A stretch of DNA of 63,849 nucleotides, filler included, from Hausera hauseri (taxonomy: Eukaryota), in the NCBI GenBank assembly GCA_046269625.1. It is 12 parts of 12 records of this genome, joined end to end, with 100 filler letters (N's around TTAATTAATTAA, not from the genome) between each part and the next. Parts side by side here need not be neighbours in the genome. Positions count along the whole stretch, not along the records: positions 11,283 to 16,160 come from JBJURY010405812.1; 11 more parts are not named here. The stretch is one strand, 5' to 3'. The position numbers and the translations under genes were made by a program. Shown in pieces: positions 1 to 63,849 of this stretch (its first letter is position 1; each line of letters opens with the position of its first letter). A model generated the notes under the pieces. The model was not told where the DNA came from and did no database searches. It saw only the letters and a list, made by a program, of their open reading frames with translations.

Positions 1-129
1 TGATCAATTGGTGCGTAGGTGGACCCCCCCTTGGCCTCGAACTCTCTTTTTACCCCTACTGATGTCTGATGGTCGGAAACACCCTTGTGGTGCCGCGGTA
101 GCGGACACAACGCGTGTCCTCATCAAAAT

Positions 130-1680
130 ACTGGTCGAGTGAATGAAGCAACTCATAAACGGCAATATAGTGAAAACAAAGATGAGTTTGAAGACAGAGA
201 AACCATATTGTTTACTATTATGCTGTGGTTTTGGTTAAATTGATGCAGAATGAAAAGAAGTGGTTAGAAAGATTAAATTTAACTCCTGCTGCGAAAGATA
301 AATGCGGAGCTGTTGATGCTATTCTCAATGGTAGCATAAATGATTTTTTTAAACAATGGAAGGAAATTCTTAAAATGATGAATTGAGCTGAAGCAAAACA
401 TCAGTATCATAACGTTATAAACTTGATTTTTGTTTTGGAGAAATTTCTGGAAGTTAAAGTTGAATTACAGGATATTCTTCAAGTAAACATGGCTATTTTG
501 AATGGTTAGTACAGTTCAAATAGGTTACAATGGATAACACGCGAGGACAATTCTATACACTGTTGAATCGATTGACACAGCAAATCTATCAGTGTCTCGA
601 TGTTTGCATTGAATATATTAAGACTGAAAGGGTGGTTGGCTTAAATGGTTTATTAATACCAAAATATGCAACTGTTCACAAGTTGACAACAAATTCTGTT
701 AGATTTCTTGAAACTTTGTTAGCTCATGGAAACGTTACCGAACAGATTCTGTCAAACCTAAATGTTGCTGACAAGACTATTCCAACCAGCAAACCTGGGC
801 AAACACGAACACTGCATACGAAAAATTCTAGCAGCAACATTAATGGAGACAATAGTTCTAAAAATGCTCTCATAGAATATATCAACAAAGTTATTGAAGC
901 TCTCAATAAAAATATCACGAATATATCAATGAATTACAATGACGAGATTGCTAGAATAATATTTCAGATAAACAATCTCCATTACATCATGAAGACTATT
1001 AAGGAACATGACTTTTATGGAGGATATCAGATTTTGAATAAAGGTCATACGCAAATGCTCAGTCATTAAATCGCTCAAAAGAAATTTGTCTACGGGATTA
1101 AAGAAATACATTATCTATACTAAAGATGTTATTATTATTGAAAATTGTATCAGTTGAAGTTTGAAGTATATGTTATATATCGTTAAGTGTTCTAAAATTA
1201 CGTGCGTTTTACTTTTGGAAATATGCATGGACCTACGTTAAATTGGTGTCAGACAATATCAAACACTGTTGATTCTGATGAGAAAATGTGACCAATATTT
1301 TAGAAAACCTTTTAGGATTATCAGAATTTGATAGTCTAGTTTCAAAATCAATTGGAGAGAAATTAGATGGACAAAGAAATATCCTTCATATTGCAGTTAA
1401 CATGTGTCAAGCTATTTTGAATATAGAAGTTGATTGGAAAAGCGAATTTCTCAAGGAACACCAAGGAACGTTATTTGGCCAAACCGGGCGGATCTGATGA
1501 TGTATGTGCCGTCATCGGGTGATAGTATTAAGCTCCATTCTCTTTTATCTAATAGTGGTACGGCGATATCAAGTTCTACGATAAATTCGGTTTCTTATAG
1601 CGATGTACTGCGTACTGATCTCGCATCTACGAAATCAGGGTCGTTATTATTGTTGTGGTTGATCAACTTGGAAATCAAAA
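130..1680 (+). pseudogene. Decayed ORF fragments of an unidentified repeated family (possibly a large DNA transposon)
   Basis: Broken ORFs 530-1069, 1288-1497, 1434-1850. The block ~1275-1405 recurs in reverse complement at ~53765-53895 on another contig. Confidence 0.35.
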
Positions 1681-2299
1681 TGCTCAGCAAAAGTCTAGTT
1701 GAAATGCTATCGAAAACCTCAGAAAGAAAGAAACAATACTCGAGAGGTGTCGACGAGACCGGCGTCCATTTGATCAACAAGGATCATCCACTGTGGAACA
1801 CTTCAGATGTGTCCAAATTCGACATCCAGGACTCAGATATTCAAACTTAGGTGGGTGAAGTTTTTTTACTGATTTATGCCCACCGGTGCGGCCATGTTCT
1901 TTGCATTTACAAATCCTTCGTGGCTCACACCATCTTCCACTTTAAAAGGTTTTTCAGCTTAATATCTTTGGACACTCCTTTCCTCCCATCATAAGTTGCT
2001 ACCGTTATACCGGCTGCACGCCCATATCTCCTGTTAATAAGGAAGCAAACCGCACAAGCTTCTTTTGCATTTTACCATTATCCTGGTATTGCTTCGGTAC
2101 AACTCTCCTTCATTATCTTCAATAAAAATAAACACATAACGACCATTAAGGTTCCAATCAATTCCACGGCGCAGCTACTATACACCTTACTATCCTCCTT
2201 ACTCGACACTGCCAACTTCTATTTCACACATCGAGGTATCACTGTACATCCCGTTGACTCACTCTTATCTTTCGTATCAATTGAACGTCCAGTCATCAA

Positions 2300-3355
2300 C
2301 CGTATGCTCCATTTTCGCCTCCAGGATGGATCGGATGACAAATCCACGAATACTGGCAACATCTATCATTTGCCACACTCCCAACAGGGCCGAGTTTCGC
2401 TAAATTTGCCTTGTGTGGAGTTTTTCCTTGATAAAAACAACTCCAGCAAACCATGGCTTTAATTCCACCAACAGTGGCTAAAATCGAACAACATCACAGA
2501 TTCTTTTGTGCAAGCCAATAGCCTTTTAATTCTTCTGCCTGCCAACGTCAAGCAGCAGATTAATAATATCTCCGAGCTGCTACAATCCTCGACACCTTAC
2601 GAGACTCTCTGTGAAGCTGTACTGCATATCACGGATCCTTAGATTGACAGTATAATACAAAAGTACTTTAATGATCACGCAATAGGTAGCCAAAAGCCAT
2701 CTGACTTTCTCCAAACGGCCATTTTGCAGCTCATCGCGCTAGGCGTGACACCTACGAATAACGCGGATTTAATTCGCCGTTATTTATTATTGTCTTTGCT
2801 CACTGCAATCAGAGCTTTACTTACCATTGTCGACGAGTCCACTGCTATCGAAAAACTGGTAATAATGTCTGACAAATCCTTTGAGATTCTTCATACCAAC
2901 AGTTCCCTCCCTATTGCGGCTGCAACCACTTGTGCTCCAACTACAGACACAACATTTTTACTGAACAATTGTAAATGATGCAGTAACAGTTTGACAAGTT
3001 ACAGCAGTAGATTTCGGCCATTACTATCCAACTAAATAATCTTAATGGGCCTCGACGAAGTGAAACCAGACCTTCAAGGGAAAGAAGCATTTTCAGGCAC
3101 TCTGCTCGATCCATTTCACCTGGACGACGCATGGCTTGTTTCTATCACACGCCATTTCGAAGGAATGCTAGGAAGTGCTTTTTGGGTTTCCAGTTTTACA
3201 GCGAACGGTACGCTGTGGACAACCCTATTTGTGTCTACCACAATAAGTTCCAGTTACAAGCTAGATCATGCGTGCTTGGTTGTAAACATTACAACGATAA
3301 ATCTTCTCGCTTTTCTTCCTCTTCTTCCTTTTCTCCAAAACATTCAAAAAACTAA
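2300..3355 (+). pseudogene. gag: gag of the CsRn1-like element, with two tandem CHCC motifs, ending in the slippery site A-AAA-AAC-TAA
   Basis: SKPWL*FHQQWLKSNNITD...GSQKPSDFL; CFYHTPFRRNARKCFLGF and CVYHNKFQLQARSCVLGC; tcaaaaaactaa at 3344-3355. Confidence 0.85.
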
Positions 3356-3439
3356 TAACGCCGCCAGATTTTACGGCACATTCTGGCACAGGCAATATCG
3401 CTCAATCATCTGGCCATTTCAACACCGCCTCTGCAGTCT

Positions 3440-5310
3440 TTCTGTTGAAAGCTGTACTGTTATGCAGATATACTTCACATCGACTTCCTTATAGACTCAG
3501 GAGCTGCCTTTTCTCTCCTTCCCTTGACATTTGTTCCTACATCGACTATGATTTCCTGTCCACCACTTTTTACTGCCCGTGGTCAACCGCTGTATGTTAT
3601 AGGAACCACGAAAATGACTTTCACTTTCGCCAACTTGCCAGGTAAGTTTGTCTGGAAGTTCCACGTTGGAAACATTAAATCTCCCATAATAGGCCCCGTT
3701 TTTCTTGCAGCACATCATCTATTGGTCGATTGGAAATACAGCTGTCTTTTAAGCAGGATGTCGATTGAAACCCCAAACATGTGTCTCGTAGACAACTTGG
3801 CCAGAAATTCGTTGCACTCATCTGTGAACATGTTGAACGCTTCGTCAACTATAAAAAAATTCCGATAAAATCGGTATATTTCAGTTATGAACGACAATCA
3901 TAAATCTATTCTAAAACAAAAATCTAAATTAGGCGCCGATAGTAGCGATGCCAGTTGCTTTTCGTCAATCACCTGAGCTGTTCTCTCTAATGATATACCT
4001 CATTCATTCTTGTCTCTAGACTCCAATCTTAAATCATACGTCACAACGTCTTGCTTTCGCATAGTTAAAAGGGAAGTCAACTTCAAGCCTCCATCCACAA
4101 CTTATCATCACATAGTATCAGAGTATCAGAGGCAGATCAAACAAAAGGTCAGACCTCTGTCAACAAGAAGGCCTAAAGTTGTGGAACAGGAATTTAATGA
4201 ACTGGAAAGATCTGGCATCATTCGGAGATCGAACGCGCCCTTGGCTTCTCCTCTTCATGTAGTGGTAAAGAAAGATGGAACCTATAGGCCATGTGGCGAC
4301 TATCGACAATTAAACAATATAAAACTATTACAAATGCCTATCCACTACCACTCATTAAAGATATTCTTCATAGCCTCAACAACACTAATACTTATTCTAC
4401 CATTGATTTGCACAAAGCCTACTATCAAATTCCTGTTGCCCCTGATGACATTCCAAAAACTGCTGTCATCACACCATTTGGTCTTTACGAGTAAATCTTT
4501 ATGCCTTTCGGACTTCGTAGCGCATCTCAGACCTTTCAGCGCCACATTGACACCGTTCTTTCTGGTCTTAATTTTACTCACCCATACATGGATGACATAT
4601 TAGTCGCTTCCAGCTCCATCAAACAACATCACGGGCACCTTAGAATTATTTTCTACAGATTGAATCAAAGCAACCTGCAAGTTAATTTCGCCAAATGCAA
4701 TTTCTTCCAGAAACGTGTCAACTTCTTAGGCCACATAATTGCTCCCGAAGGGCATTCGCCCCAGCCTGATCGCTTACAACAATTAAAAAATGTAACGTTG
4801 CCAACCACTACTACCGATTTGAGGAGTTTTCTAGAGACATTGCATTTTGTACACAAATACGTCCCACACTGATCCGAACTAACGGCACCTTTCGCACATC
4901 TCTCATCTGGGAAGAAAAGACAATTAATCCATTGGACTTCTGATCTAGTAAACCAATTTGATCGCCTTCGTGAAGGTCTGAAAACTGTTGAAATCTTGAC
5001 CTTTCCAAAACCAAACGCTGAACTAATATTAACAACTGATGCCTCTACCAGAGCAACTGGTGCGATATTACACCAAATATACAATGGCGTCTATGAAGCA
5101 TTAGAATTCTATTCCAGAAAGCTCACGCAACCGCAAAGCCGATACTAAACATACGGTAATAAACTCTTGGCTGTAGTTCTAGCGGTAAAGCATTTCAAGC
5201 ACTAGCTTCTTTCACGTCAATTTACCATCCAAACCGACCATAAACCTTTACTTCACACAATGACTTTGAAACAGTCCTCACCCAGACAAGAATGACAGAT
5301 ATCACACCTG
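3440..5310 (+). pseudogene. pol: pol protease, reverse transcriptase and RNase H (frameshifted)
   Basis: DSGA; [24 protein letters not shown]; IDLHKAYYQIP; MPFGLRSASQTFQR; YMDDILV; TTDAS; TDHKPL. Confidence 0.92.
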
Positions 5311-6720
5311 ATGACGTTTAGTTTTTCCATAAAATATATTTCAGGTACCGAAAATTTAGTAGCAGACTTTCTTTCGCGGTCGGTTAACTCAATTACAGTT
5401 CAGCCAATTTTCTCCTCTGAGGTTCTGAGAAGCAATCAGCCATCATCTGATATTCTCCAAGCTTTTAAATCTGTTGAAATCATCGAAGGTATCGCTTATG
5501 ACACTTCCAACTCGACCAACAAAAAAATCATTCTTGCTCCATCGCTACAAAAGGCAGCTTTCGATCACTTTCATTCTCTTAATCATCCGCGTTCAAAAGC
5601 CACATTTTGTCTACTGCAGCGCCACGTTGTATGGCCAACTATGCGTATCGATGTACAGATCTGGGTCAAGGGATGTGTAGCATGTCAAGAATACAAGGTT
5701 TATAATCACCACAAACCACCACTATACCACTTCCCTTGCACTTCTCGTTTTGAAACCGTGCATTTGGATCTTGTGGGTCCTCTACCTGCCGACAATGGTT
5801 ATCAATATATCCTATCCATGATAGATCGCGCTTCTCGCTGGTCGGAAGCCGTTCCGCTTCGATCAACCAACACTGACTCAGTGGCTGATGCATTTATCAA
5901 GATATGGGTCAGCCGTTTTGGTTCAACACGTCACATCATAACGGACCAGTGTCCGCAATTTGAATCTGATCATTGCAAACCTCTTGTAAAGCACTTGGGA
6001 ATAGCGCATCTTCATACGACGCCGTACCATCCCCAAGCAAATGGTTTTCTCGAGAGATTTCATCGCACCATGAAGATTTCCTTAATAATCCTGGCCAACA
6101 ACAATCATAACTGGACCTCAGTTCTTCCTCTTGTCCTACTGGGTTGGCGCAACACACCATCCATCACTACAGGCTGTGCTCCAGCTAAGGCTATCTTTGG
6201 GACACCAGTTCGTGCACTATTTAAACTCTCCAATCTCGATGAAAGTCCGTCAGATGAAGTTATTTGTGCGGCACAGTCCCACTTTGATGATGTAAACTCG
6301 AATGCCTTCTGCCGTTTTATAAACAGAGACAAATCTTATATCCCAGAGGACTTATACTCATCAACGTTTTTATGGCTGAAGGATCGGTCACCTTCTGGTT
6401 TTCGGCCTCAATACGTTGGACCTTACAAACTACTCAATCTTTCTTCACATACTGCTACTATTTTACGTAAGGACAAACCCCATAACGTACACATTTCTAA
6501 TCTTAAGCCAGCCTTCTTTGTTGACAATGACCAGAATAACAGCATTGTTTCAAATCCCAACTCTAATTTCTCTACCCTCGAGCCATCGTCTAATTTCCTT
6601 GATGATTTTAATCATTCGCAGCATTCACTCTCGCGTAACAATCAACTCTCTTCACTTTGTCAACATACAGTGCTCTCTCACCATCTGCCTCTCCGTTATC
6701 GCCTGCACATCCACTACTGA
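5311..6720 (+). CDS. pol: Gypsy integrase (HHCC zinc domain, rve DDE core, GPY/F motif)
   Basis: 469-aa open frame: HSLNHP...CVACQ, VHLDLVGPLP, IITDQ, QANGFLERFHR, QYVGPYK, VHISNLKP. Confidence 0.93.
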   Translation: MTFSFSIKYISGTENLVADFLSRSVNSITVQPIFSSEVLRSNQPSSDILQAFKSVEIIEGIAYDTSNSTNKKIILAPSLQKAAFDHFHSLNHPRSKATFCLLQRHVVWPTMRIDVQIWVKGCVACQEYKVYNHHKPPLYHFPCTSRFETVHLDLVGPLPADNGYQYILSMIDRASRWSEAVPLRSTNTDSVADAFIKIWVSRFGSTRHIITDQCPQFESDHCKPLVKHLGIAHLHTTPYHPQANGFLERFHRTMKISLIILANNNHNWTSVLPLVLLGWRNTPSITTGCAPAKAIFGTPVRALFKLSNLDESPSDEVICAAQSHFDDVNSNAFCRFINRDKSYIPEDLYSSTFLWLKDRSPSGFRPQYVGPYKLLNLSSHTATILRKDKPHNVHISNLKPAFFVDNDQNNSIVSNPNSNFSTLEPSSNFLDDFNHSQHSLSRNNQLSSLCQHTVLSHHLPLRYRLHIHY

Positions 6721-6832
6721 TTTCACCTTCATCGCACCATTCACTGCTATCTCCAGTTTCATATTCTTCACGTGATTCTTTTCCTTTTTCAGCTTCTTCG
6801 CCACTTTCACCTCATCATGAGGCATCCTCCCA

Positions 6833-6932
6833 NNNNNNNNNNNNNNNNNNNNNNNNNNNNNNNNNNNNNNNNNNNNTTAATTAATTAANNNNNNNNNNNN
6901 NNNNNNNNNNNNNNNNNNNNNNNNNNNNNNNN
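6833..6932. other. Artificial contig linker (44 N + TTAATTAATTAA + 44 N). Identical linkers at 11183-11282, 16161-16260, 21706-21805, 26969-27068, 31576-31675, 35752-35851, 40533-40632, 44855-44954, 49065-49164, 59448-59547
   Basis: Eleven identical 100-bp blocks with a six-frame stop cassette. Adjacency across them is not biological. Confidence 0.99.
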
Positions 6933-7499
6933 AAAACAGAAATCGAGATTATATGGAATGCGATCTGTCAAGAATATCCAGTAATAATGCAGATTCCACT
7001 TGCCAGTCGACCGTCCATGAATCATCAGATGGAGGAGGGGATGTTGATACAATAATTAGGAAAAAAAATCAACGAATAATTATCACAAACACACAATGGA
7101 AAAATATGTATTGATTGTTGTATAAAATGTCTAACGTGTATATTGATGATGAATTAAAGCAGCTGAAAAACAATTTAGCGTATCATCTTCATTATCAATT
7201 GACTCATAAACAGACTCATTGGAAGATCTAAGAATCCCTTGAGTATCACTTATCAATGGTGACATTGCTATCGAACTAGAATTATGATTCTGCATCCCGT
7301 AATAATTATTGTTGATCATCGAGAATCGTTGAATGGTGGTTTCGAGATTTAGTGGGATTAAGTTTTCAGGATAGTAGTTTCTGAGATTGTACGTGATCTA
7401 GATATATCTAATGTCCACATGATATCGGGTATGTCGATATGAGTTTAATTGATATTCGTAATAATGGTAATTGAGATCCACATAATCAACCATCAAAAC

Positions 7500-8340
7500 T
7501 CGTATTTGGAATGAATAAGTACATGAGCGTATGTTACTATTAATAATTGCGTGTCACCCCTTTTCAGTAAGCAAAGAACGTCATCTAGCACTTCTTCAAC
7601 TTTCCCCTAATGTATTAAAGTCTTTTGTCTACTAAATTCGATTTCGACCTTATATTTGAACTCCTCATTAGGTTGGAGAGTAAGTACTGTAGATAGAGTT
7701 GGTTTATGTATATGTGGCCGCAACCACGGTTCACTCTTTGTGTGTTGCAAATTTAGAAGTTTGGTGGTAAATTGATAATTTCACAGAGGGGTGAAACAAT
7801 ATTTTATTAAAATCAATCAAAAAAACCAGAACCTAAATATGACTGTTTAGCGGATGAATTCGATCGTGATGATTTGCCAACAATGAAATTCCGCAAACTA
7901 CTCCAATGACGGAAGCAACCGACTGAGTCTCGATGTTTTCAGTATTTTCGTTGACAATTCATCATCGAATGTAATATCACAGGATTCCATAAATGATCGA
8001 TCCTGTGAATTAACAAACGATTTTCGACTACCATCTACAGTCGGTCTACTGTCAATTCTCGCGACGAGCGTTCGGTTACTTTGTCCATAAGTACCGCGAT
8101 TGTAGAGAGTATTGAAATATCTCAATGACGCATTGATTTGTGTGAAATAATCGGAAACAAGATTATACGGATTCGGTTCCTGATGCTTTATAATCGGTAG
8201 GCCGCTGTGGTCATAAAATTTTTTGTCACAAATGCAGATTTTTGTCCATCGGCTAAAATATCAACAATTACGGGATATTGATTTTGATCACGTTGCTTTT
8301 TTATTACTGATCTCGAACTTATGATTACAAAATATTCTAC
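7500..8340 (-). pseudogene. Frameshifted fragment of a possible single-pass membrane protein gene
   Basis: Joinable minus-strand ORF pieces ending in a hydrophobic stretch (SVASVIGVVCGISLL, ~7880-7930). No family recognised. Confidence 0.25.
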
Positions 8341-9522
8341 GGCACGTAAGACATACGATAGCGAAAATGATGACATCACATGATTAATAAGTGAAATTAG
8401 TTATAGATTTTATAAAAATGCTAACAAAGATTACAACGGTTCTTCAGCTTTTTGACTGTTCTTTAGTACATTAGGTGACAGAATGCTCCAATTTGACAAA
8501 AAAAATTCAAGGGTAAACGGTAGAAATCGAATTTAAAGCTGTGTGAATGATCATGAAAAGTAGAGATATTGAGTCATCATGCGACAGTAATTGTTACGTC
8601 AGATATTTTGATGCACATATTTAGGAGTTATAGAATCATTTTGGTATCAGAATTATTCTTTCTATTAGAATAATACATGTCGTATACAGGTATGTGTTAT
8701 TAGATATTTCATGAAAAAATGTATTTTCCACCGATAGTTGATATTTTGTGATGCATTTTTACTGTGAAACATATATGGTGCTTTGATGCAATTTCTAATG
8801 CAAAATATTGTAAAATGACGTGTATGCGTGCATATCATATTTCAATTATATAAATGTAAAATTAACCAAAGTTTGTATTACATTTGGTTGGCTAAGACAG
8901 AATTCGTGAGATTTTTATTGTTTCTTCAATGTTCAGATTTTCATTTTCAGCACAGTATGATTATAGATATCAAATCCTCATGGCATTATTAACGTACGTG
9001 ACTAATGCACGATTGGAAGTTGCACACAACAATGATAATTTCCTTGTAAGAGAAAGAATTTTAGAACAAAATACTGCATAATTTTCAGAATACAAACCGA
9101 GCAGTTAAAAAAAATAAATATATGAATTATTAGGTTGTTTCGGATATCTTGATTTAAACATAATATGGGTTTTGAAAATATTTAAATTAAAAGTCTGCCC
9201 CAAGATATATATTAAATTCTAACTGTTGAAGCAGCCACAACTAATAAAAAGCTATACGGGTTTACCATAATTTGTCAAATTTGGCGAACTGATAGTTTTA
9301 TTCTGTATTTTTATTTCATAAAGATCTTGTTACATCATTTGCATTTTATTATTTCGCGATTAATTGCACAAACTAAACGACATAAAATAAACAGTGTAGT
9401 GTTGATTTGTCCTAATCTTTGCATTTTGACATTAAAATTTCATCGATGGTAATCCATACCGATGTATATAAAGAATTGTGGTATTGGTCATATCATTTTA
9501 AATTCCCAGATAATTTATCAAA

Positions 9523-9850
9523 ATGTCAACCGGTAATATTAAGAGATTATTGTATTTTGTAAACTTTTTAAGCTCAATTCGGAACATTTACCGTAAAATC
9601 TGACTTAGCTCAGATGGCAAAAGGAGGCTTAATTATAGATGTTGTTAACGTCGAACAAGCCCTTATAGGAGAAGAAGCCGGAGTGAGTTATAATTTTGAA
9701 TACATTGTGTAGAATTAAATTGGCTAACTGAAGTGTGTTTCGGCATAGGTGTTTCACTATCGAAACTCGTGCACTTAAACCCATAATACGAATACAAAAA
9801 TATTTTGACAAATTGACTCCAGGCGTGTGAAATCAGAAATTAGTTTGACG
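9523..9850 (+). pseudogene. PDX1: Pyridoxal 5'-phosphate synthase subunit PDX1/SNZ, 5' exons, decayed downstream
   Basis: ATG at 9523, 40-nt GT-AG intron 9533-9572, exon 9573-9682: [40 protein letters not shown] (cf. consensus VKxGLAQMLKGGVIMDVVNxEQARIAEEAG). The next probable exon (9823) begins AC but hits TAG. Confidence 0.82.
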
Positions 9851-10248
9851 GTGCGTGTGATTTTATTTCTTTTTTAGTATTTCATACTCGATGTTTGGAT
9901 GGAGAATTTAAAATTGATGTCTGAAAGTATTTTCTTGATGTTTAATTTAACGAGTATTTGAATTTATACATTTATGATTATGAAATTTCATATCAGTCAT
10001 AATATTCTCTTATGATTTCTTTCCTTAAATTTACAATAATTATTCACATTTTAGACCATAATAACACGATGTTATTGTGAAACGAACGAGCAAATTGTAT
10101 TCAAAATGTCATGACAATATGTGTAGAATCATACACATTAGTGTGATTGTGTGTATCATATTTGCTCTCAAATTTTTTTAATTTGCTCATTTATATTTGT
10201 TATTTATTTATATTTATATTTTTATTATTTATTTATATTTGTTATTAA

Positions 10249-11182
10249 GGAGTGTGGAGAAATTGACCTTATTTCGGATCTGGTTAATGAAAGCCAAATA
10301 TTTTCAGACAGACAGTTAATTGAAGAACTATTAGAAGAAGAGGATAGAAAAGTTAGTAGACTTATTCTTGTAATCTTTACGAATGTAGTTTTATAATTTT
10401 AGTGACGCCAACAATGATACTTTCTTCAATGGTCAAGAATACAGAAACTTAGAAGCCGAATGTGGTTATAACGCAGAAAATTTATTGAATGAGTTAGAAC
10501 AATATGAAGATGGTGACAGTTTTACTCCATTTATGAATTTTAAACGACTTGCGTCTAAAATGACGGATATCACAAACTGTCAAAAATTAATTTTTAAGCG
10601 CATGACATCAAAAGGTCAAGATTCGAAAATACCAACTAGTGCTTTGGTTATTTGTAAGAATTTGAATAAAAAATGTTCATATATGAAATAAGATAATTTA
10701 AACTATAGTTTTAATTATATTGTATTTTTACTTAAAGTACTTTCAATGGCTTTTTTTATGTTAATAACATTTGCGTCATTAACTATATGCGATTAATGTT
10801 TTATTTTCAACTAGATTCATTTTTCTAATGCTTTTTCCTAAGTTGATTAGTAATTTCTATAATGTCAATTATAAAACAGAAACCAAAATATTTCGTATTT
10901 TAGTCTTTACAACAAATATAAAGTTCATTTCATGGACATTATCTTAAAATAACCTTGATATCATATATTAGATGCTCTAAATTAGGTTATTATTGCTTAT
11001 TAATTGCACAATTTACAGATAATTACAAATTTTATTATGAGCATCAACCAGACCCATTTGATAGTACAAGATTCAGAATGTGACCCGATCGACAACGTAT
11101 TTGGGTCGGTCAATTTGTTTCGGACATTGATTACGCTTTATGAAGTATGAGTCGGAAAGAACGAGTTCTATTCGTTCTCGAT
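10249..11182 (+). pseudogene. FKBP6: FKBP6/shutdown-like inactive PPIase (piRNA co-chaperone), partial, with in-frame TGA codons
   Basis: Exons ~10249-10351, 10403-10653, 11019-11182: TPFMNFKRLASKMTDIT..IFKRMTSKG..IPTSALVI|YNYKFYYEHQPDPFDSTRFRM*P...DYAL*SMSRKE. This matches the FKBP6/Shu FKBP domain (YLEHMDRPFDS; AVRSMR). Confidence 0.8.
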
Positions 11183-11282
11183 NNNNNNNNNNNNNNNNNN
11201 NNNNNNNNNNNNNNNNNNNNNNNNNNTTAATTAATTAANNNNNNNNNNNNNNNNNNNNNNNNNNNNNNNNNNNNNNNNNNNN

Positions 11283-12375
11283 CAATTCTGGGTTGGCGTA
11301 TATGAGAGCCAATTTTGTCCTTATGATTTAGGTATTCAATTTGCAGTCATTCGTTATCATTTTGTGATATAATTCCATTATTACGGCTTGTCCTTTGTAA
11401 CAGAAGTAATCGTCTCTGTTTTTTAGGTAGTCCTCGATTCGGACGTCCTGAGTTTTTAGTTTGTAAGTCCTTGCGTTTATTTCTGTCTCTGCGACAAAAA
11501 ATGCTTCGTGGTTGGTGGCGAACATTACTACATCACAACGGGAGATCATTGCATACTTGATGAATTTTAGTCCATGTTGATCAGAAATTAATATAGTTGA
11601 CGTAGAGTGTTCTGATACATCCTCGCGAGTTCTTGAGTTTGTATCTGATTTATCCGCATATCACTTTCCGGTAGTTTCGTTAAACTTTAGTTCTTTAATT
11701 TTAATAAAATTACAACTTTTTCCAGAGTGAGGTTCCCATATTATAACCGAGCTTCTGAAAACACAGGTACCGTCTTGTATGTGACATTTTTGATTCTCAG
11801 TATATAACTTGGTAACACAATGGGACATTATCTTCTGTGATCGCATTTCTGATTCGTAAAAATCCACAACCACCACGTTTGATTCTAATTCTTTTCCGGT
11901 ATCGTATTCTGCTCCACTACAATGTCCGCTATGCATATCTAATTTCCCGGCTACTACTTTGTAGACCCTAATTATTTTTCCTGGTTGCATCTCCAACTCC
12001 ATATTGTCCCACTGTATCCTTCCAGTCTCTCTGGCTTGTTTGCAGTGCTGTCGTTTTAAATTCATCGGAATTAGTGGAGTGGTTGGCTTGATTATGGAGG
12101 AATGTCCATGTATTAATCCACAGTGAAAGATACTACGAGATCGTCTCAACATACATTCCATGCCGTCCATCGATATCAATTCTTGTTGTTGGTATAGGAA
12201 ATAGTTCTTTTCTTTTGTTTCCAGTTTATGTGGTCTGGCATACTCACATGCTTCTAAATCCATTAGTGAATATTTTTGTCCAAGCTTAAATCTATCACAG
12301 TCGTAGACGGTAACAGCACCCATGTGTTTTACCAGCATCATTATGGTAAGTAGGCTGACTAGCCAATTTGATTTG
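11283..12375 (-). pseudogene. env: Chuvirus-like / herpesvirus gB-type (class III) envelope glycoprotein ectodomain, truncated at the contig end
   Basis: Signal-like WLVSLLTIMMLVKHMGA, then VYDC..YSLMDLEAC..EC..RSRSIFHCGLIHGHSS..C...TG..VAG....GHCSGAEY...NVVVV..C...DGTC....IIW..C, then FATNHEAFF..IEDYLKNRDDY..LYHKMITNDC..KLALIYANP. The cysteine spacing is typical of chuviral G. Two in-frame stops. Confidence 0.87.
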
Positions 12376-15300
12376 TTTTTTGGTTATTATTATTCGTTGT
12401 CGTTAGATTGCGTATAATGTCTCCGAGTCCGTTGTTACTATTCCTTTTGTCTTCTTCTTTGTCGAACAATTTTAACCAATTCACTTCACACGGAAGCTTC
12501 CTAGATGCTTTTAGCGCCAAACTCGTGGCTCGATTTAGTTCGTTTTCTCGGTTTGGATTTGTCTTAATCGCCAAGTATAATAAACTTTTCTTAGCTCTTT
12601 TATAGTATTCTCTACCATAATCTTCTCAACTACTGCGTCGTAAATTAGACTACTTTTGGACAGTTTGAAACGCAAACTTCTCATTGTTCTAACTGTGTTA
12701 AATATCGCCCTTTCTTTATCATCTAACGTATCTCCAGGGAGACTTGAATAATTTACAATAAGTATTAAATTTTTCATTAACTTACTTAGTTCTTCATTAT
12801 CTGTACTAAAATTAGGGATTGACATCTGTCTTAGCTCTCTAATCAGTTCTCCATTATAGTCGATTTCTTCTCGGAGTTTCCTAGGCCTGCCGACTGGGCG
12901 TTTTTTTCTCGGAGCATAGGCTGGCATCCCACTTAGCGGTACTAGATTCTTGTTGTATTGTTCCTTGTCTTCGTCCATCTGTAAATACTCGAAATACATT
13001 GCCGCATCTCCTACTCCCATGATTTATCCTACACATTGTTCCGTTTGAATCTTACGCGTGGCTTCCTCCTTCGTCTGTTCATTGGCTATTATTACTACTA
13101 TCCGATTTGTTTCGTCGGGAATAATTCCGACATCTATTAACTGTTCTAAATCATCAAGTATTCTTCCTCTAAAATAAAATCTGTAATTTAGCTCATTTGT
13201 TTCGCCATTATTTAATAACCATTCTCTTACGTCCTTTACGTAGGAATGAGTAGTTAACTCACATTCTTTTTCTTCCATCAACTCGGATGATATCATTATT
13301 TTCATCATTACCTCGGGTTTAGTCTTCAAGATGTCTCCATATTTTTTTATCAAAAGTTTCGGCACCATGCTGTAAATTGTATTCTCGCTAGATAATTTAG
13401 TTAAGGTCGAAATAAGTTGTCTGAGTTTGTTTTCAGTCATGTTCACATTAATTGATTCCATTAAGCCCTTCTCGGTTAAGGCTGAGTCTAAAAGCATCTC
13501 TATGTTAAATTTCTTGTTCTGCGGATATCCTTCAATTTCTTCTAGGTGTATTGGAGTTATCGGATTTTTGGCCGTTATTTCTTCTAAATAAGCATCCCAT
13601 TCTGGTTCGTTTCCAATATATGGGAGTCCATAATCTACTAAAGCTGTTTTCGTCCTTTGCACGTTTTCTCGAATTTTTCTCAATTTTGGTTTTATTCCTT
13701 TCATCTGTGTAGTTTGGAATCCTATTCCGTTTCCAAAGGCATATTGAATCATTTTCAGTAATTCGCCTAATTCATTAGAATCGATGAATCCACTTTGACG
13801 ATAATCGGTTAGCTCGATAATTACATCACTTTGCCATATTTGTACAAATTCTCGCTTATTTTTAATTTCTGATTCCGTAAAAGCGTATTTGTTTCGGTAG
13901 CCTTCAAACTCTTTTGTTAGTTCATCTAGTCTCGTTGCTCTTTGTTTTGTTTTGATGCATGTTTCTTCAACTTGTTGTATTTTGGGCATTAATTGCCTCA
14001 TCATTTCATCATTGATTTCCGCCATTTTTACCAGTAAATGAGCTAGTTCATACATGCCATTTATCGTTTTTGAGTCGGGATCCATTGCATCCGACAATTT
14101 CTTCACGAACTTGTGTTCCTGAAAGCTAAAATGTGCGTCGTCTCTAATTTTTGTCAACTTGGTATGAAAATTCTGGTCTGATAGGTCATCCATTCTTGTG
14201 GTTTATGCAAGAATTTTATTGCGTCTGTAACGTATCTCGATGTCCGGGACAGATGTCTAAGATTTCAATATCTTGGGCAGAGATCTTGTCGATCGATTTT
14301 TCCGTTAAGTATTGGATTCCTTAAGATCGAGCAACCTTCAACTTTGAGTTTACATCGCAAATCATGTTCCACTTTTCCGTGAAGTTCGTCTCTTCGATCA
14401 ATTTGTAGATCTCTTCCAATATCGACGTTTCTTGTTCTCTTTTCATAAATTTTAGCCGTCTTAACGCTTCGAATTGGGTGCGGATATCTATTTCTATTCG
14501 CATTGTGCCTAGATCATGTGCACTTTCTTCTAACTGCTTCTTTACCATTGGTTCGCTTTGCGGGAATTTTTTTTCGGTCTTCTACTAATTTGCTTTGTCG
14601 GTCTACTAACTCGGACCATTCCGGCAATTGATTTGCGACTACTGGTTTTACCATTATAGCCTTATCTAACATTTTATATGCGTCTTTTAACTCATCGTCG
14701 GGCCCTCTTAGGAAATTTATAATCCGACCGATATAACTAAACTAGTCCTTATATTCGTCTAGTTCTGCGATACAAGCTTTTATTACGTATTGAGTTTCCT
14801 CATGATTTGGGGACATCATTCGGTTTCTTAAACTATTGATCTGTGATCTTTTTTCATTCTCCATTTTGATGCGACTCTCTAAGTCCGCACATCGACCGTT
14901 TTCGACAAAAGCGATTTTTATCATCTCCATTAAAGGAGGAATATCTATCAGGTCTGCACCCAATATCTCTAAATCAATACTACTTCAATCGCTAACCGGT
15001 TTTTCCATAATCCGATTAATCATTGCACAGCGAATTTCATCCATAATACGTTCTAAATTACGGACTACTCTCTTCAGTTTAGGGTTTTTTTCTAAGGTAG
15101 ACAGTAGCGTTTGAGCCTTAGTAACTTTCACATCAATACTATCTTCGTTTTTACTCCATCCTTCTGAAAATTCTACTCCACTCTTAATCCACGACTCTAA
15201 TTCGTGGTTCCATTTTATCAACGTATCTCGTCGCACCTCTTCTGGTTGTCTTATTTCAATTGCTTTATCGAGTTTCCCTTCACTCCATAATTTTAAACCC

Positions 15301-15900
15301 TTGTATAATTTCTCCGCAAATTGTTGTCCCTTACCAGATGTCTGTTTGTTTACTGATTTGTTTGAGCTTCTCTAAATTGTGTCGGAGTATTTCTGGATTG
15401 TGACACTTAGTTCTCATCATTTTTTAATTCATAGGCATTCTTCCATGAACGTCGAACTTTTTATTTTTTGTATCAGGATCATTTTTGTCGTTCGTTTCTT
15501 CTTCACTAGCGGGAAGCGGACAAATTTAATTTATTTCGTCATTAACGTTTATTATCACTGGCGTTTCCAACACTTCTGGAATCCCTACTGGCGTGATGGA
15601 AGTTTCTGAGGACGAGTCGTCTCTTAGGACAGCGGTATATAATTCTTTTTCTTTTGCGTCTCTCTTTATGGGAGATCTTGAGCGAGTCTTGGATGTCCTA
15701 TTAGGCGATGGACTTCTTCCTCTATTCTTCGTTACATTGAGAACTAAAAGTCCAATAAATTCACTCTCGACTTCATCCGTTGTTTTCTCTGGATTATGTG
15801 TAATCGTTTCTATTTCCGTATTTAAGTCTACATTTTGAGATGTTGATGTTTTCTCGGACTGCTCTATTCCTTGCGGAACAGACTTCTTACGTGCCATTTT
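12360..15900 (-). pseudogene. Long accessory ORF region (~1200 aa if stops/frameshifts are repaired) of the env-bearing element: Arg/Ser-rich N-terminus, coiled coils, ubiquitin-like domain (~13087-13311), AT-hook (~12877-12900)
   Basis: Collinear ORFs 15526-16077, 14985-15236, 14742-14963, 14321-14548, 13024-14193, 12535-13020, 12359-12574. YRFYFRGRILDDLEQLIDVGI resembles ubiquitin [29 protein letters not shown] is an AT-hook. A homolog of the N-terminal half lies at 31676-32990. Confidence 0.65.
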
Positions 15901-16160
15901 TGTATTGCTCGGTGCCAATGCCCATTCTTCTTCAGTTTGTGGTTCTCTTAATCCATGATAAATTTCCATTACTAGTAATTTCTTTTCATATTCTTTTCTA
16001 GCGTTCATTACTTGAGGGTTTGTAGTCTCGCCTAGATTCCTTGCAGATCTGCGTAAGTCTTGCATTTCAATTATCAAACTTATATCACCTCCTTTACCAT
16101 AGATTGCTTCTAAGTTATTTTTAATTATACTTGTTTTGTTTGGTTCAGTAAATGTGACAC
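15900..16160 (-). pseudogene. gag: Gag C-terminal tail (downstream of the zinc knuckle) of the env-bearing element
   Basis: FTEPNKTSII..ETTNPQVMNARKEYE..YHGLREPQT matches FTKPTKTNII..ETNNPQILKARKEYE..YHGLAEPRT, which follows a CCHC knuckle at ~34590-34850. Confidence 0.7.
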
Positions 16161-16517
16161 NNNNNNNNNNNNNNNNNNNNNNNNNNNNNNNNNNNNNNNN
16201 NNNNTTAATTAATTAANNNNNNNNNNNNNNNNNNNNNNNNNNNNNNNNNNNNNNNNNNNNAATCGAACATTACTTTTTACATGAATCAAATTGTGCTTGT
16301 GTGGATCATGTTAATTATGTTACCTTTTAGTGGTTTTAACCACATTCTTTTGTTATTGTTTGGATATTTTTATTTTTTAGGCTGTCAGGAAAATATATAA
16401 CGCTATGGCACCCAAATCATGGCGTGTAGTCGTATTCACAAAACACAAAATCCTTCTTAAAAAAAAGTTCTTATTGCGGTTGATGATTTTAATTTTTTTG
16501 TTGGGGTGTCACTTCAG

Positions 16518-16627
16518 GCTGTCAAGACTCTAGCTTTTGAGCACAAAAGAAGAATCTACGACATCATAAATGTGCTGGAGGGTATTGGTCTTATTGTCAA
16601 AATATCTAAGAACCATGTAAAGTGGAA
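16518..16627 (+). CDS. E2F: Exon of an E2F4/5-like transcription factor DNA-binding domain (teleost-like)
   Basis: AG/GT-bounded 110-nt exon [36 protein letters not shown]. Confidence 0.9.
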
Positions 16628-16984
16628 GTAAGTTTTTAGCTCTCGTTTTGTGTACGTTCACAAGTGAAACAACACAGTATATGTTTTACAAAGTTTTATG
16701 TGTTTTCCAAAATATTGGATAAAATGACCATAAAATTGAAAGTTACAACTGTTATTTTTACTTTTTTAAGAAAAAGCTATTTTTAAATACAGGAAAAAAT
16801 AAATTAAAAAATTATTAGTATTTACATGCAATATCTTTGAGTCACAATTTCTGCCTCAAATAATCATGAAAAATTTGGGTTCTGATTATTTTCAGGGGTT
16901 TAGGTAATTTAATATTTGGAGGTTTTCAATTGGCAGAACACTGTAAAAAGCATGGTTATTGAATTGGAAGAACAATGCGGGGTA

Positions 16985-17510
16985 AAGAAAAAAAAAAAAA
17001 AAAAATCAAATCTCCTGATCGTAAAAACGACGCAAAAAGTCCGATTTTCATATCGGGAAGAAAAAAAAAAAAGATACAAAAAGTTCGATTTTTAGATCGA
17101 AAAAACCACAGAAAAAAAGTCAGATTTTTAGATCGGAAAAACGACGGGAAAAGCCCGATTTTCAGGTTAGAGGCAGGATAGTTTTAATCATATGAATGGC
17201 AAAAAACATCGGCAGAACAATGTGCTGATCGACAGGCACATCGCATTAAAAAGTGAGATTAGCCGTTCGGCAAAGCACAATAACAGTCGATTGAAAGGAT
17301 AATATAAAAAGTCTAATGTTCCATTTGGCTAAATGACCGAAAGTGTACGATTTCCTGATCGGCAAACTCGAGAAAAAGTACGATTTTGACGTCGGTATAC
17401 TGAAAAAGAAAGGTGCAATGTTCATATCGGCAGAACGTTTTCGGAATGTGAACGGACCGATTTCTGGATCGGAATAGTGTAAAAATGCGTTCTTCCGATT
17501 TTCAGAACAT
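16985..17510 (+). repeat. Degenerate tandem array of ~37-bp units with a palindromic CCGA...TCGG core
   Basis: aaaagtccgattttcatatcgg, aaagttcgatttttagatcga, aaagtcagatttttagatcgg, aagtgtacgatttcctgatcgg, gaccgatttctggatcgg. Reverse-orientation copies occur further right (e.g. gccgatcggaaaaaggactttt, ~18670). Confidence 0.6.
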
Positions 17511-19235
17511 TAAAAATAAAATTTCCGCACCAAAGAAAGCTATTAAATGATAGTATAGTACTAGTTAATGGGACTTTGCCAATTTCGAGTTACAAAATGT
17601 TCGAACATCTTCGGGATGTTTTATACTTTCATGGAGACTTACTGATCAGAAAATAGAACTTTTCAGGGATTTGATGATCCATATAAGTAAAACATCAATT
17701 TGAAAAACCCCAAATTCAGGTCTGACGATAAACAAACTTACGCACCGGTTCAGCGTTTGTGTAGCTCTAAAGGTACAATACCCGAAAATAGATTTTTATT
17801 TTAAATATCAATTCCAAAATTTGTCCCTCCACTGTCATGCGACCAAACTCCGATTTTTCCGGTGATCTTCTCTAATAAAAATCATCTAACGATATGGTAA
17901 TATGGCTATGTGAAGACAAAACATTTACAGCTGTTTTACAACTAAAGAAATCAACTAGTGGCAGTTTGACGAATCGAAATTGCAATTTCTTGCGATAAGA
18001 TTCGAAAGATTTCGGCTCTAATATGTTAAATTTCATGTTTAATAAATATTATAAAAAATTGAGCAACGGAAATTAAATATTAGTCTTTTTTATGCCAAAA
18101 TGCTGAAATATTTTTTTTTACGTATTTATTATGACCGGTATACATCATTCTGATTTGCGAGTTGTCCAGTTGGCACAGTGAATTGCGCAATCAACTTCTG
18201 GGCTGCTGGATTCGAGATTCGAATCTTGTGTAAGCCATGTATGTTTGCCGAGATCTCGTAAGTCAGATTTCAGACCACTTTGTGCCTCACGAAAAAATTA
18301 AGCTTTGAAAATCTCTATCAAATATTTGGGTCGCCTTTTGTAAATAAAGTTTTGCCTACCTCACATTTTTGTTTGTGTCCTTCTTTCATCTACTTTCTCA
18401 GCGCAATTTCGGCTGGAATTTGCTCCGTATATCTAAGCGGATATTAATCACGACTCCGATTTGCGAGCAAAGCAATCCTAAGAAATATAATCAGTTTTCA
18501 AATTATCCGAACTTTCTCGATTTTTTTACAGCATTCTGCCAGTCAAAATTTTTAATCGATTTATTTTTATCAATATTCTACCGAAAATGAGACACCTGTT
18601 GCGTTCTAGCAAAAGAAATAGGCCATTTTTTAATTCCTAGAATCCTTTTCAAAAACATTTCTTTTCTCTGCCGATCGGAAAAAGGACTTTTACAGCATGC
18701 TATCTACGGAAATATCTGTTCTCTTTAGTATTCTGCCTTTCGAAACGTGAACTTTTCTATTTACTATTTACTGCGCAATAAAATAATGAGAGAAAATGGA
18801 AAAGCTCTATTCAGATAACTTACGTGTACATTACAGAATTTCACTGTGGCAGAAAAAAAAAAAAAAAAAAAAAAATACGCTATTCTCAAAATCTCGTAAT
18901 CAGTGGTTAAAATGTCCAAAAATTAAATAGTGCATAGTGTTTGTCATCTCTGAATAACCATCAGTAACAGAGGGTTATTGGAATCACAGGCAAACCGAAA
19001 CTATCCAGTTGATTTTATGTGGAGGAGTGTTCTCTCCAAGTGTTCCGATTTCCCCCTTGAAGGCGGCGTCAATAACCTTGACTTATGACCTCGAGGGATC
19101 GTTTATTTATGCTACTGGACTCTGCTTGAAATTCTCACTTGCGTCGGAGCAAATGTTTATTGTAGATGTTGCTACTACTCCCGGAAAGCCACAAAGGGAG
19201 GAGAAAATAAAAACTGATCTTTTTTTCTTTAAATA

Positions 19236-19376
19236 GTCGCCTGGAGGGAAAGCAAAGTCGCCCGTTTTCCGAAATTAGTAGCAAATTCGCTGTTTTTGAC
19301 TAAAAAAGTCGCCCAAGTCGCCTCCTTCCGATTTTAGTAGCAAAAAGTCGCTTTTTAGTCGCCGGTGGACACCCTG
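19236..19376. mobile_element. Probable DNA-transposon terminus with clustered AGTCGC subterminal repeats
   Basis: Six AGTCGC copies in 140 bp, ending in GGTGGACACCCTG (CAGGGTG.. terminus). The partner end was not found. Confidence 0.45.
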
Positions 19377-21805
19377 TATATGCTTACACAATTTGTTACA
19401 AGGTGAACTGTACCTTAAAAGACATCACAGAACACACACACCTACCTGAAGCCATATGCTGGTTGAAGCAATCTATAAAATATACATACCACTGACTGAT
19501 AAGTAATATTCAACATAAAGCACACACTCTGCACTTACCTTTTTGGATACTTTATAAAAATTAAAATATAATTTTAAAAAATATGATACACAAGCATTCT
19601 ACAGATTGCAAATATTGGCATTGAGTTTGGCACATTTGTGGTATCGCCAGTATATGACGTAATAGCGGAATGTGATTTATTTTAATGAAGGTAGATTATA
19701 TTTATGTTTTATTTTTTATAATAAGAAATTATTTCTAGCCACGGTTATTCTTTACTCATAATTTTCCTAACTGCCATCCACTACATTCATAATGTAGCCA
19801 GTGGTGGACAGATCCTCCTAAGTTTTATTTAGGGCACAAAAGACTAGTGGTACATTTAAGGTGAAAAATATTCATTCAGCTTAACTTATGGGAATTTTGA
19901 ACATATACACAAACTATGTATGGCCTATGCCACATTTTCTTGCCATATTGTTTATTTTGTGCAGCAGTGATTTTTTAATTTATTTTTATTAATATTTCTC
20001 TCTTTCATTTTATTTTATTTTATTTAACCTTTCAGCATTTACCAGTTTAAAAAACTGCTTTTTTGGACACAGATAACAAAATGGCAGTCCAAAAACACTT
20101 GATGACCGATTTTTACTGGATGTTGCCAAAAAAATATAGCAACCAAGAGCAGTATGTTAGATACTTTTGTTTCAAAAATAAACAGTCAGAACAGATCATT
20201 ATGACTATCGGTCCCAGACACCATTTTTTTTGCCAACGAGTTTGGTGGATGTGTGAGTTCGCCAAGAACAATTACTGATTAGGAATATGTACTTCAGAAA
20301 AGTGTGTCGTTGAACAAGAGTCGTGTATTTCCAATATGGCGATTACTAGAGGCCACCAAAAAATGTAGCGTCCAGGACCAGCAGTCAATTATGACTGCTG
20401 GCTTTGTTCATCATTCCAAACTGGTATCTATTTGGAACAGATGCATATTTTTAATATTTCTGGTATTTATAACAACATAATTAAATGAACATTCATACAC
20501 CAGCTAACAACTTCACTTATCCCATTCAACTGTAAATAAAACTGAAACATTCTACTCTTTGAATCTTACAAAATCCATCAATAATTAAGTACACAACTGC
20601 AAAAAGTCAAACCTAATAGAAAGAGAAAAATCAAATATCCTGCCCACTAGAAAAAATTTAACCAAAACCAATTTTCCACTGCACAAAGCTGTTCTAAAGA
20701 GAAAACTGCACAAGGCATTCAAACACCAACAGCCAACCTGTACTGAAATTGGAAATACGGATGCAACCAGCCATTTCCATGTCATCAGAGAGAGAAATTT
20801 TCAGTGCCAAGCAGGGGATTAAAATGCACTCAAACCAAAATTCTGAACAGATGCAGTATTGTGCCTTTTGGCAATTTCTTTCTTTATCGCCAAACAATGG
20901 TCGACAAAGCCTATCAAGTTGACATGTTTTCTTTTTACCAAGATATAAAAAACACTATTTTCTTAAAGAACTAATTTTTCCACAATACTGAAAACATGAA
21001 ATAAATTTTCAGAAACAGTTCTATGAGAATAATAATAATAAAGTTATCAGATATCCAAAGATTAAGACAAAACGTTACTTTTAAATGGACACCAATTCCA
21101 GCTATTCATACGTAAAAATAAATATAACTATCATACACACTGGAACTTGGTATATATAACATATAATTACAACAAATAATATAAATAAAGAGATTCAAAT
21201 TAAAATGTACACCCTCTAAATGACTAAGTACAGCCGAGCATTAGGCCTAACGTGTCACTGGAGTACCAGTGAATATAAAATATCATGTAACTATATTATT
21301 AGCACTTTTGATTAGATTTCAGCATTATTGCTAGAATTACGATTTAGGTTTCAGTTTCACTTTCAGTTTGCTGGTTATGGTAAATTGGTTTCTTCCAAGG
21401 TAAGGTTTTCTGTATCAATTTTTTTATTTTTCGTTTTAATTTTTCCGATTTGAAAATGCCTTCGGTGTTCAGTGTTGTCAGTAAGTTTCGGGGGATTTTT
21501 TCACAGAATTTCAGGATGAAATTTTCAAATAATACACCAATTTTGTGTTTCAATGGAGTGGGTAACTTAATGTTTTACATAGGATACTTGTGCCAGGATA
21601 GAGAGTTGGTTTTGGATTTTTTGAGAGAAGAAGTGCTTATTAAATCGGAAATGGTTTGTTTTAAGTGACACGGCAAGATGCAATTATGTACGAAAAATGC
21701 GTTTCNNNNNNNNNNNNNNNNNNNNNNNNNNNNNNNNNNNNNNNNNNNNTTAATTAATTAANNNNNNNNNNNNNNNNNNNNNNNNNNNNNNNNNNNNNNN
21801 NNNNN

Positions 21806-23015
21806 AGGGAAAAGGCGTCTTTCCATACACTTCAGCAACATCATTTAGTGAATTGCAGTCGATTTCTGAGTTACCTCCAAAATGGGATGGCGTTAGTGAT
21901 AGCAATTATGAGGAAGTGCAACTTTCTTTGTTGAAATATGGTTGCAACAGTCTTTTAGATTATATATTGGTGTACATGAAACTCGATGTATACTTGTTAG
22001 TAGATGTTTTTGAATGTTTTAGAAAGGAGGTTAAGTTGCAGGATGGTTTAGAGGCTCTTAATTTCGTTTAAATTCCTGGTTTGTCTTGTGCCACACTGAA
22101 ATCCAGTCCTTGTAAGATTGAGCTTATACAGGATCATGAAATGTCCTTCAGTCGGGTTTTCGCGGTGGTATGACTTTTGTAAATAAGCATAGGGTTATAC
22201 CTGATGAAAACCCCAGTCTCTTGTATATAGATGTAAATAATTTGTACGATTGGGCTTTATCTCAACCTTTGCCATTTGCGAATTTGACTTTGATTTATGA
22301 TGAGGAAAAATTAAATAGTCTGATTGAGCAATTACCCTTTATTAACACTGTTACAGAAAAACGAGGCTTAGTTTTTGAGGTTGATTTAAGTATTCCAGCT
22401 GACAAGCATGATAAATTGGACCAACTGCTTTTAGCTCCAATAGATCAATGTCCTCCTGATTCCAAAGTAAAAAAAATTGTAGCTGACACATGAGCCTAAG
22501 TCCAATTATGTTATTCACTATCGGCTCTTACAGTTATATCTCGAGTTAGGCGCTATAGTTGAAAAGGTACATCGGGCTGTTGAGTTTGACCAGGGTTATG
22601 TATTTAATGATTATATGGATTTAAATACTGCTAAAAAAGATGCAGCGAATAATCCTTTTGAGAAAGACTTCTTTAAGCTTAAGAACAACAGTTTATATAG
22701 CAAGACTGTTTGGAATTGTCTGAAAAGGTCCAACTTGAGACTATGTAATAATGCTAAGAACCTTATTACATACGCCAGCAATCCACAGTTTAAGGAGAGT
22801 ATCATTATAGATGATGACCTGGTTGTCGTTCTCCTTGATAAGGATGTTGTTACGTTAGATAGACCCTCATACATCGAACAGGCCGCACTTGATTTATCTA
22901 AGTTACGGATGTATGAGCTGAATTATATCAAATTGGCGACGTACAGGCACCAGTTCATGCCAAGTTCAGTGTGAGAGCGAGAGCTTTTTCCTCGAGTGCC
23001 GTGGAGTTGAACTTA
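21806..23015 (+). mobile_element. polB: Maverick/Polinton (adintovirus-like) protein-primed family B DNA polymerase, decayed
   Basis: KGVFPY; YMKLDVYLLVDVFECFR; RGGMTF; LLYIDVNNLYDWALSQPLP; EKDFFKLKNNSLYSKT; PSYIEQAALDLSKLRMY; degenerate DTDS (ESESFF). Confidence 0.92.
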
Positions 23016-23519
23016 GGTAGCAATGTGGTGCTCACCACGGCCGGTGCACTAAAGTCCCATTTGGTTAGGCACGGCCGGGCGTTCGTTGTCGCCGCGTCGG
23101 ACCCATAGTCAGGCCCGATCTTCCGACTCTTTGCTGTAAGAATTTAATCCGTCTGATTGGACGAGATGATCATCAAAACTTAACGGAATCTCTAAAACTA
23201 ATACGCCAAGTAGCGATGAATCTCTTTTACATTCTATGTCTCTTGATCCTATTTCCTCCGATTTATCAAGTGAATAATCTTCTAGCTCATTTGGCAATTC
23301 GAGCGTTAACTTCTCCGACAGTAGCTTGAGTTCAGTGTCGAAAACAGAAATAGTCTATTTGTGAACAGTATTTTATCGGATTCTCAAGAAATCACCGAAC
23401 GTCAAATATCTGCGAAACCAGAACCTTCAGCAGTGAGCGAGGTTGCTTTCATACACAGTATTACCGACGTCGTCCTTGCTGACGTTCGTAAATCACGGAG
23501 TTCTTGAAATAAATTCGCA

Positions 23520-23900
23520 AAACACGCTGAAACCTGAAAATTTAATGTTTCGATTGAACAGATTTATAGGAGGTAATTCAGCGCTTGTCACCTTCCGTGT
23601 GAAAGTTTTGAATATCGTGGTTTAATTTATCGTTTCCAGCTCGAAATTGACTGTTTAAAGAAGTTTGTACATTCGATTCAGGATGTTTGTCATAATTCAA
23701 TTCCATAGCACAACCCATTGCATTCAGTTGATGTAGTTCAGGCCATGCATTGCTTTCTTTCAGATACCAAAATTAAAAGCATATCGGAACCCTTAGATGT
23801 GCTCGGATGTATCGTTGCAGCGTTTTGTCATGACGTTGACCATCCAGGACTTAACCATCACTATTTAGAAAAAATCAATCACTTTTTATTTCATTGTATA
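23520..23900 (+). pseudogene. PDE7: Intronless, frameshifted fragment of a PDE7-like cyclic nucleotide phosphodiesterase catalytic domain
   Basis: GLIYRFQLEIDCLKKFVHSIQDVCHNSIP*HNPLHSVDVVQAMHCFL...IVAAFCHDVDHPGLNHHYLEKINHFL. PDE signature HDxxHxGxN is present; the conserved Tyr codon is TAG. Confidence 0.85.
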
Positions 23901-25179
23901 ATCATATATTTTTTTTGAGCAATTTTGATGGCTTAACATCGACGTCTCCAATGTTCAAACGAGAGACAATGTTTAATCCAACACGAATATCATCAGAACC
24001 TCTTTCGAACGGAACTGAGTTAGAACCAATTGGTTTCTTTAACCTTTCCACTCCGTTTCCTATGTCAAAATAAAAACGATCACTATTGACCCCATTGTGA
24101 CAGAATAATGAACCGGAGCTAATTGATTTTCCTTCTACTTTTTGACTTTGCTACTGATCTCTGTATGCTTCTCTAAAAACAGAATCAATATCTTTACTAT
24201 ATGATTGTGAAGAATTTGTCAAGGAATCTTTAATACAGAAATCCGTATTTAGTTCTTCAGTTGATGAATTTAGTTCAATAGCACTTTAAGCGAACCAAGA
24301 GTTCGTTGACCATAACAATACAAATAGTGAAGAACAATCCATCTGATATAGTTTTTCCTCTAAATAACGATGTTCAATAAAAGTGATCAAATATCTAATG
24401 GTGAAATGCAGCACCTTTCGTTGTTTTTATTTTTTTATTCATATGCGAAAAATCTGTTGTACATTTTTAACATACCTATGAGGTTTAGTTTTGCTTTTAT
24501 TATTTTAGTCAACAACAACATTTTGTTTATTAAAGAACGATTTTGCTTCTATATAGATCTTTTAGTTGATGAAAAAGATTAAGTCGTTATATTGGAAATC
24601 TCTTGTTTGAACCGATAAAAACTTTTAGTGTTATGTTATGAAAATAAAAAAATTTTTGAATTTGAATTTATTCTGGCCATTTTGCAAATTTTTTTACGAC
24701 GTTTTGAAATTTGTTTTATTTTAAAATAGTATTCATATATCAAATCGTATATTGGATTTCGTCGATTTGTTGCGTGCATATAAGCACAACTATGGAAATT
24801 TTGAAATATTTATTCGACTATCATATATTCAATTTGATCAAATGGTTTTAGTAACCGAATTCGAAATAAAAGGGAAATTTCTGTACGTTATCAGTTTATT
24901 CGGAGATATGTTACATGAATTTGATTTACTTTTGTGGAGAAACTAACAAAGCAATATTTTGATTCCGCTTATACAATCAACAAATCATCTAACAAATTGT
25001 GTCAGAACGAACATAAAGAAATCGAGATACAGAAATTTGTCAATTTCCAAACAACATTCACACCGATTGAATTCAAATCTCTCGCTCATGATTCCGTTCC
25101 ATTAACGGAGAAAATCATCGTTTAAGATGTTGAAATAAAACCCGCCATGGCCGATCAACTAAAACTATCGGATGTAAAA

Positions 25180-25245
25180 TTCTGTGTTTGATGTAATAGA
25201 CATTTTGTCAATGAAGATAATTTACGATTGCATCAATTCCATGAT
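25180..25245 (+). pseudogene. Isolated C2H2 zinc-finger fragment
   Basis: FCV*CNRHFVNEDNLRLHQFH. Confidence 0.4.
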
Positions 25246-25599
25246 CGTGCAATCCTTCGGCGATCAGACGCAAACATCCTGGATATTCGCTGGCCGCCTA
25301 CTCAGATGTACCGTGTAGAACGGAGCACGGTAATATTCCTAATTGTTTACAGTGCAACAAAAGCATCTATTTTCGTTCATTTTGTAAATTCTATAATGCG
25401 TCCTATTGGAATTTTATCCTTGTTTTTTCGTACATGAATATGTAACAAAAGGAATTGAATTTAAATTAAGTGATTCAAATATTCTTTTATCCACAAGTCC
25501 TTTTACATTCATAAATGATACGATACGAGGCTTATCTTCCATTTACCATGAATGATTGCGGGTTTCACAAACCGATAATGAAAATATTTATACACTGAC

Positions 25600-26295
25600 T
25601 GAAACAAAATTATTTCAATAGTCACGAAATACACATGTACATTGATATACGACTTGAATCTACCATCCCTAAAGAATATTTTGAAACATTATTTTTATCC
25701 CCTAATGGAACATATTTGGTCGTGAAGGCCATTAAGAAAGGCCAGACAACGCTAAAATCTCAATTTCCCTACATTTTGTTGCAGCATGGAGAGCAATTTA
25801 AATTGGAAACCCCCGTTGAAGGGACATAGGATGTGATTTTATATTCACTAATAACGGTTATTCCATTGTCTCTTGTTTTTCCACGGTATTTCGACATGGC
25901 ATCCATCCGTGAATTATCATCGACCGCAATTGGATGCAATTGTAAATATAAATGGATGGTTCATGATCAAGACATAAATCAAATGTACGCCGATCGTATT
26001 TAGACTGCTCAGCTATTGTACATTCCGTCGGCTCGGTGCGGCCAATCAAACTGGGATTGTCGTATGTCATTGCAGCAGGTCAACGCAATATGAAAAATCG
26101 CGGCGATCCCTCTGTGAGCGTTGAGTCAACACGACCTACTCAATTCATTATCAACAAAGTTGAAGTTGAGGTAAATAACCAAATTCCGTTAGCCCTAATG
26201 ACTATAAGCCACGGGAATAACCCGATAACTCTTTGTTGCGGGTTACCGTTTGAAAGTGTCACCAATGACCACACTAACATTCACATCCTAGAAAT
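25600..26295 (+). pseudogene. NUP210: Intronless fragment of nuclear pore membrane glycoprotein gp210
   Basis: DIRLESTIPKEYFETLFLSPNGTYLVVKAIKKGQTTL (cf. [37 protein letters not shown]) and LGLSYVIAAGQRN..GDPSVSV..VEVEVNNQI. Stops and frameshifts present. Confidence 0.75.
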
Positions 26296-27568
26296 TACAC
26301 TGAAAATAGCTACAATTAATACTATAGGTGCGACGGAGCTCGACACGGGGAACTCGGTCACCCCGAAATTTGGGATTCGCCGCGGAGAGGCTGAAGTCCC
26401 GGCCGCCCACCCTATGCCATTGGGTCGGACGTCACCGTTCGCTGACGCCCCACGACACACCTCTGGCTATACGCCCACATCGTTTTCTCTTCTTTTTTTA
26501 AACAACAAACATTTACACAAATGCATCAACCCACGAAAACACCACAGACACTCCGAACCTAGCCTTACATTACAACATTTATAACACAACCAGATGGCGG
26601 CACATTAGGAAAACCGTATCTATGTTTATTCTCCTTGCATTCAAAGGAACTCACCCCGTTGGTAGTAGGGTATTTAGTTGCAACTTTTTAAGGAATACAC
26701 AGACTGTTATGCTGATTATTAATATGGAAAAAAAATTGCAATGGTGCCAGTAATGGAGCAGCAAAAATAAATAAGCAAATTATTATTTATTTTAATTTGT
26801 TTAAATAATGGATAAATAAAAACTTTAAAAACTCTGGACTTATTTCAATTATGATGGAAAGCAAAGCAGATGAACTCAAGGATTTCGATCATCCGACTTT
26901 GCCGAGCAAAGTCTTCTTTACTGGCGACCACGCCAGGACAATGGGACAAGGTCATTCAAGTTCTCCGGNNNNNNNNNNNNNNNNNNNNNNNNNNNNNNNN
27001 NNNNNNNNNNNNTTAATTAATTAANNNNNNNNNNNNNNNNNNNNNNNNNNNNNNNNNNNNNNNNNNNNTGTAAACTTAACAAGTTTCCAAATATAAGCGG
27101 ATGCAAATCCACAAAAAATTTAAAACAATCAAAGCTTTCTACATCAGAAACTGAACAACTCAGAACAGAAAAACACAGATTCATACTGTAGATGCTAATG
27201 AAAATTTCTGTATAGTATGCTGGAAATACTTCACCCTCGGATAACTGTGATATTGATTGTGATTAACAGCTTGACACACACAGTTAAATGGCTGAAACTA
27301 AGTCCACAACAACATGTTTTTGTTGGTACAAGAGTTCACTGAGCCCATAAGAGCTGGATTCAATAAATGCCAAACTAATACATTTTACCATTTTATAAAA
27401 TAGAATCTAACACTGATCCTTCATTTGCATACACTTGTCCATGTCATGCTGAGAGTCGAGGAACCTAACTATTTTATTATAATTCCTTGGCAAGTACCCC
27501 AGCCTTCCATCTGAGATTTTGACATCAAAATTATAAACCTAAACTTTGAAACAAGTCCCAGCACAGAC

Positions 27569-29611
27569 TCATTTAAAGGTGCCAAACACCTGCCTCCTTC
27601 TGTCACTCATTGACACAAACTGCTGACATATTTGATCAATGTCTAAATTGTCTAATTTTGTCTGGTGGACATGGACACGGCAACATTATTAAACCTTTCT
27701 TGAGTCATTGTTGATCTGAGCCATGTCTTTAGCCTTGTAAGTGTTGCTGAAATGTTTTATGCATTAAAAAAGGAATTCATATTTGTTCTTCAGTAGTTAG
27801 AATATTTTGTTTTTAATTTGTTTAGCTCATACTCTGAAAATGTGATATTTTGTACAAGATGCATTTATTCTGTCGTGAAGGATTATTTTTGGTAGTATCG
27901 TTATCGCGAGATTTGTGTGAACGGAAGGGAGTGGCGAGATTTGCTGTGCTCAACACACACACACTTTTACCTGAAGCTACATGCAGTTACCTGAAGACAC
28001 GAGAGGCGCACAGCAGCCTTGATAGTTCACTAACTGTAAAGGTATTTATAACTGTTGTAAACATCGTACATCTGTCAGTTGTGTTGTTCTAATATTTTAT
28101 ATGTTTATTTAGAATGCATTAGACGAGAAACGCTCGCTTAGGACTTCTTTAATGATGAGCGGCCACGAGGTATTTCCTTTGTTAAAGCATGTTTTACTCA
28201 TCGCTCAGTACTGTACCTGAAGCTTTGTGTTTTATTTCTGTACGTTCTGTCTTATTTCTGTAGTTTTCACGGCATTCATTAAAGCGCCCGTTTGAATAAA
28301 GAAGCCGTGCCCGTGTGTCGTCATTAAGAAGCTACAAGCCTCCTGAGAGCACTAAAACTCCTCTCTGCCTCAGCTGAAGACACTGGATTCACCAAAAGCA
28401 ATCTAACAAGCGTTTCCACTTGATCAAACAACCCTCTGACTTCTGTAGTCATCTCTCTGAGTAATGTGACCACTTCATCACTGGACTTGCAAGCATACTT
28501 AGCATGGAACATGTTCAACTGAACCTTCAGACTGTGGCTACTTAATTCTGGATACTGGTCCACAGTTTCATCCACATCTCCAGAAAGTAAAACAGCCTCC
28601 AGTTTCTCCAACACATTTAAATCAGCTTGAGTGAACCTCTCCTGAAATTGCATATCAACAGTATCAAGCATGTGATAGAACTCAGCTCTGTAGTGCTCCT
28701 CAGCAGTCTTGGGACAGTGTTGGCTTGCATCACCACTATAACGCTTTGGTGGTCTTCTTTGGTGAGGCATCTTGATTTCTTCTAAGCCAAGAGCATCTAT
28801 CATTTGTGTAGCCTCATCAAAAATGTCATGAAACTTCACATCATTTCTTTTTTCAGCAAGGCTGGATCTCACACACCCAATACCTTCTCTCATCCCAGAA
28901 ATAGTCTCAGTGCGTTTTTGAATTGACCTGTTAAGACATTCCATGTCGTCAACAACCAAAAGTGCCAAACGAAGTCCCAGAACAGTGTTGCCTTTTTGAA
29001 ATCTCTCTAAGAGACCATTTGCCTTAACATTGCTTGATGCCATATGTTCTAAGCTTTCGAGGACAGATTCATATTGGCTTAGAACAGCAGTAATGGCTTT
29101 ACAACGGACCGTCCACCGGGTAGGACATAGTGGTCTAAGAGAGATACTTGACCCTTCTGCACTTAATGCAGTGGCAGCAAACAACAACTTCAATTTTCCT
29201 GACTGCTTGCTTAGAGTACCTAACTCATGAAGCCATAGCATTCTTCCAGTTTGTAAACCCCTTAATTGAAAATGCTGCATCTGCTTTTTTAGACAAAGTA
29301 CTTTTTTCAATTGTGTATGTTTTAACACAATAAAAGCAAAGAATGCCCTTAGCTTTATCATTGTAGTGAAGCCATGGATGCTGATTATACCACCTGTCCT
29401 GAAAATGCAACGTTCTATTTGAAAGTTTTTGAGTCCCAATGACTTTGGAATTTGGCTGATTTGGTTTCATGAATGTATCAAAAAAATCATCTCCATCTTT
29501 TGCTTCAAGACTGCAGACTCTCCCTTCCTCCTGGCTTTCATCCACAGATTCTTCGATGTTCTCTACTGATGAATGAATTTCCTTGAGAACAGAATTTTTA
29601 TTAATTTCCAC
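27569..29611 (-). mobile_element. ZMYM1-like hAT transposase (teleost-like), internally deleted and split by a solo LTR
   Basis: TTF zinc finger FQDRWYNQHPWLHY..LCFYC..GFTNWKNA; LRPLCPTRWTVR; dimerisation domain PVSSAEAERSFSALRRL, resuming after the LTR as KTWLRSTMTQER..HVH..FGTFK* (27569-27735). Confidence 0.9.
27736..28336 (+). mobile_element. Solo LTR, 601 bp, with a 5-bp target-site duplication
   Basis: TGTA...TACA termini, AATAAA near 28295, and AGCCT at both 27731-27735 and 28337-28341. Confidence 0.9.
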
Positions 29612-30129
29612 TATTTTCTGACAAAATGCCAGCTGGTTTTAGTTTAATGTATTTCACCTGTGAGCCTCACTTTGCATCTGTCCCTGAATTGGCTGGCATA
29701 AGCATTCCTGTGCCCTGTGAAAATATGCATGCCAAACAAGTTATGAAGCATCTTAAATATTCACAATAACCACAGTACAATGTTCATCACGTTTGTTACT
29801 AGAAATGTTTAATTACATAAAATGTTTTACTTCAAAATGGATCTGTTTCATTACATGTTTATTTCTTACCTGAAATTCAAATGTTTACTACAAATGTGAT
29901 CAATTTCATCATGTTTACATGTTAGTGATGAATCAAATGTTTCATGAATGTTTACCACATGAATTTTTATTAAATGAGAAAAAAAACAAGCACTTATCTT
30001 ATTATTCAACTGTAAAATATTTCAAAACAATGAGTGCAGCAGATATAATTTTTTCTCCAGTCTACATTTTACATATATCAGTAGCAGCATGTGCAGGTTT
30101 CATTAGCATTAGATTTACAACCACACTAG

Positions 30130-31495
30130 AACACATGTTCACTAAACTGCACCATCACACAATCTGAAGAAGTGTCACCTCTTCACCCTCACATGTAAGC
30201 ACCAGTATAAACTGGTGTAGTTCTGTGTAACATTTTGTATTTGTTTCTCATGCAGCCAGTCACTCTTTCCACAGGAAGTCTAAGGTGTGCTCGTGTGTTT
30301 TCAACATCCTTAGCATCCAGATGACATCTCACTTTAGTAAATGATGGGATTTTAACTTCAGCACATCATTCATTTATTGGCTGTATTGTTGGCTGTAACT
30401 GGGACCCTGTGTACACAGTTTAATTCCACCTCATGTACAACATCAACATGCGATGCAAATGACAATAAAGAACCTTGACCTTGACTCCCACACTGTCTTT
30501 AATATCAAAGCCTCTGTCAGCTAACACAACGTCCCCGGGTAATAATTTGAGAGAAGGCCACAGCTTCTGTTATGAGCTTGATGCACGTCCATCCCTTGAA
30601 GAAAAAAGAAAGACACAGGTATTAGACAGAGTTTTATGTGACACATTAAAAAGATGGCAAATATGCTGAACAGGACACATTAATGTTAGTAGAACCTTTG
30701 AAATTGTGAGTTTTTTTATGCTGGCAGAAAAGGCCTAACAGTGTTAAACAATGATGACAAAGCAAGGAAGTCCTGTATAATATTTAATACTTTAAAAATT
30801 ATTTGTCCAGCTGGTTTTTATTCAGCTCTGACCTGCTGTCTTGTAACAGATGATTTATTTCTGCTCTTCTTTGTTCACACAACTGACATTGTATTTGTAG
30901 CTTTTGCTGCTGGTTCATGTTTCTCCTCATCATCATCATCTGCAGCTTCACTGAGCTCCTCTCCTGGAGTTTCATCCATTTCATATGAAGGTTCACCTTG
31001 AAGAGGACATATCACAACACAGATCAATATTACTACAGTAAAAGTGACAACACTAGAAACTTTAAACAGTTTATTTCACAATAACACAGATGTCCACTCT
31101 GTCTAAACTCAGACTACGTTACATACAAAATATAAACCCGACCTAAACTAGGTTGACCCACTTCTATGAACTAAACATGAACTAAACATGATACACCCGG
31201 ACAAAATCATGGCAAAATTTATGTCATAACACCAACAAGACAAATTTAGACACTCACCAGAATGTCTGGAACAAAGTAGCAGGTATCTTGGGACATGGAG
31301 AAAGTTGTATCAGGACGTGTCACCGCTGATATCCAGGCCATTCATCTCCTTTTTGTTACGTTGGACACATGAGCTCCTTCACGTTGTTTCCAGGCAGGAA
31401 ACAGTCAACAGAAAGTCCGTTTTCTATCTTTTGATGATTCCGCTGTGTGACCGGACATTACATCCAATAACACAGCAAGTTCAGACCATTGCTAA
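30130..31495 (-). mobile_element. Decayed THAP + DDE_Tnp_4 (ISL2EU/Harbinger-related) DNA transposon, teleost-like
   Basis: THAP TCCVIGC..FPAWK..KRR*MAWISAV..LCSRH (31255-31490); DDE LLPGDVVLADRGFDIKDSVG..CAEVKIPSFTK..VERVTGCMRNKYKML (30200-30560). Confidence 0.85.
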
Positions 31496-31675
31496 ACTGT
31501 TTTAACTTACTTAGATACTAAAAAATAAATAAAAAAATTTTGAGAAAAAGATCATTTTAGTGGAGAGTAAAAATTNNNNNNNNNNNNNNNNNNNNNNNNN
31601 NNNNNNNNNNNNNNNNNNNTTAATTAATTAANNNNNNNNNNNNNNNNNNNNNNNNNNNNNNNNNNNNNNNNNNNN

Positions 31676-32990
31676 CTGTTTCGTCGACAAATCCATTTTT
31701 TCGATCATCTCATTTATTTCTTCCATGAGTTTTATTTCTTGATTTCTGCTCATAAAATTTAATATGGGCAATTAAACCCGAAGATCTGCCTCTGTCTTCA
31801 TAACATCTATATAACGGAATATTTCTCTCAACTGTTATTTGGATATTGGTTCGCATATCGAAAATTTCCTCAAACGCCACCTTGTTAGGTCTGCTAATCT
31901 GCCTAGCAATTCAATCCACTCTTTGAGTTTATTGTCTATCACTGGTTTGGCTTATATTACATTTTGTAAACTTTCTTAGGCATCGTTTTGCTTGTCGCAT
32001 GGACCTTTGATATAGTCCATTTTCTCTTTAACGTAATTAACTTTATTGTTAAACTCATCTAGTTCTACAATTCACGTTTTCGTTATGTTTTGCTTTTCCT
32101 CATGTTCTATTTTCTATATTCTTTTTAACATTTATAAATTTCAGAGCGTCTTTTATCCTGCGAGTCGATGCGAATTTCTATATATGCATATTCCTTAGTC
32201 GTACTAAACGCGATTTTACGCCTTTCAATTAAGAGAGGAAGGTCTACTGGGTCTATTCCCAGTATTTTGAATCCGTTTTCATGCAGTTTATTCAGTGGTT
32301 TATTTTTAAAATTATAGATCATTGCGCTCTCTATCTCTTTCATTAACCTTTCCAATTTGCGTTTTACTCGCTTTTGTTCCGTTTTTGCTTCTACTGTCTT
32401 TAGTAATTCTTGGGCAGTTGCCACTTTACTTTCGATTTTCGTATTCTCATTATTCCATATTTTGGTGAAATCGATTCCACTTTTTATTCATACATTCAAT
32501 TTTGTCCTCAATTCCTTAATTAACTCATCGGTAGCTTCGTCGGGTTTGCTTGGTTCTTTTCCTTCTCTAATATCTTTTTCAATGTACTTTTTTAATTCTT
32601 TATACATTTTCTTGGCAAACTGTTGTTCCTCACCGGAAATATCCATTTGTATTTTTATGCATTCAAGTTCCTCTAAATTGTGACGTATTGTCTCACGGTC
32701 AATTGGTACCGCTCCGATCTCTTAATTTCTCAGCATTTTTCCATAATTTCCTGACTTTCCATATTTTCCATAGAGTATGTCAATTCGTTCCAAGCGATTA
32801 CCTTCGTCTTCACTTATGGTTGGCGCGAATATATTCGATTTTACTACAATTGTGCTTGGAATATCTGGTACTTCCCCGAGCTCCACATCCGGAGTGTTTA
32901 AATTCGAATTGCTCCGCTTGTCTAAATCCCATGGATTTGGCTTTTTTGGATTTTTCCTTTTCATTGGCGATCTTCATCGATCCTTTTATT
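31676..32990 (-). pseudogene. Second, divergent copy of the accessory ORF of the env-bearing element (N-terminal half)
   Basis: IRHNLEELECIKIQMDISGEEQQFAKKMYK..IKSGIDF..KVATAQELL..KRVKRKLERLMKEIESAMI..ILGIDPVDLPLL aligns with LRHNLEKLKQISKQTDI..QQFAEKLYK..IKSGVEF..KVTKAQTLL..KRVVRNLERIMDEIRCAMI..ILGADLIDIPPL at 14740-15400. Confidence 0.8.
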
Positions 32991-33268
32991 TCATTTTAAT
33001 TAAAATACTTCGGCCTTTCTTCTTTGTTATATATATATTCACGCTATATATTTACGCTCAAGTTCTTCAGTAACGTCAGGCCTTAACTTCGCACCAGAAC
33101 ACCGTGGCGACAAAACAGTAAAATAAATTGAACGCGAACAAAAGACAAAAGAACAAACTGGGTACAAGTCATAACGTTTTTGATATAACAATTGCCGTCC
33201 GCTGAGGCATGCGAGTCCTCGGTATAGGATCGGGATGGTCCGAGTCTGCGAAGTCGGCGAGGAGGGAT

Positions 33269-34093
33269 TCACAGGTTGTCCGAAATGTAGCTAGACGCCC
33301 TTGTCTTCCGTGTGTCGGTGGTTCGGTTGCCTGGAATCAACTGGCTCTCTGATGGAATCAGCGATTTGAAAAGCCGATCTGCAGCCGCCATCAGTTTTAC
33401 GAAGACTGGTAGGAAAACCGACGAATCAAAGAATCTCTGATTCTCCCCGTCGGTGTAGAATTGGTCGATGGTAACGACCTGTAAGGAGTATAGGTCGTCT
33501 CGCCTTAAACTGGCAAGGTGCGGTACGAAATGGCTGCGCTGCAATAGCTCCCTTACCATTCGAAAATCCGAGTAGGATCGGCAAGGAGTTTGTTTGACGT
33601 TGGTACGGCGTCTTCTTCCGTGTAGAGCGGTTTTTCGCCGGGTTGGAAGTTGTAAATCATTTATTCGCGCTTGTTCCGCTAAGGCGACACGGCTGTCGGT
33701 GTTAGCTTATGTTCCAGCGTGTGCTGGTCGAAGCACCTTTGGAATACGGTACCCCGGAATCATCCCGTTGCACTTTCCGGTACAAGGACCATTTTGTCGG
33801 GAGTTGTCGGTAATACTGCTCATCCCGACCGGACTCGCGAGTCTTTTGGCGCAGGTGGGTTCATGTGCTTTCGGGCTTTTATACTCCGAAGTCAAGTCAA
33901 CTGTCCCATGAAGATCGACGGGAACGTAGGGTTGAGCGGGTTTCGCTGTCCGTCTAGTTACTGGGGTACGCATAGGCAAGGTCTCCTTTTCACTTCTCCA
34001 CACTATCTCTTCACCGGGTCTTACTGCATATATTTTCGTTCCATCGCTGCTTCTAGCTGTCATCTGACTCATGGTTTTTGTAGTTCCTGACAC
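33269..34093 (-). other. GC-richer segment with a near-continuous unidentified ORF (one stop)
   Basis: ORFs 33707-34093 and 33269-33559 are in one frame. Composition differs from the flanks and no motif was recognised. Confidence 0.3.
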
Positions 34094-34199
34094 CTGTTCG
34101 CTTGTATTTTTTGTTTTTTGAATATATCAATTCAGCATTGTAACTGTGGATTTGAACAAATGGATTTAAATCCATAGATTTTGCTTGGTAATTTTTATT

Positions 34200-35300
34200 T
34201 GCTACAAGTGCTGGTGACTTCAGCACTTGTAATCCCCATTTTTGCTTTGATTTTTATATTATTTTGTATGGGCGAATTCGTGATATTTTGATTAAATTGC
34301 ATTGAATTTTAATTTATTTTAATCTATACTTTCAATTAAGTTTCTGTGATTTATTAATTTTTTTACTGGAGCTGTGCCTGCAGTTTATTCATTTTGTATT
34401 TATTTCTTTTTTAAGGCTTAAACCTTACAGTTAGGTTTTCGGGTTCGGCGTCCAGGTCTACACCAGGCTTTGTTGTTCGTACTTCTACCTTGACTACATG
34501 TTTTGCCCCTCTAAGGTTAACCGGCACGTTCTTCTTGAGAATCATGTTAATGCACTCTGGTTCTATTGAGTATTCATATTACGTTCGAGGTTCTGCCAAT
34601 CCATGGTATACCTCTCATATTCCTTCCGAGCCTTTAATATTTGTGGGTTGTTAGTTTCATTTGACATTTCAATTATCTTGGTGAATCTCGTATATCCAAA
34701 ATCGCGTCCATGTCGCCTCGGGGACTATATTTTGCATCTAAATCTTCTTGCGTTTTAATAATGTTTGTCTTGGTAGGTTTGGTAAATAAGACGCTTCGCG
34801 GATTTGGGCATGAACTTGCTATGTGGCTTTCCGTGCCGCACGTATAACATATTAGATTTCCATTCCTACCAACTCTTTGTCGACAGTCTTCATTAACGAG
34901 CGATTTTGATCAACTACAATTTCTAGTATAGTTTTTGTTCGACGGCTCTGGTTGATTACTTCCATTAAATTTGTTTGAATTACTTCTAGGATCATTGTAA
35001 CGGTTTACATTCTTGAATCTAATTCCGCTATTATTACTTTTGTAACTATCCTTGTTGTAATTGGAGCTATAGTTTGGCTTCATGTTCGCGTTATTTGGGT
35101 TCCGATTATTGTTGAAATCCTTGTTCTCGTAGCGTGGGTTCCTATTCTTTCTATTGTCTCAATTTCAACTTTGTCCATTATCGTGGAATCGTCCATTATT
35201 TCTATTTCTATCGCTACCTTCGTTCCGTTCATTATTCCTATCATAACGCTCATTTTGTCTGGCGTATCTATTTAATGCATTTCTAAATTCTATAAACTTC
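34200..35300 (-). pseudogene. gag: gag (Asn/Arg-rich region, CCHC knuckle, conserved tail) of the second copy, possibly followed by a protease remnant
   Basis: CYTCGTESHIASSC at ~34808-34850; tail shared with 15900-16160; weak IKIKAKMG(D)TSAEV at ~34213-34258, which needs a 1-nt correction. Confidence 0.75.
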
Positions 35301-35509
35301 AATATATTAATAGTGAAAAGAAAATTAATTAGAGATAAGTCATTTTGTAAACTGGAATCAAAGGTATTCGGATTTAGTCTAAAATTAATAAGTCTGAGTG
35401 TATGTTTTAACGTGGTAAGCAATTTGATGGGTAAAGTTATTAAGTTTAAGGGTGGTGTGTGTGGTGTTAAAGGAATTTTATCATGTAAAGATTATATAAA
35501 TTTTCCAAC

Positions 35510-35751
35510 CCGTTTCTAGAATCAACACGACCCCAACTAGACCACCAAATAGTAGATTAAAGTGTTGGACATGGCAGAAGGAAGTACATTGAAGCAGAAT
35601 TTGCACCACACAGGAACTGATTAAACCCGTGTTTTGGATGAGGAAAAGAAGGACACATAAGCAGGCAGTGTCCCGAAAGAAAACCAATAAGATGCTACGA
35701 ATGTGGTCAGCTAGGACACATCAAACGAAATTGTACAAACCTTAGCTGTGC
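35510..35751 (+). pseudogene. Unrelated gag-like fragment with three tandem CCHC zinc knuckles
   Basis: CWTWQKEVH*SRIC, CFG*GKEGHISRQC, CYECGQLGHIKRNC. Confidence 0.75.
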
Positions 35752-35851
35752 NNNNNNNNNNNNNNNNNNNNNNNNNNNNNNNNNNNNNNNNNNNNTTAAT
35801 TAATTAANNNNNNNNNNNNNNNNNNNNNNNNNNNNNNNNNNNNNNNNNNNN

Positions 35852-49289: not shown

Positions 49290-49560
49290 GCATTTTTCAG
49301 CTTTCATGTCATAAAAGTGACATGCCTACAAGACCGGTTTTGTCTATAATTAATACTCTAAATGCAAGTTCGCAAAATTGCTAGACTATTTTCTAAAAAG
49401 GTTGATTAATAATGAAAATGTAAAGATTATTTTGAGTTTGCGGATTTTATAATCAACCAAACATGTCAAGACCCTAATAAGGTTATGGTGTCATTTGACA
49501 TTGTGAGTCTTTTGCAAACATTCCACTTGATTTTATCATTGATTTATGTGTGGATTCGAT
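49290..49560 (+). mobile_element. Penelope-like reverse transcriptase fragment
   Basis: HKSDMPTRPVLS..VKDYFEF..VMVSFDIVSLFANIPLD. Confidence 0.8.
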
Positions 49561-52500
49561 TGACAGTTTGAGGTGTTTGGCTACTTTAAACTTCTGGCAT
49601 GCCGCACACTCCCTAACCCAATCCTGCACATCTGTTCCCATTGACGGCCACACAACTTGACATTTAAGAAGACGATAGGTAGCTTTGTATACAAGATGAT
49701 GCAAGGAATGGATATTGGTGAAGGCAGTCTTTTGCAAAGAAGGTGATAGAATAATTTTAGTAAACCCAGGGTTAGAGGTGTTCAAAACTACGCCATCAAT
49801 GATTTTGTAAGATTTGAAGGCGGAGAGAATAGATTCCTCTGGCAGGTTCCGTCGGAGTAATTCACTATCAAAAATGGGTGCAAATGTGATCGAGTCGACG
49901 TTTAACACGAATGCTGAGAGAAATGAAATCTACCTCTATTGACGTGGAGATGGAGATTTTATGAATATGAAGTAGGGGCTTGTGGTCCCTTTGAATGGTA
50001 AATATGCGTGAAATTAGACGACGTTTAAAATTCTTTAATGCTAAGACCATTGCAAGAAATTCCCTGTCGAAAGTCTAGTAGCGTTGTTCGACTTTTGAGA
50101 TTTTTCGTGAGAAGATTTCAAGAGGTTGATGGGAACCAGCCTTGAATTGATGCAGTACTGCACCTGCTGCTGTTGTGGAGGCGTCAGTTGTTAAGAAAAG
50201 TTCCGAATGTGGATCAGGGTATACAAGGATTTCCACAGTTCTTAAATTATCCTTGAGGTGTTCGAAAGAATTGACTAAGTCAGTAGTCCAGAGAATAAGC
50301 TGTTTCTTCTTACCGGGGCTGAGTTGGCGAATGCTGCCATAAGTGTTGAACAGTGAGGCATATATGAGCACGAAGTAAAGCGTTCCTAGAAAAGAGCGCA
50401 TTTCTGTTGATGTGCGTGGTAGTTGGATATTTTTGAGTTGAATGCTGAGATCTTACTGAGCAGAATGACCAGATTAGGTGATAACGTGTCCAATAAAGTT
50501 TGATCCTGTATTGGAAAAAAGCATATAACAAAGTTTACTTCAAGGTGCAAGCGTTGAAAAATTATGCGCAAATGTTCCGCATGCTGTTTGGGGGATGATG
50601 AAGCGATAAGAATGTCGTCTATATATGGAAAAGCAAAGTCTAGTCCAGCAAGAACTGTGTCAGTGTCTTTGGAATGTCCGGAAGCTCAAAAGGCATATAC
50701 ACATACTCGAAAAGGCCAAATGATGTTATTACAGCCGTTTCAGTATGCCAGGAATTTGGTGATCGATGGACGAAAAAAGAGGCAATGGATATGCGTCCAT
50801 GATGGTAATGGTGTTTAGTTGGCGATAATCACCACAAGGTCTAAAGGTGCCGTCCTTCTTGGAAAAATGTTTAAAGATCAATTAATAGTTGGCTGAAGGA
50901 TGACGATGACGTGGGCACTTGGTCATCGGTTAAGGTGGTTTTTGAGGTGATGTTGCCGGAAGAGGAAGACTCATTATTCTCAACGCTCAAAATATTGGTA
51001 TTCGAGGTATCATAAGGTAGAAGATTATTTACAAAATATTTATTTTAAAATCGATCTGATATTCGATTTTATAATTGAATCGCACGCTGAAGTTGAATGT
51101 AAAATAGTTGAGACTGATAAAATTTTGAAGGAAGGGCTTCCCATCAAACGACTAATAAATTGTAATGTGAAATAAAATCTGATCCAAGGATTGGTCTTTG
51201 GACATTGGCTATTATGATTTTCCAATAAAAAAGTTTAGAAAAATCTGAGAGCGAAAAAGATGTGCTGTGCCAATGGTGCGCAACGGTTCACCATTGGCTG
51301 TAAATAAGGATTTACTGATTGAAGATTTCTGCGATTCATAAGAGAGAGGAAGAAGTGAAACTGCAGCTCCAGTATCAATGAGGAAAGAGATGGAAGAATT
51401 TTTGGTCGTAATGGTAGCTTGCAGTGTGAAGACAGCAAAGAATGCATTACGGCTATTTAATGAAGCGTTTGCGCCTTTACCAGAGGTTGCCGTTAATTCT
51501 GGTGGCGTTGATAGTTTCTTGAAGGCGTTGTTGAGTTTAATTGTGCCGAAGAATCGTAAATTGTACAGCCTGGTAGGCATTTGCGAGCATTTTCGAGAAA
51601 TTTATTGTGATAAATGCTGACGACGTCATTTGATGTAATATTTTGATTGTAGAATCTGCATCCTATGTAGCATTTATTTGAGCGCTGCTCAAATTTACAA
51701 TGAAAGAAAAAGATCGGACTGCGCGTTGTTTTTGGTGTAGTCATTGCTTCTGCAATGCTGAGTGGATTTTGAGTATGTAGTATATCATAGCTTTTGTCAG
51801 CAAGTTGAGCTAATTTTTCCAGTGTGGCAATGTCTTTAACAAGTGTGAGAAGGGCCCTAATTTATTTTAATAAAGATTGGAGAAAGTAGTGACGTAAGAG
51901 ATCAGCATTGTGGTCTTGAGTCACACCCAAAGTACCAATTCGGACGGTTTGGTGTGACCTAATATGTTTTCATTAAAGACTTTGGATTATTGCGTAGATA
52001 CATGGTTCGGTGAGATTTATAACTATGGCGTGATGTGAGTTACATGGGTACGTTTCAGAAAAGATTTCTGAAAGATTTGATAAACGTGAATTTAAAGAAG
52101 GAATGTAGCGAAGGATGCTGTTGGCTTTTAAGAAAGAATCTGTCAGATTGTGAGCTTTTAACCAACCAGAATGGAAGTCCAATCAAGTCCGGAAGGGAAT
52201 TTTGGCAGTCCAGAAACAAATCGACACACTGGAATGTCAAGGAGTTGGAAGATAATTTTGTCACTATGACTGGTTGTGAATAAAGTTTTTTATGCTCCAA
52301 AGTATTGGGATTAATATCAGAACCACTAAGAAGGTGAGGTGCAATTGAAACCATTGGATGAACGGATCGTAGAAGTGTGTAAAGGGTGAATTATCTGTGT
52401 ATTGGAGGAGAAGACTATTATGATGAAGATGGAAGGTTTTAAAGAAATGGTGTCTGATAAAAGAATATAGCTGTTGTATTGTCATATTTATACATGTGTG

Positions 52501-52680
52501 GTATGTGTATAGAATTTTATTAAGGAAGAAAAAGGAAATAAAGATCGGAAAGTGAATTCCAGAGGTATGACGTGGCGCGCGAAGTGCAGAAGTGCCTAGA
52601 CTCCGGGCGGATGGTGTTCGGGCCGCCTAACTGGAGAAATGGCCGCCAAAAACCACACTAAACGCCTCAAGTTCAGTGAC
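49560..52680 (-). mobile_element. Degenerate CsRn1-like Gypsy copy (leader, gag, PR, RT, RH, N-terminal integrase)
   Basis: WLKAHNLTDSFLKANSIL; doubled CHCC region 51560-51715; FLIDTGAAVSLLP; [11 protein letters not shown]; YIDDIL; LTTDASTTAAGAVLHQ; HSLHH..CAACQ. Confidence 0.92.
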
Positions 52681-53764
52681 GCATTATTCGATGAACAATA
52701 TTGAATGCTTTGATTGTTGTTCATTAGTTTTTTGTATGAGTTACATAGACAATGTTTTGTTGCATTATTTCTTGTGGTTTGTTGAATTTCGTTTTCTGTT
52801 CAAAATTACACTTTGAACAACATGTAATATTTCTGGGTCGATTGAATGAGTTAAAACGTTATTTACATTCGAAATCAACAAGCGAAATCAAAGCTCTTAA
52901 AGCTTGAAATGAACTACCTCGACTGTTCATCATTATTGCAAAAAGAGGCTGATCATCCAAATATCTATGCTGACACATTGTGACAACATTGTGTTCCAAT
53001 AAAATTACTTCATCTGCATGTAGTGTGACGGCATCTAATTCTATAGCTTTTATGGCCGGCCATAAGAAATGATTATGTATGTCCGATCCAGACGACAATG
53101 ACGGAAACACATAAGTGGGATATATTATCACAGATTTTGTTTGCAAAAGATCCGAATATTTTTCTTTGATATTGTGCTTGTATTTCATCAATTTATTTAA
53201 TTTATTGATATGTGAATCAAGTGGGGCAAGTACAATTTTAAACCGCTGTTTAGTTTTTGTTTCATTAAAGTTCTTACGTATACAATAGAGAATGACTATT
53301 TAACGGGGTTGATGTGCTGAATTATGTTGAAATGCGAACTGGTGAAGGAAAATGGTCCGCTTGTCAACCATAAAGTTACAGTCCAAAGTGTTTTAGTGAT
53401 AAGACTGATAATTTCCACAAAGGTGTCAGTGGGTAATTCAAATGAACCCAGAGCTAAAGCTTCTAATGTTCACCCAACTGTAGGCAATTTGCTTTACTTT
53501 TTAATTATCCACGGAGGATTTCCATATGCGTTTGATACTGTACCAATGTTTCGGTGGTAATAATGCTTTCTCTAAATTATGCTGTTATGACTGTTTCTAA
53601 TATGTTAATTTTTGAGACTGTATGGCTAACAACCCTTTTAGCCTCAAACGATCTCTATTTTGCATTTTTCTTCAGTTTCTCTTTTTTATTCCTACCCGGT
53701 AGGAGTGGAGCCTCAGAATTCGAATTTGCACTTATAGCTCGCGTTGATTTCAAGTGATGTTTCA

Positions 53765-53895
53765 ACATGTTAACTGCAATATGAAGGATATTTCTTTGTC
53801 CATCTAATTTCTCTGCAATTGATTTTGAAAAAACACTAGCAAATTCCGATAATTCCGAAACGTTTTCTAAAATATTGATTACCTTTTCTCATCAA
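53765..53895 (-). repeat. Copy of the unidentified repeat at ~1275-1405
   Basis: aatattttagaaaac..tcaaaatcaattg.agagaaattagatggacaaagaaatatccttcatattgcagttaacatg is shared. Confidence 0.85.
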
Positions 53896-54256
53896 CCTAA
53901 ACAATATGATGTCTCAACGTCCGAGATTCCAAAACCAAGACACCAATGAAAAGACGATTATATATACTTTACATGCTTCGTGTGTTTCCTAAAACACGGT
54001 TATTTAACACCACTTTGCCCATACGTCTCGAATTATTAAAATATAAAACCTCAAAATCAATACATGTAATTGGTGACAAATCCCACCGATGAGGTGTAGG
54101 AATGGATTCATATATGTGCGGTTATCGTTAAGTGGAAAAGGATAAACGGTACCATTTCCGTCTCGAATAAATATTGCAAAATAACATTCCACTTTAAAAA
54201 TAGTTCCATTTTTGAGCTCAGACAATTTACTCTGTCTTTGTCCATTAATCATTAAA

Positions 54257-55170
54257 TTATTGGATTGACCCAAAAAAACAGTCGGACGTCATATTGAGAT
54301 GAAAGGGTGAGTTAACTTTTTTCCAAAAGCTTAGCAATTTATATTCGACTACTTTAGATGCGTTTGGCTTGCGAACAATCAAATGTAGTGCTTCATTTTC
54401 AATAGCCATGCCCACTATGCTTATATTAGAATTTGACGTTGGCTTACATGCCAAATATGCTTCAGTTGGTATACGCTTAGGATACTTTTAAACTATTTCT
54501 GGAACACGATATATTAAAGATTGTTGAGTGATCACTAGTTCTTCTTTACGTAACAATCGGCAATCGTTTAGCCCAGATGTACGTGCATGAACTTTGATTT
54601 TCCGAGCATCAAAATAATCTGGATTACAGTGATGGATATAAAACTCATGATCACCAGCACGAAATGCCAAGACGTTTTTATGAGCATTCAATATTTTAAC
54701 ATAAAATCTGGAACAGAGAGTTTTCTTATGAACAGATTTGACGACAAAATGTTTAATAACAAAAGGAATAACAAAAAGAATATTTTTAATTTTGTTCCAA
54801 AGGATTTCAACATGTAGTATTAATTTGTCATCATGCTTAAGTTCGCCGTATTTATCTTCTGAATATAACCGGGCAAGGAAACGAAATGACATGAACTCTT
54901 TATGACCAATTTTGATATTTAGAACCTTTTTGTGGCCGTTGGTAAGTACTAACTCGTACATAATCCGCATATTAGGTCATTTAAAAAAACACAGGTGCAC
55001 AATAAAGGGATACAGTAAAATCACCGACCTTTTTTGTACCCTGGGTCGAGAACGTCTGTAGAGCACTGCATCATTGGGTATCTTCATTCGATAGCCCGTG
55101 ACAGATGACCGTGATTCATGGGATGGCCGTAATTTGGTGATACCGGAAACCTGTGACACCATTGTAATTT
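54257..55170 (-). pseudogene. Possible MATH-domain protein fragment
   Basis: IGHKEFMSFRFLARLYSEDKYGELKHDDKLILHVEIL resembles the MATH C-terminal WG..KF.....L......L.DD.L...VEI pattern. The frame is interrupted. Confidence 0.4.
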
Positions 55171-56289
55171 TGTCTTCATTAACCGACTTTTCTTATGAAC
55201 CATATATATGTAAAAATATCCGATAAGCAAACATACGTTGCTGAGTGTGCGACGTGAATCACATTCGTCAGGTTTTGGTGCACCTCGGGAATTAAATCGA
55301 AATATGCAAATTCCAGTCCAAAATTCGCAATTAATAACTAATTATCTCAAAGACAATATATTCAACATGATAAACGAAACTCCAACAATGTATTTCACTA
55401 TAAGAATTTTAAATCAATTGTTTTTTAAATAAATCAATAAAATGTCTAAATTGATTAAAAGTTCATCTCTCAATGTTTTATTTAATAACGTCGGATGAAC
55501 TGCACCAAAGCGCAATATTATCACCTGTTTACTTTCCCCTAATAACTATGTAAACAGGTCAACTAAATTCGTGATAACTTCTATATTTTAAATTAAAGTT
55601 TGCCGATTTTGTTTCTTCTCAAAGCCGTTTGAACATATTTTTGTCCAAGAATCTTCCATAATTGGTAAAACTTTGTTTTCAATCAATCTCTGAAATCCTT
55701 CAAGGCATTTTTCTTCATTGTATTCATTGTAAAACTTCTTTTTCAAAACAGTGAAGAATTTCCTGTTAATCGTTTCAAGTTCGTCACGAATCTTGGAGAT
55801 TGCTGGATTAAATTTCCCATTTGTTTCCTTTTGCTGCAAATTCCTTTTAATCAAAATATAAGCAGTCAAGTCAAAATTTTCGGCCGAATGTTGGTCTTTT
55901 TTGCAAGTTTGTTCAAATTGGTTCAAACGGGATATTGATATGTTTATATAAAAAATAACGTGCTTTAGCAGGTTTGCACATTAGATCAAAATACAATTTT
56001 AACGAAATTGATTTTCCAAATTGATTTCATGTTTATTATAACAACTTGTTAGAGTGTAATCGTGCCTTGTGTAAATTCAAAATTCAAAATGAATATTTGG
56101 AATCTGAAAGTTTTACAAAACGTTTGAATATCATTGAAAAAGGTTCTGATTCGACTTCCTTTAGTTTTTTCTTTTTTGACCACATGCGAAGTAACGGACG
56201 TCGCAGGGAGACGATTCAAACGCGTGAGACCCCAGTCTAAGTGTACCAAGTGATCACACATTTGTTCTAGATTGCGGTGGCTCCCGAAA

Positions 56290-56876
56290 TCATGGAACCA
56301 CAACGGACCGAGGTCCACAATTTGAGTCATACTTGTGTAAATTGTTAGTCAATCGCTTGGGGATCAAATGTGTACACACTTCTTCATATCATTCCCAAGC
56401 AAACGGTATACTGGAAAGATGTCACCGCATAATGATGACCTCACTTAAATCCTTTCTGAATCACATAGCAACTGGACAGCTGTCCTTCCTCTTGTCCTAC
56501 TCGGGCAATTTGTGAGCTGACTGATCTGGATTACACATCAGCGGATGTGTTAATTCGAATTGCACAGGATCACTTCGTAGCAATAAACAAAGATGCATTC
56601 TGTAAAATTCTAAACAACAATAAGTCAAATATACGGAGTAATCTATATACAGCTAAGTTTGTTTGGCTTTGCAATCTTTCACTATGCGGTTTTCAACCCC
56701 AGTACGTTGGGCGATACAAACGTCCTGCATTGTCATCTCACATGGCCACAATACTTAAAAACAATAAAGAACACACTGTGCACATCAGCAACTTAAAACC
56801 ATCCTTTTTCGTGGTCGATTCTCCTGATGATACACAAAGCAAATCCAACTCCACTGACACTTTTCTTGGCTCTTAA
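56290..56876 (+). mobile_element. pol: CsRn1-like integrase C-terminal fragment
   Basis: TDRGPQFES; HTSSYHSQANGILERCHR; FQPQYVGRYK; VHISNLKPSFF. Homologous to 5940-6520. Confidence 0.88.
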
Positions 56877-57259
56877 GCTTTCACTTCTGTCCGACTCAGC
56901 GTACCACACATCACCACCTGATCCAGCTTCCACTTCTGTTTCGCAATTCTTACTTTCTACTTTTCACTTATCACCTTCCAACACTTCCTTGGACAATTTC
57001 AAACACTCATAATCAATTACTCTACTTCTTTCCTCTGACTTAATCTTGAAGGATATAACATCAAACACTACAAAATCCAACAATATTCCTCCCCAACAGC
57101 TTTATAAAACAAAGAAACAAATAAAAACGCACCTCAAATCAGTGACATTTAGTAAATACAGTAGTGAACTAAATATTGAAGGATCGAACGCTTTACACAC
57201 AAAAGTCGTATAGGCTAAATATAACTTTCCTTATTCTTTCACTTTATAGTTTACATTGC

Positions 57260-58550
57260 CACGGGGGTGATGTTGTACCCACCGTGCTTCGGGCCCCTGG
57301 CCCATTGTGGCCGAACAACGCCGGGTGCATCGGTTTCGCACCGATGGTTTTTTTTTCGGCATTGTTTTCCTTCCTCAGGGAATTTTTGATCTTGACTGTC
57401 TTTGATTAGAACAGGAACGAGCTATATGTCCATAGCTTTTACAGGAAAAACATAAAGTTTGTTTATCCTGATTAACCGTTGGCTTCCTCATTACAGACTT
57501 TTGAGGTTGATTATGGAAGGTAGTCTTCTTCTGCTGTTGCTCTGGTTGATTTTGAGATTTTTGAAACGGTTTCTGAAATTATTTCTTTTGTTGAAAATAT
57601 TTCAGTTTCTTTTCATCATTTTTAGGGGTTTTTTTTGCATTTTCAAGCCTTTCGTAATTGACTTCTATCTTTCTTGCTTTGCTGACAGTTTTTTTATAAA
57701 TATCAGTATCAATAACCATAATATAATTCTGAATTATTTTGGTTACTGCATAACAGAACTGAGAGAGAAGAGAATTTTCTCTTATGTCTTCATCTGAATT
57801 TGTTCTCTGAGTCAATTTCTGAACAGCACAGGCATATTCTAGAACGGTTTCGCCTTTCCTTTGACGTATCTTGTTGAATTCTTCAATTCGACCCTTTCCT
57901 GATGGGTTTACTAAAAGTCTTTCTTTCAGGGACTCTTTAAAGTTAGCCCATTCAGATTTGTCCTCATTTTCAACTTGAGTATAAGGACTGAGTGTTATAC
58001 CGTTGGAATGAAGTGGAAGACGGTTTACCTTCAGCTCGTCTGTCCATTCGAAGCCTTCTGAGTACATTTTGTATTGCATCAGGAACTCACTGTAGTCTTT
58101 ATCTGGTTTGTCTTCAAACTTACCCATGGGCAAAACCATTGTGCCACTTAGGTTGCTGCCTAAGCCACCATTTAATTCAGAACTGGGCATTTTTGTTCTT
58201 CTATTTGAGGGTTTTCTTCTGTTTCAGAATCGGATGGGCTTTTCGTCAAATCCGTGTTTTCTATTATATTACTATTATCAGCTTCTTTTCTTTTAAGAAG
58301 ATTATACGCCGCCAGCGTGCCTCCTCACTTGGGGCACAAGTTTTAAGTTTATAAGATCGATAGAAATTTTGATTCTCACGACCTGAAAACTTAAGCTTTA
58401 TTTGTTCTTACAGCAACCTGTGGGTTGCCCTAATTTATTTGACCTTAAGGTGTGAGTCGAGCGTTAGGAGTGACACTAGCCGATTGTGGAACCCGACTGT
58501 TTAGTTGGGGAATCCGGCTGAGTTCCAACCGGGAAAGTCAAACTGTATAT
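57260..58550 (-). mobile_element. gag: 5' part of another Gypsy element: probable LTR remnant, PBS, gag with CCHC knuckle; pol absent
   Basis: TTGTGCCCCAAGTGAGG (~58323-58339) resembles a tRNA-Met PBS (TGGTGCCCCGTGTGAGG); retrotransposon Gag ORF 57579-58190 (RQRKGETVLEY); CFSCKSYGHIARSC at ~57412-57453. Confidence 0.8.
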
Positions 58551-59779
58551 GGTGTATATATAAAGTGTGTGTGTGTGTGCATATGCATGTACAGAAGGGA
58601 TGTTGAAAGTATATTATATATATTGTACATATAAAAGTTTATGCTTGTTATGTTAAATTTGTATCGGATGAAGTTTGTCTGAAAGAAAAACTGTGACTGA
58701 AAAATGTAAATGTACGTGAAATCCGAAAAAGTGTTATGATGATAAATACAACACAACCCTTGTGGGCATTTACGGAAACGGAGAGTTTAAAAAAAATAAT
58801 GTGTATATATATGCATGTATATATGTGCGTATATAAATATATACAAGTAAAAAGGAATGAAAGTAAAATTAGCAAAACTGATTGATAAAAATTTGAATAT
58901 TTGAAAATTAGGATGTTATTGTTACAGTAATTGTCAGATACTAAGATGATAAAAACGTGAATTATGCGAATTCCAGAAGTGGATGTTGTAGAATATTTGG
59001 ATTTAGTATTTGAGTCATCGATCTCACAGCTTATGAAGTTCACAGTTCAAGAAAATGTTTTCATTGCATTTGTTTTTCTCATTACAAATGCAAAGTTTGT
59101 GTCAAATACGTTAAAACACGTCTTGATAATGGTAACAAGACACGTTTAGGTTCAAGAGAAGAATTTCCTAATATGGGTTTGATATTCAATGTGAATCTCG
59201 TCAAAGATGAATTAACAGACCGCGGAATATCATGTTTAATAGTCCAATGTCCAGTAGAAAGTTGTAGTATCAAGTGTCAGTTGAGAAAATTACAGGAACT
59301 TTTGGACTTATGCTGTGAATCTAACATTGAAAATTTTCTGTCCGATGAACTGTATTTATGGAATATCAGGTGTTAGTAGTTGAAGGTGGGCCCTATCCAA
59401 CACCCAACTATAACAATAAGTAAATCAATTTAGTTAATTCAATTAAGNNNNNNNNNNNNNNNNNNNNNNNNNNNNNNNNNNNNNNNNNNNNTTAATTAAT
59501 TAANNNNNNNNNNNNNNNNNNNNNNNNNNNNNNNNNNNNNNNNNNNNATTAGTTAGATTGTAAACAGTCTGTTGCTGCTTATTGTTCTGGTTCTGACTGT
59601 TATTGTATTTATTAAGATTTTTATCATTGTTAGTATAGTTTATTTATTATAAAGAGTGCTGTTTATTTAAAATATCATCCAAATGGGTTGCTTTTATTCA
59701 TTTTTATACAAATGTTTACTTTGCATATTTTCAAAATAAACATTTTATGTCTTTATTTTGTCTTTTTTTTTTGTACCAA

Positions 59780-59853
59780 AAATTAACTGAACTGAACCCT
59801 CCTTGTAATTGAACCGAACCGAAATGTGATTTTAGTGTACCGTTACACCCCTA
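59780..59853. mobile_element. Terminus of a teleost-type non-autonomous hAT-like element
   Basis: AACCG/AACTG subterminal repeats ending in GTACCGTTACACCCCTA. Confidence 0.55.
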
Positions 59854-60007
59854 CCTTCCATCCAGAATGCTTCATCAGTCAAGGAAACACAGTACAAAAC
59901 TGATTCTTCCCCCAAACAGCTTACTCTAAAGTGGAACAAACCAGTTATGTTGGTGCACTTTGGAGTAAGCTGTTTGCAGGAAGAATCAGTTTTGATGTGT
60001 GTATTTC

Positions 60008-60050
60008 CTTGACTGATGAAGCCTTCTGGATGGAAGGTGAAACGTTTCAG
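60008..60050 (+). ncRNA. Minimal type I hammerhead ribozyme motif in a Penelope-derived repeat
   Basis: TTGA-CTGATGA-A-GCCTTC(TGGATG)GAAGGT-GAAA-CG-TT-TCAG; truncated inverted copy at ~59853-59888. Confidence 0.7.
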
Positions 60051-62099
60051 CAAAAGAAACTGTCCAGATGACCTGACTGAAAATTGTTAAACGTTTACGT
60101 GTTTTCAAGCCTGACTTGAAGGAGGAAAATTCAGTTAACAAAACACTGGACCCAGTGGGTATTTTTTTATGATAACAATTAGCAGTTAAGTAAATTCTTT
60201 AGTTTGAAAGATATGTCTGGCAACATTTTTAAAGCTTCTGCTCATATTTAATCTCCAAGGAGGAAGACAATCTACCTTCAGTTGTGTTGGAGTTGCCAGA
60301 GACTTCCATGGCCACCGGTACCTCGTCATCGGATATCTCTATTAAACCAAACAAAACTCAGAATATATGCAACGTAGAGAAAATCATTAGGTACAGAGTA
60401 AATTGAAACATAAATTATAGCAGCCAAAAAGAACATACATGAAGAAGAGTAATGATACAGGACAGTGACCTCTAAAAGGTCCAATATATGGTATATCAAA
60501 AATCTGCAATCTCATTTTCTTTCCACTTACAAATATTCTTACGTTTGGCTGAAGGCAGATCTTTGTTTTGTCCAAATTCAGTGGTGGATCTTCTGGTCAC
60601 CCCAAATTGATCTAAACAAAGCAGGTCTAATAAGTAAATTAGTATTCAACAGTGTAAGCTCTCAGTGTGTTTGCTTTATACAAGCATCTTAAATGACTGG
60701 TTTAACAATTGAACTTCTTACTCATTTCTTAATAGCACTAAATCAGAAGCTGCTGACATTGTAATCATCTAATTTTCACCATCAACATTTAGTTTGGCCT
60801 TGTTAGCAACATTTTTAAAAACATTTTTCTTTTTATGGATGAAACTGTCAGACGCATTTCCATGACCCCTAGATTTGCACAAAACAATTATCGAAAAAGA
60901 AATTATGTAATGGAAACGGCACCAAAAAATAAATTATAAAAAATCCTGAATATCTAATACACCTTTTTATGCTTCCAGGAGATTTGATAATTCCCTTATT
61001 CGCTAAAATTGTCATAGAAACACTTTTTTCCCCACATGTCCACGTTTCTGGCAGCGCTGGATGTGACGTATTTGGTCAATCTAAAGACATCAAAATCTAT
61101 TTTCCAACTGGTTTTGGCCTCATTAATATGCTGTAGTTATCCTGTAACACTACTTAATCATTATACATTACATAAGGACTTTACTTCTGAATAATAATTT
61201 GAATGATCATCCATTGAATCATCTGAACAGCATTAATGGCAATCACAATAATTTATCAAAGACAAGATGTTTTAGTCCATTTTCTTCAATGTTGAGATTT
61301 GTTTTTATTATTTTGAAGAGAAGTCTTACAGGACGAGATAAAGAGTTAAAAGAATTACACTTATTTGAAAAACGGCGATCAATGGAAATACAGACACCCT
61401 GCAGCACTCTATCAAACTTCAATTTTGAAGTTCTCTATTGAGATTCAATTTTCTTTTGTGCAAGTGTCATGGAAATGCGTCAATTGTTGACAGTTTCATC
61501 CTGTAGTGATATACCTCCATCAATTTGTCTCTCAAGACCCTTGGAAAAGACAGAAACTGTTATTCCATTAATTTGAATCCAGGACACAAAATTATCTCAG
61601 CAATAGACTTAATTTTGTCCTAAGTCAATTAATCAGAAGAACAATCTTCTTTATTGTGTTCTCATTATTATTTTTCAATATCTTGATAATCAAAGGACTC
61701 AGCAAAGTAATTTATGATGACAATTTATGACACTGTGATTAAGAAAAAAGAACAACAATTTAATTTGTGTATCTTTTTCTCTTCACTTTAAAGATGTTTA
61801 TTTCATATCATTTTTAATGTTGAAATAATCATTTTAAATCAACTGTGGAAACAGTATTAAGGATTTTAAATCTCACTAGAAGTTAAATTTGTTTTAATGA
61901 GAATTAATTCTACATTTCAGCGTGTGTAAAAGAATAAGGTTTAAATCGGTCAAAGGTCAATAACAGTCAAGTTGATCCTTTCAGTTTTGTAAAAGAAGTG
62001 TTAAGACATTAATGAAGAAGCTGGCGACTTCATTCTGTCTGTTTCTCTAAACAATCTCGGTCACCTTGACTTTAAGTAAACCCTTGTCTTTACTAACCA

Positions 62100-62540
62100 C
62101 CCTCTCCTCCTGGTGGCCTCAACCAATCAGGAGAGACCAGATAACTGGAAGTTACACTCTCTTAAAACTTCCAACTTCCTGAAACTCTTCAGTCTGTGTC
62201 TTGAGAAGTTCTGAAGCAAACCAGAGGACGTTCTCCTTTGCCATTGGACGTTGGTCAAGCGCCAAAGACCTCGTCCAACGAGCGGAGCTTACAACATGCC
62301 TGTTGTAAACTCAAACTGAATTACAAAGCTCTAAGCTTTTAATGATATTCCTTTTAAGGAATATTTTATTTTGAAAACCAACCGGAACAAAAACAGACGT
62401 TACTCTTGTTTTGTTCTCGGTGAACCAGCTGAGACGCCGTAACGTAACTTCTGACCAGCTGACCGACGAACGAAGGACCGTTTGAGCTCTGAGCTGGACC
62501 TCCTCTGTTCCTGAGAGACCGATCAACTCCCAGGTAACGA
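62100..62540 (+). promoter_or_regulatory. Possible vertebrate-type promoter and first non-coding exon
   Basis: Local GC/CpG rise, CCAAT/ATTGG boxes, GGAAG/CTTCC ETS-like sites, and donor CCAG|GTAAC at ~62533. Confidence 0.3.
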
Positions 62541-63849
62541 GTCGACGATGTTACAAAGCATAGCTGAGTTTAGCTGACTGCAGACGGAGGGCGCCGTGTC
62601 ACTTCTGGTTATACACATTTCAAAATAACTTCCACTCACCCATCCATCCTTATTTCCTTCAATCAAAACTTTCTTCTTAAAACTGTCCTCGCCAGTAAAA
62701 TAAGCTTACTATGCCTTCAGACATAAGTTATTTACCATCTAATGACTATGTCTGTTCTATAAATACTCTCAGTTAAAGATTATGGAAGCATAGTATTTAT
62801 CTGTTAAGTTAATTTATAGGAAAATAAATCAGCCAATAAAGTGTACATATGTGATGTTGTTTTATATGATTTCATTAATAAATGACCGCATTTGTTGATG
62901 GGTCAAATTTAAATGACGTCTCATGTCACCACTTATTCAAAGAACACAGAATGTTTGTTTAATCCTGAAAAATGAATAGAATCCGTGTTTAAATAATCAA
63001 TTAATATTCTTTGGACTTGAATTAGTCTCAGAATAATTAATTAAGGTGTAATTAGACCCTGCTGTCTTGTTACACATAAATTCTGAAAATGTACTTTTTA
63101 AGCTTAGGTATAGATGAGACACTAATCACTGCAGTTAGCTGCAGCTAGCAGAGCCTACAGAAACACAATTTACATGTTAAAAAGTTTTGAAATCATTGGA
63201 AATTAGTTGTTAATTATACTTTAGGTCTAGTTTACATCATCATTAGCCTTCTATAACATCTAGCTGTTTTACATGATTGTTGTATGAAATTAACATTAAT
63301 TATTAATTAAATTAGTTTTTATAAAGATATTAAAATAATTTGACACAGATCCAGTTGTACTTGCTGTTAATTCAACAGTTGCCCGTTTAAAAAACCACCT
63401 TAGCTTCTCCACGACATCACAAATGTAAACAATGCACTTGATGTGTGGAGGTCGGGCAAGATGGCGACCGAGACTGACTCAAATTTCAGTGGTTGTGTTG
63501 GAAAACGTGATTCAGTTCAGGATTATTGATGGTAGATATTTTGAATGTTATGCATCCAAATATTTGATCATTTCACCTCCACTGATGTTTGACTTGATGC
63601 TACATGTATTTGTATTAAAAACATGCACATATTTCCATTCACTTAAAGATATTGCTGTGAATAAATGATTTGAATAAAATCACATGTCTTATATGTGTAA
63701 TTTAAGGTAATTTCTATATCAGATTTTACTGAATTAACAAAAATAATTCAACATAATGTTATAGATACATTAATTAATTCTTGAATTTTTGCATTTAATG
63801 CTTTACTTTGTAATTCATCAATTTATTTATAATAAAAATTTTAAAATTA

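What the first reader, a model, noticed from the sequence alone, without database searches (positions are those of the whole stretch)
12870..13311. Ubiquitin-like domain and AT-hook just upstream of the viral-type envelope gene
Seen: the last ~75 aa block of the 389-aa ORF (MMKIMISS..ECELTTHSYVKDVREWL..YRFYFRGRILDDLEQLIDVGI..IVVII) fits a beta-grasp ubiquitin-like fold and lacks a C-terminal GG. The next ORF has RKKRPVGRPRK (AT-hook/NLS). Inference: a captured UBL plus a chromatin-binding hook in a retroelement accessory protein is unusual. It could act in proteasome/ESCRT engagement, counter-defence or integration targeting.
Basis: partly seen in the sequence, partly recalled or inferred. Interest (0 to 1): 0.72.

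Follow-up and report, generated by a model that had tools for sequence, protein, structure and literature searches.

The report
Burro-like retrotransposon ubiquitin-like domain
This is a broken copy of a high-copy, envelope-carrying mobile element with a ubiquitin-like domain and a likely DNA-binding hook just ahead of its envelope gene, a layout largely described already for the giant Burro retrotransposons of flatworms, to which it is likely related.

Summary
The ubiquitin-like domain (UBL, 13087-13311, minus strand) is real. A distant relative (P0002 on locus L001) shares it, and a profile of the two matches ubiquilin-2 at E 1.9e-4. The AT-hook-like motif (12877-12909) is present, and the relative has a canonical one at the same place.

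The two ORFs are most likely not accessory genes. In L001 one unbroken 997-residue frame runs Gag capsid, zinc knuckle, helical segment, UBL, hook, Bcl-2-like domain, and is followed in frame by the same type of envelope gene. The window copy is a decayed member of a large family (15,427 contigs laid). A UBL without GG is expected for an internal domain.

The order Gag...UBL-BCL2-env was published for planarian Burro Ty3/gypsy elements (PMC6431247). I did not find the hook in print. Pol and LTRs lie off both contigs, so membership is likely, not proven. The Bcl-2 fold is shown only in the relative.

Most likely function (inferred): a non-conjugatable docking domain that sets turnover of a Gag-side, anti-apoptotic cassette. 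Verdict: new member of a known kind; interest 0.3.

The parts
13087..13311 (-). Ubiquitin-like domain, internal, no C-terminal GG (ORF389 residues 295-369)
12877..12909 (-). AT-hook-like / NLS-like basic motif with GRP core; Val precedes the Gly here, Arg in the relative
13324..13470 (-). About 50-residue predicted helical segment directly before the UBL, conserved in P0002 (578-626); family unknown
   Evidence: 0 of 1000 shuffles reach the score; helices only from a low-confidence model
13591..14037 (-). Predicted helical/coiled-coil domain, 37% identical to P0001, not detected in P0002
13024..14193 (-). 389-codon open stretch, read here as a stop-bounded piece of a longer Gag-side polyprotein (inferred); its stop is at 13024-13026
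12362..12870 (-). Segment in the position of the relative's Bcl-2-like domain, broken by a frame change near 12.6 kb; homology to the relative not significant
   Evidence: position; shuffle tests
11283..12383 (-). Envelope gene, Monjiviricetes/gB-type fusion glycoprotein with signal-peptide-like start; internal stops; cut by the contig end
   Evidence: PF24664 E 1.4e-17 and 1.7e-4; 25% identical to L001 env; hydrophobic core
14194..16160 (-). Upstream coding region broken into five stop-free pieces over three frames; no family match; Gag capsid and LTR would lie beyond the contig end

Best explanation
This is a decayed copy of a high-copy, envelope-carrying element, likely a Burro-like Ty3/gypsy LTR retrotransposon, in which a ubiquitin-like domain and an AT-hook-like motif likely sit inside one Gag-side polyprotein ahead of a likely Bcl-2-like domain and the envelope. 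SHOWN: the UBL match, the absence of GG, the motif, the env family, the many diverged copies, and, in relative L001, the unbroken order Gag-CCHC-helical-UBL-hook-Bcl-2-like followed by env. INFERRED: that the window's pieces were once one protein, and that pol lies downstream of env. MECHANISM (inferred, about 0.4): the UBL cannot be conjugated and works as a built-in docking surface for host ubiquitin receptors, most likely the proteasome's, as in ubiquilin/Rad23-type UBLs. It would set the lifetime of the Gag-side fragment that carries the Bcl-2-like domain, which would keep the producing cell from dying while enveloped particles form. The basic hook would give nuclear import and weak binding to AT-rich DNA or RNA. 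Identity as a Burro-like element is about 0.8; the confidence below blends the two.
For: P0002 is one of only 2 hits among 1.84 billion representatives and matches exactly the helical+UBL stretch. It carries Retrotrans_gag (E 3.2e-4), zf-CCHC (E 1.4e-5) and ubiquitin (E 4.2e-5). Its C-terminal domain hits Pfam Bcl-2 weakly (E 0.02); all 45 listed Foldseek rows are Bcl-2 family; the top 14 of 50 VIA rows are Bcl-2 family, best BHRF1 Z 8.5, rmsd 3.4, 127 aligned. Env follows in frame (PF24664 E 7.1e-43). Burro has Gag-CCHC...Ubi2/SUMO-like, BCL2, env, then pol in one polyprotein (PMC6431247 section 7). By eye, L001 env shares its motifs with the six Schmidtea GAG-ENV-POL elements in the supplement of PMC13524379. 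15,427 (X1) and 1,295 (X2) contigs lay on the contig, 30 of 30 bins are covered, and single contigs span the UBL with 28-53 differences. 0 of 17 listed difference sites in ORF389+ORF161 fall on third codon positions (p 0.001). The best PDB matches are ubiquilins. A Maverick cargo UBL is reported to limit its protein's abundance (bioRxiv 2022.07.12.499685, passages).
Against: No RT, integrase, Gag capsid or LTR is on the window contig, and L001 ends inside env. The window's segment at the Bcl-2 position does not align significantly to the relative (100 and 50 of 1000 shuffles; 1050 and 99 of 2000). The Bcl-2 model is low-confidence (pLDDT 42.7), no Foldseek row reaches E 0.001, and the tool warns that Z under about 13 can be a common helical arrangement. 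L001 lacks Burro's MATH, BIR and ankyrin hits and has a stop before env, unlike the published single frame. The window env is only 25% identical to L001 env. Only one full relative was found. Best-hit likeness to ubiquilins at this divergence does not show proteasome binding. The codon-position test uses 40 tool-chosen rows of 1,208, and only 1 lies in the UBL.
Confidence: 0.6

Rival explanations
1. Same element, but the UBL is a structural or partner-binding module of the polyprotein itself (spacer, Gag or Bcl-2 partner) with no link to the host ubiquitin system, like the non-conjugatable Ubl domains of coronavirus nsp3 (recalled).
For: The UBL is far diverged from ubiquitin (13.5 bits). A conserved helical segment is fused directly before it in both elements, suggesting a two-part unit. 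The window UBL has only 3 lysines against 12 in the relative.
Against: It sits among apoptosis- and ubiquitin-related domains in Burro. The hydrophobic strand and glycine before the helix turn align with ubiquilin-2.
Confidence: 0.25
2. The UBL replaces a late domain: fused to the Gag side, it recruits ESCRT ubiquitin receptors for budding of enveloped particles. Ubiquitin fused to retroviral Gag can do this (recalled).
For: It is fused to Gag in L001 and lies just ahead of env. No PPxY, PT/SAP or YPxL motif was found in P0002 or in 8 window segments, so a substitute may be needed.
Against: The closest solved matches are proteasome-shuttle UBLs, not ubiquitin itself. Nothing shows that these elements bud at a membrane. 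No binding was tested.
Confidence: 0.12
3. The ORFs are separate accessory genes, as the first reader read them, with the hook steering integration to AT-rich chromatin.
For: A Met follows two codons after the stop. Burro elements can move domains into accessory ORFs. Whether the stop at 13024-13026 is shared by most copies was not determined.
Against: The relative has UBL and hook in one Gag-fused frame. The window copy has many other stops and frame changes. The hook is not on integrase.
Confidence: 0.1
4. The element is not an LTR retrotransposon but a Maverick/Polinton-type DNA element with a gB-like fusogen and UBL cargo, or an integrated piece of a negative-strand RNA virus.
For: Nematode Mavericks carry a gB-like fusogen and UBL-bearing cargo. 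The env family is named for negative-strand viruses. Polinton polB pieces occur on another contig of the window.
Against: The only relative with the UBL is fused to retrotransposon Gag and a zinc knuckle. Maverick cargo UBLs are N-terminal to a protease or kinase. The polB contig is separate and unlinked.
Confidence: 0.05

Closest known systems
Burro / GYPSM1 giant Ty3/gypsy elements of planarians (PMC6431247, section 7 read whole; Grohme 2018 and Jurka 2007 not seen)
   Same: Gag with CCHC at the front (in L001), then a ubiquitin/SUMO-like domain, a BCL2-like domain (in L001) and a mononegavirus-type env, in that order; many copies; decayed copies with stops and frameshifts are described for Dugesia japonica.
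   Different: AT-hook not mentioned (0 occurrences). L001's Gag-side ORF is compact (997 aa) with no MATH, BIR or ankyrin hit, and has a stop at the env boundary. The best Pfam family here is PF00240, not PF11976. Pol, LTRs and size could not be seen.
GAG-ENV-POL errantiviruses with HSV/gB-type env in Platyhelminthes, Nematoda, Bryozoa (PMC13524379; abstract, section 5 part 1 of 2, passages, supplement rows)
   Same: gB-type env directly after the gag side; L001 env resembles the Schmidtea C1a group by eye.
   Different: That paper does not mention ubiquitin, Bcl-2 or AT-hook (0 occurrences; ubiquitin 0 in 7 supplements). The window env is more diverged, and no tree was built.
Type II (integral) UBL domains of ubiquilin-1/2, Rad23, BAG6, Dsk2
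   Same: Profile match over the whole domain, no terminal GG.
   Different: Internal in a retroelement polyprotein, not N-terminal; no UBA partner shown; receptor binding untested.
UBL-bearing cargo (WASP proteases, KRMA kinases) of nematode Mavericks (bioRxiv 10.1101/2022.07.12.499685, passages)
   Same: A diverged UBL on a mobile element that also has a gB-like fusogen; precedent for a UBL controlling abundance.
   Different: DNA transposon; the UBL is N-terminal on a separate enzyme; no Gag, hook or Bcl-2.

Membership tests
Burro-like Ty3/gypsy | N-terminal retrotrans_gag plus CCHC knuckle(s) | tested here: inconclusive
   Met in L001; beyond the contig end in the window
Burro-like Ty3/gypsy | Ubiquitin/SUMO-like domain ahead of BCL2 and env | tested here: met
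   UBL about 0.7 kb before env in the window; same order in L001
Burro-like Ty3/gypsy | BCL2-like domain between UBL and env | tested here: inconclusive
   Supported in L001; the window counterpart is positional only
Burro-like Ty3/gypsy | Mononegavirus-type fusion glycoprotein after BCL2 | tested here: met
   PF24664 in window and L001
Burro-like Ty3/gypsy | Env in one frame with the Gag side | tested here: inconclusive
   Same frame but one stop in L001; out of frame in the decayed window copy
Burro-like Ty3/gypsy | PR-dUTPase-RT-RNaseH-IN after env; LTRs; length over 25 kb | not testable with these tools
   Both contigs end inside env; no genome is held
Burro-like Ty3/gypsy | MATH, BIR, ankyrin, Smc accessory domains | tested here: inconclusive
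   No Pfam hit in P0002 or in the window's broken upstream pieces; content varies among published Burros
Burro-like Ty3/gypsy | High copy number | tested here: met
   15,427 contigs laid in X1, 12,134 of them under 95% alike; not an exact copy count
Ubiquitin-like (beta-grasp) domain | Profile match over the whole domain | tested here: met
Ubiquitin-like (beta-grasp) domain | Predicted beta-grasp structure | tested here: inconclusive
   Single-sequence model pLDDT 28-39 over the domain; no fold search of it could be run
Conjugatable ubiquitin-type modifier (type I) | C-terminal GG or internal LRGG cleavage site | tested here: not met
   Absent after the last strand in window and P0002
AT-hook | GRP core flanked by K/R (PMC11354804, passages) | tested here: met
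   Window ORF161 residue 44; P0002 residue 814
AT-hook | HMGA-type Arg directly before the GRP core | tested here: not met
   0 matches to [RK]GRP[RK] in the window's six frames; present in P0002
AT-hook | Minor-groove binding of AT-rich DNA | not testable with these tools
   Needs a binding assay; Pfam listed no family for either 32-residue segment

The most novel reading that the evidence does not exclude
Helical-UBL-AT-hook-Bcl-2 is a conserved, compact host-control cassette of gag-env-pol retrotransposons, kept across elements only 27% identical. It is coupled to the envelope by a programmed leaky stop: L001 has 1 stop in 1400 codons, exactly at the Gag/env boundary, and env has no Met before its signal-like segment. 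In the extended product, the env signal segment would double as the membrane tail anchor of the Bcl-2 domain, giving a transposon a virus-style anti-apoptotic protein under UBL-set turnover.
Probability: 0.2. Interest if true: 0.65.

Novelty: new member of a known kind. Interest (0 to 1): 0.3.

Why it matters
The UBL-BCL2-env order is already in print for Burro, so the core observation is not new. What this adds is modest. There is sequence and fold support for the UBL and Bcl-2 calls, a conserved AT-hook-like motif I did not find described, a conserved helical segment before the UBL, and a compact 997-residue version in L001. That small version makes the open suggestion that Burro elements meddle with host apoptosis and ubiquitination (PMC6431247) testable with isolated domains.

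Tried and rejected
Word-indexed protein searches found nothing (3 of 3). Locus scans found no relatives in viral contigs, genome contigs or the first metagenome scan; L002 matched only 51 low-complexity linker residues and was dropped. No genome is held. AlphaFold of ORF389 was unusable, and a fold search of that model could not be queued. NCBIfam gave nothing useful; no PDB sequence hit for env. The Atlas gave no usable hit for the Bcl-2-like domain. Contig depth peaks over the UBL bin, top of 23 non-env bins in both runs, but the tool states contig depth cannot rank parts of a gene, so I did not use it. No RNA holder was listed; this is no evidence on expression. A per-site look at copies over 12870-13311 was not obtained, so no dN/dS for the UBL exists and the status of the stop at 13024-13026 is open. 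No stable hairpin follows the L001 stop (z 0.36), which gives no support to readthrough. Weak Pfam hints (ATG16, WIYLD E 0.034, EF-hand) were not pursued. No repeat of the contig elsewhere in the window. Troyka elements (PMC12440569, part 1 of 5) are unrelated. Literature searches for a hook or UBL in LTR elements listed nothing relevant; one search missed the Burro paper because of its wording, so these blanks are weak. Grohme 2018 is not held, Sacco 2022 was not found, and figures are not visible; any of them may annotate the hook.

Full report
SETTING. The window is 12 short contigs joined by artificial spacers. The finding lies on one 4,878-bp contig (11283-16160), coding on the minus strand along its whole length. 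No genome is held, so flanks cannot be read. The contigs appear to come from more than one organism: one holds a tuberin exon close to the human protein. I did not establish the host.

OBSERVATION. The stated sequences are present. The UBL is residues 295-369 of the 389-codon ORF and is followed by 20 residues without GG. On its own the match is sub-threshold: Pfam ubiquitin E 0.064, Atlas score 0.91, no ubiquitin chain among 11 PDB hits. The AlphaFold model had pLDDT 38.9 and says nothing.

A RELATIVE DECIDES IT. An exhaustive search of 1.84 billion representatives gave 2 hits. P0001 matches residues 53-201 (37%). P0002 (997 aa) matches residues 243-371 (27%). Both the UBL and the 50 residues before it beat 1000 of 1000 shuffles against P0002. 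The relative's UBL hits Pfam ubiquitin at E 4.2e-5. A profile of the two finds ubiquilin-2 at E 1.9e-4; 56 of 60 listed PDB rows are ubiquitin or UBL domains, a few identified from memory.

ARCHITECTURE. P0002 is encoded on L001. One frame gives Retrotrans_gag, a CCHC knuckle, a long linker, the helical segment, the UBL, a canonical AT-hook at residue 814 and a C-terminal helical domain. A single stop follows, then env in the same frame. The C-terminal domain is Bcl-2-like on three weak but agreeing lines: Pfam Bcl-2 E 0.02; 45 of 45 listed Foldseek rows, none at E<=0.001; and the top 14 of 50 VIA rows, best Z 8.5, rmsd 3.4, 127 aligned. The model behind the two fold searches has pLDDT 42.7, so they are not independent of each other. 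The window shows the same order: helical, UBL, hook, about 170 codons, env (PF24664 E 1.4e-17; 25% identical to L001 env). The window's 170-codon segment is broken by a frame change and does not align significantly to the relative, so its Bcl-2 identity rests on position alone.

ONE PROTEIN, NOT TWO ACCESSORY GENES (inferred). ORF389 and ORF161 share a frame with one stop between them, and the copy has further stops and frame changes upstream and in env. Runs X1 and X2 laid 15,427 and 1,295 contigs on it, covering 30 of 30 bins. Listed contigs span the UBL with 28-53 differences, and one spans the UBL and the stop region. X1 may be the source sample. Of the 40 listed difference sites (of 1,208), 17 fall in ORF389+ORF161 and none is at a third codon position (p 0.001); over all assigned segments it is 6 of 38 (p 0.013), with 2 sites unassigned and env alone flat at 3/3/3. 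This fits a family constrained in this frame and a copy that is decaying. It is not a dN/dS, the rows were chosen by the tool, and only one lies in the UBL. Whether the stop is private to this copy remains open.

THE HOOK. The motif meets the GRP-plus-basic-flank definition (PMC11354804, passages) but lacks the HMGA-type Arg before Gly, which the relative has. It lies 65 codons after the UBL here and 109 residues in P0002. Shuffle rates are 15 of 20000 and 14 of 20000. It may be a DNA/RNA hook, an NLS, or both; nothing here separates these.

WHAT IS KNOWN. Arkhipova and Yushenova (PMC6431247, section 7 read whole; authors' names recalled) describe planarian Burro polyproteins as Gag with CCHC knuckles, MATH, a Ubi2/SUMO-like domain, BCL2, a mononegavirus-type env and then pol. 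They suggest the elements meddle with apoptosis and ubiquitination, and note decayed copies in Dugesia japonica. PMC13524379 reports GAG-ENV-POL elements with gB-type env in flatworms, nematodes and bryozoans; L001 env resembles its six Schmidtea sequences by eye, with no alignment or tree run. Burro is transcribed when piRNA control fails (PMC8532177, passages). AT-hook has 0 occurrences in both main papers, and searches listed nothing relevant. Grohme 2018 with its supplement, Repbase and the figures were not visible, so the hook may be annotated there.

HOW IT MOST LIKELY WORKS. Without GG or LRGG the domain cannot be conjugated or serve as a DUB cleavage signal (shown absent; consequence from established ubiquitin biology). 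I favour a docking role for proteasome-type ubiquitin receptors that sets the lifetime of the Gag-side, Bcl-2-bearing fragment (inferred, about 0.4). This rests on the ubiquilin-type best matches, the domain neighbourhood, and the Maverick cargo precedent. A purely structural role (0.25) and an ESCRT role (0.12) are the main rivals. None was tested.

A SIDE OBSERVATION. L001 has 1 stop in 1400 codons, at the Gag/env boundary, and env's first Met lies after the mature-protein start. Both elements have an 8-residue hydrophobic core there. This suggests programmed readthrough, but it is one contig, noticed after the fact, and no hairpin follows the stop.

VERDICT. Real feature, interpretation partly right, largely known. 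New member of a known kind; it works like Burro, and membership is likely but untested for pol and LTRs. Interest 0.3.

Noticed in passing
L001:3058-3060: The only stop in a 1400-codon frame sits exactly between the Bcl-2-like domain and env, and env has no Met before its signal-like segment; possible programmed readthrough.
   Followed up: partly
window 13591-14037 (-): Unnamed helical domain shared with P0001 (37%, ENA contig of 2157 bp) but not detected in P0002; suggests modular gain or loss in the Gag-side protein.
   Followed up: partly
window 45108-45554 (-): Tuberin (TSC2) exon close to the human protein (E 4e-22), while other contigs carry diverged genes; CpG ratios range 0.34-1.2 among non-satellite contigs. 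The window probably mixes organisms.
   Followed up: partly
window 524-1066 (+): Diverged Exo70 fragment (Pfam E 5.5e-20).
   Followed up: no
window 16461-16628 (+): E2F/DP DNA-binding domain fragment (E 2e-14).
   Followed up: no
window 22170-22974 (+): Broken protein-primed-type DNA polymerase B pieces, Polinton-like (E 3e-5).
   Followed up: no
window 3449-6720 (+), 49486-51580 (-), 57579-58190 (-): Decayed Ty3/gypsy pol and gag pieces (rve, Integrase_H2C2, Retrotrans_gag) on separate contigs; no link to the finding's contig shown.
   Followed up: no
window 28324-29638 (-): hAT-type transposase remnant (Dimer_Tnp_hAT E 0.0015).
   Followed up: no
window 35852-40532: A whole contig of a strongly skewed simple satellite with 4-base periodicity; its ORFs are artefacts.
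   Followed up: no
window 41435-42175 (-), 54488-54970 (-): A 246-aa ORF with no family match and a 160-aa ORF with a weak FERM_C hit (E 0.004).
   Followed up: no
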